NCBI GenBank assembly: GCA_052327205.1
Contig: CM126226.1
Span: forward strand, 31,310,001 to 31,374,000
Origin: Somniosus microcephalus
Lineage: Eukaryota
DNA length: 64,000 bases
Direction: 5' to 3'
Shown here: piece by piece, positions 1-64,000 of the stretch
How positions within the stretch are numbered: the stretch's first letter is position 1
Layout: each line of letters starts with the position of its first letter
Notes under the pieces: generated by a model
Databases searched by the model: none
What the model was told of the DNA's origin: nothing
Seen by the model: the letters and a program-made list of their open reading frames with translations, nothing else
Position numbers and translations under genes: made by a program

Positions 1-1540
1 GATTCCCATCTCCCTCATATGCTTATCTCACCGCCCCTTGAATGCATCTATACTATTCGCCTCAACCACTCCCTGTGGTAACGAGTTCCACATTCTCACC
101 ACTCCAGGTAAAGAAGTTTCTTCTGAATTCCCTATTGGACTTCTTGGTGACTATCTTATATTGATGGCCTTGAGTTATGCTCTTCCCCACACGTGGAAAC
201 ATTCTCTATCTTATCACTTATCACTTGGAGGGTGCGAGTCTAGATGGGGTAGAGGATACAAAAGGATCTAGGAGTACAAATGCACACTAAGTCTAAATCG
301 TTAATGTAAATTGTGAACAACAGTGGTCCCAGCACTGATCCTTGTGGCACACCACTTCCCACCTTCTGCCACTGTGAACAGCTACCCTTTGCTCCTACTC
401 TCTGCTTTCTGTCCTGAAGCCAGCCAGCAATCCATTCTGCTACTTGTCCCCTGACTCCACATTCTCTGACCTTGTTCATCAGTCTTATTATCGAAGGCTT
501 TTTGAAAATCTAGATAAGTTACATCTACTGCAGTACCATTGTCTATTCTCTCTGTTACCTGTTCAAAAAATTCAACAAGGTTGGTCAAGCAAGATTTTCC
601 CTTTTGAAATCCATGTTGACTATTCATTATATTTTTTGTTTCTAGATGTTCTTCTATTTTCTCCTTTAGTAGGGGTTCCATTATTTTTCCTACCACCGAT
701 GTTAAGCTGACTGGTCTATAATTCCCTGGACATGTCCTATCCCTCTTTGACTTATTTTACTTTTTATCTGTTCTTCCAAAATTAATTGCCATTTCCTTTA
801 ATGTTCTCTGGCAGTCTTCATATTTTTTCGTCGCCTTTCTAATCTTTTTTTGTTTCCTCCTCTATTTTCTATACTCTGGATTTTCTTCCATATTGTTAGC
901 CCCAGATTTGACCGAATGCATGTTTAATTCTCATTTTAATTTGAATTTCTTTCCTCTTCCAAGGAACTCCAGTTTTTGTTGCGCCACATTGCCTTCTGGG
1001 AACATGCCTCATTGTCTCCATTTTGAAAGTTTCCTATTCTTCGTGTGCAGTCTTGGTTGCTAACTTTCCAATTTATCTGGGGTTTTTATCTCGTTGAAAT
1101 CTTCATTTTTCCTGTCCGGTACCATTATCTTTGATGTTTTCTCTATCTTTTATTAAATTCTATTTGCAGTTTTCAGATGACTTCGACCCTTACATTACTG
1201 ACTGGCTTCATGTCATTTCCTAGAGCTTGATCCAATACTGTTAGACTAAAATTATCTCCCCTCGAAAGCTGTCCTGGACACATTGTAGAAACGACTCTCC
1301 TTCATTGCCCCCTTTCATTACTCTTACCTCAGACTATCTTTGAATAACTAAAGTCACTTATTATGGCCTTGTTATTTCTGCATCTTTCTCTAATTTGTCT
1401 AAATATCTCTTGCTGTACCCTTCAGCGGTCTATAGTAAACTTGCAGTAGTGTAAGAGTTCCCTTAACTAATCAAATAGATTCAGGTTTTCCATTATTGCT
1501 AGGCTCTAGTGATGTAATGGAATCCTTAATTAGAGCTCCC
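1..1540 (-). mobile_element. Degenerate CR1-type LINE ORF2 fragments
   Basis: Peptides [46 protein letters not shown]. Confidence 0.8.
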
Positions 1541-2090
1541 GGTTGCCTATCATTTTAATTCTCCAGACTGCTCCCACTCTGACTGCTCTGTCCTCGGCCT
1601 GCTACACTGTTCCAATGAAGCTCAAGGAACAGCATCTCATCTTTTGATTAGGCACTTTACAGCCTTCTGGATGCCACGTTGAGTTCAACAATTTCAGGCC
1701 ATAACCTCTGCCCCCATTTTTTCAGACGGCAACTGTTGCTGATGATTCTAATGTTCCCATTTACACCTCCTCTGGACCCATCTTTTTGTTTCTTAACTTG
1801 TCGCATTACCATCTCCTTTTGCCTTGCGCCATCATCCCTTTTGTCATTTAATCTCTCCTGCCTTCCATCCTATCACAGACCTTCCCTTTTGTTCTGTCCT
1901 CCCCCTTTCCCTGCCCCTCTACTTGCTTAAAACCTGTTGCATCTCTAACCTTTTCCAATTCTGACGAAAGGTCATCGACCTGAAACGTTAACTCTGTTTC
2001 TCGCTCCCCAAATGCTGCCTGACCTGCTGAGGATTTCCAGCATTTTCTGTGTTTATTTGATTTCCAGCATCCGCAGTATCTTTTGCTTTA
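1541..2090 (+). mobile_element. Penelope-like element 3' end (GIY-YIG C-terminus relic plus terminal repeat)
   Basis: LGLLHCSNEAQ...EQHLIF*LGTLQPSG..VEFNNFR, then a pyrimidine-rich tail and a hammerhead-like core at 1957-1993. Confidence 0.75.
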
Positions 2091-2239
2091 ACTAATATTG
2101 CTGTCCCTTCTATTTTTCCTACTGTAACCCGCCTGAATATTTTCTAACCAAGAATGTTTAGCTCGCAGTCCTGCCTTGGCTTAAGCTGCATCGCTGCTAA
2201 TGCTGTTGAGTGGTTTTAACTGTCCCAGATAGACGGGCA

Positions 2240-4830
2240 TAAATGTAATGCATGTGGTCTTAGTGGAGAATCATTTTTAGAACGCATCCTAAATCCGTAT
2301 GTTTCCAGTCCAACAAGGAAAAAAGCATTACTGGATTTAGTTTTGGGAAATGAAGTCGGCTAAATAACTTGTGTGAGAGTAGACGACCAATTGGGAATGA
2401 ATCACCACATTGTTAGGTGCAGTGTAAATACAGAAAAAGGACAATGAAGCCAAAGATAAGGGTGCTGGGTTGAAAAAGGCAACATTTGGTGTGGAAAAAT
2501 CAGATCTGGCTCAAATTAAGTCAACAGAAAAGTTCGCAAACAGGATGCCTGATCAGTGGGCAATCTTCAAATACGAGACAGATAGATTTAAGACAAAACC
2601 CATCAGGAGGGCACAGAGCCTGCAAAGGGATATAGCCAGGTTAAGTGAGTGGGCAGTAAGGTGGCAGATGGAGAATAATGTGGGGAAATGTGAGGTTATT
2701 CACTTTGGTAGGAAGAATAGAAAAACAATTTTTTTAAATGGTGAAAAACTATTAAATGTTGGTGTTCAGAGAGATTTAGGTGTCCTCGTACAGGAAACCG
2801 AGTTAGCATGCAGGTACAGCAAGCAATTAGGAAGGCAAATGGCATGTTGGCCTTTACTGCAAGGGGGTTGGAGTATAAGAGTAAGGAAGTCTTGCTACAA
2901 TTGTACAGGGCCTTGGTGAGACCACACCTGGAGTACTGTGCACAGTTTTGGTCTCCTTATCTAAGGAAGGATATACTTGCCTTGGAGGCGGTGCAACGAA
3001 GGTTCACTAGATTGATTCCTGGGATGAGAGGACTGTCCTATGATGAGAGATTGTGTAGAATGGGCCTATACTCTCTGGAGTTTAGAAGAATGAGAGGTGA
3101 TCTCATTGAAACATACAAGATTCTGAGGGGAATTGACAGGGTAGATGCTGAGAGGTTGGTTCCCCTATCTGGAGTGTCTAAAACTAGGGGCATAGTCTCA
3201 GTATAAGGGGTCAGCCATTAAAACTGACATGAGGAGGTATTTATTCACTGAGGGTTGTAAATCTTTGGAATTCTCTACCCTAAATGGCTGTGGATGCTGA
3301 ATCGTTGAGTATATTCAAGACTGCAATAGCTAGATTTTTGGACTCTAGGGGAATCGAGGGATATGGAGTTGAGATCGAAGATCAGCCATGTTCTTATTGA
3401 ATGGCGGAGCAGGCTCGAGGGGCCGTATGACCTACTCCTGCTCCTAATTCTTATGTTATCAAAGAATAGAGTTCAGTGGGAAAATAAATAAATTAAAAAG
3501 AAACTGAAATGGTAAATACATGATAAAATTAGGGCTAACTATTAAAGCAAATCATGGGCAATATAGCAAAGGGCGGAGAAAGGAGTGATTTAGGAGGGCA
3601 AGAAGGAATATGAAAAAGGCTAATGGGTAACAGAGCAAAACAATGAGGCCTGTTATAAGCATATTTAAAAAGTAAAAGAATAGTTCGAGAAAGGGTAGGA
3701 GCGCTGAAGGATGAAGAGAGAAATCCAATTTTGAAGGATGGCAGAGCTGTTAAATATTTGGTGCCAGTTTTTACAAAGTGTAGATGTACCAGAGGAGGAT
3801 GTGGAACAAATCTTGAGATAGCTGCAGGAAAGGAATTGCTTCTGAAGAAGTTAGCAGACCTCGAGGTGGACAAGTCACTGGGCCCTGATGGCACGCACAC
3901 AAGGCTGTTGAAGGAAGTCGGAGAGACGATAGCAGAGGTTCTGTCCACTGTCTTTCAGTCTTCTCTATATATGCAAATTATGCGGTGGACTGAAGGGTAG
4001 CCAATATAACCCCTCTGTTCAAGAAGGGAGAGGAGGAAAAACCAGGTAACTATAGACTAAGTTAGTCTAATGTCAGTTGCAGGCAAACTCGTAGAATCCA
4101 TCATTCAAGATAAAATTAGTGAGCATTTAGAAATGTATGGTTTAATTATGAGCAGCCAGCATGGATTTGTTAAAGCAAGTCGTGTTTGACAAATTTAATA
4201 ATTTTCAGAAGACATGTTCGATTGGATTGATAAAAGGAATGTAATAGATGCAGCGTCCATGGATTTTCAGAAGACATTTGATGAGGTGTCTCAGGATTCA
4301 AGAGTATTGTATAAGAGAAGATGATGGACAAGAAACAAAGGGTTAGTGTTAATGGGTGTTGCTTCGATTGGAGACAGGTTGGAAGTGGTGTACCTCCGGG
4401 GTCAGTGCTGGCTGCCATTTTGTTCCCTGAATAAATAGATGATTTGGATTTGCGCATAGGGAAAATATTGAAATTTGGTGGTGACAAGAAATAGCAGGTT
4501 TACAGTGAGGAGGATTCTAAAAGATTTCAGGAGGACATAGGTAGGGTTAGCGTAATACACAGACTTGTGGCAGATATAATTTTATTACAGATGAACGTGA
4601 GGTAGTACAAGGTTGAAGAAGTAATAAACTTGTGCGAGACAATGGTTTGGCCACAATTAGTCTTGTGTGCAGTCTTGGGCCTGTTGTCCCAGAAAGGACA
4701 TTAAAGCCATAGAGAGCAAACCGTGTCGATTCACCAGGATAATGACAAGGTTGGAAAAACTATAGTTATTAGGGGAGCCTTCAGATATTGGGACTACTCA
4801 CATTTGAGTAGCGAAGGCTAAGTGTGGAGA
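2240..4830 (+). mobile_element. Old CR1 LINE relic interrupted by a younger 5'-truncated CR1 (about 2605-3458)
   Basis: The young part encodes LYRALVRPHLEYCAQFWSPYLRKDILALEAVQRRFTRLIPG and ends in cttatgttat; the flanks carry KSLGPDGTHTRLLKEV and HGF-type RT relics. Confidence 0.85.
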
Positions 4831-4833
4831 TTT

Positions 4834-5448
4834 CATAGAATGATACAGCACAGAAGGAGGCCATTCGGCCCATCGTGCCTGTGCCGGCTGTTTGGTAGAG
4901 CTATCCAATTAGTCCCACTCCCCCGCTCTTTCCCCATAGCCCTACAATTTTTTTCCCCTTCATGTATTTATCCAATTCCATTTTGAAAGTTATTGAATCT
5001 GCTTCCACCACCCTTTCAGGCAGCGCATTCCCGATCATCATAACTCGCTGTGTTTATAAAAATAAAAAATAAAAATGTTTACTTATGTCACCTCTGGTTC
5101 TTTTGCCAATCATCTTAAATCTGTGTCCTCTGGTTACCGATCCTTCTGCCACTGGAAACAGTTTCTCTTTATTTACTCTATCAAAACCGTTCATGATTTA
5201 AACACCTCTATCAAATCTCCTCTTAACCTTCTCTGCTCTAAGGAAAACAACCCCAGCTTCTCCAGACTCTCCACATAACTGAAGTCCCTCATCCCTGGTA
5301 CCATTCTAGTAAATCTCTTCTGCACTCTCTCTAAGGCCTTGACATCCAATACTCCAGCTGAGGCCTAACCAGTGTTTTATAAAGGTTTAGCATAACTTCC
5401 TGGCTCTTGTACTCTATGCCTTTATTAATTAAGCCAAGGATCCCGTAT
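4834..5448 (-). mobile_element. CR1 LINE 3' fragment
   Basis: YGILGLINKGIEYKSQEVMLNLYKTLVRPQLEY; same 3' UTR type as 37755-38760. Confidence 0.8.
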
Positions 5449-5459
5449 AAGGAAATGAT

Positions 5460-6075
5460 GACATGCAGAAAGTGTCTCCAACTGCGTGCACTTGAACTCG
5501 AGTTTAAGGAGCAGCTGGGGGCACGTGTCACGTGGGGGGTTAAGGGTTCTCCAAGTGCACATTCCTAATTGGTCACTCTGCAGGCAATGTGAAGAAGGGA
5601 AGTGGATAACCATCCATCGGGACAGGAAGGGGAAGCATTGCAGGGATAAAAAGATACTCCGTATTGAGTACCTGTGACGATGGCAACAAGTGGAGGCGGC
5701 CTACTATGAGCAATGCTATGGCACTGTAGAACACGTAGTGTCTAAAGGTGAGAGTGAAGTGCGAGATGCAGTAGTAATGGGGTTGTTCCATAGTCCAAGC
5801 AATAAATGGGTGCTTTCATAGTCACAACCAAAAGTCTTGATTGTGTGTTGCCTCACAGCTGCCGGGGCAAGGATACAACTGCGCTAGTACAAAATAATTT
5901 AGAGAGGGAAGGGGAAACAGCGAGAAGTTGTGGTTCACATTGGAATCAAGAACGTGGAAGGAACAAAATGGAGGTCCTGCAAAAGGGAGTTTAAAGAGTT
6001 GGGAGTTAGCTTAAAGAGCAGGACCTCAAGGATAGTAATCTCCAGATTACTTGTGCTGCACATACTAGAAGGAAG
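5460..6075 (+). mobile_element. CR1 ORF1 (esterase/SGNH-like) relic
   Basis: Fragments LEREGETA, VVVHIGIKNV, EFKELGVSLKSRTSRIVISRLL. Confidence 0.55.
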
Positions 6076-6233
6076 GACTGTGCATTTATGTAACTCCATT
6101 TATATAGCACTTTTATCATGTCCTCAAGACATCTCAGAAGTGCTTCACATCCAATTAATTTTTGAACAGTAACATGGAACTTACTATTGTCCTCTGTCTT
6201 ATCAATTCTTATGAAGACCACCACAGTCACCTT

Positions 6234-6479
6234 TACAAAAGCAAAATACTGCGGATGCTGGAAATCTGAAACAAAAACAGAAAATGCTGGAAATACTCGG
6301 CAGGTCAGGCAGCATCTGTGGAGAGAGAAACAGAGTTAACGTTTCAGGTCGACAACCCTTCGTCAGAACTGGGGAAGGGTTCTGACGAAGGGTCATCGAC
6401 CTGAAACATTAACTCTTGTTTCTCTCTCCACAGATGCTGCCTGACCTGCTGAGTGTTGCCAGCATTTTCTGTTTTTGTT
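6234..6479. mobile_element. Inverted pair of Penelope-like terminal repeats with a 14-bp target-site duplication
   Basis: Arms of about 100 bp (6273-6369 and 6380-6477); ACCACAGTCACCTT at 6220-6233 and 6480-6493. Confidence 0.8.
6334..6370 (-). ncRNA. Minimal type I hammerhead ribozyme motif
   Basis: - strand reads AGTT CTGACGA AGG GTTGTCGA CCT GAAAC GTT AACT: CUGANGA and GAAA cores, stem II AGG/CCT, stem I AGTT/AACT, palindromic AACGTT in place of stem III. Confidence 0.55.
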
Positions 6480-7023
6480 ACCACAGTCACCTTGTCTGGA
6501 ACTGACCTTTGTGTATATTCCTTTAGAGAAATAGTCTGTGCAATCCTGTTTTAATCCCTTATATGCTGAATCTAGCGATACAAAAATATAAGTTTAAAAA
6601 ATTCAGCACAGATTTTAAAGTCATCGATTTTTGTCACCACTGCAGTCATTGGTGTAACTGATCCCTGTGCTGGTGCTGCTGCTGGAGGTAATGTCGACCG
6701 GCACGAAGAACTTGCAGCTGGTGTGGCCGATAGCAACATCATGTATCTTGCTGCAAGGCTGCTGGCAGGGCGAATGGCTAAAGTTGTTTTGCAATCGCTG
6801 TAGAGAATTGGCTGCTAAATAGTCAAAAAAACAACCACTTTAAACTCTGCACATGCAGTTACTTTAAAATGGAATCGATTGGCTGTAGAAATTCCTGCAT
6901 GGTACAAACCGAGCTGGGGTGCTTCAGGAAGAGTGATCAATCTTTGGAATAACGTCCCAGTCAGTTTAGTAGAAACAAATATATTGGGGATGTTCAAAAT
7001 GAGTTTTAGTTGACGGAATTTTA

Positions 7024-7563
7024 TCATAGAAGATAGGAGCGGGAGTAGGCCATTCGGCCCCTCGAGCCTGCTCCGCCATTTACAGTAATGAGATCATGGC
7101 TGATCATCCAAATTCAGTACCCGGTCCCTGCTTTCTCCCCATATCCCTTGATCCCTTTAGCCTCAAGAAATATATCTAACTCCTTCTTGAATATATTTAA
7201 TGAATTGGCCTCCACTGCCTTGTGTGGTAGAGAATTCCACAGGTTCACCACTCTCTGGGTGAAGAAATTCCTCCTCGTCTCTGTCCTAAATGGCTTACCC
7301 CTTATCCTTAGACTGTGACCCCTGGTTCTGGACTTCCCCGCCATCGGGAACATCCTTCCTGCATCTAGTCTGTCTAGTCCTGTTAGAATTTTATAAGTTT
7401 CAATGAGATCCCCTCTCATTCTTCTAAACTCCAGCGAGTATAAGCCCAATCGACCCAATCTCTCCTCATACGTCATTCCTGCCGTCCCAGGTATCAGTCT
7501 GGTGAATCTTCGCTGCACTCCCTCCATGTCAAGAACATCCTTCCTCAGATAAGGCGACCAAAA
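7024..7563 (-). mobile_element. Young CR1 LINE 3' fragment
   Basis: 137-aa open frame VQRRFTRLIPG...RRNFFTQRVVNLWNSLP. Confidence 0.9.
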
Positions 7564-7903
7564 TCAGATAAGGCGACCATTGCTGACATATCCTATATTC
7601 TTGGGTATGAATGCGCTATGAGTTCTGCTTATCCCTTGTTCAAATGTGAATAGGCTGTGGTTTTTGTGCTAAACTGGCGAGAAATGGCTGCATGTCTCAT
7701 TTTATTTTTTAACTTTGTTGCAGTATTTCTGGCTAGTTCACAGATGATTTGATTTTAATTTTCAGTTCTGCTTTCCGTCATTTTTTAAAATATATATATG
7801 CCCGTTTAGTCTAAGAATGGCCGGTTGGATTTGGCAATAAGAGCACTGCCCAACGCCTGTAAACTGTCTAATGAGAGAATTTGTTTTTACTTCTTTATCT
7901 TAG

Positions 7904-8034
7904 ATGAGCAACAACAGTAACAAGCGAGCTCCAACAACGGCAACACAGAGACTGAAACAGGACTATCTTCGAATAAAGAAAGACCCAGTGCCTTATATCT
8001 GCGCCGAACCTCTTCCATCTAATATTCTTGAATG
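7904..8034 (+). CDS. UBE2J2: UBE2J2 coding exon 1 (131 nt)
   Basis: tctttatcttag|ATG AGC AAC ... GAA TG|gtaagt; the ATG directly follows an acceptor, implying an upstream non-coding exon. Confidence 0.95.
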
Positions 8035-11000
8035 GTAAGTGTGAGTATATAGTGTTAAATTTGCTTAACCGGTTGTATGTGTAGATTGGGATGGGCAATA
8101 AATACTGGCGTTGCCAGCGACACCCACGTCCCATGAATGAATAAAAAAAATCTCAATCGCAAAGTGGTTACAGATGAGGAAGCTCATTCAGCCAATCTTG
8201 GTTCACACATGCTGAATGACCCTGAAGTCACTGCCCATTGCAGCATCCAATTGGTTCTTAATTCATTTATGAATTTCCGCCTCCACTATTCGATCAGGGA
8301 GTCCATTCCATGTATTGATCACTCGGGAAGACCTTCTAATACTAAATTGAACATGCGGTCCCATGTCCAACTGTTACAATTTAATTTTAAATATTTTTTC
8401 AAATTTACCGTTCCATAACATTTACTATCTTGTATGTCTCTAAGGTAACCTCCTTTCAAAGCTGGAAAGCCTAAGTTTCTCCAGTCTTTTCTCATAACTT
8501 AAACCCCTAACACCAGGGAACAGCCATGTGGCTCTCTTAATTGCCTCCAGTGCTTGAATGTCTCCCTTGTGTCTCGGGCACAGCACGCGAGGTGTGGTCT
8601 GTCTAAAGCACTATACATAATAAAAACAGAAAATGCTGGAAATACTCAGCAGGTCAGGCAGCATCTGTGGAGAGCGAAACAGAGTTAACGCTTCAGGTCG
8701 ATGACCTTTCCTCAGAACTATACCGTTTGCTGCTGACTTCCTGTGACTTCTATTCGACTGTTTTGGTTTGATCGTTCAACGACTTATTGGCTTTGTTGAT
8801 TGCCGCTCTGCATTGGCTGGACATACTGAGTGTTCAATCGAATGAGCCTTTGGGGGGTTTTTTTCAACCTCATCTGTAGCTAATTTAACTCCTTTCGTGG
8901 TTTCTTTAAGTTTGCACTTAATTTTCAATTATTCCCTTTTGATACTTTAAATTTTTCATGTGAGAATGGTACAGCCAGCATGCAGTTTCGGTCATGCTGA
9001 CGCCGACACACTGTCTATATGTGGATTTCTGTGACACACTTTCACTTGCTTTGCTCCAATTTTATACGAAGTAGTGAAGAATCGGCCCCGTGGTTATGCG
9101 CACTGAGCAAAATAAACCACTAAGGAAAAATAAACTGAACCCAATCTAATTGCATTAAAAAAAAAATTCTACATCCTTTCGGCTGCAACAGATCAGATCT
9201 GTAACTGAGAAATGCTGAAATTCTCAGTCAAACAAACAAAATGAACCTGAACTGATCAAATTGCGCAAAATGCTTTTTCAAAAGCCATTTACCTGTCACT
9301 TTTCTTATTTTAAATATGAGATTCAAAATAAAGCTGCTCCCCTAGATTTAAAAAAAAATGTTTTTGTTATGCCTGGTGCTGCTCCTGGCCTGCCCTTCTA
9401 AACGCTCTTCATTTAACCAGGTTTGTCCCTGGGTTTGATGGTGATGGAGGAGTACGGGATGCGGTGAGTCGTGAGGTTACAGGTTGTGGTGGTATATAGT
9501 TCTGCTGCTGTTGATGACCCACAATGCCTCATGGATGCCCAACTTTTGTGCTGCTGATTGCAAGATTTGCTCTAATTTATCGAAGTGACTGCTAACCAGC
9601 CTCCTGCAGCTCTTTTTTGCCTGTCGTGTGAGGGGTAGATTGCACACTTCTGATTGTTGTGAACTAGAATGCCTACAGGCAGCACCATGTTTGGAATTAG
9701 ATAACGTGCTTACCGCTCATTGGGATTCTGTGGGATTTTCCACAGGCATATTTTGTGAATTCATGCCAGTGTGAGGGATGGGTTGATGTGTGTTATGATG
9801 AGCTAATGGAAATTCAGCTAAGTTCCCGTGATGAGACAGAACTCCCTTGCCATCATCCCATTGTATACCAAGGTGCAAAGGATGTTAGCGTTCTGTTTGC
9901 TTTGCCATCTTCAAGACTGCTTCTGCATTAAAAGGGAGCCAGTGTAAAAGTATTAGAAGAGTGGTCATTTGTTATGGCCATGTACCATTGTACATTTAGA
10001 GATATATACAGGAAACTCTTTTTCATCCGGCACTGACGGGACCGGTGTGGTGCCGGTTTATCAAAAAGTCCGGATTACAGAGAGTTATAGTTAAAAGGTA
10101 CAAGAGCTCCGTACACAGCCACAAATCCAGGCTTCCCTGTTGCTTAGCAACAGCTGCAAGAAGCCCGGCCACAGACCAAGCGTCCCTGCAGGAACCCCCG
10201 ATTACACAGCCAAGAATCAAGAAACGGCCACTAATATGAAGAAATACTTAACTGAACTCCTGAATTTTGCCGGTTAACCGAGATTTCCGGTTGTTTGGGT
10301 GCCGGTAAATCAAGAGTTTCCATATCCATTTCATAAACAGCACTTATGTACTTACACCAGAGACCGTCTTTCCAAGACTTTACCAGAGCAGCTGGGAGAA
10401 CAACCAAATCTTTCAAGCATTTCACCCAGTTGTATGCAATATAGATTTCCAATTGTACTGTACAGTACTTTGCTCATTATTCTATTTCTAAAGAACCAGT
10501 TTAATCATGTATCAGTAGTTTAGCCTGCACAAAACAGTCTTGCATTGTGAATGTTTTCTGCCTTGCGGATCGACAGAAGAAACAGTGGGAATCCTGCAGC
10601 ACCACAAGCAATTTGTTTAGCTCGAGGTCAATTGCTTTACCTAGGCCAGTGCTGTCCAATCGAAACTGCTGACTAGCACAGGCGTGGCTACATCAACACT
10701 GTTTTAGCCACATGGACTAATTTTAGTTGAAACTCTGTACAGTACAGGTGAATGTACTTCATCATGTGTATATTTACTTAAAAAACAAGTTTAAAGTGCA
10801 CATGCACACACTGTGCAAATGAGTATTGAGATCACATGCCCAATTAAGGAGTCTCTATTACTCCTTTTGTTTACTGATCTAAATTAGCCATTTCTGGATT
10901 CCCAATTGGCCACGTGTGACTAGTCGTTAACATATTGGACAAAACTAACCTAGGCCGCACCACCTCACTGCGGCAGAAAGTAAAAGCTGCACCTTTCAGT

Positions 11001-14000
11001 TTGTAAAAGGCACTATCTGTTTCTGGAAAATGTTTTCAAGCTACTTGCAAGAGAAAAATGTGTTGGAAAAAGTCAGTAATTTGTGACCCGTGATTTTTGT
11101 GTAAAATAACTGACAGCCAAGCCCTTTTATTTTCCATAAAAATATCAGGATAGTAAAAATGGAAGTTTCTTAGCAGGTCTAAATGATAAATCGCTTGCTG
11201 TATCCCCTCATCCACTGGGGTAAAATTGCTGTAACAATGCTCTGTAACGAGCAGTTTTACTCTGATGTGATTTAATTCCCCACCATCACTGTCAATCTCT
11301 TGCTTCTAATTTTATGTTCAGGCATAAAAATGCGAGTCAAAGGTTTAAAAACGACAACATTTACAAGTAAAGGCTTCCGAAACACTATAGGATTGTGCCA
11401 GAATACAGCAAAACTATTGTATTATTAAATTGCAAAAGACCATGTGCATGCTAAATTTAAGCACAGAACAGCCTTATTTAGGAAGCAGAGCATGGAAAAT
11501 TGTGGTTTCCTTAACATTTGCCATCTCTTGCTAGGCATTACGTGGTACGAGGCCCTGAGAAAACACCGTATGAGGGTATGTATTGGCATTCCTGTATATT
11601 CTGATTTGATAATTGATGGCTGGTATATTAATGTCACTCTCTTTAATTTATCACATTCTTTAGTCATGCTTATTATTCCATAATAAACTGGTTGCTGCAC
11701 AACATGCTAAATATATACCTTTCTGACTGATGAGCAGTTGGGCAAGATTTAAATTTACGTTTCTTAATGACAAAGTTCTAAGTATTGTCATTTCATTATT
11801 TATCCGCTGTGTATCGAATGCAATGTACAAGTTGTGTGATGTGCAATTTTCCGTCACCAAAATTTTACTGAACATTTAAAGTATGGACGAAGAACATTCT
11901 CATGGTAACAATGCATTTTAAAGTCAATTAGTGAATGGATTCACTGTTTAAAAAGGAGTTTGATAAAACTTCAGCTTAAAAGTTTAATGGCAAAGTTCTG
12001 CTGCCACCCTGCTGGATACAGATGAGGTACTGCAAGCCGATTGGCTTCTCAGCAGCAAGAAGAGCGTAGAGACTATTCAAATATAAGGCGGTAACATTTC
12101 TGAAATTTGTAGAAATGGGGGGTGTTTATTTGTTTTTAAAGACCATTGCATCTCCCAAGTTAAGAAGCAGAGGTTAGGAAGTGAGTGGGAGTCCGGGGTG
12201 GAAGCGGAACAGGAAGCAAGTGGCAGGTAAGGGCCAGAAGCCTGTCACAAAACGTGAAACCTTGGAGAGTGAGGGAGAGGGGAGGGTGGCTGCCCTGAGG
12301 AGCGAGTTACAGGTTGGGAAGGTGGAGGGTCTGCCAGTGAAAGAGCAGGTAGGACCGTTGTGGAGGTATTTTACAACTTTGAATTACCCCTTTTTAAAAA
12401 AAAAAAAAAAAAAACTTTGCTGGGCTGTAAATCGGGACCTTTGTGCGATAAAGAATGGTATATTTAAAGTTTTGACTGCTGAATATCTAAAAGTGAAATA
12501 TACATGTATTCTAATGGTGCTCTTGTTTTCTGTTCTAATCTAGGTGGTCTTTATCATGGAAAGTTGGTCTTTCCCAGAGAATTTCCCTTCAAACCCCCTA
12601 GTATTTATATGATTACACCAAATGGAAGATTCAAATGCAATACACGGTAAGAGATTTTGTATATGATTTCAGGTTTTCATTAGTAATGTGAAAGTAAGAG
12701 AACTTGTAGCGTGCAGTAGCATAAAAGGTTCTGCTGTCATCGGTTTTTCCCCTTCCTACAGCCTTTACCTCAGGTTATTCACATTGATCTAGCATTTACA
12801 TTTGCTGGGTTTAGGCAACAACGAATCTAGCGTTTCCAGTTTCTGGCACATACCTGTCCTCAAACCCTACAAAATTGTCTGCGCCAATCTCAAGGAGGCA
12901 TTAAAAAGCAACAATTCAGATAATGGTTTCAAAATTGGTGCAAGTCCAAAGGCTAAACTGTTTTAACTATCCCCTAACCAGAGATGCTAGAAATATTTGC
13001 AATTTTTGAACATTCATTTGAATGACTAGAAGGGTATGTAATACTTTTTGTCAAGGCTCACCATGAGCATGAAGGAGTTCTTGCAAAGCATCATTTTTTT
13101 CATCAGCCACAGAGGATGTCAGTGTTACAATTCAGCCATTCTCCAGGCACACACACAAATCCGCTCCATAAGCAAGCCCTTGCTTCTAATGAACCGAAGC
13201 GTTTCCTTACCTGGAAAGTATCCGATAATATAGCATGTTCACGGGGGCGATAAACTCATTTTGCTGCTGATAGGCTGACTGGAAGATGCCTTCGTATTCT
13301 CCTGATCTTTCTGACGGACTGTATTTCCCAGGCTCTAAGCTATAAATCAAGTTTATTAAAATCGAGCAAGAGCAAACAGCAGATTTTACTAGATCACAGT
13401 AAAATAATTTCTCCCCAACACTGCAAATCTATTTTAAAACGATAAATGTTTCAAAGGGTTAATAATGCTCCTAAGTTGGAACACACATCTGTGAGGAAAA
13501 GCTCATATGTCAACTTAAATATTCAGAGCATTTGACTAGTCCCAGCTTGTCAATGTTTGGCAAAGCAGAAATTCATTAAACAAACCTTGGTTTGGGACCC
13601 GAAGTAAGCCATTTCTTTATTTGGCAGTCTCAATTCAATCACAGTAAGATCAAGTGTCTTCCGCACTCAAAAAAAAAACACAGGTGTCAAATCACAAATG
13701 GGTTTTAAAGCCACACAGTCTGCCTGACAGGTTTTCCTAATAATATTTACCTCGTGAAACAAAACAAGTTGCCTGCAGGGAGTGATAGTTTTTTCCTCAG
13801 TTGGCCAGCAATCCCGTAAACGATTAGCTGTCTCCTTCTCACAGCCTGGTAAACAATATTAATTGTTTCTAACGCCTCTGTCTACCATTCATCAGTTCGT
13901 CTATCGAGCTGAGGTAACTCGTCTGTCTCTGAAGTGATGTACCAGCCAGTAATGTGAATTCATTATACTTGCAGACAGGCTGATCCCAAGAAGCAGTAAG

Positions 14001-17000
14001 CAACTTAAAGTCATCACTAGCTGGCTAGCTACCAAACTCCCATAAAGAATATTAAAAAGATTCCTTTATTATTTGAAGCCAGACGGATTTCCGATCTGCC
14101 ATTGAACCCCAGTCAGTGGCCTGACACGGGCCATTCCTAATCTTAGTTAAGCTATTGAGAGGCGCAGGGTGAAGTCATTCCGAGGTGTCGTTGTGCACAC
14201 CTCCCACTGGCTTACTGTAGGGCAGCAATGACAGTGGTCTGGGCTGGGGTTCATTGCCTCGCTCTTGCTGGTGTTTGGTGTGTGGAATGAGGGGAGAGGC
14301 AGCTAAAGGTGGGGGAGAAAATAAATTGGAAATAGGAAGAAAGAATAGAAAAGTGAAACAAGCTATAGAATGTTTTCTGCAATTGATGAGCCGAGGCCAT
14401 GGAACACACTGTCTGAGTTGACATGAACTTTTTCTCGCAGGCGTGTGTTCCAACTTATGAGCATTATTAAAGGTTTGAAACATTTATCCTTTTGAAATAG
14501 GTTTGAAAGGAGTAGAGGTTTTTATACCCAACTGTTGTATCATTTGGCGTTTTCAACTTACTGGCTTATCTTAAAGTCTGTACCTTTTGAACACACTTTG
14601 TAATTGTTTTAATTAAGATTATAAATTGCTTTCATTTTTGATTGATGTAAACCGAAATTACTATTCTTGCTGTGCTAATGTGACGATGTTACCTGTTGTG
14701 AGTAGCATGCTGTGTGCTGCTGAAACAGCCAAATAGTGGCGGGCTTCCTGCTGATTTTTCTGAATGGTATACTCTGCATTTATTACAAAGCTAGAAGTCA
14801 AGCTGTAATGCCATTTTCCCCCAAAAAAATCAAGGCTCATTAGGGCGTTTATTTTGCAGATCCGCTGATTGATCATATCATTCCTTGATCCGTATTTGCA
14901 TGCCTAGTGGTGTCTTAATATTTCCCAAGTCTTTTTGCCAGCCACTTAGACTTTGATGTATTGAGATTTCACTGTTTTTCATTTTCCTCTTGTACCCATA
15001 TCCATTCAGAGACAATTTCTCTTGCTATTTTTGGAACATCTCTTGTAAAATACAGGAAACTTTCGATTAACCGGCCACGAAATAACCGGAACGCTCTATC
15101 CACCGGCAAAATTCAGGAGTCGGTTCAGATAACTTTTTTTACTTTTTTTTTTACTCCCATTTGTGGCTGTGCAAGCGTGTAGCTGAAGCTGTTGCTAAGC
15201 TACAGAGACGCTTGCAACGTGTGCCCATTGTTCTGAAGCTAAGCAACAGGGTTTGTTGCTTTATGCGGAGCTCTGAGCTCTGTATCTTTTACTATAGCGT
15301 TCGGTTATCCGGAATTTTTGATGAACCGGCACCAGGTCAGTCCCGTCCGTGCCGGATAACAAAAAGTTTCTTGTAGCTTGTTGCCGAAATGGTAATTCTG
15401 TAGTTTTATAACGTGATTGATGCCTTTAGTCAGCAATCTGGTCATTTGTTTCCAGCCGCCTGACTTTGCAAAAATATTATAAAACAATAACTAATAACCT
15501 GATGGCAGCACAAAAACTGTCTTTGGATAGTCATCTATATAATTGTTATATGTTTAAGTAATGGTTGTATGTGACAGGTGCGCCATAATTTTATAATCTG
15601 GAGATCTATGCATTTTGCAAAGGATGTGTGAACTTGAGTATTTTCACCAGAGATAACACAAATGTGAAGTTTACCAAAAGCTACATGTTGTTTAAAATCA
15701 TTTAATTAAAACTCATTTTTAAGTGCCTTTGCACTGTGCAAGAATCTTTAATGCATTTACTTTGAGCTGACCGACAAAGTCTTAAATGAAGAATTTCTGT
15801 TGTGGCGCAAGGAATTTCTAAACGTTACATCCATTAAAATCTTACATTATTTATTTTCCACAGTTTTAGTTCCTACATCTTCCATTCTATTCCTCCCTCA
15901 AAATCCAGTACACCTCTGCTCAATCAAAGCTTTATAGTTGATCTTCCAGAACTTTGCTAATGCTTCGTAACTGGTCACTGGGGGATGCTTTCTTCCCTCC
16001 CTGTCCGGAGTCACATCATTGCCTCTCTGAGGCCCCCGTCTGAGATCAGGATCACACTATGTGAGATATCATAGACCGACATCCAGCCGCATTGTTAAGT
16101 ATTGCCTTAAAATTAATACCGTTAAATTGTATAGATTGAGAGTTCCAAAGGGAAATATATTTTTGATAAATTGCCTAAAATACACAGTGAGAATGCTATT
16201 TACCAGTTCATTGATGTGGGATATCTGTGGGCTAAGTGATTTGAGGAGTTGCATAAAACTCGTCGAAAAAAGAACCATAATTTTAGTAAAGACCTTTTCT
16301 TGCAGGTTATGTCTTTCAATCACTGATTTCCATCCAGATACCTGGAACCCAGCCTGGTCTGTCTCTACAATCCTGACGGGTCTCCTTAGCTTCATGGTGG
16401 AGAAAGGGCCTACATTGGGCAGTATTGAAACTTCAGAATATACAGTGAGTTCCTTCCATTCATTACTAAAGAGAAGGCTTTCATTATCATGTAGGTTTTT
16501 TGAGGTTTGAACTGAATGAAGAGCGCGCCTTTCAAATTGTATTTTTATCCTCCTCCACTCCACTTTTCTTTTCTTCTAGTCTCCCATTCTCCTACATCAG
16601 GAGGTTAGGATTGTCTCTCTCTAATTTCTCCTTGTGTATTGATCATAACTTCCCCAGCCAGTGGAAGGTGCAGTTCAATTGGAGTGACTTTGTTTTGGTG
16701 ATCTGGGCAAAGACTAACAACTCACTGACTAAAGCAAGTGAGTTTAGATAACTGGCAATTCTGGAACTCTACCGTGCAATTTTCTGTTTTGAAATCAAGT
16801 GCTCAACTACTAAAGCTAGTGCCTCGTGGAACCTTTCTTGAACAGAGCAAAGAAGGATAAATAACTACTCTTTCACTCTTTTTCCAGCTCTGTGTAACCT
16901 TTGTCTTTGTTAAAATGTAATGTTTCTAAAATCACCTGAACTTGTTTTGTGTTCCTTTTGATTCTTCCTTATTAATCAGTCTCCATTTACAAATGCATTG

Positions 17001-20000
17001 GGCTGACCTACAAGTGGGTCGAGGGCCCCTCGGCACTATTTGAGTTTGGTACCATATGGGAGTTATATTGACCACTTTTCACTTCTGTATTTCGGGCTGC
17101 ATTCTGAAAATATGAATTCTTTCTGTCACTGGGAGCAGTTTGTTCTGTTATCAGTATACTGGGAAAACAAACTCATCTTCAGTGTTTTGTATCTTAACAC
17201 ATTTAGTCATTTTAATAGCCGTTACCTTTTGCTATTTATTTGTAAAGGTTAACATTTTTGAAGTTTCTGGTTTCAGAATATTTGATGTTGATATTTAAGT
17301 TCAATGGTTGTGATTTGTTTTGCTTCGGTTGCTGTCGGTGCTTGCTTTTAAAATCTCTTCGTCTTGCCACGTAGCCTTTCCAAAAATGTTTGTCTGCCGA
17401 CATCACATGCTCTGTAGAGGTGTGCAACCCGTTCCAAGTTTTACAGCTGGGCTTATTGTGACCATTCAGTGTACTGGAAAGCGATCCTGCTAGCTTGGAT
17501 GATTTCATTTAATAGATTCAGAGATGCTTCTGTTGTTAGCTTGTCAAAGAAGTAGGCCTCTAACTCTTAGAGTCCCAAGAATGCTCCAAAACAACAACAC
17601 CAGTTGAGTTGTGTTCTGTATGAATTCAAAGCCAGGGAGGAGGCATTGGCGGCACTCTGGGAGTTGGATAACCTGCTCCAATTCAAGTGCTGACTTTGCA
17701 AACTAATGTTGCTCTAATGTCCTGGCACTGGAACATTAGAAAAAACCATTACGCTGACAAGTGTTGAAATTGATGCAAACTCGTTTGAAGAATGTTGGCT
17801 AACTATCAGTCTCACTCTTGTGCGAGTTGATACTGAATCATTGGTGGAGTTTGAATCTATTTCTTTCTCACTTGCTGAAACCATGAGTTTTCAGAATGCT
17901 ATTCCCATAAATGCCAGTCGATGACAAAAGTATCCTTCCTTTCGAAGCTTCTGAAATGTAAAGCTTTGACTCCATTTCCACAGCTTTGCAAGATCTCTTT
18001 TGCTGCTGTTGGTACTGATACTGATCAAGTCTTTAGCCAAGGCAGTAGTCAATGATTCAACTGTTTTAACAGCATTCTATTGCCACCAGGTGCCAGCATT
18101 GATTGAATCCACTCCGCCACGGCCCAATCGTTGGTAAAAGCAGATGGCAGTTAAAAATAGTCTGTACATTTGAATCTGAGATTTTTGAGGAAAGCCATGA
18201 GTTTTTAGTTGGACAGCATAGCGAAATGTCCCATTCCCTAGATTCTGGGATCTTGTTGCATTTTATTTGATATTTCGATCTGCTTTCGAGTGTGTGTCTT
18301 TCTGTTCAAGAAGCTTTACCACAAGTGAGGATACACTCTTGAGCTTAGTGGATTTATCAACCAAGTTTTGTTATCTGGCCACCAATGTAGACATGCACTA
18401 AAAATGTTTGAGAAAGCATATGTGCCATTGTAAATAAAGTAGTCCCCAAAACACACTCTACGCACTCCATTGTATCAGGATGTGGAATAAACGGGAGCTA
18501 GTAAATACCTCGATTGATAGTGTTAAGACCAGCATACTGAATAGGAGCTACAAGCTCCTCCATGGTAACTAAAGCATTGCTTGCGCTAATGTGCCACATT
18601 CAAGAAACATTTGCCCAAATGTAAAAGGACACTGATTGTCTGAACAGACAACACCATTTGTGTGGGTTGTGTTGGACGTGTCTCAACATTGTGCAAACGT
18701 GGCACTAATTATTAGCATACAACCATCATCCTGCACAAAGCCTTGAGGGCACAGAATGTCATAGCTGATATCTTGGACAGGCGTACGGTCCAACCATGCA
18801 AGTGCCCCATTCACCTGGAGACACCCCAGATTATCTTTGATGTACGGGATTATCTATTGCTAGTTTTCAAAACAAGTGATTGCAGGTGCCAAGATATTCA
18901 TTGCATGGCGCAATTCTCTTCTGCCTTGCTAGGCTTTCCTTTGCTGCCCATGATTAGTCACCAGATTCAAGCAGATCAGGCAATTACAGTAACTCCATCC
19001 ACACTTATTGGTAGTATTTACTAACTAATTGTCTATCACCTGGTTTGTTAAGAGTTTGTGACAGCCATTGCAGCCAATTACCCACTTCTGTTTAGTTGGT
19101 GAACATTCACTGGTATCCAGTTACCTGAAAGGTATTGGGAGCATTACATTTCTATAGCCAGTAATGCCTACATGGGGTCTGAATCATGTTTTCTACATGC
19201 GTCAAACCAATTTGAACCTAGGCTTCACAACGTCTTCTGGTAGTTTTATCTTCACTTGGGGTCTACGTCTCAGGAGAATGATATATACATGCGCTGCTGC
19301 CTGTGTTTACAAAATTAGCTAATTCCGACTTCTGTGTGGGGCGGATACATAGTTCCCCATTGCACCGTGACATAAGCATGCTGGTGTGCTGAACAATTCG
19401 GTGTTTACAAGGCCGACTGGGGTCATAGTACTGGTGGGAGATGAGGGGGACCAGCTGAAAAGTAAACCTCTAGCCATTGGTCATGTGGCGGCAAGTGTCA
19501 TTGACTGCAGGAGACCTGAGTATTGGGAATTGATGGCACCGCAGCAATGTAAGAACACATTAGCGTACTCCTACTTTCTTAAAAGAAACTAATGTCCTTG
19601 AAACTGGGCACTAGACTGTATCTATGTCTATTAGCTAGCTGTTTCTCTAGGTATAGTGAAAGCTTGTTCTACTCATGCTGTGGCACTTTTAGGGCCAGTA
19701 TATGAACATTTCTCTCTACGCTCCGTGTGGTGAAATTTCCATATTTTCACAAAACATTCACTTTTTCACAAGAATATCCTCTTGGGTTTTAATAACTTGA
19801 GATAAAGGTCTAATTGTTGTATTGTTCTAAACTTCCCTCTTCTTCCGCTCTCCAGCTCTCTTTCTGTACTACTTCAGCATTGCTGCATTTGTTTGTGAGT
19901 TTGAATAAGGAGAAATGTTGGATTATCTGCTGCAAGTATTGTCCTCCTCATTCTTTGGGATGGTGCAAAGTTCCTTCTCTATTTGCCTTTTTTTAAACTT

Positions 20001-22480
20001 TGATGTACTTGGTGATTTGTTCATTTGTGAGACCAGATTCCATTGCATGTTCTAAAATGTCCCCAAAACATAATGTTGAATATAAGACTAGTTGCACATG
20101 TGTCGTCGAGTCCAATTAGAATTTTTAGGTCAAGTACGGTTAGAGGGTGGGGGAAAGGGGCGAAGAAGGGGGCAGGGGAGCTGAGGTGGGGGGGGGAGAA
20201 GAGGCGGTTATGGATCAAAAAATCTTGCTTAGTAGGGGCAATGGGATTTGAGGGCCACAATCTAGCACTGTGTTTGGGAGAGAGGGGGGAGCGCAGGCTG
20301 AAAACAGTTCGCTGGCGGGCATAAGGGCTTATTACATGCTCTGTGGGGCGGGGGGGATATTGGGGCTGAAATCTGAGTCAGTTGGGGGGTCAAAATCTCG
20401 CTCTTTTTTTTGGGGGGGGGGGAAATGAGAGCTAAAAATGTGCTCGGTGGGGGTTGTGGGGTGAAAATCTGCCCAGTGGGGAGGTAGTTGAGGCGGAGAA
20501 AACTTGCTCAGTGTGGGGAGGGGGTGTTCAGGGCTGGAATTTAGCTGTGGGGGAGGGTCTGTTTTTATCCAAGTGACTGACTGTTCTGACTACTCATTTG
20601 AGGGGCCATCACAACATTTGGTTCAACCCTGTTGTAATCAATTGGTCATGACTTGTTTCTGCTTGTACTGCCATCTACTGGGGCAATGCCATTAGAGTCT
20701 TAAGACCATCCATCATTTTTAAGATTTCATAGATAATAACTTGTACTGAATAGTGCATTCCATCATAAAAATGAGCTTTTGATGCAAAGATTTTACTGCA
20801 GTCTTTGAAAGGTCACTTGTGAATTTGTTTTGATAATGTATGCTGAAGTGTTTTATTTTAATTGGCAAAATAATTCAATTAAAACTGTCTTGGGGCAGCT
20901 TATACTGATCCTTGAATGAATCGAAAGTAATGCTAATATTTTGAATCTTTACTTCTTGGCAGAAAAGACAACTTGCTGCCCAAAGCAGTGCTTTTAATCT
21001 AAAGGATAAAGTGTTTTGTGAGCTCTTCCCAGATTTAGTGGAGGTAAGTGTTCATAAGCAGTCAAGTTGTATCGACCATCTTGAGCACTTGCTATTTTAT
21101 TTTAGAATGTATAAAGATGAGCCGGCCAATCGTATTGTAAGCAAAATCTTGTGCCTGCAGATATCAAAATAGGCAGCGGTAATAATGAGAAACAATGAAA
21201 CCAGATTCAGAAGCATTTGGATCCTTCGGTTGACTGGGCAAGTCGAAGCAAGTTTCATTTAGTGTGACTGGGTGCAAAGGAATTTTTAGAATGAAGTAAA
21301 AATCAGAAGAGGGAGTAGCTATTAAATAGAACAGGGGTGGTGCATGTTGACCAGGAAAGAGATCATTGTAGATAAATCTATGAAACCGTCATAATGTTTA
21401 GCTTCAGTAAATAAAGCTGAATAAACTACAGGATCACTTTAATAGAAGGATAGAGTACACGTCATAAGAGATTGTGTTGCTGTATATGATGTTGGTTAGT
21501 CCTGCATCTGGAGTTCTATGGGGTGTTCTGGCCACCTAATTATCGGAAGGATAAATATTGGGCGGGTGAGCTATAGCCAGTTTTCTACTAACACTTGAGG
21601 CTGGCATTGGTGAGCGGCTCCCAAAGTCTACACTAAATCTGTCTTCCTTGCTTCAGCAGCAGAATCGTTGACACGTTTTTCTGTCAGTCTATGATTCTGC
21701 CACCAGGATAAAGGAGTCCGATTTAGTAATATAAATGCCAGGAGGCAGCTCATGAATGCTGGTCTCTTGGAATGTAATCTACGCAGGTGCCAGTAGAAAA
21801 GTGGTTAAAGATTACTCCGCGTACGAGGAATTTAAGATGTCCTTAAGGGTTAAGTACAGGCCGCAACACTGAAACAATACTCTTGAGCAGGAGTCTTATG
21901 TTAAAAGAGAGTGGAGTTTGAGGATACCTTGCAGTCAAAAGTTTTGCAGTTGCTTTCTGTTTCCTTGTGCTACACTGAAGTTTGTTGAACTAAAGGGTTT
22001 CTAATAGGTCGTAACACCATTCTCACTCCACGGTGTCATCAGTCACCTTATGTAGAGTGTTCTAGGTCAATATTTTTCTGGGTTGAGGATTCATGAGATG
22101 AGGTTAGGATTGAAGGGACAGAATATAAGGAAAAGAAACAACCAGGAGCTTTCAAACAAAATAGATTTAACGACATTAGTTTTGTTCTCCTGTGCCTCTA
22201 GGAAATAAAAGAAAAGAAACGAGCACAAGAAGAACTAAGTAACAGGGCTCAGGCCCTGCCTCTACCAGATGTTATCCCTGATGGTGAAGTGCACCAGAAT
22301 GGTATGCCGCTTCTTAATGGCCATGCAGTGCTACCAGCTGCCAACCACCAAGGCCATCAACAGGCCAACCGAAACCATGGACTCCTAGGGGGAGCTTTAG
22401 CAAACTTGTTCGTCATTGTTGGTTTTGCAGCCTTTGCCTACACAGTGAAGTATGTGTTACGAAGCATAGCACAGGAATAA
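7904..22480 (+). CDS. UBE2J2: Ubiquitin-conjugating enzyme E2 J2, spliced CDS join(7904-8034,11535-11575,12544-12646,16306-16444,20963-21043,22202-22480), 774 nt, 257 aa
   Basis: Exons translate to [170 protein letters not shown]...[32 protein letters not shown]. All introns are GT-AG with consistent phases. Catalytic Cys in TRLCLS, Ubc6-type TPNGRF motif, C-terminal tail anchor. Confidence 0.97.
8620..8720 (-). mobile_element. Penelope-like terminal repeat fragment
   Basis: Near-identical to 6273-6370. Confidence 0.7.
10007..10324. mobile_element. Tc1/pogo (Tigger-like) MITE
   Basis: ta|CAGGAAACTCT...CCGG repeats...GAGTTTCC; an opposite-orientation relative lies at 15051-15375. Confidence 0.6.
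10647..10947. mobile_element. hAT-Charlie-type MITE (301 bp) with 8-bp TSD
   Basis: TSD ACCTAGGC at 10639-10646 and 10948-10955; ends CAGTGCTGTCCAAT and ATTGGACAAAACTA. Confidence 0.75.
11535..11575 (+). CDS. UBE2J2: UBE2J2 coding exon 2 (41 nt)
   Basis: ctcttgctag|G CAT TAC GTG GTA CGA GGC CCT GAG AAA ACA CCG TAT GAG G|gtatgt. Confidence 0.95.
12544..12646 (+). CDS. UBE2J2: UBE2J2 coding exon 3 (103 nt)
   Basis: ctaatctag|GT GGT CTT TAT CAT GGA ... AAT ACA CG|gtaaga. Confidence 0.95.
15051..15375. mobile_element. Tc1/pogo (Tigger-like) MITE, inverted relative to 10007-10324
   Basis: TACAGGAAACTTT...AAAGTTTCTTGTA terminal inverted repeats with TA ends. Confidence 0.65.
16306..16444 (+). 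CDS. UBE2J2: UBE2J2 coding exon 4 (139 nt, catalytic Cys)
   Basis: ttttcttgcag|G TTA TGT CTT TCA ... GAA TAT ACA|gtgagt. Confidence 0.95.
20140..20560 (+). repeat. G-rich degenerate low-complexity tandem region
   Basis: Repeated G-runs followed by (c)tgaaa(a)tct-like units. Confidence 0.6.
20963..21043 (+). CDS. UBE2J2: UBE2J2 coding exon 5 (81 nt)
   Basis: cttcttggcag|AAA AGA CAA ... GTG GAG|gtaagt. Confidence 0.95.
21560..21820. mobile_element. Degenerate palindromic MITE next to an old CR1 fragment
   Basis: CCAGTTTTCTACT near the left end and AGTAGAAAAGTGG near the right end, plus internal inverted similarity. Confidence 0.4.
22202..22480 (+). CDS. UBE2J2: UBE2J2 last coding exon (tail anchor, stop TAA)
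   Basis: gtgcctctag|GAA ATA AAA ... CAG GAA TAA. Confidence 0.95.
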   Translation, partial: EIKEKKRAQEELSNRAQALPLPDVIPDGEVHQNGMPLLNGHAVLPAANHQGHQQANRNHGLLGGALANLFVIVGFAAFAYTVKYVLRSIAQE

Positions 22481-24230
22481 AGCTGCTGAAGAGACCAAAT
22501 CATTGCAATCTTGCAAGCAAATCGGACTCCTTTTGGGGAAGCGTTGCAGAAAGGGGAAGAGTAAGACTGGAGTGATGTAATTAAAATTACATTTGTATAT
22601 GTACAAAAAGTGACCAACTAGAGCCTATGGTTTTCTTTCACAGATGTATGGATCAACGGAGCTAACATAGTTCAAGAATATGCAGAAGGTTCAGATTTAC
22701 TGTGCAGGTCATGCATATTTTACAGTGGGTGACCAATATAATGCCTCTTAATTATGGTGAATCTGAAACTAGTGCTATTTCTAAAAAAAAGGAGCGTGTT
22801 TTGCAGCAGCATTTTCAGATTTTAATTGTTTACTTCAGAATGATTAAAAATCTATACCCCAACATAAATATGACTTTTTAATGTATTTATATTACTGTTG
22901 TATTTAGGATATATTGGAAGCATTTCTGGAATAAAATACAAAAACTAAACGCTAAGCGGGATAAAACTGGGTGTGGACGTCAAATAACTTTTTTTTAAAG
23001 TGCTTCTTTTTGTTTTAGCAAAATTGGGAAAGGTGAGAGTGCCACGTTGGCCGTCCAGTGTAAAATAAATGACCACATGCGAAATCGAGACCTTGTGCAC
23101 ATTCCTACAAACTAATTACAGGCTTTTCCTCATTAGGTTTTATGGGTAACCCCTTGGCAAAACGGTTGCAGAAACCATAATTTATAAATGAGTTTTCTTT
23201 TTTGTAATTTATCTCCATAAAGGAAAAGATGCTCAAAATGCACCACTTGTATCGCTGGAAGCAATGGACAATAATTTGCTGCTTAATCAGTTATTTCTGG
23301 TTTGTCTTTCCTCTTACACAATATCTTTAGAATTTTGCAGTACATTTTTCCAACAGAAGAAACCTGTGTAAATCTTTAATGGGCTAACACAATTGCAAAC
23401 TGTTAATGGCAAGATCTTTGCAATGCCTCATCCTAGTTTTATGGGTGGCATTAAATGTTACAATAGGATATTTGGAATACTGTTAAATGTCATTTCTAAC
23501 AAGCAATAGAAGTTAGACTAGATTTTCACTTGACTGAAGAACACACAGTGTCATTTTGCCAAATTAAAATAAATCCCTGGAAACAGTTATACCTGTCCCA
23601 CTCGGCTATAAATCTGAAATGAGCATGTTGTGCGTAATAGCAATGACTGCTTTGTAAATTGACTCTCAATAAAATTTACAGGATACCTTCGTAATATCAT
23701 CGCTTCTCTTTAACGTCATTGAAAAATCTTCCAGAATACGTTGTTACTTATTTTCCATGAAGAGACTGATGTTACCGTAGGCATAAAGTCCACAATTTTA
23801 TTCTGAGCGTATTGAGTAGGGAAATGTCTGTCATTCATTAAGTTTCTACAGTTCTACTTTATAATGTACAAAATATTTGTCAAGCCTTTGAAAAAGTGTG
23901 CTTCTTGAAACCTGCATTGGAATTGAAAAAGTGTTGGTGACTTTGTATTTTGCAATTATTGAAAACTGAACAATGGAAAAACAATGCAAATTCATTAAAC
24001 TGACGAGCATAAAAGTTATTACTTTGCAAGGCCTCTCCACATCATCCGCAAGATTATTAAAATTAAAGATTTTTTCCCCCATTAAAGTACAGTATGAGTA
24101 AAGCTACAAACCTCAACCTAAATGATGTTAATGAACTTTGCCCGGAAAGATGTATTTTGATCTTTAAAGAAAAAAGTTGACTTCAATATACAGTAGGTTT
24201 ATGTTCTGATGTGTTTCAGTTTTTAAAATC

Positions 24231-24236
24231 AATAAA
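24231..24236 (+). terminator. Candidate distal poly(A) signal of UBE2J2 (further AATAAA hexamers near 22930, 23005 and 23668)
   Basis: AATAAA at the end of an AT-rich, repeat-free stretch of about 1.75 kb after the stop codon; repeats resume shortly afterwards. Confidence 0.45.
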
Positions 24237-25328
24237 TTCTTTATCACAAATGAAACAAGTGGTGCAGCTGATCCCTTTTGTACCAGATTTTTCTCCATTC
24301 TGTCTCCTCGCATCTCATCGTTACCCTTTTGAGGTCACTGCCAGATGCCTGTGGTGGTGGCAGGACGCAGAGTGTAGAGATAGTTGGATTGGTGGAATGT
24401 GGGTAGTGGTGTTCCTCCCCAGCGATCTGTGCCGAGCAAACACTCTCGTTTGGCATTTACATAAATAATTTGAACATGGGCAGAAGTAGAAATTAATTTG
24501 AAGTTTGCTGGTGAAACCAAATTAGTGACCTGGCAAATTGTGAGCAAGAATGAGGGCGATTGCAGGCAAACATGGACAGGTTAGAGGGGGCAGATTCAGT
24601 AATTCATTGCAGCGAAATGCAGAGTAGTACTTTTTGGAGGGAAGTAAAAGGAAGTATGCCTTAAATGTTAAGATTCTTAATAGAGTGCAGGAGCAGAGGT
24701 TCTTTAAGACTGGAGTACAAGTAGCAAAGGCCATAAAAAGCTAAATGAGATTTTTATGTTAAATTTGTAAAAATAATGGTTAAGTCACAGTTTTGGCATT
24801 CTGGGTATCTTGTGCAAGGGTATTTGAGCCTTGGAAACAGACCTGCAAAGGCCCAGTAGTGAAATTCAGGAGTAATGGTTATGATAGCATCAGAAAAATG
24901 TTGACTTTTTTCATTCCAGAGGATCTAATAGGTAATCAAAATAGTGAAAGATTGTTTACTGCTGTTTAGTGAATTTTGTTTTTCAGTTATATCTGTACAG
25001 GTTTCTCAGTCCGTCCCTCAGGAAGATTGCTCTACTTTGGCTGTGTTTCAGTCCCTTCTGGGAATACCTGTACGCCAGGTTAGTAATTCACAAGTAACTT
25101 TCGCTACTTTTATATTGTCCCAGGTCAGGTACAGCACAGATTAGATGCCGAGTAAAACTTGATCTGCAGGGTCCCATTAAACTTGTTGCTGATTCTGTTG
25201 CCACCTGTTTGGCCTTGTAGTCCATGGTGTCTTTCTGGAGTGACTATAAACGAGCCATTTCCTTTGCCTTCTCCTTGAACTTGGTTTCCTGTTTTTCGAG
25301 AGATCACAGTCACGGGGGTAGAAAAATG

Positions 25329-26805
25329 TCAGCTTCCAGTGACTTGCTGGCAAATGCGCTGTGTGAAAGTCAAAAAAGATCAGAATTGGGCTCAGCCTCC
25401 CACGTGCCTGACTCTATTTACAGTGCCCCGGTAAGGCATTCTTGCCATTACAGGAATCAGTAAATGAGCAAAACAAAGAAAGGAAAAATAATTTGCATTT
25501 ATACAGCGCGTTTCATGACCTTGGGATGTCCCAAAGCGCTTTACATCCAATGAATTAATTCCTTCTACCCTGTCACAGGTCAAGCACTGCAGGTTATTGC
25601 AAAGCTCACACTGCACTGTCCCAACAAACACCAAGCTAAACTTGTGTGTTTAGCCGTGGCTTAGTGGTAGTGCACTCTCATCTGAGTCAGAAGGTTGTGG
25701 GTTCAAGTCCCACTCCAGAGACATGAGCATAAAATCTAGGCTGACACCCCAGTGCAGTATTGAGGGGGTGCAGCACTGTTAAAGGTGCAGCACTCTTTCA
25801 GATGAGACATTAAACCAAAACCCTGTCTGCTGTATCTGGTGGATGTAAAAGAGCCCATGGAACTATTTCTTAGAGCAGGGGAGTTCTCCCTGGTGTCCTG
25901 GCCAATATTCATTCCTCCACCAACATCACTAAAAAACATCATCTGGTCATTTATATTGCGGTTTGTGGGAGCTTGCTGTGTGTAAATTGGCTGTCCTACA
26001 TTATAGCCACACTTTAAAAGTACTGTACTTACTTGGCTGTAAAGCACTTTGCGTCACCCTGAGGTTGTGAAAGGCACTATATAAATGCAGATCTTTCTTC
26101 AGTTCATGTACAGCATAGGTTAGATGCAGAGCAAGCTCCGTCAACTTTGCTGCTCTTGTACTGAAATGCTTTTAATCTCGGTCTTCTCACATGTTCTTGC
26201 TTGCCACACTCGCATTCCCTAGACTTGCTGACGGCTCGGACGTCCATTTCATTGCTTCCCACACAAATGCTTGATCATCACATTCACACGCTCAATTACC
26301 ATTAAACCATTCCTGTGGGTCATTCAGCACTCATTTCTCTTGTATTGCAACTCCCTTATCCGTAGTTCTTTTGGATGAGATATTAAACCGAGGCCTGATC
26401 TGCATAAGATCCCAAGCCACTATTTGAAGAGTAGGGCGTTCTGTGTCTTGGCCAATATTAATCCTTCAACCAATATCATTGAAAGATTATTTGGTAATTT
26501 CTCATTGCTGTTTGTTGGACCTTTCAGTGTGCAAATTAGCTGCTATGTTTGCCTACATTACAATGCCTACAACTGAAAATTAATTCATTGGATGTAAAGT
26601 GCTTTGGGACATCCCAAGGTCATGAAACGCGCTGTATAAATGCAAATTATTTTTCCTTTGTTTTGCTCATTTACTGATTGCTGTAATGGCAAGAATGCCT
26701 CACCGAGGCATTGTAAATAGGGTCAGGCACGTGGGAGGCTGAGCTCAATTCTGACCTTATTTGACTTTCACACTGCATTTGCCAGCAAGAGTCACTGGAA
26801 GCTGA
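25329..26805. repeat. Long inverted duplication, arms 25329-25560 and 26578-26805
   Basis: Arms are reverse complements with roughly 90% identity by eye. Confidence 0.9.
25651..26100 (+). mobile_element. tRNA-derived Deu-domain SINE (SacSINE1-like), full length
   Basis: A box GTGGCTTAGTGG, B box GGTTCAAGTCC, central domain, L2-like tail ggcactatataaatgca. Confidence 0.75.
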
Positions 26806-27559
26806 TCATGAGCTTGTGTTGTGGCTGATTTTAGCCTACTCCCTATCCCAGAGATACTTGAGGCCACTGGTAGCACCCCTGCTGTCACCCTGACTGAAAT
26901 GAGCTGATGGTACAAACTGGGAATTGCAACTGAGACCTTCCTGGCCTGTGTGCTTCAGTACCACACTGGGCCCTGGCTTGAGCATGGGAGAGGGGGCTCA
27001 AAGGGGGTGCTGAAGACTTTTCATCCATTCCGTGTGCAATTGCAAAATGTGGCAGCATGCATTGTTGCATCAAGGATTTACCCTCACAAACATTTTCCCC
27101 ATGACAATCGCCTGTTTTAAATACATAAAAAGTAATGGGGCACATGTTTCACCAGATTTTCATATGAAGTTTGCTTCGATTGGAATCCATTACAGTAACA
27201 ATTTTACCTGTAGGTGGCACTGTAATAGAACTTTTTAATGTTGCGGGTATCGACAGCTTCACCCAGATGCATCCCACACAGTAGGTGCTACTTTATAGAG
27301 ATGATGATGATATGGCAAAAATACTTTCCTATTGTATATTAAATTTGCTGAGTGATCCTAACATTCTTGTGTGGCACTGTAACATGGAGTGTAAAATCTG
27401 CTATTCATTATAGCTACTTTAAAACCATACTTGTATTAAGTGAAGTTGTAGGGCTCTGTGTGAGGCTGCTGTGCGTGGAGACAGGACGGTGTGTGATATC
27501 TACATGCGTTATGTATTGTTCAGTAGCCATGTGTGGTTCCATGAATGGGAGAGGACACT

Positions 27560-27775
27560 GGAAGAGCTCCTTCAAATAGTGCCATGGGATCTTTTACATC
27601 CACCTGAACAGGCAGGCAGGGCCTTGGTTAAACATCTCATCTAAAGGACAGCGCCTCCAGCAATGAGGAGAGATCTCAGTATTACACTGCCGTGTCACCC
27701 TAGACTATGTCCCAGGAGTGGGAGTTCAACCCGCGACCTCTGACTTTTGAGGTGAGAGTGCGACCACTGAGCCAC
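27560..27775 (-). mobile_element. Deu-domain SINE 5' part
   Basis: Reverse complement of the head of 25651-26100. Confidence 0.65.
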
Positions 27776-27869
27776 ATTAATACTTAAACTCCATGACCTT
27801 GTATTGCCTGCTCTCTTTTTTCTGCATGCCTGAGAGAATATTGCCATGTTTTGCAGTTTCCAGGGGCAG

Positions 27870-27980
27870 ATGTGGTTAGAGATAAGCGTGGATCAGGAGG
27901 GTGATGTTACCAGGATTAGCACATCAGCCACCAAAAATCATCTATCAGTTGTAGACGCAAAGCAAACACTGGACATGTTG
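27870..27980 (+). CDS. Candidate upstream coding exon of the LACTBL1-like gene (MWLEISVDQEGDVTRISTSATKNHLSVVDAKQTLDML)
   Basis: Acceptors ttttgcag (27856) and ttccag (27863); 37 open codons from an ATG; strong phase-0 donor TTG|gtaagt, in frame with the exon at 40255/40258. No homology support. Confidence 0.35.
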
Positions 27981-29299
27981 GTAAGTTGGTTTATGATTTA
28001 AAAGTTCTTATTTTTTAATTGTTCTTAAGAGTTAACATTCGTTTAATGTCATTTCATGGCAGACGTCGCGATTTCAGAGGTCTGCCCAATATTCACATCT
28101 GATGAACTAATCATCATCTGTGCCTAACTAATTCATGCTCAAAAATGCTGCTGGGCTGGGCTCTTGGGACAAATTAGGATCATAGACAGAACTTCCAGAA
28201 CTCAATTAAAGGGGTTACTAATTGGTCCCAAATAACAGAAATGTAACCTCTTTGAGCCGGCTCCACGCGGTCTGAAGTAAAAATTCCCTCGTTTCTTGTG
28301 CCAATCTCCCAAGCCAGTTCTCTCATCAACTGCAGATCAGTTCTCAGTTCCAATTATGGCACTGGAAATGCAAGTTACCGATAGAAAAAGAACTCGAGCC
28401 AGAGACATGTAGCTGTTGCATATTTGAACTGGAATTTTGTCACCACAACTCTACAAAGTATGTTGGAATTCACACTGGTTCCTGTGCCGAATTGTACCTT
28501 GTGTGATTCAAGAAAATATCACAAAGCGTCTTAGTAGTGCTAAGAACGCTGATACTTAGTAACAAAAATTATTGCTGGGATTGTGCAATTGTTGGAAATT
28601 CATACATAAAAATTTAATTTAAATGTGTTGCATTTTTGTTGTCGACTCTTCAACCAATACCCGTGCCATGGTTACTGGCGTCAGTTCAGGTGTTACAACC
28701 TGCTCATGTAATGACAGTAAATGTCCCTGATCAACACCGAGCACCAGTGGGCGGTTAAGTAACCTGGCCACCTCCAGGAAGTGCCAGCGGCAGTTGAATG
28801 CCTGGAGGAGGATAGTGAGAGCCTTGATGGAGGAAGTCCTATCAAAAGGCGGATGAACGAATCCTTGAATTAGCGAACGACATTCGCAACCTGCAAGCCG
28901 TGACGCAACGGCAGTACATAAGTTAATGAAAGAGAAACCCTGGGACAGTCTGAAACACAGCGAAGTTGATCAGGTGGATAGAGAGAAACTATTTCCTCTG
29001 GAACACGGGGGCTTAACCTTAAAATTAGAGCCAGGCTGTTTCGGGGGGTAATGTCAGGTAGCACTTCTTCACACAAAGTAGTGGAAATCTGGAAAACTCT
29101 CCCCCAGCAGGATAAAGTAATTGATACTGGAGAAGATCAATTACTTTGATCAGAAGTGCCACTGGCTCCATCACCTTCTAAAACCATTCACCCTTTGATA
29201 ATTTTGAAAACAGCTATTAGGTCGTCTGTTAACCTTCTCGGTTCAGTGGAAAAAGCCCAATTTTTCAAGATGATCTTCAGAACTATGTTATCACTCTCT

Positions 29300-30102
29300 G
29301 GGCGTGATCTTGCCAGCCCTATGGAGGCGGGACGGCTGGGAAAATGGCAGACTTTGGGGGCGGGTGCCTAACCCATCTCCATGCCATCTTGCCAGGAGGC
29401 GGGTAGCCGACCCGCGCAGGGTCCCGTCTCCTTTGAGGCAGGAAGGGGATTACAGCCACTTAACTGCCTGTTAACAGGTAATTAACAAACAGATAAGAGG
29501 ATTATCCCCATTTTACCCACACAAGTGCGGGCTTCCCGAAGGCTGCGAACCCCGCCAGGGTCACCGAGGCGAGTAGTGGGTCTGCGGGGATCGGAGGGGT
29601 CCAAAAGTGTGTTGTAAAGTAAGTGATGGGTGCAAGGGTGGAGAGGTAAGTATGTGAGGTGAGTGGAAAGTGTTAGAAAAAGTTTACTTACCTTTGTTTC
29701 TTCCTGCAGGCTTCAAGAGTTGGGCATGCGGAGAGTCTCGCACCTCACCGGCAGAGATGACAGATGGCTGCTGCACTCTCCACTGCAACAACCATCTAAT
29801 TTCTGCAAAAGAAAGAGGTTTGGCGGGGTCTTGAATTCAAGAACTCATCAAATTACAGAGAATGTCAGTGTTTGACAGCTTCACAGAGCTGTCAAACGAT
29901 GACAATTCATCTGTCAAAAATTCTGCTGACGTTCTCTGTAACCGGCTTTCCCTTAATTGGCCTGCTAAGGCCGCTGGGCGGGCTTAACGAGGTCAATCGA
30001 GGGAAAATAGCGTGGGTTGGCCACAAATCGATGGAGGCGGGACATTGACCCGACAAGCAACAGTCCTGCCTCCAGCGCGCCCCCATTGACAAAATCACCT
30101 CC
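29300..30102. mobile_element. Probable non-autonomous PIF/Harbinger-type element inside a CR1 relic
   Basis: GC-rich; imperfect termini GGGCGTGATCTTGCC and GACAAAATCACCTCC; CR1-like sequence resumes on both sides. Confidence 0.4.
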
Positions 30103-32334
30103 ATAGTATAATTTGTGAATCTTCACTACTGTTTCCGCTGCTCTGATAGCATTTCTATAATGGGGTTCCCAGAACTGCATGCAGTACTTTAACTGTGACC
30201 TAATCAATGTCTTCTATATTATGTCAACATGTTCCTTGCTTTGTATTCTTTGCCCCATCTGTAAAACCCAGAATTCCATTTGCTTAATTAACTTTTCTAC
30301 CCACACTTTACAGGTATCTATCTACCTGCACCTGTTGCTACACTCTGTTAAGAATCTCATCCCAACTTAACATTATACTTCCTTTTGCTGTTCTTTCTCT
30401 CAAAATCTACTTTTCATGGTCAATCTCCCCAGTGTTGGCTTGGAGTGCAGCCAACAGGAGCAGGCAGGTAGGCCCAAGCGCACTTGGCCCTCTACTTTCG
30501 ATTCCGAACAAGAGGAATTTGTTGATTTTGTTGAGGCCACCCTACAAGCGTGCTCATTACTTTCACAAAAGCTGTTGAGTAATAGAAAGAATTCCCTATG
30601 GTCTAGTGCTCTGGGTTCACTGTACATCTGTTTAAAATGGGTGTTGTGGGGCCTCCCTAATGTTCGCTGCAGAATGCCAATTCTTAAATTCTTTGGCTAT
30701 TTTATTCACGTTGGATTTTTGCTGCTATTTTGGACGAAACCTGCTGTTTTTCTCCATAATTCCTTGTGCAATACTGTTGTCTTACTGTTTACCACTTTTT
30801 TTTTGCAAAACAGGACTGCTTTAGTGCTTTTTCTTGGTGCCACCAGTTGCCAAACTCGGGTGCAATTGCACTGCTCAGCACAGGCATTCTGTTGCGACTG
30901 CCAATGGCTGCCCTGCATTTGGAGGAGGGAGAGTTGTTCCATCAGAAGAAGGCGACATATACAGATCTCACCTTTGCATAATTGCCTTGGTAACCTTGCA
31001 CTGCCCAGCCTTTTCTTCCAAATAGGGTCAACCTTTGTTGCAGGACCTCCAACATTGGATGGCTGAAAGGCGCTGTTCTGCCCCCAACCATTTTGCATAT
31101 CAAACGGGAGCACAGTTTTAAAGATAGCCGACTGCCCTCTGAGAGTGTCTGGAACTGGAGATTCCGCTCCTGACCGCCCTAATGCTCCCAGTGAGCCGTG
31201 CGCTAAGCAAAACTGTCGAAGTAACAAACCTTGCAGTCCGGTGTTAGGTTCGCTGTTTCCTCCTCACCCCTGCTGTTTGCACAGCATCTGATGCGCAGGC
31301 TCAGACCACATTATTAGTCCCAGTATAACTCTGGATTGGATGTTCACATCATCCATGGACAACTTACTGTCATGAAGGCCTTTATTGGTCTGTGCAAAAA
31401 CTATGTTCTAGCAAGGATATTTTAACTCCTTGTGGACTGATTCTACCTTTTTACTGTTTTGGATATTCTTCTTAGGCAGTCCCTTGGGAAAGCAGCAACA
31501 CTTAAAGGACTGCTGCAGTTCTTAAAGTAAGACAGCTGTTTTTGGGTAACAGTTAGGTGTTACTGTACAACATAGCTGGAGGGCACTTCCCGCCACTCCG
31601 GAACTGCCACCTTCACGGAGGAGAGAGGGTATAGGTTTTACTGGCTGAGATAGCCCTGAGGAATGTGGCATTTTTTTATGGGGCAGATAGTAAACCTGCC
31701 CCGAAATTGGAGCCGGTGCACAGTAATCATGGCGGGAGGTGACCAATCAAGCGAAGGCTGTCCTCTGTCACACACATGAAGAAAAGGCTCTCTAGACAGA
31801 GGAAGAGCATCAAGTTAGGGAAGCCTGAAAGGTTCCCACTCAAAGCAAAGGGGTTGGCTGTACTAAGCATGCACCAAGTGCTTAGCCCACAGTATGCTGG
31901 CACATCTGCAATGCCCTCTGCAACCCCATCTTTCACTTCTTAGACCTAAATATAATTTTCTGAAGCGCTACCTCCAAATTAGACACTTCCAAAAGGAAAG
32001 ACTTCCTTTGACTCTCAACACCAGCATGTTTTTGCACCAACTCACTATTTGCACGCTGCCTGCTCATTGTTTCACACCAGGATGTATTTACGCTGCTCAT
32101 TAGATTGTTCCTTTTTTGACCACCTCATGCTGAAAATCCGTTTGTTTTCAAAGGCAAAGGCTGTGCACCTCCTGAGCAGAGAACCCGCACTGGTGGCCCA
32201 GCCGTCCTGCAACATCTCATCTGCTACGGAAAGCGGGCCCCCATAATTATTATTTGGAGGCCATCAAGGGAGTGGGTGTGAGCCAGCTTGGTGGCCTGTT
32301 GACAGCCCATAAAGTAAGTCTTGTCTTTGGCTTC

Positions 32335-33190
32335 TTGTGCGTGAAACACAAAAAGTTAGCATGCAGGTACAGCAAGTAATCGAAAAGGCAAATGGAATGT
32401 TGGCCTTTATTTCAAAGGGGTTGGAGTATAAAAGCAGGGAAGTCCTGCTACAACTGTACAGGGTATTGGTGAGACCACACCTTGAGTACTGTGTACAGTT
32501 TTGGTCTCCTTATTTAAGGAAGGATATACTTGCATTGGAGGCGATTCGCTAGGTTAACTCCAGAGATGAGGGGGTTGACTTATGAGGAAAGGTTCAGCAG
32601 GCTGGGCCTATACTCATTGGAATTTAGAAGAATGAGAGGTGATCTTATGGAAACATGAGATACTGAGGGAGCACGACAAGGTAGATGCAGAGAGGATGTT
32701 TCCCCTCATGGGGAAATCTAGAATGCGGGACCACAGTTTCAGAATAAAGGGGCGCCCTTTTAGAACTCAGATGAGGAGGAATTTCTTCTGAGGGTCGTAA
32801 ATCTGTGGAATTCTCTGCCCCAGGGAGCTGTGGAGGCTGGGTCATTAAATACATTTAAGGTGGAGATAGACAAATGTTTGCAAGATAAGGGAGTGAAGGG
32901 CTATGGGGAGTGGGCGGGGAAGTGGCTTTGAGCCCAAGATCAGCCATGATCTTATTGAATGGCAGAAGAGGCTCGAGGGGTCAAGTGGCCTATTCCTGCT
33001 TCTATTTCTTATGTTCTCACATAGGAACAGCAGTATAGACCATTCCACCATTCAATTAGATCATGGCTGATCTGTGACTCAACTCCACTTACCTGCCTTT
33101 GTTCCATATCCCTTGAATACCCTTCCCAAGAAAAATCTATCAATCGCAGTCTTGAAAATTTCAATTGACTCAGCATCCACAGTCTTTTGT
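32335..33190 (+). mobile_element. CR1 3' fragment (+, 32335-33020) tail-to-tail with a short - strand CR1 end (33020-33190)
   Basis: LYRVLVRPHLEYCVQFWSPYLRKDILALE; CR1 3' UTR on both strands. Confidence 0.85.
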
Positions 33191-33429
33191 GGGGTTTTTT
33201 GTCGCCCTTTAAGCTCAATCACTTGTTTCGTATAACGGGAAAAGCTTATAATGGGATGTCTCGATCGCTAATTAGCAGGCCATCAACAGAATGGCACCCT
33301 AATGGCCATGCTCCTGTGCATGACCCCATTTATCACATACACCTTGCTAACACAGCTTCCTTTCCTCTTTGATGATGTGGCTCGAACAAGGGAGGAACAG
33401 GATATGAACCCTCACACCAATACCCACTC

Positions 33430-33750
33430 TGGTGCTTGTTTTTTTAAATCTTTAAACCCCACTCTGTTATTTGTTCTTTAAATCCCATTCTGATGTCTGT
33501 TTATTTTTTAAATCTCACTCTGCTCTTTGTTTTTGTGCCCATTTGGTGGTTTTTTTTCCCTAAACTGCTTTGCTTTTATGTTCCCCTCTTGTTATTAATT
33601 TTTTAACTCCAGTCTTATGGTTTTTTTAAGGCACACTCGAGTGTATGTGTTTTAAATCCTGTTCTGTTGTTTGTCTCACTGTCACCACTTTTCTAAAAAG
33701 GTCCCTTGCCCCTTCTCTTTTTAGAAGTCCCACTGCTATCTTAAATTCTA
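33430..33750 (+). repeat. Degenerate T-rich minisatellite (units of about 30 bp, tttaaatcccactctg core)
   Basis: The core recurs at about 33451, 33477, 33506, 33601 and 33651. Confidence 0.5.
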
Positions 33751-34079
33751 AAGCTTGTTTGTTCTGTAAACAATGACTCTTAAAAGAAATAGAAATATTG
33801 CAGAATTATGATGTGCAGAATGTAATGTTCTTGCACTGTGCTGACAGATTTGTGTAGCATGTATGGTTTGGAAGACACTAGGATTAACTGCTGATTTCCA
33901 GTATTAATGAGGGAGCCACAGGCAAAATGCATGATTTCAGCAAATGCTGAATAGTAAAACATTACTGTAATAATGGTAAACCAGTATATTACAGAGGTTT
34001 TTTTTTCTCGAGGGCTATCCATTCAGGCAGAAGTGAATTAAATGGGAGGATTAAAGACTTTGCTTCCCACTTGTAGGTT

Positions 34080-34297
34080 TAAGATATAAACCCAGGGATT
34101 ATGACGTCAGGAAAGGAGAAATTGAGTTGAGAGAGCAGAGTGCATTGGTAATTCGCCATGATCTGAAACGGCCGGAGCCAATGCACTTTTCATTGCAAAT
34201 ATCCCGTGATCTAAACCCCGAGGCGGATTCTACAACATTTTATTGAAGATAGCTTCGCCTTCAGTCAACGACGAGTAAAACACGACGCTGGGTGAGT
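34080..34297 (+). promoter_or_regulatory. Candidate promoter and non-coding first exon for the LACTBL1-like gene
   Basis: Repeat-free and locally CpG-enriched; full CRE TGACGTCA at 34102-34109; inverted CCAAT pair at 34139-34148/34178-34187; donor-like GG|GTGAGT at 34292. Confidence 0.35.
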
Positions 34298-35094
34298 TTC
34301 CTGTTGATAATGACAGGGAGAAATGTGAAAAATGAAAGTTATTTTCTTATAGCAAGTCGATACTCTAAAAATGCAGCGGTTTGCCATATTGCAAACTCCA
34401 GTCATTTGGATCTGAGCGTTAAAGAGATGGTAATGCTTTTTGAGGTGAAATGTAATTAGAAAGCTAATAACGTGATTACACAGTGAGTTATGGAACTGCA
34501 AAATAGCAGCAGATAATGGGTTGGCTGAACGGCTGATGAATGTTCAGGCTTAGAAGCAATTTTTTTTTAAAAATTTTATAAGAGCTATCCACGTGATATT
34601 CATGTGATTCATGAATCGAAAGCATAGCTTGTCCTGCTCTCCAGTATCAGCTCCTATGCAGTTGGGGTGGAGAGGAGAAATAAAGCCTACACATTTTACA
34701 ACACGTGTCTAATCCCTGTACATGGGCCATACGGTGGCAGATGTGAGGGGATGCTTAGTTTTTTTTATCCAGTGTAGACAATAGGTGTATTTATAGTGCT
34801 AGTGTTTGTAATACATTTTAAAACTGCTTGCTGATTTACCTCATCTTGCCTTCACTCAGTGACCTTCACTCTTCATCTTGGCTTCTTATTAAAGAACATA
34901 ATACGAGGTGGCAAGAATAATATTACTACTAATTGATGTTGTATCTGCTTCTGGTTAACATAAGCAGTTGGAAATTTAATGGTGAAGCTTGAGCCAGTGT
35001 GTTGTCTTGCGGTACATTTCACTATTTTTGGAACTACATTTGGTGAAATCCGTTCTTGGCATCCATCTAGCAGTGTTCAGCTAAAGTTAACTGA

Positions 35095-35772
35095 ATGGAG
35101 GATGATTGGTGATATTGAGGCTTTGAAAAGGGTGCAGAGGAGGGCCTCAAGATTAATTCACAGTTTGAAGCATCAAGATAGGTTAAAAGAGCTGGGACTC
35201 TAGTCTGTAGAGAAGCATAAACGTAAAGGTGATTTGATCAAGGTTTTTAAGACGATGAAGGGAACAGATCATGTTCGAGCTGACAGTTTGTTCCAGCTAA
35301 ATAGGTTAGGGAGGACCAGGGGTCACAATCTCAAGTCATGCAAGACCAGGACTAGGTTAGATGTCAGGAGGTGGTTCTTTTCCCAGAGAATAGTGGATCT
35401 CTGGAACAGGCTACCGGCTCGTGGTGGATGCTGATTCGCTGAATTCCTCTGAGCAAGAGCTGGGCTTGTTCCTGGCTGGGGTGGAGATCAGCTCGTGCAA
35501 AAGGTTGGTACTGCATGACAATAATCTGGGCCAGAGTGATCTCCTGGACTAGTTTCGATTGCCTAAGGGGGTCGGAGAGGAATTTCCCAGAATTTTTTTG
35601 CCCTGATTGTCCTGGGTTTTTATCAGGTTTTTCACATCTCCCAGGAGATCGCATAGTTTCGGGTGGGGTGGGGATTCTGGAGTATATACATGTGATGCAC
35701 AAGGCATCGCAGTTGTGTGGGACCAGCTGGATGGACCAGAGGGTCTTTTTCAGTCCGTCATTGTTCGTATGT
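35095..35772 (+). mobile_element. CR1-clade LINE 3' end (distinct 3' UTR subfamily)
   Basis: DIEALKRVQRRASRLI, RTRGHNLK, RRWFFSQRIVDLWNRLP. Confidence 0.8.
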
Positions 35773-35779
35773 CACAAGG

Positions 35780-36972
35780 TCACAAATTACATCCTAATTG
35801 ACTGCGGCGAAGGTAATCTATCCCTTCTCGTCCTCCTGGACCTGTCTGCAGCCTTTGACATGGTTGACCACAAAATTCTGCTCCAACGTGCCTCCACCGT
35901 TGTCCAGCTGGAACTCACCTGGTTTCATTCCTATCTTTTCAGCCGTACCTGCAATGGCTTCTCTTCCCGATCCCACACTGTCACCTCTGGTGTCGCCCAA
36001 GGATCTATCCTTGGCCCCCTCCTATCTCCCATCTTCGTGCTACCCCTCGGTGACATCAATCGGCAACACCGTGAGTTTTCACATCTACGCTGATGATACC
36101 TAGCTCTACCTCTCCTCCACCTCTCTCGAACCCTCCACCATCTCTATACTATCAGACTGCTTGCCCGACATCCAGCACAGCATGAGTAGAAATATTGGGA
36201 AGACCGAAGCCATTGTCTTCTCCACGTCACAAATTCCGTTCCCTTTCCACTGATTCGATCTCTCTCCCTGGCAACTGTCTAATGCTGACCAAATCTGTTT
36301 GCAATCTTGGTGTCATATTTGATCACAAATTGGGCTTCCTACCTCATCCATTCTATCACATTTCCACCTTCACAATATTGCACGTCTCCGCCCCTGCCTC
36401 AACTCATCTGCTGCTGAAACCCTCACCCATGCCTTTATCACCTCTAGACTTGAATATTCCAACACACTCCTGGCCAGCCTCCCAAGTTTACCCTCCATAA
36501 GCTTGAGATCATCCAAAACTCTGCCACCTGTTGCTAACTCGCACCAAGTCCCGCTCGCTGACCTACATTGGCTCCCTATTAAGCAACCCCTCGATTTTAA
36601 AATTCTCATCCTTGTTTTCAAATCCCTCCATCGCCTCGCCCCTCCTTATCTCTGTAATCTCCTCCAGCTCTATAATCCCCCCAGACCACTGCGATCCACC
36701 TATTCTGGCATTTTGAACATCCCCAATTTTAAATGCTCCACCAATGGATTCAGCTGCCTAGGTCCTAAGCTCTGGAATTCCCTCCCTAAATCTCTATGCC
36801 CCTCTACTTCTCTTTCATCCTTTAAGACGCTCCTTAATACCTACCTCTTCAACCAAGCTTTTGGTCATCTTACATGGCTTGTTATCAAATTTTTTTTTGA
36901 TAACACTCCTGTGAAGCACCTTGGGACATTTTATTACGTTAAAGGCTCTATATAAATATAAGTTGTTGTTGT
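35780..36972 (+). mobile_element. L2-clade LINE 3' fragment
   Basis: LLVLLDLSAAFDMVDH, GVAQGSILGP, FHIYADDT, LHWLPI, GPKLWNSLP; (GTT)n tail. Confidence 0.85.
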
Positions 36973-37754
36973 ATGTTCTCCACAGATTCTGTTACATAGT
37001 ACAGCTAAATTAGGCTACTTGCTGGAAGATAAGTATTGTCGCTGTGACTCACAAGAGGGGACCCGTTTTCACATACTGTGCACTGATGCAATGATGTCCA
37101 CACATCAATCATTTATGCGCTCCTGTAAGTCAAACTAATCAAAAGAATGCATTACAGAACTTTGAAGTACATCAGACCCCTCCATTCCATCCCACCAGCC
37201 ACCTTAATAGATAGCGTTTTCTCAGCAGAAGAAGGAATGTACCTTTTCCTGCCCAATATCTATGGAAGCAATAGTGAGACCCAGGGATCGTAACAGAGAT
37301 CTCTCACTTTGTACACCAGCTACTGGAATGTATCACAGGCCACCACGCAGTTCTTCTCTCTTCGAAAGCAGATTGGATACATGCTATTACCAATCCGAGT
37401 CTTGGAACAAATGGGTTTATTTTCATAAGGCAGATAAATGAACAGTAAGCAGTATAACTCAATGAAATATATATATTTCTCTACCCACCTCAATAAATGA
37501 AGTAATAAAGATGCCATTTGCTTTCTCTCTAAATATAGACCTAAAATGGAAATTTACTTACCATAGCTGCTGTCTGGCCTAGTTCTCTTTTACACGGTGC
37601 AGAATGTTATAAAACATACAGCTTTGCAACTGTTGGCCGCAACACTCAAGCACAGGCTGCAGACTGATTAAAATAATTCTGTAATAGGATGTCTCTGAGC
37701 TACCCATCAAAGAGAACATCAGCCAATCAATGCTCCTGTCCCCTTCTGACAGGA

Positions 37755-38760
37755 ATCATAGAATGTTTACAGCACAGGAGGAGGCCATTCGGCCCGTCCC
37801 AGCTCTCTGCAAGAGCACTTCAGCTAGTCCCACTCCCCCGCCCTTTCCCTGTAGCCCTGCAAATATTTTTCCTTCAGGTACTTATCCAATTCCCTTTTTG
37901 AAAGCCACGATTGAGCCTGCCTCCACCACCCTTTCAGGCAGTGCATTCCAGATCATAACCACTCGCTGCGTAAAAAAGTTTTTCCTCATGTCGCATTTGG
38001 TTCTTTTGCCAATCACCTTAAATCTGTGTCCTCTGGTTCTTGACCCTTCCGCCAGTGGGAACTGTTTCTCTAGACCCCTCATGATTTTGAACACCTCTAT
38101 CAAATCTCCTCTCAATCTTCTCTGTTCTAATCTTCTGTTGCCTAGGCCCTAAGCTCTGGAATTCCCTGCCTAAACCTCTCCGCCTCGCTACCTCTCTTTC
38201 CTCCTTTAAGACGCTCCTTAAAACCTACCTCTTTGACCAAGCTTTTGGTCACCTACCCTAATTTATCCTTATGTGGATCGGTGTCAAATTTTTTGGTCTT
38301 AAAATACTCCTGTGCCGCGCCTTGGAACGTTTTACTACGTTAAAGGTGCTATATAAATACAAGTTGTTGTTGTTGTAAGGAGAACAACCCCAGCTTCTCT
38401 AGTCCAGCCATGTAACTGAAGTCCCCCATCCCTGGAATCATTCTCGTAAATCTTTTCTGCACCCTCTCTAAGGCCTTCACATCCTTCCTAAAGTGCGGTG
38501 CCCAGAATTGGACCCAATACTCCAGTTGAGGCCGAACCAGTGTTTTATAAAGGTTCATCATAACTTCCTTGCTTTTGTACTCTATGCCTCTATTTATGAA
38601 GCCCAGAATCCCGTATGCTTTTTTAACCACTTTTTCAACCTGCCCTGCCACCTTCAATGATTTGTGCACATATACCCCCAGGTCTCTCTGTTCATGCACC
38701 CTCTTTAGGATTGTACCCTTTAGTTTATATTGCCCCTCCTCGTACTTCCGACCAAAATGT
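37755..38760 (-). mobile_element. CR1 3' fragment interrupted by a + strand L2 3' end (about 38135-38375)
   Basis: ORFs 37882-38115 and 38349-38699 are consecutive CR1 pieces; the insert matches 36755-36972 and ends in (GTT)n. Confidence 0.85.
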
Positions 38761-40254
38761 ATCGGGAGCCTTTTCTTTGATCTCTGTCAAGGTGGCTTGG
38801 AGCCACCTCCATCCCGAGCGATCCTGAAACTAAAGCAGTAGATCAATTATTATGTTAGATCAAACAGCTATTCAATACTGAATGTAGGCAATCTTTGACA
38901 CTGACAAAATTGCTCGTGACTCATTGCAATAGGCCTGGGTTCACGGTACACTTCTAAATGCTGTAAAAAGTGTCAGAAACCAACATTTCCTGGGAGGAGG
39001 GCATGCTCTCAGAACACCTCGAAAATAAATTTAGCACCTTCAGAATTCACGTTCCCCTTTCTAAATCCAGTCCTGCTAAATTTGCACTTTTATGTACTTC
39101 AGTTTTCCCTATAATGTGAATAATTGGGTATACCTGCAGCACAAATCATGACAAGTTCACCTCTCTCGGCACTCCCATTGTAACTACTTCTTTTCATATA
39201 TCATGCGTGAGGTAATTGGGTTTTAGTTTTCACCCAAAAAACAAATTGAATTGTGGAATGCAAAAAATCATGAGCTCCAACGTAATAAAAAGTCACCTTG
39301 AACTAGCGGCCTTGGTCATTGGCCTTTATTCGGGGCTGCTTTAAACCTGTACATTGTTTTTTGAGGTGTCAGCTTTTTGGGTTGTACAAGCTGTTTTGAA
39401 GCTGTTCGTCAGCTTTTCCGAGTTTGGAGGTTGGCAGATATGAATCCGTATTATCACTGGGCATACCTAAGCTGCAGCCTCCCGTTTATTCATTCTGATG
39501 GGAGGCGTTCCTTTCATTTCATTTGCATAAGAAGTGTACGAAGCTGTGCAAAGTGCCAAATATGTGTACGCTTGTCCAAATAAAGAGAGGCTGACTTGAC
39601 CTTTATCAGTCATCCGGTGGTTCAATGGCATGTCAGTGACATGTAACAAGTTGACCCTTGCTACACTGGATTATTTATTTCTACTACACAGCAATCTCAG
39701 GCAGTCGCTGCCGTCCACGTAGTGAGGCTAAAGACTGCTGTGAACTTTTGAACTTGTCACTAGCAAGTAGTTCTGGAAAGCAAGTACACTTCCAGATCCT
39801 ATAGGAGTTTCCTTTAGAATTTAGAAATACAGAAATGTGCAGTATACAGTAATTGGGTACTCGCCTACAGAATGTTGTGTTAAATGGATGGTGGAAGATG
39901 CTTGATTAAGTACAGTACTGCCAGTTGAGGGTAATCCATAACTCTCTTAATTACTTAACAGTAAAACAAAACTTATACAGTAAACGACTGTATACAGTAC
40001 TGTAGCGCCAAGAAGCCGAGTAGTGGCAGTTTGGAGAACTACCCCCACTGACTAACTCGGACTCGGCAACATTTCCGGTTATTGAGTTGTTGTTCTCGGA
40101 GTATGAATTTTACCGGTTAATAGAGAAATCCGGATATTTAGGTGCCATTTAAACGAGAGTTTCCTGTAGTAGGAATGTTATCATCCTAATGTAGTCGTCA
40201 GCCATGCAGGATGCAATAGGAGATGTGTTTATAATCTGTGTTCTTGTTTGGCAG

Positions 40255-40399
40255 CAGTGTCCTGATGGGCAAGGTGTGAGGACAGGCCTCGTTATGGATT
40301 TAAAATGGCCACATCTTGGAATGGCTTTCTTTATACTCGTCTCCATCACCATGACTTGCTGCTTTGTGTGGCAGTACAAACTTCCAAAGAAAGACACGA
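40255..40399 (+). CDS. LACTBL1-like exon with signal anchor (ATG at 40294; tandem CAGCAG acceptor at 40254/40257)
   Basis: gttcttgtttggcag|cag|TGT CCT ... ATG GAT TTA AAA TGG ... GAC ACG A|gtaagt. Confidence 0.8.
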
Positions 40400-40856
40400 G
40401 TAAGTGAAAGGAGGTTGGTCAATTATTTGGAGCTGAGGTTTAGTATCGCCATTAGTGTTGTTACAAAAAAGAAAAGAAAGTCTTGCATTTATATAGCGCC
40501 TTTCACGACCCCAGGATGTCCCACAGTCAATGAACTGCTTTTGGAGTGTAGTCACTGTCGTAATGTGGGAAATGCAGCAGCCAATTTGCGCACAGCAAGC
40601 TCCCACAAACAGCAATGTGATAATGGCCAGATAATCTGTTTTAGTGATGTTGATTGAGGGTATAAATATTGGCCAGGACACCGGGGATAATCCCCTGCTC
40701 TTCTTTGAAATAGTGCTGTAGGATCTTTTACGTCTCAGTTTAACATCTCATCTGAAAGATGGCACCTCCAACAGCGCAGCACTCCCTCAGTACTGCTCCC
40801 TCAGTACTACCGGAGTGTCAACCTAGATTTCTGTGCTCAAGTCTCTGGGGTGGGAC

Positions 40857-40897
<41 letters not shown>

Positions 40898-43800
40898 AAC
40901 TGAGCCACAGCTAACGAGCACAATAGGGTACCAGTTTCCTGCCCACAGTTGTCTCAGACAGAAAGCCTAGGTAACTACTGAGTTTTCCCTGTCACTACCT
41001 CCATTTGCTCCTCTTCACTTGTGAGCTGTCCTCCACCACTGCCCCATCCTCAAGCTGAATACTTACTTGAATGAAATATTGTGTTCACTGCTCAGTTAAC
41101 AATGTTATTTTCTCGGAATGTCAGTCCTCAAATGACTATTGTCTAAAATTAAATCTCCCTCGCTGTGTTATTTTTCTGTTTACTTCAGGTGAATTTACTT
41201 TGTCTAAAGAGCCCAAACCAGTCCAAATGTGCCCTAGGCATCCCAAACCTGTGCCGTTGGTGCATCCCATGCCGATTCTAAAAGAAGCTCTAGAAAAGGT
41301 TAGTAAATAACAAATAGTACACCTGGCGTTAAAAGAAATTTGGAAAATCTAGAATGGAGGGCAAGATTCTGGTCAACTTAGAATTTCACACTAACTGCTC
41401 ATCTTTGGAAGGGTGCTCATTTTTGGCAGAATAACACAAAGTTGAAACAATAGCCAGAAAGAAGCAAAAACAAAAAGAGAGAGAAAACTGTGTGTTCAAT
41501 CACATTTCCCAGTGAAAAATTAGAAATTAAATTTTAATTAGATGGGGATTTTTTCAACATGGAAAGAGTTGAATTTAACTTACCAATTTATATTTTACAC
41601 ACAACCTCAGATTTGTAAAAAAAAATAACAGTAGAAACTGTTGCTTTAGGAATTATCATTCTGTCAATTACCTTGAAGATTTACATGTGGCATGGATTGG
41701 AACTACTGTATTGCAGTGGATGTGGGGGTCACTGTTACTGACGTGACTCAGCACATCCTTCTGATCTGCAAGTGGAGGTGGTGGGCGGGTGAGTTTATTT
41801 TTTTTAATCTATTTCTTTGGATGTGGGCAACACCAGCAAGGCAGCATTTCTGGCCCATCCCTAGTTCCTTGAGGGCATCAAGATTCAACCACATAATAAC
41901 ATAACCCTGAAGGAAATGAATCAGTCGGGTTTTCACAACCATCCAGCATCTTTCATGATCACTTTTATTCTGGTGCTAACCCACAAATTACAACATTTAT
42001 TCAATTCAGTTTCACAACTTACTACAGTGGGATTGCTAGTCCAGTATCAGGACCACTAGGCCATTGACCCTGTAGAAGGCGCTGTGCAATCAAGATTCGT
42101 GTATGAAATTCCTAAGTCTATCTACTCCTTTACTCCTTTCAAAGTTTTACCTTTAAGTGTATGTTTCTTCTTAATATTCTCTGGAGTTTAGAAGAATGAG
42201 AGGTGATCTCATTGAAACATAAGATTCTGAAGAGGATTGACAGGGTAGATGCTGAGAGGTTGTTTCCCCTGGCTGGAGTGTCTAGAACTAGGGGGCATAG
42301 TCTCAGGATAAGGGGTCGGCCATTTAAGACCGAGATGAGGAGGAATTTCTTCACTCAGAGGGTTGTGAATCTTTGGAATTCTCTGCCCCAGACGGCTGTG
42401 AATGCTGAGTCTTTGAATATATTCAAGGCTGAAATAGATAGATTTTTGGACTCGAGGGGAATCAAGGGATATGGAGATCGGGCGGGAAAGTGGAGTTGAG
42501 GTCGATGATCAGCCATGATCTTACTGAATGGCGGAGCAGGCTTGAGGGGCCGTATGGCCTACTCCTGCTCTTATTTCTTATGTTCTTATGTAAAATATAT
42601 TAACTCACATTTTTCCACATTAAATTTATTCCGATATCTATCTGCCCAGTCAATTAACCTGTTTGTCTTTCAAAAGTCACGTACAATCCTCTTCACAGTC
42701 AACCGTGCTTTCTATTTCTGTCTCATCTGTAAATTTTGATATCCTATACTCAAGTCCAGGCCATTTATTTATACAGTGAGAAGAGCATTTGTCCCAACAT
42801 TGATGCGTGAGGAACACCACAATTTACATCCCTCCTGTCCATAAAACATTCATTAATCACTGCTCTCTGTTTACTGTCCCTTAAAACTCCCATCCACGGT
42901 ATCACATTCCAATTGAAATTGTCTGCCTTAATTTTATCAAGAAGCTCTCTTATGTAGCATCTTCTAAAACGCCTTTAGGCTGACACTCCAGTGCAGCACT
43001 GAGGGAATGCTGCACTGTCGGAGGTGCCGCCTTTCGGATGAGATGTTAAACCGAGGCCCCTTCTGCTCTCTCAGGTGGACGCAAAAGATTCAACGGCACT
43101 ATTTGGAAGAAGAGCAGGGGAGTTCTCCCCGGTGTCCCGGCCAATATTTATCCCTCAATCAACATCACTAAAATGGATTATCTGGTCATTACCACATTGC
43201 TGTTTGTGGGAGCTTGCTGTGCGCAAATTGGCTGCCGTGTTTCCTACATTACAACAGTGACTACACTCAAAGTACTTAATTAGCTGTAAAGCGCTTTGAG
43301 ACGTCCGGTGGTCGTGAAAGGCACTATATAAATGCAAGTCTTTCTTTTCGAAAATCCATACACACAGCATCAACTGCATTTGCTTCATCAATACACTCTA
43401 CCATTTCCTCAAAAGGACTCCATTAAATTTATCAGACACAACAAACGTATCCAACAAGTGACAGAGGCCTTGTTTGTAAGGGGCAACATCACATTCCCTG
43501 TAGAGAGGAAGCAGCAGATAGACAGGACGCAGAACTTTTCCTGGGAGACAGGGTTCTCGAAAATGAAGAGTATTGTAGGTGGCAGCCATGTGTTATACAG
43601 ACAGTTACATCTGACCACCACCTACTGCCAGACATGTTGCACTGCTGTCATCTGGGGTGGCTGCACTGCATTGCCAAACAGGGTAACCCTCCCTACACCC
43701 ACTTTATGCTCCATTTCACCAATCATAAAATGGGAGGCCACGTTCTGCACCGCCCCATCTCTTGCCCATAGACTTAATTTCATGTCTACATATTTGCTTT

Positions 43801-46800
43801 CCTTTCATTTTTGCCTGGTATTTGTTACCCTCTCCCCCCACCCCTTGCCGTACAGCTTTGGCAAGGGCTGAGGAATTTTTCAAACCCATTTTGAAGCTTA
43901 ATAAAGACTGAAACAATATTTGGCTGCCTGTTCAGCCTTTACGTGGGCATGTCCCTTTAAATTTGAGTTGCTAGCCAGATTTACTCCACGTTCATTAGGT
44001 TTTTAAAAATTTGTTCCTGGGATGTGGGCATCGCTGGCAAGATCAGCATTTATTGCCCATCCCTAATTGCCCTTGAGAAGGTGGTGGTGAGCCGCTTTCT
44101 TGAACCGCTGTAGTCCGTGTGTTGAAGGTACTCCCATAGTGCTGTTAGGGAGGGAGTTTCAGGATTTTGACCCAGCGACTATGAAGGAACGACGATTCTT
44201 CCAAGTCAGGATGGTGTGTGACTTGGAGGTGATGGTGTTACCATGAGTCTGCTGCTCTTGCCCTTCTAGGTGGAAGAGGTCGCGGGTTTGGGAGGTGCTG
44301 CCGAAGAAGCCTTGGCGAGTTGCTGCAGTGCATCTTGTAGATGGTACACACTGCAGCCACGGTACGCTGGTGGTGGAGGGAGTGAATGTTTAAGGTGGTG
44401 GATGGGGCGCCAATCACGCGGGCTGCTTTGTCCTGGATGGTGTTGCTGGTACAAAGAGCCTATACCAATTATTCATATGAGTTCAACCCACACAAATGTA
44501 TGCAGTCTGCACAATGTGCTGTGGGCTCACTTTGCCTTGGCACAAGTTTTGTTGGAAGCACAAGATTGGGACTAATACTTGTGAATGATATGGAACTGTA
44601 ATAGTGCTGTTATATTTGCCAATGACATGAAGCTATGTGAGTAGATAACAAGTAAAATGCAAAGATTTATTATGTAACTGGGTTGCGATATGGCAGATCG
44701 ACTTTAAAAGCAAATATAAGTATAATATGAAAGGGTTCTGTTTTTAGTTAGGTTAATGGAACTTTGCGATTGAGATAACATGAAAAAGTCTCTACCGGCA
44801 AAGGCTGATAAATAAAAGGATTGGGGAATGTTCATAAATCATTGCTTGAAAGCATCTAGTCAATGGAAATCACAAAAGGATTTGTTGGAAAGGATTCAGA
44901 GAAAGGTGAGCAGGAGGAAAGAAGACTGAGGGGAGACATGATCTAAGTCTTTAAAATAATGAAAGGTAAAACACTTCAATGGAAATAAAAATGGGGAAAG
45001 ATGTAAAACATTCTGTTGACTCGCCATCACCCGTTTTACATTGTCGCAGAGTCAGGATCTACCCCATTCACTCGGGAGTTATATTTTTCATTGCACGTTA
45101 TTACCAAAATTATATTTCTCTTTGAATATTCACAAATAAAAGTTAGGCAAATATGGACTCTCTCTTTCAGGTTGACTTTCTTTTACGCCATCAACTACAT
45201 CCAATGAGTCTGCCATCCATTTCAGCTATTGTAATCTATAATGATACTGTGCTGTGGACTGGAAATTTTGGGAAAAGAAATGCATCAGACGAATTTTCAC
45301 CTCCACCAAATGAATATACTGCTTACAGGTAACTTTACACATCCAGCTGTGCTATCTGACACCTTGGACCAATCTTACTTTCCATGACAAATGATCCAGT
45401 GCAGAATTCCATTCGCTTATTTAAGGTGCCTTTACCTGTAGCAACTCTAAGTGTAAAGGTGCTGTTTTATTTAAAAAGATTGTTATTTCACAAATCACAA
45501 GATGGGTTTGGATGAAGGAGGTGCTTCAGCCCACTGGTCTCTCAGAATACCAACCCTACCATCTTCCCATTGCAGTACCAGCTGTTTCCTAAATGAAACC
45601 AGTCGTCTAAAACCATCTTTTGTGACAGCCCCTCGCAGCTTCTTGGCATTTGTGCTAAACTTGCCCTTCAGAATCCTGAACCTGGTCCCTCTTATCCCAC
45701 GGCCATGTTGTATCTTAAATTATTGTTCTGGGTTTACTTTCTCTGTTTTGTTAATGATCTGATATACAGTGTTCTGGCCAGGACTCGAGAGCAGCTTCAC
45801 ACCTCTAGAATGTCCCCTTCGCGCCATTCCGTTTTGAGGTTGCAGAGCCATTATCTCATCAAGTCATTGTATTCAGTTCAGGTTTTTTTCCCCCCTCACA
45901 TTGCTTGTATGCAATGATTGACAATTGCCCCCCTGTCACCACCACCCCCCACCCCCACCGCCACGTTTGCTTCAGCTTTCCGTCGGCAGGTCCTTTTTCC
46001 ACCCAAGTAGTCCACCTACTTTCTGTTTTTTTCTGTCTGAATGTATTGAACTTCATTTTCCTTTGATCAGCTGAAGCTCGTACCCGGTGGAGCTCCTGAG
46101 GCCACAGCGCGCCCTGGCTTGGTGTCATCTGTGCACTTAATTAGCTTGATGTGAGACGTCACATCCAGGTCACTTCGGTATACCAGAGAGAGAAAATCAC
46201 AACAAAGATCCCCGGGGAACCTCACTCAATATCTCCTTCCATTTTGATCCATCCCCTCTTACAACCAACCTCTGCTTCATTCTCTTTGGGCAGTCACTAA
46301 TCTGCATCCATGTATTACCTTTGATTTCCATTGTAAGTAATTTGTAAAGAAATGTCATGTGGCAAAGCTTTTCTTTATCCTTCTTTTCATTTTCCTCCCT
46401 TCTTTTCTATCTTGTGTTTCTTTTTCCACTCCCTCTGTGGCCAGGACCTGTTTTCCCCACGAGGTGCATTCTCAGACTATTATGCGCTGTGACTCATGCA
46501 GCAATGAGCAATACTATTCCCTGCGGTGCTCTAATTGCCATTCACAGTGTTACTTAACACTTATTACATTAAGTACAGTATCATTCTGTTTCCTGTAAGT
46601 TAATTTACTGCTGGTAAATGAAGGTGAACAATCTGAATGTTTGCAACAATCGTAATAATCATTCTATAAAGTTACTGTAGGGTGATATTGGATGTTACAG
46701 TTGCAGACAAAATGGCTAACTGAAGCCATGGTGTAACTACTGAACTCACATCGATTTGAAAGAAATAAGGATTTGCATCTGTAAAACACTCTCATTTATC

Positions 46801-49800
46801 AAAAACATCTCAAAGCATTTTACACACAATCAATTACTTTGAAATGCAGTGACTGTTATAAGAAAGAAAGAACTTGTATATTTATATATAGCAGCACCTT
46901 TCGCCACCCCCGGACGTCCCAAAGTCAACTAAGTACTTTTGAGGTGTAGTTACTGTTGTAATGTAGGAAATGTAGCAGCCAATTTGGTCACAGCAAGGTC
47001 GGGTGTTGGGTGAGGGATAAGTGTTGGACACCGGGAGAACTCCCCTGGTCTTCTGTGAATAGTACCATGGGATCTTTTACGTCCATCTGAGAGAGCAGAT
47101 GGGAAATCAAGCCCCACACCAGAGACTTGAGCACATACTCCAGGCTGACATTTTAGTGCAGAGCTGCACTGTCAGAGGTGCTGTGTTTTGGATCAGACAT
47201 TAAACCGAGGCCCCGTCTGCCCTCTCCGGTGGACGGAAACAATCTCATGGCATTATTTGAAGAAGATCAGGGGAGTTCACCTGGTGTCCTGGCCAACATT
47301 TATTCCTCAACCAACTAAAACAGATTATCTGACCATTATCACATTACTATTCGTGGCACCTTGCTGTGTGCAACTGGCTGCCGCGTTTCCCTACATTACA
47401 ACAGTGACTACCCTCAAAAGTACTTAATTGGCTGTAAAGCATTTTGGAACATCCTGAGGTCATGAAAGGCGCTATAGAAATGTAAGTTCTTTTTTTCCTT
47501 TAAATGTGATACATTAAAAGAATTTGGCAGATGTCCGACAGGGCAAGTCAATGGTAGAAGCTGACAACTGCTCAGAAGAAAGTTTCTATATTGTTCTCTG
47601 AGGTAGTCGAATTCTGCAAGTGATTCCAGAAGATCTAAGAATATGGTTGCTTGACTAGGAGCATAAGACTGAAGCAGTTAGGTGAATGAGCAGACCACTA
47701 TGCCACATTACAAGTGTTGGGGTCCCAGCGACTGGAGAGGAGACAGTTGGATGTGTGTCCACAGCTTCAAAATCCAGGAGGTGTGCCAGAGCAAGACCCC
47801 ATGGGGTGAGACCTCAGGTACTCCAGCTATAGCACAATATGGCACAGTACGAGCAACTGCTGGTCCAGGCGTGGGCCAGATCCCAATTAGGAAGGCCAAA
47901 CCCAACTCCGAAGACATGAAACTGGGGTGCGTGCAAAGGCATACGATAGCATTCCTGGGCTCAGTGTTGATAAACGATCCACCAAAGGACTACATGATAT
48001 TGGGTGCACCCTTACACTGGTAAAACCACCCCTGGTGCAGGACGACTAACACCTAGAGAATAGGCTGGCTCATGCTCGCTCATGGTCTCACTGGGTCAGT
48101 TGGCCAGTGATTGATCAGAATACCACTCGTGGTTGGTTGTGGAAGTAGTCACATCAACACCTATACCATTTCTGCTGGGAAATCATTTGTATGATGAGCA
48201 TGTTGTTGCTAATTTGGTTATAGAAGAGAAAGCTTGAGTGGTGACTCGGAGCCAGGCAAAGGCTGTGGTGTCCGTACAGTGTGAAAAAAGGATGGACATA
48301 CAGATGTTGTGGGTTCCTTGAACTGTCAGGAGTCACTCTGGGAATGGTACATATTAACCATGATAGACTACACACCTGGGTATCCAGATACAGTAGCTCT
48401 TATGCCCATGGCCGCAGATACCATAACCGATGCATTGTTAGAGATGTTTGCTCATCTCGTGTCCAAATTAGAAGCAAATCCTTTTCCTCCTCATCAGAAG
48501 AAAAAGATGGGGAAAAAACAAACTTAATTCGACTTCTTTTGCACACTTTCATTTTTAAAATATGTACTTATGGTGAGATTCCTTCTTAATCTCAGTAAAT
48601 GTGAAATGTTTTGTGGTATTGAATTCAGTGAAAATCCTAATCAAATTCCTCTTGTTTCAGGATCGCAAGCATTTCCAAGATATTCCCTACTATAATGCTG
48701 TACAAACTATGGCAGGAAGGAAAAATTACATCTCTGGATGACCCACTAACAAAATATGTCGAAAACTTTACAGTTAAAAACCCACTGGGCAACTCGAAAG
48801 AATTAGAACATAAATATGAAGCAGGCGGCCTGGTATTTCTTGAGAGAAGGAAATCTGCTACAAAGGTAGCATCTGTGACATTGAAAAGAATGGCCAGTCA
48901 GCTGTCAGGTGAGGAAAGTATTTTACAAAATATATTCTTGAACAAAATATAGATTAAACTGTTGTCTAGTTAATAATTTTAGAAAGTAACAACGTTATGT
49001 CAAGAAATAGAGTTAGCGTGGAGTAAGTCAAAGAAAGAGTGTAGTGAACACCTAAGCTAATTATGAGCAGGTTTTACACATTTGCACCTGTGCAGTTTTA
49101 CAAGCCAGGAACGTATATTGGAAATTTGGGCCTGGACTTCAGGAAGTATTCATTAAATATATTCACAATTCAGGAAGTATTCATTAAATATATTCACAAT
49201 TCATTAAATATATTCAAGAAGGAGTTGGATATATTTCTTAAGGCTAAAGGGATCAAGGGATATGGGGAGAAAGCAGGGACCGGGTACTGAATTTGAATGA
49301 TCAGCCATGATCTCATTGAATGGCGGAGCAGGCTTGAGGGGCCGAATGGCCTACTCCTGCTCCTATCTTCTATGTTTCTATGAAGTCCCAGAATATTTTC
49401 CATCCTGCGAAGCCTGCTGACCTATGGGCCCACATTTGCTGTATGCTCTCCCAGTGAACTAAATATCTTAACACCGAATTTAGAAAGTATCACAAAACAT
49501 CAAATTTTATAACTCTCATCTGCATACAGGCCAACCCACAAACCTCGGAAAAGCTCACAAATAACTTCAAAAAAGCTGACACCACCCCAAAAAGCTGACA
49601 ATTCAAAAACAGGCCTCAATCGAGGCCTATGACCACGGCCACTGTTTCAAGGTGACCCAATGTATTCAGCGAAAGACAGTGAAACAGCCAAGTAAACTTG
49701 GCCACATAATATTCAATTATGTGGAGAAATCAAGTTTAAAAAATAAAAAATAATTTCTTTATCTGTCGCCTTTTCACATTCTCCAACTTCCCAATCATGC

Positions 49801-52800
49801 TTTAGTGTACCTTAAGGTTTTGATGGCTTTCAGTTTGAGATCAACTTCTAAGGACTTGTAATTGTTGACTTTAGTTGCAGAAACATTTAAATGTTGTGTG
49901 AAATGGTTTGCAGGGTTACCCAGGCGACTCAGGTCAACTAGTCTGCTGTGGGAAGGAAACACTGAGATGGCACTGAATCTTCTGCAGGACGATTTACTTG
50001 TTGCGGATCCTGGCACAAGGTTGGAGTTCAACTTTTATATCACCCTGCAACGCTGACAAAAAGTAGCGCGGAATTTCAAACTTTTTAAAGAATTGCTGAC
50101 CAATTAGAACTTCTAGCTGTCCCTTGATTTTTTTAAAACATTTATATGTGACGAACCATCCGTACCCAATTAAGTATTCCAATCTTTCTTTATTCTATAC
50201 AAATAGTTGGTGAAACCGTTCATGAGAGTAGCACAAGGGGTCTGGCTTCAACCCACCTTAAACAAAATGGTGGGAAGATCGCTCATCTCACTGCAATAAC
50301 AAGTAAGGACAGTTTTAATCTGGTTTCCATCACAAAGACTGCCTCAAAATATATTTGATTGGTATTTTGCTGCCATTATAACTAATCTGGAAGGCGCCAG
50401 CGTGATTACGCTGACAGACAAATGTCCAGAGCGTGTGAGGCGGAGCGGGTGTTATGCTTCTACAGTGGGGGGTTGCATCTTAGATGAGAGTTATGGTGCA
50501 CTTATGGATTAATGTTGCAACTAACCCACATCCGAGACAAATTGAGTTAAAGCAGAAGAACATTTCAATTATCAGTGCTATTAGTCCTCTTTGTCTTAGG
50601 AAATTTTCTGAGCACTGACTCACATTACTGTAACAGAACAACATCTGAGAAATGTTGTGAGGCCACACCCGCAGCTTGAGGCCGCCTCATTAGCGGAAGC
50701 AGGTGGGGAAATCGGGAACGGAATTCGGTGCAATTTTTTTTTTTTACTTAGCAGATGCGATTTTACGACATGGTTTTGGGGGCTTGATAGCTCGGCTGTG
50801 CTACCAGCATGTGCGGGCTTCATAACTAGTGTTACTTTACCTATTATAACTGGGCATATGACTGCTGAGCTGATAAGAACTGCTTAGTCAAGCTTCTTAA
50901 AGTTAGGCTTTGGTATTTCTGTGTAGTGCTGCCTTTTTTGTTCAAGCCTTAGTTTTGCTGGGCTGCACTCACATTTACAGTGTTGCAATCCTGCTGCAGT
51001 ACAAGTGATGCCTAAGGGGGTTGGGAGCTGTATCAATGCTCATACTGTTCCATGATTTGGAGGAGGAAGACTACTTCATGAGAGGACATTATCTGCAGGT
51101 GTAAAGACTCCCCAGGCAACACGAGGACTACCTAAAGGCTTCCTGCGATCCCTGAACGATGGTACTTGGAAGATCTTGGAAGTCACTCACCATCATTGTC
51201 TCCAAACAATCCCCCAAGACCTGGCACTCAGTTGTTACTGCATCCATGTTGGAGGCACTGACCAGTCTCTGTATTTGGGGGGGGGGGGGGGGGGGCAGAT
51301 GAAGATGTTCCTGGAGCTGCCGCTCATTCTGCATGGATGAGAAGCCTTCCCTGATCGTAGCGCAGAGAATGGTTTTGGACTCCACCATGACCCCAACCAT
51401 CTGCTGTGCATCCTGGGAGAGCCTGTGCAGTCCCTCCACACATGTGTAACGCTCGGCCAGCATTCTTGTTTTCATGGCCGGACCCCCTGAAATCTAATCT
51501 GCAGCTTCCTAAACCTGTGCTCGGCAACCTTAGGCTATTTTTCCACTGCTGCCTGCTCTGACTGCCTTATGCCCTGTGCATCGCCGGTGCAAAGTCTCCA
51601 TCTAAAATGTCTCTTCACCTCTGCATGGGGGTTCTCTGGGCTGGTGGTGGAGAGCGAGATGGTGAATGATGAAGTGGGTGGTGATGTGGTGGTGTATGTA
51701 GAAGTTGAGAGGCCTGCTACTACTACTTCCTTCTACACGTTCTCCTCCTCTTCCTCCACTGCTCCCTGCTGTCTTGCATCTAGAAGGAAAGTACAGGCTG
51801 ATAGGTTAGAAAGTGTGCTGGACAAAGTAGAAAAATGCCTGTCGCAGAGAAATGAATAACAGGAGCCCCCTTGTACTCCACCCCTGGCTGTGCTCCCACC
51901 ATAGAGCAGAGAAAAGCTGCAGGAGGTACAGGACACACAGAGCCTCTCACTTCTCTAACAGTCACAGTCTGGGTTGAGTGCCTCCCCAGGAGGGATGGGC
52001 CCTCTTCCTCGTGAGGGGTCTGGACTCAAATCTTCCCCCCTCTCCCTCCAACCCCACCTTCATGCCCCGTCTTACCCTGGAATTTCGGGCAATCTTCTCC
52101 TGAAGGAAGAATGTTGAACAATGTGAAATGCATATGGGTGACAAAATCCTATTGAGCCCATGCAGTCAGTATTCAAATTGAAGGGAAAGATAGGAGCTGA
52201 AAGGAACTAAGCACATGGGAAGGGAACATTAAGAGGGAGGTCTATGAGTGAAGGTATCTACTCGGGTCATGTGGGTGAAGACTGGGACTTTGGATGACTG
52301 GTGCACTAAGCAGCCCCGTAAGATAATGGGTGAACACTGAGGCCAAGGAGTGATATATCTTCACATCACCCTCTGAAAACTTTGCTGCCCTGTTTTGGTC
52401 GTGGTGATGCTGCTTACATAAGAACATAAGAAATAGGAGCTGGAGTAGGCCATTTGGCACTTCAAGCCTGCTCTGCCATTCAATAAGATCACGACTGATC
52501 CTCTACCTCAACTCCACCTTCCTGCACTATCCCCATATCCCTTAATTCCCTTCATTCTCAAAAACTTATTGACCTCTGTCTTGAATATACTCAACGACTG
52601 AGCATCCACAGCTCTCTGGGGTAGAGAATTCCAAAGATTCACAACCCTTTGAGCAAAGAAATTTCTCCTCATCTCAGTCCTAAATGGCCTACGCCTTATT
52701 CTGTGACGGTGATCCCGTGTTCTAGATTCCCCAGCCAGGGGAAACATTTCCCAGCATTAACACCGTTAAACCCCTTCTACTGTCACTGACCTCTTTAGAC

Positions 52801-54495
52801 TCTTTGCCCCATCTCTCAAATTTTCCTGCTCCTACACCCCCCCCCCCCCCCCCCCAACCCCACCAGGGGAACAAGTCAACCATTGATGGAACTGAGGTCC
52901 TTGTCCTGCCCAGCAATATTTAAATTAGTTGACTTTGGTATTTCTGATTGGTCCACCCATGGGTCAGTCGGTGGTTAGAAGCCTCACTCTGCTGTATTTT
53001 CAGCAATGGTTCAGGGACCCATGAATTTGTTACCAAGGAATAAATATAATTGGATTTTCAGAAACCATTTAAGAGAATTGGGGAGACCTGGTAGCCAGAT
53101 TATATAATCAGTGACAAATTTACAGAAGCATCTCCCAATATAAAGGCAGATTTAGGACTTTATAATAGCAAAAAATTGGCACACACAAAATCACAACAGG
53201 AAGTGCATGCAGCCAAATGTATATTCTAGGTAAATAGATAGATGCTTCCTAATTTAGGTTCTATTTAATGTTTTTATGTAAGGAAGCATTTGTGCAATGG
53301 CAACAACAACTACTTACATTTATATAGTGCCCTTAACGTAATAAAACGTCCCAAGGCGCTTCACAGAAGCGTTATCAGAAAACAAAATTTGACACCTAGC
53401 CGCACAAGATGTTAGGGCAAAAGCTTGGTCAAAGAGATAGGTTTTAAGGAGCGCTATTATAATATTATATAACAAGAAGTGTTATAATAACTGAATGACA
53501 CTTACTATTCTGTCTTTCTTAGATGCCATTACAGTAATTTGGCATTTTCCCTCCTGGCTCACATCCTGGCCAATAAAGTTGTTGGATCAGACTATCAACG
53601 CTGGATTACTGAGAATATTTTAACTAAAATAGGAATGGAGCACACTGGATTTGAGTTTACACTATCCGTCCGATCTCAGCTAGCGGTCGGTGTTTACAGC
53701 AATGGCCAACCAGCCCAGCTTTACGACCTTGGCTGGTACCGACCCTCTGGCCAAATGTATTCGACCGCTGCCGATCTGGCAAAGTTGGCTATGGTGCTTT
53801 TGGGAGCTATTCACAAACACCTTCTGCAGCCTGACGCCATAAAAATGATGCTTACGCCGGTATTCAGGTGTTCTGAGGATTACTTTGCCAGCAAGACAGG
53901 AACACCGTGGGAAATCAATGAACTATTTGGTTATGATATCATTAAGAAAGATGGCGACTTGGACGGTTACTCGGCTACGTTTTCCCTGGTTCCTGAACTC
54001 AAATTAGGATTCATTATTTTGATGTCAGGTTCCCGACCCCAAGAGGAAGACTTGACTGCGGGAGTTTATAATTATCTAATACCTGCGATGGAGTCTGCCT
54101 TCCGACAAAGCAACAAGGTTCTTTCTCCGCCTCCTCACTCGAAGCCTTATGTCGGTTACTATACATTTGCAAACTTGACCTTTTATGAGATAAAGAAAGA
54201 TGAGAATGGAGTATTAGTGATGCAGCAGTTTGGCCCTCATATTGAAACCTTGATACCTGAGAGATATAGGACTATCAAGCTATGTTATTTAGAAGAGAGG
54301 GTATTTCAAATTGTATTTGAAAAAGAATATCCATGTGTCTTGAAATTCAGCACAGCTTCAGTATCACTTGAAGCTCAAGATGGACAGCTGTTTAATTTTT
54401 TTCAGTTCAATAGAAAAGGCCTATCTACTGGCTTTGATGCTCCGGGTCTCAATACATATAATATCCTCCGAATAAGTCGGAAACCAAGATTTTGA
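40294..54495 (+). CDS. LACTBL1: Putative beta-lactamase-like protein (LACTBL1-like, serine hydrolase/PBP fold, N-terminal signal anchor), join(40294-40399,41189-41298,45171-45328,48661-48908,49914-50019,53523-54495), 1701 nt, 566 aa; may be extended N-terminally
   Basis: Six GT-AG exons in a continuous frame. N-terminus MDLKWPHLGMAFFILVSITMTCCFVWQYKLPK is hydrophobic; MCPRHPKPVPL follows; motif 1 YRIASISK (SxxK); LKRMASQLSGLPR; motif 2 CHYSNLAFSLL (YxN); PSGQMYSTAADLAKL; motif 3 KKDGDLDGYS. Ortholog versus paralog of human LACTBL1 is not resolved. Confidence 0.88.
40467..40912 (-). mobile_element. Deu-domain SINE, full length
   Basis: Reverse-complement homolog of 25651-26100. Confidence 0.75.
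41189..41298 (+). CDS. LACTBL1-like exon (110 nt)
   Basis: tttacttcag|GT GAA TTT ... CTA GAA AAG|gttagt; encodes EPKPVQMCPRHPKPVPLVHPMPILKEALEK. Confidence 0.9.
42175..42590 (+). mobile_element. CR1 3' fragment
   Basis: SRTRGHSLRIRGRPFKTEMRRNFFTQRVVNLWNSLP; cttatgtt tail. Confidence 0.9.
42977..43348 (+). mobile_element. Deu-domain SINE, 5'-truncated
   Basis: Homologous to 25737-26100. Confidence 0.75.
44010..44450 (-). mobile_element. LINE-derived 3' end of another family (shorter relatives near 9410-9560 and 41815-41875)
   Basis: Recurrent ggatgtgggcatcgctggcaag...gcccatccctaattgcccttgag motif; clade not determined. Confidence 0.5.
45171..45328 (+). CDS. LACTBL1-like exon (158 nt)
   Basis: ctctttcag|GTT GAC TTT ... 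GCT TAC AG|gtaact; encodes LPSISAIVIYNDTVLWTGNFGKRN. Confidence 0.9.
46861..47495. mobile_element. Two adjacent Deu-domain SINE fragments in opposite orientation
   Basis: 46861-47100 on the - strand and 47110-47495 on the + strand. Confidence 0.7.
48661..48908 (+). CDS. LACTBL1-like exon (248 nt; catalytic SxxK)
   Basis: cttgtttcag|G ATC GCA AGC ATT TCC AAG ... CTG TCA G|gtgagg. Confidence 0.92.
49200..49381 (+). mobile_element. Short young CR1 3' end
   Basis: Nearly identical to the reverse complement of 7024-7205. Confidence 0.85.
49426..49705. mobile_element. MITE-like element; inverted relative at about 39290-39445
   Basis: Imperfect termini GGGCCCACATTTGCT and AGTAAACTTGGCCAC; internal sequence is the reverse complement of 39290-39445. 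Confidence 0.45.
49914..50019 (+). CDS. LACTBL1-like exon (106 nt)
   Basis: ggtttgcag|GG TTA CCC AGG CGA ... GGC ACA AG|gttgga. Confidence 0.9.
51100..52415 (-). mobile_element. Relic of a Harbinger-type Myb/SANT (NAIF1-like) accessory gene
   Basis: Pieces RAAKFSEGDV, (ttcag)EKIARNSRVRR...GG...RPLT, acidic EEEEE; intron-like breaks; degraded. Confidence 0.4.
52415..52770 (-). mobile_element. CR1 3' fragment
   Basis: EMRRNFFAQRVVNLWNSLPQRAV; (ACATAAGA)n tail. Confidence 0.88.
53300..53455 (-). mobile_element. L2 3' end fragment
   Basis: (CAA)n tail; reverse complement of 38205-38375. Confidence 0.7.
53523..54495 (+). CDS. LACTBL1-like last coding exon (YSN and KDG motifs, stop TGA)
   Basis: tctttcttag|A TGC CAT TAC AGT AAT ...; matches the 318-aa ORF 53539-54495. 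Confidence 0.93.
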
Positions 54496-55517
54496 GATTT
54501 GACAATAGACTGTGGAGCCATTATGGGAACATTTGAAAAGCCACTTTATTTATAGAGTTGGGAACATAAGAAATTCTCGAAAAAGGGCCATTTGGCCTAT
54601 CGCACCTCCTCCATGCAGAGACCGTTTATGCTTACTCTATCGTGGGCTGCCACCATCTGTTGGTCCCCTATTTTACAGAACACACTGGCTTGGAATTTCC
54701 TCGGAGCAGCTCCCGCCCCCCCCCCGACGTGACTTCGGGTGAAGTAACAGCGGTGGAATAGCAGCAACGCCCAGCAGGAAATTCCCAGCCTGTATCTCTT
54801 TCACTTCCTCCTCAGGTGAAAAGTGCTGCTAAAATCTGTATAACCATCGAGCATTATTCTCAACAGATATCAATCTGGCTCCCTCTTAAATGTGTCAATT
54901 GGTCCTGAATCAACTACCATCTCTGGGGGTCTGTTCCAAGTAGACAGCAAATGAACACTCCCAATGAGCATAAGCTTTCTCTTTGTGCTTGTCTTTTAGT
55001 GTCATTTTGTTCTGCAAGGTAAGTCATGATAGGTAGTAAAATAGTGAAGTTTGGCTTTAAATACCACTGCTTGTAGAGTACCTTTGGCTAACAGAGGATC
55101 AAATCCATTCCCATTTGTGCTGGTGCTCTCACTTGCAATGGTCAGCACATTTTCATTGTAAACCATCAGATTCAAAGTAAATTTTCTTCAGTACTTCACA
55201 GGCAGCAAGCAGCTCCACAATTCGCTGTGCATATCTCAGCTACACAGTAACATGGTAATGTTTTGGGCAGGAGAAGATCAGTGTCTCCCGATCTAGCCTA
55301 CCCTTCCAAACCTCCCATCAGATTTCTTACTGTGATTCTATAATGAATTACCCTGAATCCTCTAACTGCGAACAGGAATTCATCCAGTTCTTTTTAAAAC
55401 CTGCCATGGTTTTCTGTTCAACTCTGCTGGTAATCTTGTCCACATTTCTACCACCCTCCTACTAAAAAAAAATGTTGCCTAATTTCTTTTGATACCCTTA
55501 ACTCTAAATTGTGTTCC

Positions 55518-55752
55518 TGATGCGCTATCAATTACTCATAAAAGACTGAGAGTTAGAAGAGTAACTAAAGGCTTTTATTAACAACAGAATGGAGGTCTGC
55601 CTCGCGTGGTCGACCGGTCCAGGATACAAAGGGCTGGGGAGCAGTCACCTTTATACTAGGACCTGTGGGAGGAGTCAGCCGAGGCATGTCCAGGCATGTA
55701 CACAGTGGAATACAAACAGGACAAACAGGAATACAAACAGTGGTTTACCACA
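55518..55752 (-). repeat. 3' LTR
   Basis: Matches 59637-59871 except A55692 versus G59811. Confidence 0.96.
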
Positions 55753-55794
55753 TTCACCCCTTGTTTAAAATTGAGTCCGGCGGGGTGAAGTGTA

Positions 55795-58700
55795 TTAAAA
55801 GTTAGTGTATTGGAGTCTCTCCGGAGGTCTTGTCTGCCACTGTGATCGGCGTGGCGACGACAGGGGTAGTGAAGCTTCTGGCGTCGAGTCCAGCGTAGGC
55901 TGTGGCACAGGCGTGTCATCCTCGTAGATGTCGAGCGGATCGCGGGGCCCAGGCCTGCTGTCTGCTGGGGCTGGATATCGGATCGTGGGGGGGGGTGGTA
56001 GTGGGTAGTGGGTTACTGCGGCCCCCGAGGGTGCAAGGTCTCTTATGGAGACTGTGTCCTCCCGCCCGTCCGGGTATGCGATGTAAGCATACTGGGGGTT
56101 GGCGTGGAGGAGGTCGACCCTCTCGACCAGGGGGTCCGTTTTATGGGTCCTCACGTGTCTTCTCAGTAGGACCGGCCCTGGGGACGTCAGCCATGGCGGT
56201 AGCGATGTCCCCGATGTGGACTTCCTTGGGAAGACAAACATTTTCTCATGAGGGGTGGCGTTAGTGGCAGTGCAGAGCAGTGACCGAATAGAGTGGAGCG
56301 CATCGGGGAGCACATCCTGCCAGCGGGAGGTTGGAAGGCCCCTAGACTTTAAGGCTAGCAGGACGGCCTTCCAAACTGTCGCATTTTCTCTTTCCACCTG
56401 TCCGTTCCCCCGGGGGTTGTAACTGGTGGTCCTGCTTGTGGCAATACCCCTAGTTAGCAGGTACTGACGGAGTTCGTCGCTCATAAACGATGAGCCCCGG
56501 TCGCTATGGATATAGCTGGGGAAGCCGAACAGGGTGAAGAGGTTGTTCAGACATTTAATGACCGTGGCACTGGTCATGTCCGGGCAGGGGAAGGCGAACG
56601 GGAAATGGGAGTACTCATCAATAATATTGAGGAAGTACACATTGCAGTCGGAGGAGGGGAGAGGCCCTTTAAAATCAACGCTCAGGCGCTCGAAGGGGCG
56701 AGTGGCTTTTATCAGGTGGGCCCTGTCTGGTCTATAAAAGTGCGGTTTGCACTCAGCGCAGACTTGGCAGTTCCTGGTCATGGTCCTGACCTCCTCAATA
56801 GAGTAAGGCAGGTTGCGGGCCTTGATGAGGTGGAAGAACCTGGTGACCCCCGGGTGGCAGAGGTCATTGTGGAGGGCCCGCAGTCTATCGATCTGCGCGC
56901 TGGCGCAGGTGCCACGCGATAGCGCATCCGGGGGTTCATTTAGCTTCCCGGGCCGGTACAAGATCTCGTAGTTGTAGGTGGAAAGTTCGATTCTCCACCT
57001 CAAGATCTTGTCATTTTTGATTTTGCCCCTCTGCTTGTTGTTAAACATAAAAGCAACTGAACGCTGGTCAGTGAGCAGGGTAAATCGTTTTCCGGCCAGG
57101 TAGTGCCTCCAATGACGCACAGCCTCCACAATCGCCTGGGCCTCCTTCTCAACAGCGGAGTGTCTGGTCTCCGGGCCTTGGAGGGTTCATGAAAAGAAGG
57201 CCACGGGTCTCCCTGCCTGATTGAGGGTAGCGGCCAGGGCAAAGTCGGACGCGTCGCTTTCCACCTGGAAGGGGATGGATTCGTCCACCGCGTGCATGGT
57301 GGCTTTGGCAATGTCCTCCTTGATACGGTGGAAGGCTAAGCGGGCCTCTGCCGTCAAGGGAAAAGAGGTGGACTTGATCAGCGGACGGGCCTTGTCCGCA
57401 TAGTAGGGGACCCACTGGGCGTAATAGGAGAAAAACCCTAGGCACCTCTTCAGGGCCTTGAGGCAGTGGGGCAGTGGAAGTTCCATAAGGGGACGCATCC
57501 GGTCGGGGTCGGGGCCGATGACTCCGTGTTCCACAACACAGCCAAGGATGGCGAGGCGGTTTGTGCGGAATATGCACTTCTCCTTGTTATATGTCAGGTT
57601 TAGGAGTTGGGCGGTGCGGAGGAATTTTTCGAGGTTTGCGTCATGGTCCTGCAAGTCACGGCTGCAGATGGTCACATTGTCCAGATATGGGAAAGTGGCC
57701 TGCAACGCATTTTGATCTACCATCCGGTCCATCTCCCTTTGGAAGACGGAGACCCCGTTGGTGATGCCAAAGGGAACCCTAAGGAAGTGATAGAGGCGGC
57801 CGTTTGCCTCAAAGGCAGTGTACTGGCGGTCCTCAGGGCGGATGAGGAGCTGGTGGTACGCTGATTTCAGGTCAATGGTCGAGAAGACGCGGTACTGCGC
57901 GATCTGGTTGACCATGTCAGCTATACGGGGGAGTGGGTAGGCGTCCAGCAGGGTGTAGCGATTTATTGTCTGGCTGTAGTCGATGACCAGGCGCTGCTTC
58001 TCGCCGGTCTTAACGACCACAACCTGGGCTCGCCAGGGGCTGGTGCTGCCCTCAATAATCCCTTCTTTCAGGAGCCGCTCCACTTCGGTTTTAATGAAAA
58101 CCCTGTCCCCGGCACTGTATCGCCTGCTCTTTGTGGCGATGGGCTTACAGTCGGGGGTGAGGTTAGCAAACAGTGGTGGGGGGGTGACTCTGAGTGTGGA
58201 GAGGTTGCACCTGGTGCGTGGCGGGCAGTTTGGAAGCTGCTGGCTGCGGACTGTGAGTGGGGGGAGGGGTCCACCGTACGCCATCGTAACACTTTTAAGG
58301 TGGCACTGAAAATCTAACCCCAGCAGGACGGCAGCGCAGAGGTCAGGCAGGACCAGAAGTTTAAAATGATCGTACACGGTCCCGTCTACTACGAGTGTCA
58401 CCACGCAGTAGCCGCCGATGTCCGCCGACTGGGACTCGGAGGCCATAGAAATCCGCTGTTGCGCAGGCAGGACTGGGAGAGAGCAACGCCGCACCGTGTC
58501 GGGGTGGATGAAGCTCTCCGTGCTCCCAGAGTCAAAAAGGCAGATTGTATCGTGACCATTTACCTTAATGTCCATTGCGGAACTGGCCAGTTGGTGCGGT
58601 CTCGCTTGGTCCAGTGTAACGGATGCCAGCGTAGGGGTCGGTGTGTCGCTGCGGGTATCAGATGAGGCGGTGTCGGGGGCCTGCTGCGTCCCGGCTGTCG

Positions 58701-59613
58701 TCCAAGATGGCGGCGTCCATGATCCCCATGTGGCTGGAGGCGTCCAAAATGGCTGCAGTACCGGTGATTCGCACATGGCCGGGGAGGTCCAAGATGGCGG
58801 CCCGCATGGCCCACACGCGGTGCTGCTGGGGTTCGGGGTGGCTTTGGCCCTGCAGACGCTAGCATAGTGTCCCTTCTTCCCGCAGCCCGAGCAGATCGCG
58901 TTTTTTGCCAGGCAGCGCGCTCTGGGGTGTTTTGCCTGGCCACAGAAGTAGCATTTCTGGCCTTGGGGCACTGCTGCGGTAGTTGGGCCATTGTTGGGGT
59001 GTGGCTGGGGTGGCACGGCGCTATGAGGCGGTCCTACCGTGTCCCAGGCTGTCATTCCCCGCGGCGTCCACGGTGCAGAGGAGTAGGCATCCATGCCCTG
59101 GTAGGCTGCATCCAACGATAGTGCGAGTTCAGAGGCCTTGTTGAGGTCGAGGTTACTCTGCTCCAACAGTCGCTGTCGGGTGTAATTGGATCTGTGGCCC
59201 GCTACAAAAGCGTCCCGGATAAGTTCCTCTGTGTACACGGCGGCCTTTACATCCTTACAACCACAGGCCCGGCCAAGCACAGACAGTGCCTGAAGGTATT
59301 CCACGGTCGATTCCCCAGGTTGTTGTTTACGACTCCCCAGGAGGTGCCTGGCGTACACTTCGTTCACTGGGCGCGTGTACTGGTCCTTGAGGAGCTTGAT
59401 AGCGTCCGCGTACGAGGTCGCGTCTTGGATGACCGAGTACACTCGGTGGTTCACTTTGGAGGTCAGGACATCCAGTTTGTCCTCGTCCGATTTGATTGCT
59501 TCGGAGGCGGTCAGGAATTTTTCGAAACACTTAAGCCAGTGAGTAAACTTGGTGGATGAGTCCGCCTCCCGATGATCTAAGTCCAGGCATGCTGGTGTGA
59601 GGATCTTCTCCAT
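55795..59613 (-). pseudogene. gag-pol polyprotein (1272 codons) with one in-frame premature TGA at 57187-57189
   Basis: ORFs 57187-59613 and 55795-57129 share a frame. Gag CYFCGQAKHPRARC and CSGCGKKGHYASVC; protease LFDSGS; RT FSTIDLKSAYHQ, PFGITN, YLDN; RNase H VESDASD...GRPVAFFS*TL...EKEA...TDQ...DALSR; integrase H-H-C-C, SVDFKGP, HSDRG, NGQVER. Confidence 0.93.
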
Positions 59614-59636
59614 TATAAAAATGTTGTTAATAAAAT

Positions 59637-59871
59637 TGATGCGCTATCAATTACTCATAAAAGACTGAGAGTTAGAAGAGTAACTAAAGGCTTTTATTAA
59701 CAACAGAATGGAGGTCTGCCTCGCGTGGTCGACCGGTCCAGGATACAAAGGGCTGGGGAGCAGTCACCTTTATACTAGGACCTGTGGGAGGAGTCAGCCG
59801 AGGCATGTCCGGGCATGTACACAGTGGAATACAAACAGGACAAACAGGAATACAAACAGTGGTTTACCACA
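59637..59871 (-). repeat. 5' LTR (TATAAA 59769-59774, AATAAA 59693-59698 on the - strand)
   Basis: Direct repeat of 55518-55752; - strand reads TGTGGTAAAC...GATAGCGCATCA. Confidence 0.96.
59801..59820. promoter_or_regulatory. p53-family response element in the LTR U3 (second copy at 55682-55701)
   Basis: AGGCATGTCC GGGCATGTAC, two abutting RRRCWWGYYY half-sites, 19/20 match. Confidence 0.6.
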
Positions 59872-60319
59872 GTTCCCTCGTCCTTAAATTCTGTACCTGA
59901 CACAAGAAGTTTCTGGATCTAATTTCTCGCTATCCCTGAAAATTTTACGGACCTTATCAAGTCCTCGCTCATTCTCCTCTTCACAAGACACTAAAGTCCC
60001 TGGGTAGACAATCTTTCCTCATAAACCAGCTCTCTAAGTTCAGGAATCAGCCTCGTGCCTCCCCGTCCCCTGGATTTCCTCAAATAACTCCCTATCTTTT
60101 CTGTAATGTGGAGAACAAAGCTGAATAAAATACTTCAGATGAAATCTCACCTGATAAAGCACCCCTGCCACTATCCCAACATTTTATTTGCTTTCTTAAC
60201 TGACTACAAACACTGAACTGGCAATTTTAATTACCTAAATGAAAGAATGAACTTGTATTTATATAGCGCCTCTCGCGTCCTTGGGACATCCCAAAGTATT
60301 TCACTGCCACTGTTATAAT

Positions 60320-60669
60320 CACAGAATCAGAATCACAGAAACCCCACAGTGCAGATAGAGGCCATTTCGGCCCATCGAGCCTGCACCGATACATATCCCA
60401 CCCGATCCCCGTAACCCCTACACCAACACATATCCCACCCCTATCCCCGTAACCCCACGTATTTAATCCCCCTAACACTAAGGGTCAATTTTATCAACCT
60501 AACCCGCACATCTTTGGACTGTGGGAGGAAACCGGAGCACCCGGAGGAAACCCACGCAAACACGGGGAGAATGTGCAAACTCCACACAGACAGTCGCCCG
60601 AGGCCGGATTCGAACCCGGGTCCCTGGCGCTGTGAGGCAACAGTGCTAACCACTATGCCACCGTGCTGC
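60320..60669 (-). mobile_element. HE1-like V-SINE (tRNA-derived)
   Basis: - strand GCAGCACGGTGGCATAGTGGTTAGCACTG...GGTTCGAATCC...TGTGTGGAGTTTGCACATTCTCCCCGTG...GGTTTCCTCCGGGTGCTCCGGTTTCCTCCCACAGTCCAAAGA; (GATTCT)n tail. Confidence 0.85.
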
Positions 60670-62229
60670 AAGCACTAATCCGCCAAAACTCCCAGATCTG
60701 CTGGTTTCCTGCTCTGTTACCTCAAACACGTTAACATTAAGTATTAACATTTCTACTTAGTCATGACTTTACACTTGTCTCTGTTGAACTCCATTTGCCA
60801 CCTCTTCTGTCCATTAATCCAACTTGTCCAGCTCCCTATTATTATCAAACACTGCTTTGCATCATTGGCCACTGCACACAGTTCAGGGTTGTTTGCAACG
60901 TTAGACACCTTGGGCAATGTTCTCTTTTCTAAGTCACTTATATAGAAGTTATAAACAACAGTGACCCCCCCCCAACACCAATCCCTGTGAAAATCCAATG
61001 GCATACCTCCCTACACACCACCACTCTGCTGTCCACCTTCCAGCTACGCACAAACCCAGCCTAATGATTTGCCAGTTAGCCCACGGGCTTGCACCTTGTC
61101 TGTTATGTGCAACTCTGTCCAGTAGCTGCAGGTAAAGTATTTAACAGCTGGTGGGAATGTGAATTTGAACTGCATTCACCTGCCGTAGCAATGCAAAGTT
61201 GTGTGGTGCGTCTTTCTTTTCTCCTGGACAGCACATTTTGCAGAGCGTTCTTTGCTGATTTAAAATACTCGATGGAGCCCCTCTGTGTTGCCCTTGCAAA
61301 GCAAAGTGGAGATTTTTCAGGATGTTGAGACAGTGATTAAAAACTAGTCAAAGAGATCTGGTGAAACATTTTAAAATCCCATGGTCCACATTGTCCAACC
61401 TGATAAACAACATGGTCTAACATTATGAATGACTGCCTGACTAACCAGAACCCAAGCTGGATGGTGACAAGCCAGGCGTTGATTTCACACTACTCCACTG
61501 CACACACAATGCCACTTTGGACATTTAACACTTGTCGTCTCATTCTCCAATGTGTTTGTCATCTGTGGTGTTTGTAGCACTGTACTGATTTATGTCAGTG
61601 AATAAAATTGATTAAAACTTGTGATCAACTGGATGGAATGATCAAACTGAGGGCTGCCCAAATCAATCATTGCAACTGCTTTGCACTTTATTAAAAGAAT
61701 TAATGGGAGTTGAAGATAATGGCCCAGAAAACATGCGGGCCTGTGATCTCGGCAATTCTGTTGAGATTGCGCCGGGCGGTGACCTCTGCTGTTAACCCAA
61801 CCAGAATATGTGGGGTCAGGAGATGGTCACCTAATTGAAATGTTCTCGGCAGGCACCCAGGCCTTTATTGGGTGTCTGCCTCCCATAACGGAAACTGTGG
61901 CATATAGTCAGTCGTAAGGAGACTGATGGAAAAAAATCTCCACTATTGATCTGAGGTTCCAGGCCACAGCCCTTTGCCTGGACCTCCAAGGTGGGCCCCA
62001 AAAAAGCCATTCAGCAGGCTCTTCTCACTGGGAGCACTGGCTGCCAAATCTACCCTAAATCCTAGGCCGGAGATACAGGAACTCCCAGCACAGGAAATCC
62101 CTGCCCTGGGCCCAGCCTTCTTTGACACCATTGGCCTAGTATGGGGTGGGCAGAGGCTTTTCCCTATGGGAACTCCGAAATTAGGCTGTTAGCCAGCTTA
62201 CCTGGTCCTAGTCTAATTTCTGGCTCAAT

Positions 62230-62775
62230 AGCAAAATACTGCAGATGCTGGAAATCTGAAATAACAACAGAAAATGCTGGAAACACTCAGCAGGCCAGGC
62301 AGCATCTGTGGAGAGAGAAACAGAGTTTCAGGTCTGGGACCCTTCATCAGAGCTGGAAAAAGTTAGGGATGGAACAGGTTTTAAGCAGGTGCAGAGGCTG
62401 GGAAAGGCGGGAGAGGAGGAAGGAACAAAAGGGATGGTCTGTGCTAGAATGCAAGGCAGGAGAGATTAAATGCTGCAAATAGGGATGGCAGAATCATCAA
62501 CAGCTGCTGCCTGAAAAAATGGGGGCAGGGGTTATAGTCTGAAATTGTTGAACCCGATGTTGAGTCCAGAAGGCTGTAAAGTGCCTAATCAAAAGATGAG
62601 GTTCTGTCCCTCGAGCTTACGTTGAGCTTCTTTGGAACAGTGTAAGATGCCGAGGACAGTGAGGTGGGAGTGTAGCGGAGAATTAAAGTGACAGGCGACC
62701 GGAAGCTCAGGGTCACCCATACGGACTGAACGGAGGTGTTCCGCAAAGCGGTCACCCAATCTGCGTTTGGTCCTC
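62230..62775 (-). mobile_element. Penelope-like element 3' end with GIY-YIG relic
   Basis: TKRRLGDRFAEHLRSV...PVACHFNS...LHCSKEAQRKLEGQNLIF*LGTLQPSGLNIGFNNF; same terminal repeat as 1541-2090. Confidence 0.8.
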
Positions 62776-62779
62776 CAGG

Positions 62780-63560
62780 GGCCAATAAGTTAGAAATCTG
62801 GAATGGGCTACACCCCAAATATTGTGAGAGATTAGCAATGAAATGGCTAACCATTATTTACCATTTTATTTTTTAGAAATAGTAATTGTACCAACAGACT
62901 GGAATGTACTGCATGTTGAACAGCTAATCATAAAAGGAGCAAGTGGTAAGCCAGTTAGGCTCAAGCTAATAGTAGGAAACCTGTTGGAGACCAAATAAGG
63001 AAAATATTAGCAAACACTTATAAAGACATACGCTAATGAGGGTCGGTCAACACTGATTTGTAAAGAGATGGTCAGCTTGACTAAGTTAATCGAATTCTTT
63101 GAGGAACTCACCAGATGTATCGACAAAGGGAACATAGTGGATGTGGTTTATTTGGATTTTCAAAATATATTCGATAAAGTGGCACAGAAGAAATTGCAAA
63201 AATGATTAAGGCCCATGGAATTAAAAGTAAAGTGGCAGAGGAAACTTGACCTATTTCAGCCTGGAAAGGAGAGACCTTATGGGGGTTTGCAAGATAGTTA
63301 AATTAAAATTTTAAAAGTAGAACAAGGGGACACAGGTTCAAACTAGTAAAAGGTAATTTTAGGAAAGGTTTGGGGAAATCCTTCACACAAAGCGGGATCA
63401 ATATGTGGAATAGTATTCCAGATAGAGTCGTGGAAGCAAAAAGCCTAGAAGCATTTAAGAAACAATTGGATGCTGCAATGGGGGACTTTAGGATCTTTCC
63501 ACATGGATTAATTTAGTTAAACCAAATGATTTTCCACATCTGTAACTATATTATGATCTT
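62780..63560 (+). mobile_element. Old CR1 ORF2 relic
   Basis: VDVVYLDFQNIFDKV, TRGHRFKL, INMWNSIP. Confidence 0.7.
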
Positions 63561-63894
63561 GTGAGAAGAGAGAGATCAAGGCTGTGTCTTGGACCAGAGG
63601 TGGAAGCCCAATGCCAGGGATGGAAGCAGGCAGGCCCGTGTTGGTGATGGAAGGTGAGCTGTGGCTCTTGGACAGCCAGGCCGGTCTTGTTGGAGATAAT
63701 GACCAAGACGTCGCTTGTTGGAATAAGCCGGTGAGGCCTGGGCAGAGTGAACATCCTCATTCTCATACTCCTGTTACTGGAGGCTCCCTGGGTCCCATGT
63801 GGTTCAAACCCAGACCTGTAGGCCAGGACAGCAACCAAGCAAGAGGAAATCTTAGTACTGCCATGGTTCCCATTGTCTGCATGGCACCAACAAC

Positions 63895-64000
63895 CTGGAG
63901 CACTGGAACCCAGGGGTGGGCGAGCACTGATGTCTGGAGCACTGGAATCCAGGGGTGGGAGAGCACTGATGTCTGGAGCGCTGGAACCCAGGGGTGGGAG
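63895..64000. repeat. 39-bp minisatellite, at least 2.7 copies, running off the window
   Basis: Unit CTGGAGCACTGGAACCCAGGGGTGGGCGAGCACTGATGT. Confidence 0.85.

Follow-up and report, generated by a model that had tools for sequence, protein, structure and literature searches.

How does a Gypsy retrotransposon prime its minus strand when no tRNA complement follows its 5′ LTR? The question is raised by an element in a 64,000-nucleotide stretch of the Somniosus microcephalus genome (6.4 Gb), hereafter the window, in which a sequence-only reading had noticed that the bases following the LTR pair with the LTR itself. Here we follow this pairing through related elements and through fold-back copies left in the genome, and conclude that self-priming in some form is very probable. 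If true, a second large animal lineage would prime with a different geometry, making tRNA-free priming common and possibly convergent. It would account for tRNA-based annotation finding no primer site in elements of this clade, which would presumably also evade control by tRNA fragments.

The element and its primer site

The window holds a young Gypsy element (Table 1). Like other Ty3/Gypsy LTR retrotransposons, it has LTRs of the form TG...CA, a 5-bp target-site duplication, a polypurine tract and the domain order PR-RT-RH-IN. Pfam recognizes protease, RT, RNase H and integrase, and the nearest solved structure for the RT is that of Ty3 (E 1.5e-35). By Pfam the integrase tail carries neither a chromodomain nor a Tf2-type SH3 domain, in agreement with the earlier remark that no chromodomain was visible, and the double CCHC motif noticed in Gag is indeed present in the translation. 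Among named proteins, the closest belong to rays and sharks.

Two host exons lie on the + strand of the window at 48641-48952 and 53491-54495, which we take to resemble a serine beta-lactamase-like protein; the element is located about 1 kb beyond the second, on the opposite strand. Directly upstream of the element, 60300-60660 (-) is interspersed-repeat-like sequence, presumably SINE-derived by its resemblance.

Table 1. Coordinates of the element and of its predicted priming signals in the window
Feature	Position	Strand	Details
Target-site duplication GGAAC	59872..59876	-	5 bp; second copy 55513-55517
5′ LTR	59637..59871	-	235 nt, TG...CA; 99.6% identity with 3′ LTR
TATA box TATAAA	59769..59774	-	first T = 59774
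Inferred RNA start and primer 5′ end	59740..59746	-	+28 to +34 from TATA; basis: endpoints of fold-back copies
Predicted GC-rich hairpin, leader of putative primer	59707..59740	-	RNA fold
Paired strand, 3′ 14 nt of putative primer	59692..59705	-	contains AATAAA; inferred cut 59692/59691
Predicted U5 hairpin	59641..59691	-	begins directly after inferred cut; 59691-59678 with 59656-59641
Spacer A between LTR end and primer site	59636..59636	-	1 nt; A in 19/20 families
Primer-binding site	59622..59635	-	complement of 59705-59692
Single gag-PR-RT-RNase H-IN frame	55795..59613	-	one in-frame stop 57189-57187 in RNase H; without chromodomain
Two CCHC zinc knuckles in Gag	58852..58953	-	from translation
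Polypurine tract	55753..55766	-	
3′ LTR	55518..55752	-	235 nt; AATAAA there without downstream pairing partner

On the - strand the 5′ LTR ends in ...GCGCATCA and is followed by a single A (59636) and by TTTTATTAACAACA (59635-59622). As had been reported, a perfect 14-nt complement of this site, TGTTGTTAATAAAA, is found inside the LTR at 59705-59692. It was also right that no TGG follows the 5′ LTR and that only 23 nt separate it from the gag ATG at 59613; an Rfam scan of 59500-59900 returned no match. The paired strand had been placed about 60 nt downstream of the TATA box: downstream it is, but it starts 69 nt after the first T of TATAAA. Likewise an additional pairing of CTCCATT with AATGGAG (59713-59707 with 59614-59608) exists in the sequence but is absent from the minimum-energy fold.

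The RNA between 59750 and 59600 is predicted to fold with an energy of -38.5 kcal/mol (z -3.98), which none of 200 shuffles equals, and in the predicted fold the primer helix continues into the U5 hairpin. Using a register test, which takes the longest perfect complement beginning one base after a CA, the best match of the window element is 14 bp compared to a shuffled mean of 5.3 (p 0.003).

Complementarity across the clade

A DNA search for the window's family gave 178 candidates and 40 scored matches, of which 30 copies were fetched. All 30 keep the primer site, which the query itself contained, and two have a single change in the LTR arm. A preference for AAC targets, apparent in all 30 of these copies, proved to be a ranking artefact of four flanking bases in the query, since only 2 of 27 copies chosen otherwise have AAC. 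The 3′ LTR truncation seen in 3 of 10 full copies is due to a nested insertion (two copies) or a small indel (one).

To reach more distant relatives, a Gag search yielded 119 proteins, an alignment of 52 of which led to 80 metagenome loci and 13 loci from bacterial bins. The names attached to the Gag relatives are those of cartilaginous fish, crustaceans, an ant, a snail, a tunicate, a nematode, a ctenophore and a coral. L181-L192 are animal retrotransposon contigs within bacterial metagenome bins, with L189, L191 and L192 being tRNA-primed Gypsy elements. Among viral contigs, 41 pattern matches included no relative. From the 93 loci, together with three families of the same genome, 36 loci having a Gag start and enough upstream DNA were retained for testing, the others being excluded for having no Gag start, too little upstream sequence (5) or an N (1).

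Perfect matches of 10-16 bp at the base after CA were found in 25 of the 36 loci, representing 20 families, compared to shuffled means of 4.6-5.8. The remaining 11 fail the strict test, six through one mismatch or a shifted register and five for want of an intact upstream LTR. In the tested loci the distance between the start codon and the first base of the primer site is 14-54 nt. The sequence-only reading had named a canonical primer site in other copies of the family as a finding that would speak against it; a TGG-initiated site occurs in none of the 30 family copies, none of the 54 sister-family copies chosen by Gag (54 read out of 55) and none of the 36 clade loci.

In the commonest family of the sample L245-L274, a short-repeat N-terminal extension of Gag directly follows the primer site. 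L171 and L177 contain a GC-rich element with similar ends at the same U5 position of two 3′ LTRs, and a start similar to that of this insert comes after the truncated LTR of the Mag-type L234.

The sequence-only reading had called for a test of covariation between the post-LTR 14-mer and the LTR, and covariation is what relatives reveal: the two arms diverge between families and remain complementary. The set of 20 families comprises one representative each of loci passing the register test, so that pairing at positions 1-11 is given by construction. Two to three pair types are present at each of positions 4-9 and four at positions 12 and 13. Over positions 5-12, families pair at 7.9 of 8 positions with their own LTR versus 4.6 of 8 with the LTRs of other families, and only 3 of 380 cross pairs are complete. 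Because the sequences vary between families yet stay complementary to their own LTR, a host tRNA, or an internal part of one, is unlikely to fit; several different primer sites moreover coexist within one genome.

The same holds on a smaller scale. L049 and L039 are 98.5% identical and differ by one compensatory pair. A pattern with 714 matches, whose spacer length leaves out the bulk of the window's own family and of the L111 family and which therefore samples sister families, provided 30 copies in genome order. At position 9, 20 of them carry T:A, 10 carry C:G and none is mixed, a split that one or two events may account for. At the paired places 59623 and 59704, reads of a related species contain both alternative letters, complementary to each other, irrespective of linkage between the two places.

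Some features of the pairing are nearly constant. The 1-nt spacer and the A:T pairs at positions 1 and 3 are constant among the 20 families, and a G:C pair is found at position 10 in 20/20 and, by eye, at position 11 in L184 outside the set. The motif RCCT follows the paired strand in 17 families; in 16 it opens the U5 hairpin at the base after the pair, where shuffled U5 sequences would give 5.5. The paired strand ends in AAA in 19 families and in GAAGA in one. The AATAAA noticed within the paired strand of the window element is shared as A(A/T)TAAA by 14 of the 20 families and is thus not universal, being located only downstream in two and not found in four. Relative to the inferred cut, a canonical poly(A) hexamer is located between -7 and +26 in 16/16 families having one. 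In the shark families of the clade TATAAA lies 83-87 nt before the end of the paired strand; for most non-shark families no such box can be assigned, and the long leader may therefore be peculiar to sharks.

Fold-back copies and the course of priming

Since Tf1 cDNA often retains a copy of its primer, we searched for genomic fold-back copies, in which the LTR end leads into sequence complementary to the paired strand and to the LTR stretch preceding it. Three families gave 20, 3 and 15 matches and a general pattern gave 3 more, for a total of 41. The window's family, with 15, is far richer in them relative to its size than the large L111 family, with 3. Twenty of the 41 extend all the way to the LTR start, which is what self-folding of plus-strand DNA would be expected to give. 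L266 was considered as a primer copy and rejected as a rearrangement because it runs to the LTR start; in L266 and L063 the two arms enclose an inverted U5 loop.

The remaining 21 end short of it and, after removal of two duplicate pairs, correspond to 19 partial events, L287 and L291 counting separately because they share a junction but differ in LTR and flank. Relative to the TATA box, 12 end at -15, -13, 20, 28, 28, 29, 29, 30, 30, 30, 33 and 34, and the remaining seven at 44, 49, 50, 52, 58, 60 and 62. Nine of the 19 thus fall between +28 and +34, with three further upstream, a pile-up with p 2e-6 against a uniform model, 2e-4 against a geometric model and 5e-5 by scan, these values applying to an interval first seen in the same data, to few endpoints and to ends blurred by 0-8 nt of microhomology. 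The exit rate per nt is 0.044 within this interval, 0.007 before it and 0.001 after it. Two partial events fetched after the hypothesis had been formed end at +29 and +33, both inside. One copy, L310, ends at +30 without microhomology, with two extra bases and with matching target-site duplications on both sides.

From their endpoints we read the partial fold-backs as copied from an RNA that begins about 30 nt past the TATA box. Plus-strand DNA re-annealing to the 5′ end of uncut RNA would produce the pile-up equally well; what the pile-up shows is the RNA start, not a primer retaining its leader. A search for RNA datasets containing the exact stretch listed none. Transcription is seen in two RNA-seq runs from a related species, one run covering gag nearly all on one strand, which is the sense strand if the usual library convention applies; neither run has a sharp start, end or poly(A) junction.

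The minus-strand primer is likely a piece of the element's own RNA, released by a cut near the RNA 5′ end and predicted to measure about 54 nt, its last 11-16 nt being paired. Transcription would start about 30 nt after the TATA box, near 59744, and folding of the RNA would bring the primer helix against the U5 hairpin. A cut at the junction of helix and hairpin (between A and GCCT, 59692/59691), probably by the element's own RNase H by analogy with Tf1, would free a 3′ OH from which RT would copy U5 back as far as the cut. Transfer to the RNA 3′ end would use the segment reaching from the cut to the poly(A) site, which requires a poly(A) hexamer near the cut such as the one observed. Plus-strand synthesis would then copy the primer and regenerate the primer site from the LTR, which would explain the tight covariation. 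Masking of the 5′ poly(A) signal is likely a side effect in families having the signal inside the pair.

The best surviving alternative, though an unlikely one, keeps the exact geometry of Tf1: the RNA would start at the paired strand, or its leader would be trimmed beforehand, and the primer would measure only 11-16 nt. The RNA start is after all deduced, with no sharp start in the RNA-seq runs, and this alternative would accommodate the 7 of 19 partial fold-backs ending at +44 to +62 as well as the short-LTR relatives without a clear TATA box. It does not fit the 83-87 nt separating TATAAA from the cut in the shark families or the clustering of fold-back endpoints at +28 to +34; a same-genome chromovirus, in contrast, has its match at +30 and lacks extended copies. 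The chromovirus gave no fold-back match at all, a weak control because its arms are shorter.

It is quite improbable that the primer is instead the 3′ copy of R, at the end of either the genomic RNA or a polyadenylated short transcript of the LTR, trimmed to the A-run. Full-length 3′ ends should give copies continuing through U3 into pol, whereas of the 20 that reach the LTR start only L286 goes on, entering the polypurine tract for a short way. The AAA end in 19/20 families and the A(A/T)TAAA inside the pair in 14/20 would suit such a primer; the family ending in GAAGA and the six with no hexamer in the pair would not. A short transcript from start to poly(A) site might still act in trans. 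The sequence-only reading had offered an internal R segment or the RNA 3′ end as primer: covariation and fold-backs favor the former, and the latter is disfavored because partial copies stop at the predicted RNA start rather than continuing into U3.

Very improbable, too, is a stem that merely masks the 5′ poly(A) signal or regulates gag translation while another molecule, for example a host RNA, acts as primer. Such a stem could form only at the 5′ LTR, would cover the hexamer in 14/20 families and would lie close to the start codon (14-54 nt from the first base of the site). However, the hexamer is outside the pair in L031 and L033, so hiding it is not the conserved purpose, and masking has no need of a fixed 1-nt register; a host primer would require a TGG or other constant site, neither of which remains, and is at odds with the different sites coexisting in one genome. 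Chance complementarity between two AT-rich arms can be dismissed, being refuted by covariation and by the shuffle, cross-family and Mag-type controls.

The preferred reading, a primer cut from the RNA 5′ end, can be extended to a fuller proposal that we put forward tentatively: an animal-wide, non-chromovirus Gypsy clade with self-priming independent of Tf1, an internal cut at the junction of primer helix and U5 hairpin by the poly(A) signal, a capped leader primer of about 54 nt, a register set by the near-invariant G-C ten bases from the cut, and DNA copies of the primer retained in the genome. Fold-back copies offer a means of deducing from the genome sequence alone how long the primer is and where the RNA starts, and for the window element they yield a sharp prediction, namely a cap near 59744 and a cut at 59692/59691.

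Comparison with known systems

Quick RT trees were built with 37 rows of the clade, 8 sushi-like rows and 22 Mag-like rows, the sushi-like RTs being those of the same genome without Tf1 itself. The element's clade is separate from both the sushi-like and the Mag-like rows (SH-aLRT 100). Grouping with the Mag-like rows receives a support of only 54 in a tree holding no named Mag or SURL reference. A subset of 22 rows neither supports nor rejects a pairing with sushi-like or with Mag-like rows; a sister relation to the sushi-like elements keeps a p-AU of 0.56, which leaves the suggested independent origin of self-priming without support. Judging from the portion of PMC6238403 consulted, Cigr-1 or a MolGy clade are candidates for the identity of this clade.

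The sequence-only reading had called the Gag Mag-like. Elements of this genome that we presume to be of Mag type from a DLRxxNKAI motif (P0119 and relatives) do share with the window clade a single ORF, two zinc knuckles, short LTRs and the lack of a chromodomain. They differ in RT clade and in having TGG sites without self-complementarity: in 4/4 of those with a clean LTR end (of 10), the site starts with TGG or TTGG and the self-match is at most 5 nt.

A literature search with subscription journals and Repbase Reports outside its scope gave no description of priming in the window clade. Repbase entries named as self-primed Gypsy from sea urchin or fish reportedly exist and may concern it. 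In the parts consulted of PMC3601003, PMC6317226, PMC6238403, PMC4600332, PMC7175516, PMC12440569, PMC5341516, PMC6934838, PMC5006619, PMC11042837 and PMC10085805, self-priming of Gypsy elements is tied to Tf1/sushi and Tcn1. For the plant Tcn1 clade and the TAR/Houba copia elements it was predicted, according to the consulted part of PMC6317226, from at least 10 bp of complementarity starting 0-5 bp after the LTR. The window element has such complementarity as well, whereas Tcn1 (a chromovirus) and TAR (a copia element) belong to other lineages and other hosts. Dictyostelid Skipper (PMC5006619) and fungal GalEa (PMC6934838) are also LTR elements described, in the parts consulted, as having no canonical tRNA site; unlike the window clade, Skipper has a polypyrimidine tract without LTR complement and GalEa an internal hairpin.

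Sushi-like elements of the same genome provide a nearer comparison. Among those found by their Tf2-type SH3 domain, L242 has a chromodomain; three other sushi-like frames that were scanned have none. L163, L164, L241 and L242 show a 10-11 nt match between site and LTR that begins, as counted by eye, 30 nt past a TATA-like box and so has the geometry of Tf1; the match of the chromodomain-bearing element is 11 nt. The sushi-like L166 (G000:C6:131184500-131192700) has the primer site of L163 with its LTR match split into GCTCAG and TCTTGC about 25 nt apart, so that only a loop-out or a splice would allow the pairing.

In Tf1 the RNA's initial 11 bases pair and RNase H cleaves between bases 11 and 12 (PMC7175516), a three-duplex "pretzel" is formed (PMC10085805) and about half of the cDNA keeps a primer copy at its 3′ end (PMC11042837), as stated in the consulted parts of these papers. 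Like Tf1/Tf2 of S. pombe, Tj1 and the Tf1/sushi chromoviruses, the window clade lacks a tRNA site and has a site complementary to its own 5′ LTR, with extra duplexes predicted beside it. It differs from them by a separate RT clade and two CCHC knuckles, by the lack of a chromodomain in the window element and five intact relatives, and by the lack of a Tf2-type SH3 domain. Its paired strand would lie about 40 nt inside the inferred RNA rather than at the first base, usually overlapping the poly(A) signal, and its primer would measure about 54 nt instead of the first 11. Of the three duplexes of a pretzel, a primer helix and one U5 hairpin are predicted. The window element is thus most likely self-priming, working like Tf1 without being a member of the Tf1/sushi group.

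What the first reader, a model, noticed from the sequence alone, without database searches (positions are those of the whole stretch)
59608..59713. The same duplex would hide both the 5' LTR poly(A) signal and the gag AUG
Seen: beyond the 14-bp helix and a 1x7 internal loop, CTCCATT in R (59707-59713) pairs with AATGGAG (59608-59614), which contains the start codon. The AATAAA (59693-59698) lies inside the 14-bp helix. The partner strand exists only downstream of the 5' LTR, so the 3' LTR signal stays free. Inference: a compact switch that suppresses premature polyadenylation and toggles translation versus packaging or priming, reminiscent of the HIV-1 polyA hairpin and U5:AUG pairing.
Basis: partly seen in the sequence, partly recalled or inferred. 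Interest (0 to 1): 0.7.

Follow-up and report, generated by a model that had tools for sequence, protein, structure and literature searches.

The report
Self-priming retrotransposon masks its poly(A) signal
This jumping gene, like about thirty distant relatives, has no tRNA primer site but a stretch that is complementary to its own poly(A) signal, so it likely starts copying itself with a piece of its own RNA and is predicted to hide that signal at its front end; the extra pairing over the start codon is not conserved.

Summary
The pairings are real. They lie in a young 4,354-bp Ty3/Gypsy element (minus strand, 55518-59871) in a shark-like genome. The 14-nt partner strand starts one base after the LTR end, where a tRNA primer site should be. 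In 31 of 38 Gag-defined families it pairs perfectly for 11-18 bp with its own LTR (0.35% of shuffles do), with 28 different arm sequences. The three closest subfamilies swap one pair G:C, T:A, C:G (38 of 40 copies paired). This is the signature of Tf1-type self-priming, in a lineage apart from Tf1/sushi: no chromodomain, RT about 30% identical. Unlike Tf1, the arm ends at the poly(A) hexamer, about 40-50 nt into the transcript, and a conserved stem follows it. Folding supports masking of AAUAAA in the 5' LTR only. The AUG helix is real here and kept in close copies, but across families it is no better than cross-family controls (p 0.12-0.68) and weakens in longer folds. Cleavage and priming are inferred, not shown. 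This scan noted the same clade earlier in five findings from other genomes; ten literature searches found no description.

The parts
55518..59871 (-). Whole Ty3/Gypsy LTR retrotransposon, 4,354 bp, TG...CA ends, 5-bp target duplication GGAAC (59872-59876 and 55513-55517)
59637..59871 (-). 5' LTR, 235 bp, one difference from the 3' LTR
59769..59774 (-). TATA box; implies a transcription start near 59744 (inferred from the usual spacing of about 30 nt, recalled)
   Evidence: RNA depth falls over 59705-59749
59707..59713 (-). CTCCATT, complementary to the start-codon segment; family-specific
59692..59705 (-). LTR arm: inferred self-primer end; holds AATAAA (59693-59698)
59678..59691 (-). 5' strand of a stem that starts right after the arm (GCC...) and is predicted to pair with 59641-59656; the arm/stem junction 59692|59691 is the inferred cut site
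59641..59656 (-). 3' strand of that stem, in U5
59622..59635 (-). Primer-binding-site position: 14 nt complementary to the LTR arm, one base (A, 59636) after the LTR end; no TGG
59608..59614 (-). AATGGAG with the gag start codon (59613-59611)
57187..59613 (-). gag (two CCHC-type knuckles seen in the translation), protease, RT (motif YLDN), start of RNase H; ends at a premature stop (57187-57189) in this copy
55795..57186 (-). Rest of RNase H and integrase, same frame; no chromodomain or SH3_Tf2-1 match
55753..55766 (-). Polypurine tract before the 3' LTR
   Evidence: conserved in relatives
55518..55752 (-). 3' LTR; its AATAAA has no 14-nt partner downstream

Best explanation
The 14 nt right after the 5' LTR are complementary to the LTR's own poly(A)-signal segment, and this duplex likely serves as a Tf1-type self-priming structure, in which the RNA would be cut just after AAUAAAA and the freed end would prime reverse transcription without a tRNA. 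Shown: complementarity, fixed register, compensation across families, no tRNA-type site. Inferred: the transcript starts near 59744 and folds back; a second stem beginning at GCC stacks on the duplex and marks the cut; the element's RNase H makes the cut, by analogy with Tf1; RT copies U5 and the remaining 25 or so nt of R and jumps to the 3' end. Because the arm contains the hexamer, the same duplex is predicted to mask the 5' poly(A) signal while the 3' copy stays open, a likely second benefit. The AUG helix is a local extension of this family group with no shown function.
For: 31 of 38 Gag clusters have a perfect 11-18 bp helix against 0.35% of 1,140 shuffles. It starts exactly CA+1 in 28 of 31, and 0 of 31 have TGG. 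28 different 12-nt arms among 30 families. Three-way swap G:C 11, T:A 14, C:G 13, mismatch 2 among 40 close copies. The helix and register persist in 7 of 31 families with no recognisable hexamer, which points to position and not only to masking. RCC follows the arm in 26 of 31 and is paired inside the loop more than in shuffles (0.68 vs 0.29, 25 of 31, p 6e-6). The criterion of 10 bp or more starting 0-5 nt after the LTR is the published one for predicting self-primers (PMC6317226, passages). The family is young and abundant (5,448 5' junctions match one pattern), so it must prime somehow.
Against: No cut, primer or strong-stop cDNA was observed. The arm is not at the 5' end of the RNA as in Tf1: TATA lies 69-71 nt before it in 5 of 6 families of this genome, and read ends at 59723 and 59734 lie upstream of it. 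7 of 38 clusters lack an 11-bp helix (3 keep 7-9 bp in register, 4 show none). Cluster representatives were the copies with the longest helix, while the shuffles had no best-of choice. The loop can be as short as 24 nt (L165), leaving little R for strand transfer. The LTR end was fixed by an LTR pair in only 9 clusters, elsewhere by the CA. No tRNA set was at hand to exclude priming by tRNA fragments.
Confidence: 0.8

Rival explanations
1. The duplex exists chiefly to mask the 5' poly(A) signal; priming happens by another, unknown route.
For: Canonical hexamer at the arm end in 21 of 31 families, a common variant in 3 more; predicted opening cost 8.4 kcal/mol in the 5' context against 0.1-1.0 in the 3' context; precedent in the HIV-1 polyA hairpin (PMC3432602, passages).
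Against: Masking needs no single-base register to the LTR end, yet 28 of 31 have it; 7 of 31 keep the helix with no recognisable hexamer; no other primer site is present; the hexamer is predicted open (0.82) until about 60 more nt are made.
Confidence: 0.08
2. One reading: one extended duplex hides both AAUAAA and the gag AUG and toggles translation against packaging or priming.
For: 7 Watson-Crick pairs in this copy, reached by 0 of 500 base shuffles; small clade excess in that test (p 0.021 and 0.048). Kept at 7 bp in 36 of 40 close copies, 25 of them through a U-G wobble, and in 30 of 30 copies of this subfamily.
Against: Own-family pairing equals cross-family pairing (duplex energy 6.69 vs 6.80, p 0.61; WC+GU p 0.60; WC p 0.12; 29 families). 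Ensemble test 0.445 vs 0.416, p 0.67 (30 families). Pair probability drops to 0.18 in a longer fold. No two-sided compensation seen; 4 of 40 close copies lose the outer pair. The ATG lies from -1 to 62 nt from the arm across families. In a scanned leader the ribosome must melt the 14-bp helix before it reaches the AUG anyway (inference).
Confidence: 0.12
3. Priming in trans or by circularisation: the same arm, supplied by the RNA's 3' R or by a short transcript ended in an LTR, anneals to the site and is trimmed to a primer.
For: Both LTRs carry the arm; it would leave the whole 5' R for strand transfer, which suits families with very short loops.
Against: The 5' arm is only 56 nt away and is predicted paired at 0.98; no precedent in the papers read.
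Confidence: 0.07
4. Chance pairing of A/T-rich sequence.
For: The arms are A/T-rich.
Against: 0 of 1,140 shuffles reach 14 bp; compensation.
Confidence: 0.01

Closest known systems
Tf1/Tf2 (Schizosaccharomyces pombe), Tj1 and the Tf1/sushi group of chromoviruses
   Same: Site right after the 5' LTR is complementary to the element's own R instead of a tRNA; extra helices flank the central duplex (PMC7175516, PMC10085805, PMC4600332, passages).
   Different: In Tf1 the primer is the first 11 bases, cut between 11 and 12; here the arm is 11-18 nt, about 40-50 nt into the transcript, and ends at the poly(A) hexamer. No chromodomain or SH3_Tf2-1; CCHC-type knuckles; RT motif YxDN. Chromodomain-type elements of the same genome have an 11-bp arm about 150 nt before the LTR end and RT only 29-32% identical.
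TAR lineage Ty1/copia elements (Houba, Osr-1) and Tcn1 clade of plants
   Same: Self-priming predicted from LTR complementarity outside yeast Tf1 (PMC6317226, passages).
   Different: Copia or chromovirus, in plants; no link to the poly(A) signal in the passages seen.
HIV-1 polyA hairpin and U5-AUG duplex
   Same: RNA structure masks AAUAAA at the 5' end (PMC3432602, passages).
   Different: The HIV hairpin is local and its stability is balanced to work at both ends; here the partner exists only at the 5' end. HIV primes with tRNA (recalled). The AUG pairing here is not conserved.
Mag lineage of Ty3/Gypsy (A, B, C clades)
   Same: Small animal elements with short LTRs and mostly 5-bp target duplications (PMC3286476, passages); twin CCHC knuckles are typical of Mag (recalled).
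   Different: Mosquito Mag elements use tRNA-Leu, -Ser or -Arg sites. No named reference sequence was at hand, so placement is untested.

Membership tests
Ty3/Gypsy LTR retrotransposon | Domain order PR-RT-RH-IN between two LTRs, with PPT and target duplication | tested here: met
   best solved-structure match Ty3 RT, E 1.5e-35
Self-priming LTR elements (works like Tf1) | 10 bp or more of complementarity between the LTR and the bases 0-5 nt after it | tested here: met
   14 bp at offset 1; 31 of 38 clusters
Self-priming LTR elements (works like Tf1) | No site complementary to a tRNA 3' end (TGG start) | tested here: met
   0 of 31; internal tRNA fragments not tested
Self-priming LTR elements (works like Tf1) | Helices flanking the primer duplex | tested here: inconclusive
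   A stem right after the arm is conserved by prediction; the three-duplex pretzel of Tf1 was not shown
Self-priming LTR elements (works like Tf1) | RNase H cuts the RNA duplex and the fragment primes cDNA | not testable with these tools
   needs particle RNA and cDNA ends
Tf1/sushi group (membership) | Chromodomain at the integrase end | tested here: not met
   none in this integrase or four full-length relatives at E 0.1; found in L205 of the same genome, E 7e-5
Tf1/sushi group (membership) | RT groups with chromoviruses | tested here: not met
   14 clade rows and 12 SH3_Tf2-1 rows split 100/100, 29-32% identity; only two groups in the tree, no named Tf1 or sushi sequence
Tf1/sushi group (membership) | Primer is the very 5' end of the transcript | tested here: inconclusive
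   TATA spacing and read ends put the start about 40 nt upstream of the arm; no cap mapping
Mag lineage | RT/RH/IN phylogeny with Mag, SURL or CFG1 | not tested
   no reference sequences available; motif look-ups in supplements found nothing
HIV-type U5:AUG switch | Conserved, covarying pairing that covers the gag AUG | tested here: not met
   small excess only

The most novel reading that the evidence does not exclude
A large animal-wide Gypsy lineage outside the Tf1/sushi group uses its poly(A) signal as the 3' end of a self-primer. One helix silences polyadenylation in the 5' LTR and, once cut at the A|RCC junction between two stacked helices, yields a capped primer of about 50 nt. One RNA element would thus solve two classic LTR problems, with an RT that carries YxDN in place of YxDD.
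Probability: 0.45. Interest if true: 0.72.

Novelty: new variant of a known kind. Interest (0 to 1): 0.52.

Why it matters
Self-priming is proven only for Tf1 and is treated as a trait of the Tf1/sushi group and a few plant lineages. This lineage has relatives in sharks and rays, cnidarians, echinoderms, crustaceans, insects and nematodes (protein names; the helix was checked in this genome and in metagenome contigs). It would widen tRNA-free priming among animals and tie it to 3'-end processing. Dozens of natural compensatory variants define the primer end to the base, so the cut site can be tested by end mapping. Finders that require a tRNA site would miss or mislabel these elements (inference). 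The AUG switch alone would be a modest, family-level feature.

Tried and rejected
AUG switch as a clade feature: three tests; two negative, one weakly positive and explained by base composition once cross-family controls were used. Viral contig scan: no relative. Two diverse Gag alignments were too variable for the locus scan. RVT_1 search of the genome gave RT matches that I took for non-LTR elements by their length and did not follow. No indexed RNA holder listed; two raw-read runs found by species label were laid instead. They show transcription, mostly sense in the body, but no sharp start and no poly(A) junction among the loose ends listed (more rows were not shown). Chimera test for the strand-transfer zone: 7 LTRs mix two subfamilies, but in 7 of 7 the partner LTR differs, so they look like conversion patches or recombinants and say nothing on priming. 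Clade naming failed: no paper links YLDN to a retrotransposon clade, and supplements gave no motif hit (one file of PMC6238403 is a picture and could bear on the clade). The original Tf1 papers and a review were not held. An alternative 7-bp hairpin across the LTR end (59634-59652) is seen in the sequence but is not in the minimum-energy fold; not pursued. One search read a wrong frame and was replaced.

Full report
1. What is there. The finding lies at the 5' end of a minus-strand Ty3/Gypsy element, 55518-59871, with 235-bp LTRs that differ at one base and a GGAAC target duplication. It encodes Gag, protease, RT, RNase H and integrase in one frame, broken by a premature stop in this copy. The genome is 6.4 Gb; the closest named proteins come from sharks and rays. 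One pattern matches 5,448 5' junctions of the closest subfamilies.

2. The observation. All coordinates hold. The fold of 59745-59590 has the 14-bp helix, the 1x7 loop and the 7-bp AUG helix (z -3.88). Among 30 close copies, the window's own included, the 14-bp helix is intact in 27 and both AUG strands in 30. The 3' arm begins one base after the LTR's final CA, which is the primer-binding-site position, and it has no TGG.

3. Conservation of the main helix. I compared 165 loci: the window, 94 loci of this genome and 70 of 80 metagenome loci (5 dropped because the match began deep in Gag, 5 for too little upstream DNA). They form 38 Gag clusters, 6 from this genome. Taking the best copy of each, 31 have a perfect helix of 11-18 bp. 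The same search on 1,140 shuffles reached 11 bp in 0.35% and 14 bp never; the shuffles had no best-of choice. Of the other 7, three keep 7-9 bp in register and four show nothing. The arm starts at CA+1 in 28 of 31, none has TGG, and 30 families give 28 different 12-nt arms. In 40 copies that I picked from the first 100 listed, balanced by arm letter and including five odd ones, one pair reads G:C in 11, T:A in 14, C:G in 13 and is mismatched in 2. The helix is under selection for pairing and for register.

4. Relation to the poly(A) signal. The arm ends at AATAAA in 10 families, ATTAAA in 11, a common variant in 3 (variant list recalled) and no recognisable hexamer in 7; the last ten have no canonical hexamer nearby. 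Folding gives the hexamer a 1e-6 chance of being open in the 5' context, 0.21-0.79 in the 3' LTR and 0.82 before the partner is made.

5. A further element. RCC follows the arm in 26 of 31 families and opens a stem inside the loop more often than in shuffles (0.68 vs 0.29; 25 of 31; p 6e-6). In this element the stem is 59691-59678 with 59656-59641, continuing the main helix. RCC may also be plain poly(A)-signal context; the pairing excess suggests more. I read the arm/stem junction as the cut site.

6. The AUG helix. For: 7 Watson-Crick pairs here, unmatched by 500 base shuffles, with a small clade excess in that test (p 0.021, 0.048); kept in 36 of 40 close copies, 25 through a wobble. Against: ensemble pairing 0.445 vs 0.416 in dinucleotide shuffles (30 families, p 0.67); own-family no better than cross-family (29 families; p 0.12-0.68), whereas arm and primer site give 11.45 vs 3.02 kcal/mol, partly by construction; pair probability 0.5 falling to 0.18 with more sequence. 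It is a real but family-level feature.

7. Transcript. Two raw RNA runs with the species label of the best DNA holder show the family expressed, mostly sense in the body. Sense depth in X7 falls from 206 at 59690-59704 to 81 at 59735-59749, with read ends at 59723 and 59734. TATA lies 69-71 nt before the arm in 5 of 6 families of this genome. The arm is therefore probably internal, about nt 40-53. Reads from both LTRs and many copies mix, so this is approximate.

8. Mechanism. Most likely (0.8) the duplex self-primes as in Tf1, where the first 11 bases pair with the site and RNase H cuts after base 11 (PMC7175516, passages; three-duplex structure in PMC10085805, passages). Here the cut would fall after AAUAAAA. 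Masking of the 5' signal is a likely second effect (about even odds that it matters in cells). Cutting, priming and masking are all inferred.

9. Comparison. It works like Tf1 but is not a Tf1/sushi member: no chromodomain, and the SH3_Tf2-1 elements of the same genome are 29-32% identical in RT, split at 100/100, and place their 11-bp arm about 150 nt before the LTR end. A two-group tree cannot show independent origin. The clade could not be named.

10. Novelty. Ten literature searches found no description of self-priming at the poly(A) signal in a non-chromovirus animal Gypsy clade. I saw passages only of 13 papers (PMC3601003, 6934838, 6317226, 3286476, 2836005, 4600332, 7175516, 10085805, 5341516, 8556966, 3432602, 2774666, 5445492), passages of PMC10886601, and supplement hits of PMC6238403 and PMC2836005. 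Subscription journals and Repbase were not searchable; I recall that Repbase entries mention self-primed Gypsy families, unverified. Five earlier notes of this scan report the same clade in other genomes; I had stated my reading before seeing them, and they are not independent support. Added here: the three-way swap, the stem after the arm, the contrast with chromodomain-type elements, and the negative test of the AUG switch.

11. Verdict. Observation confirmed; interpretation partly supported; new variant of a known kind; interest 0.52.

Noticed in passing
window 57187-59613 (-); relatives: The RT catalytic motif is YxDN, not YxDD, in 13 of 14 clade rows, although the families are young and abundant. 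BEL/Pao elements are recalled to have a similar motif.
   Followed up: partly
L205-L216 (G000): Elements with an SH3_Tf2-1 domain (L205 also a chromodomain) carry an 11-bp self-complementary arm about 150 nt before the LTR end in 8 of 12 loci: a second, classical self-priming group in the same genome.
   Followed up: partly
window 53635-54495 (+): Last exon of a host beta-lactamase-like gene (PF00144); the element sits about 1 kb downstream on the other strand.
   Followed up: no
L278-L284: Seven young elements have one LTR with a short patch from a sister subfamily, flanked by their own sequence; looks like gene conversion between subfamilies.
   Followed up: partly
L285 (G000:C1): Both LTR arms are of one subfamily while the primer site has the letter of another; fits copying of the primer into the site, or a point mutation. 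One case.
   Followed up: partly
window 59634-59652 (-): A perfect 7-bp inverted repeat spans the LTR end and the start of the primer site; it could compete with the main helix and is kept in sister families.
   Followed up: no
G000:C10:180705141-180714190: Three Gag matches with equal scores at 4,105-nt spacing: a tandem array of elements.
   Followed up: no
window 59630-59870, run X8: Reads of the opposite orientation exceed sense reads over the LTR, probably from LTRs inside host transcripts.
   Followed up: no
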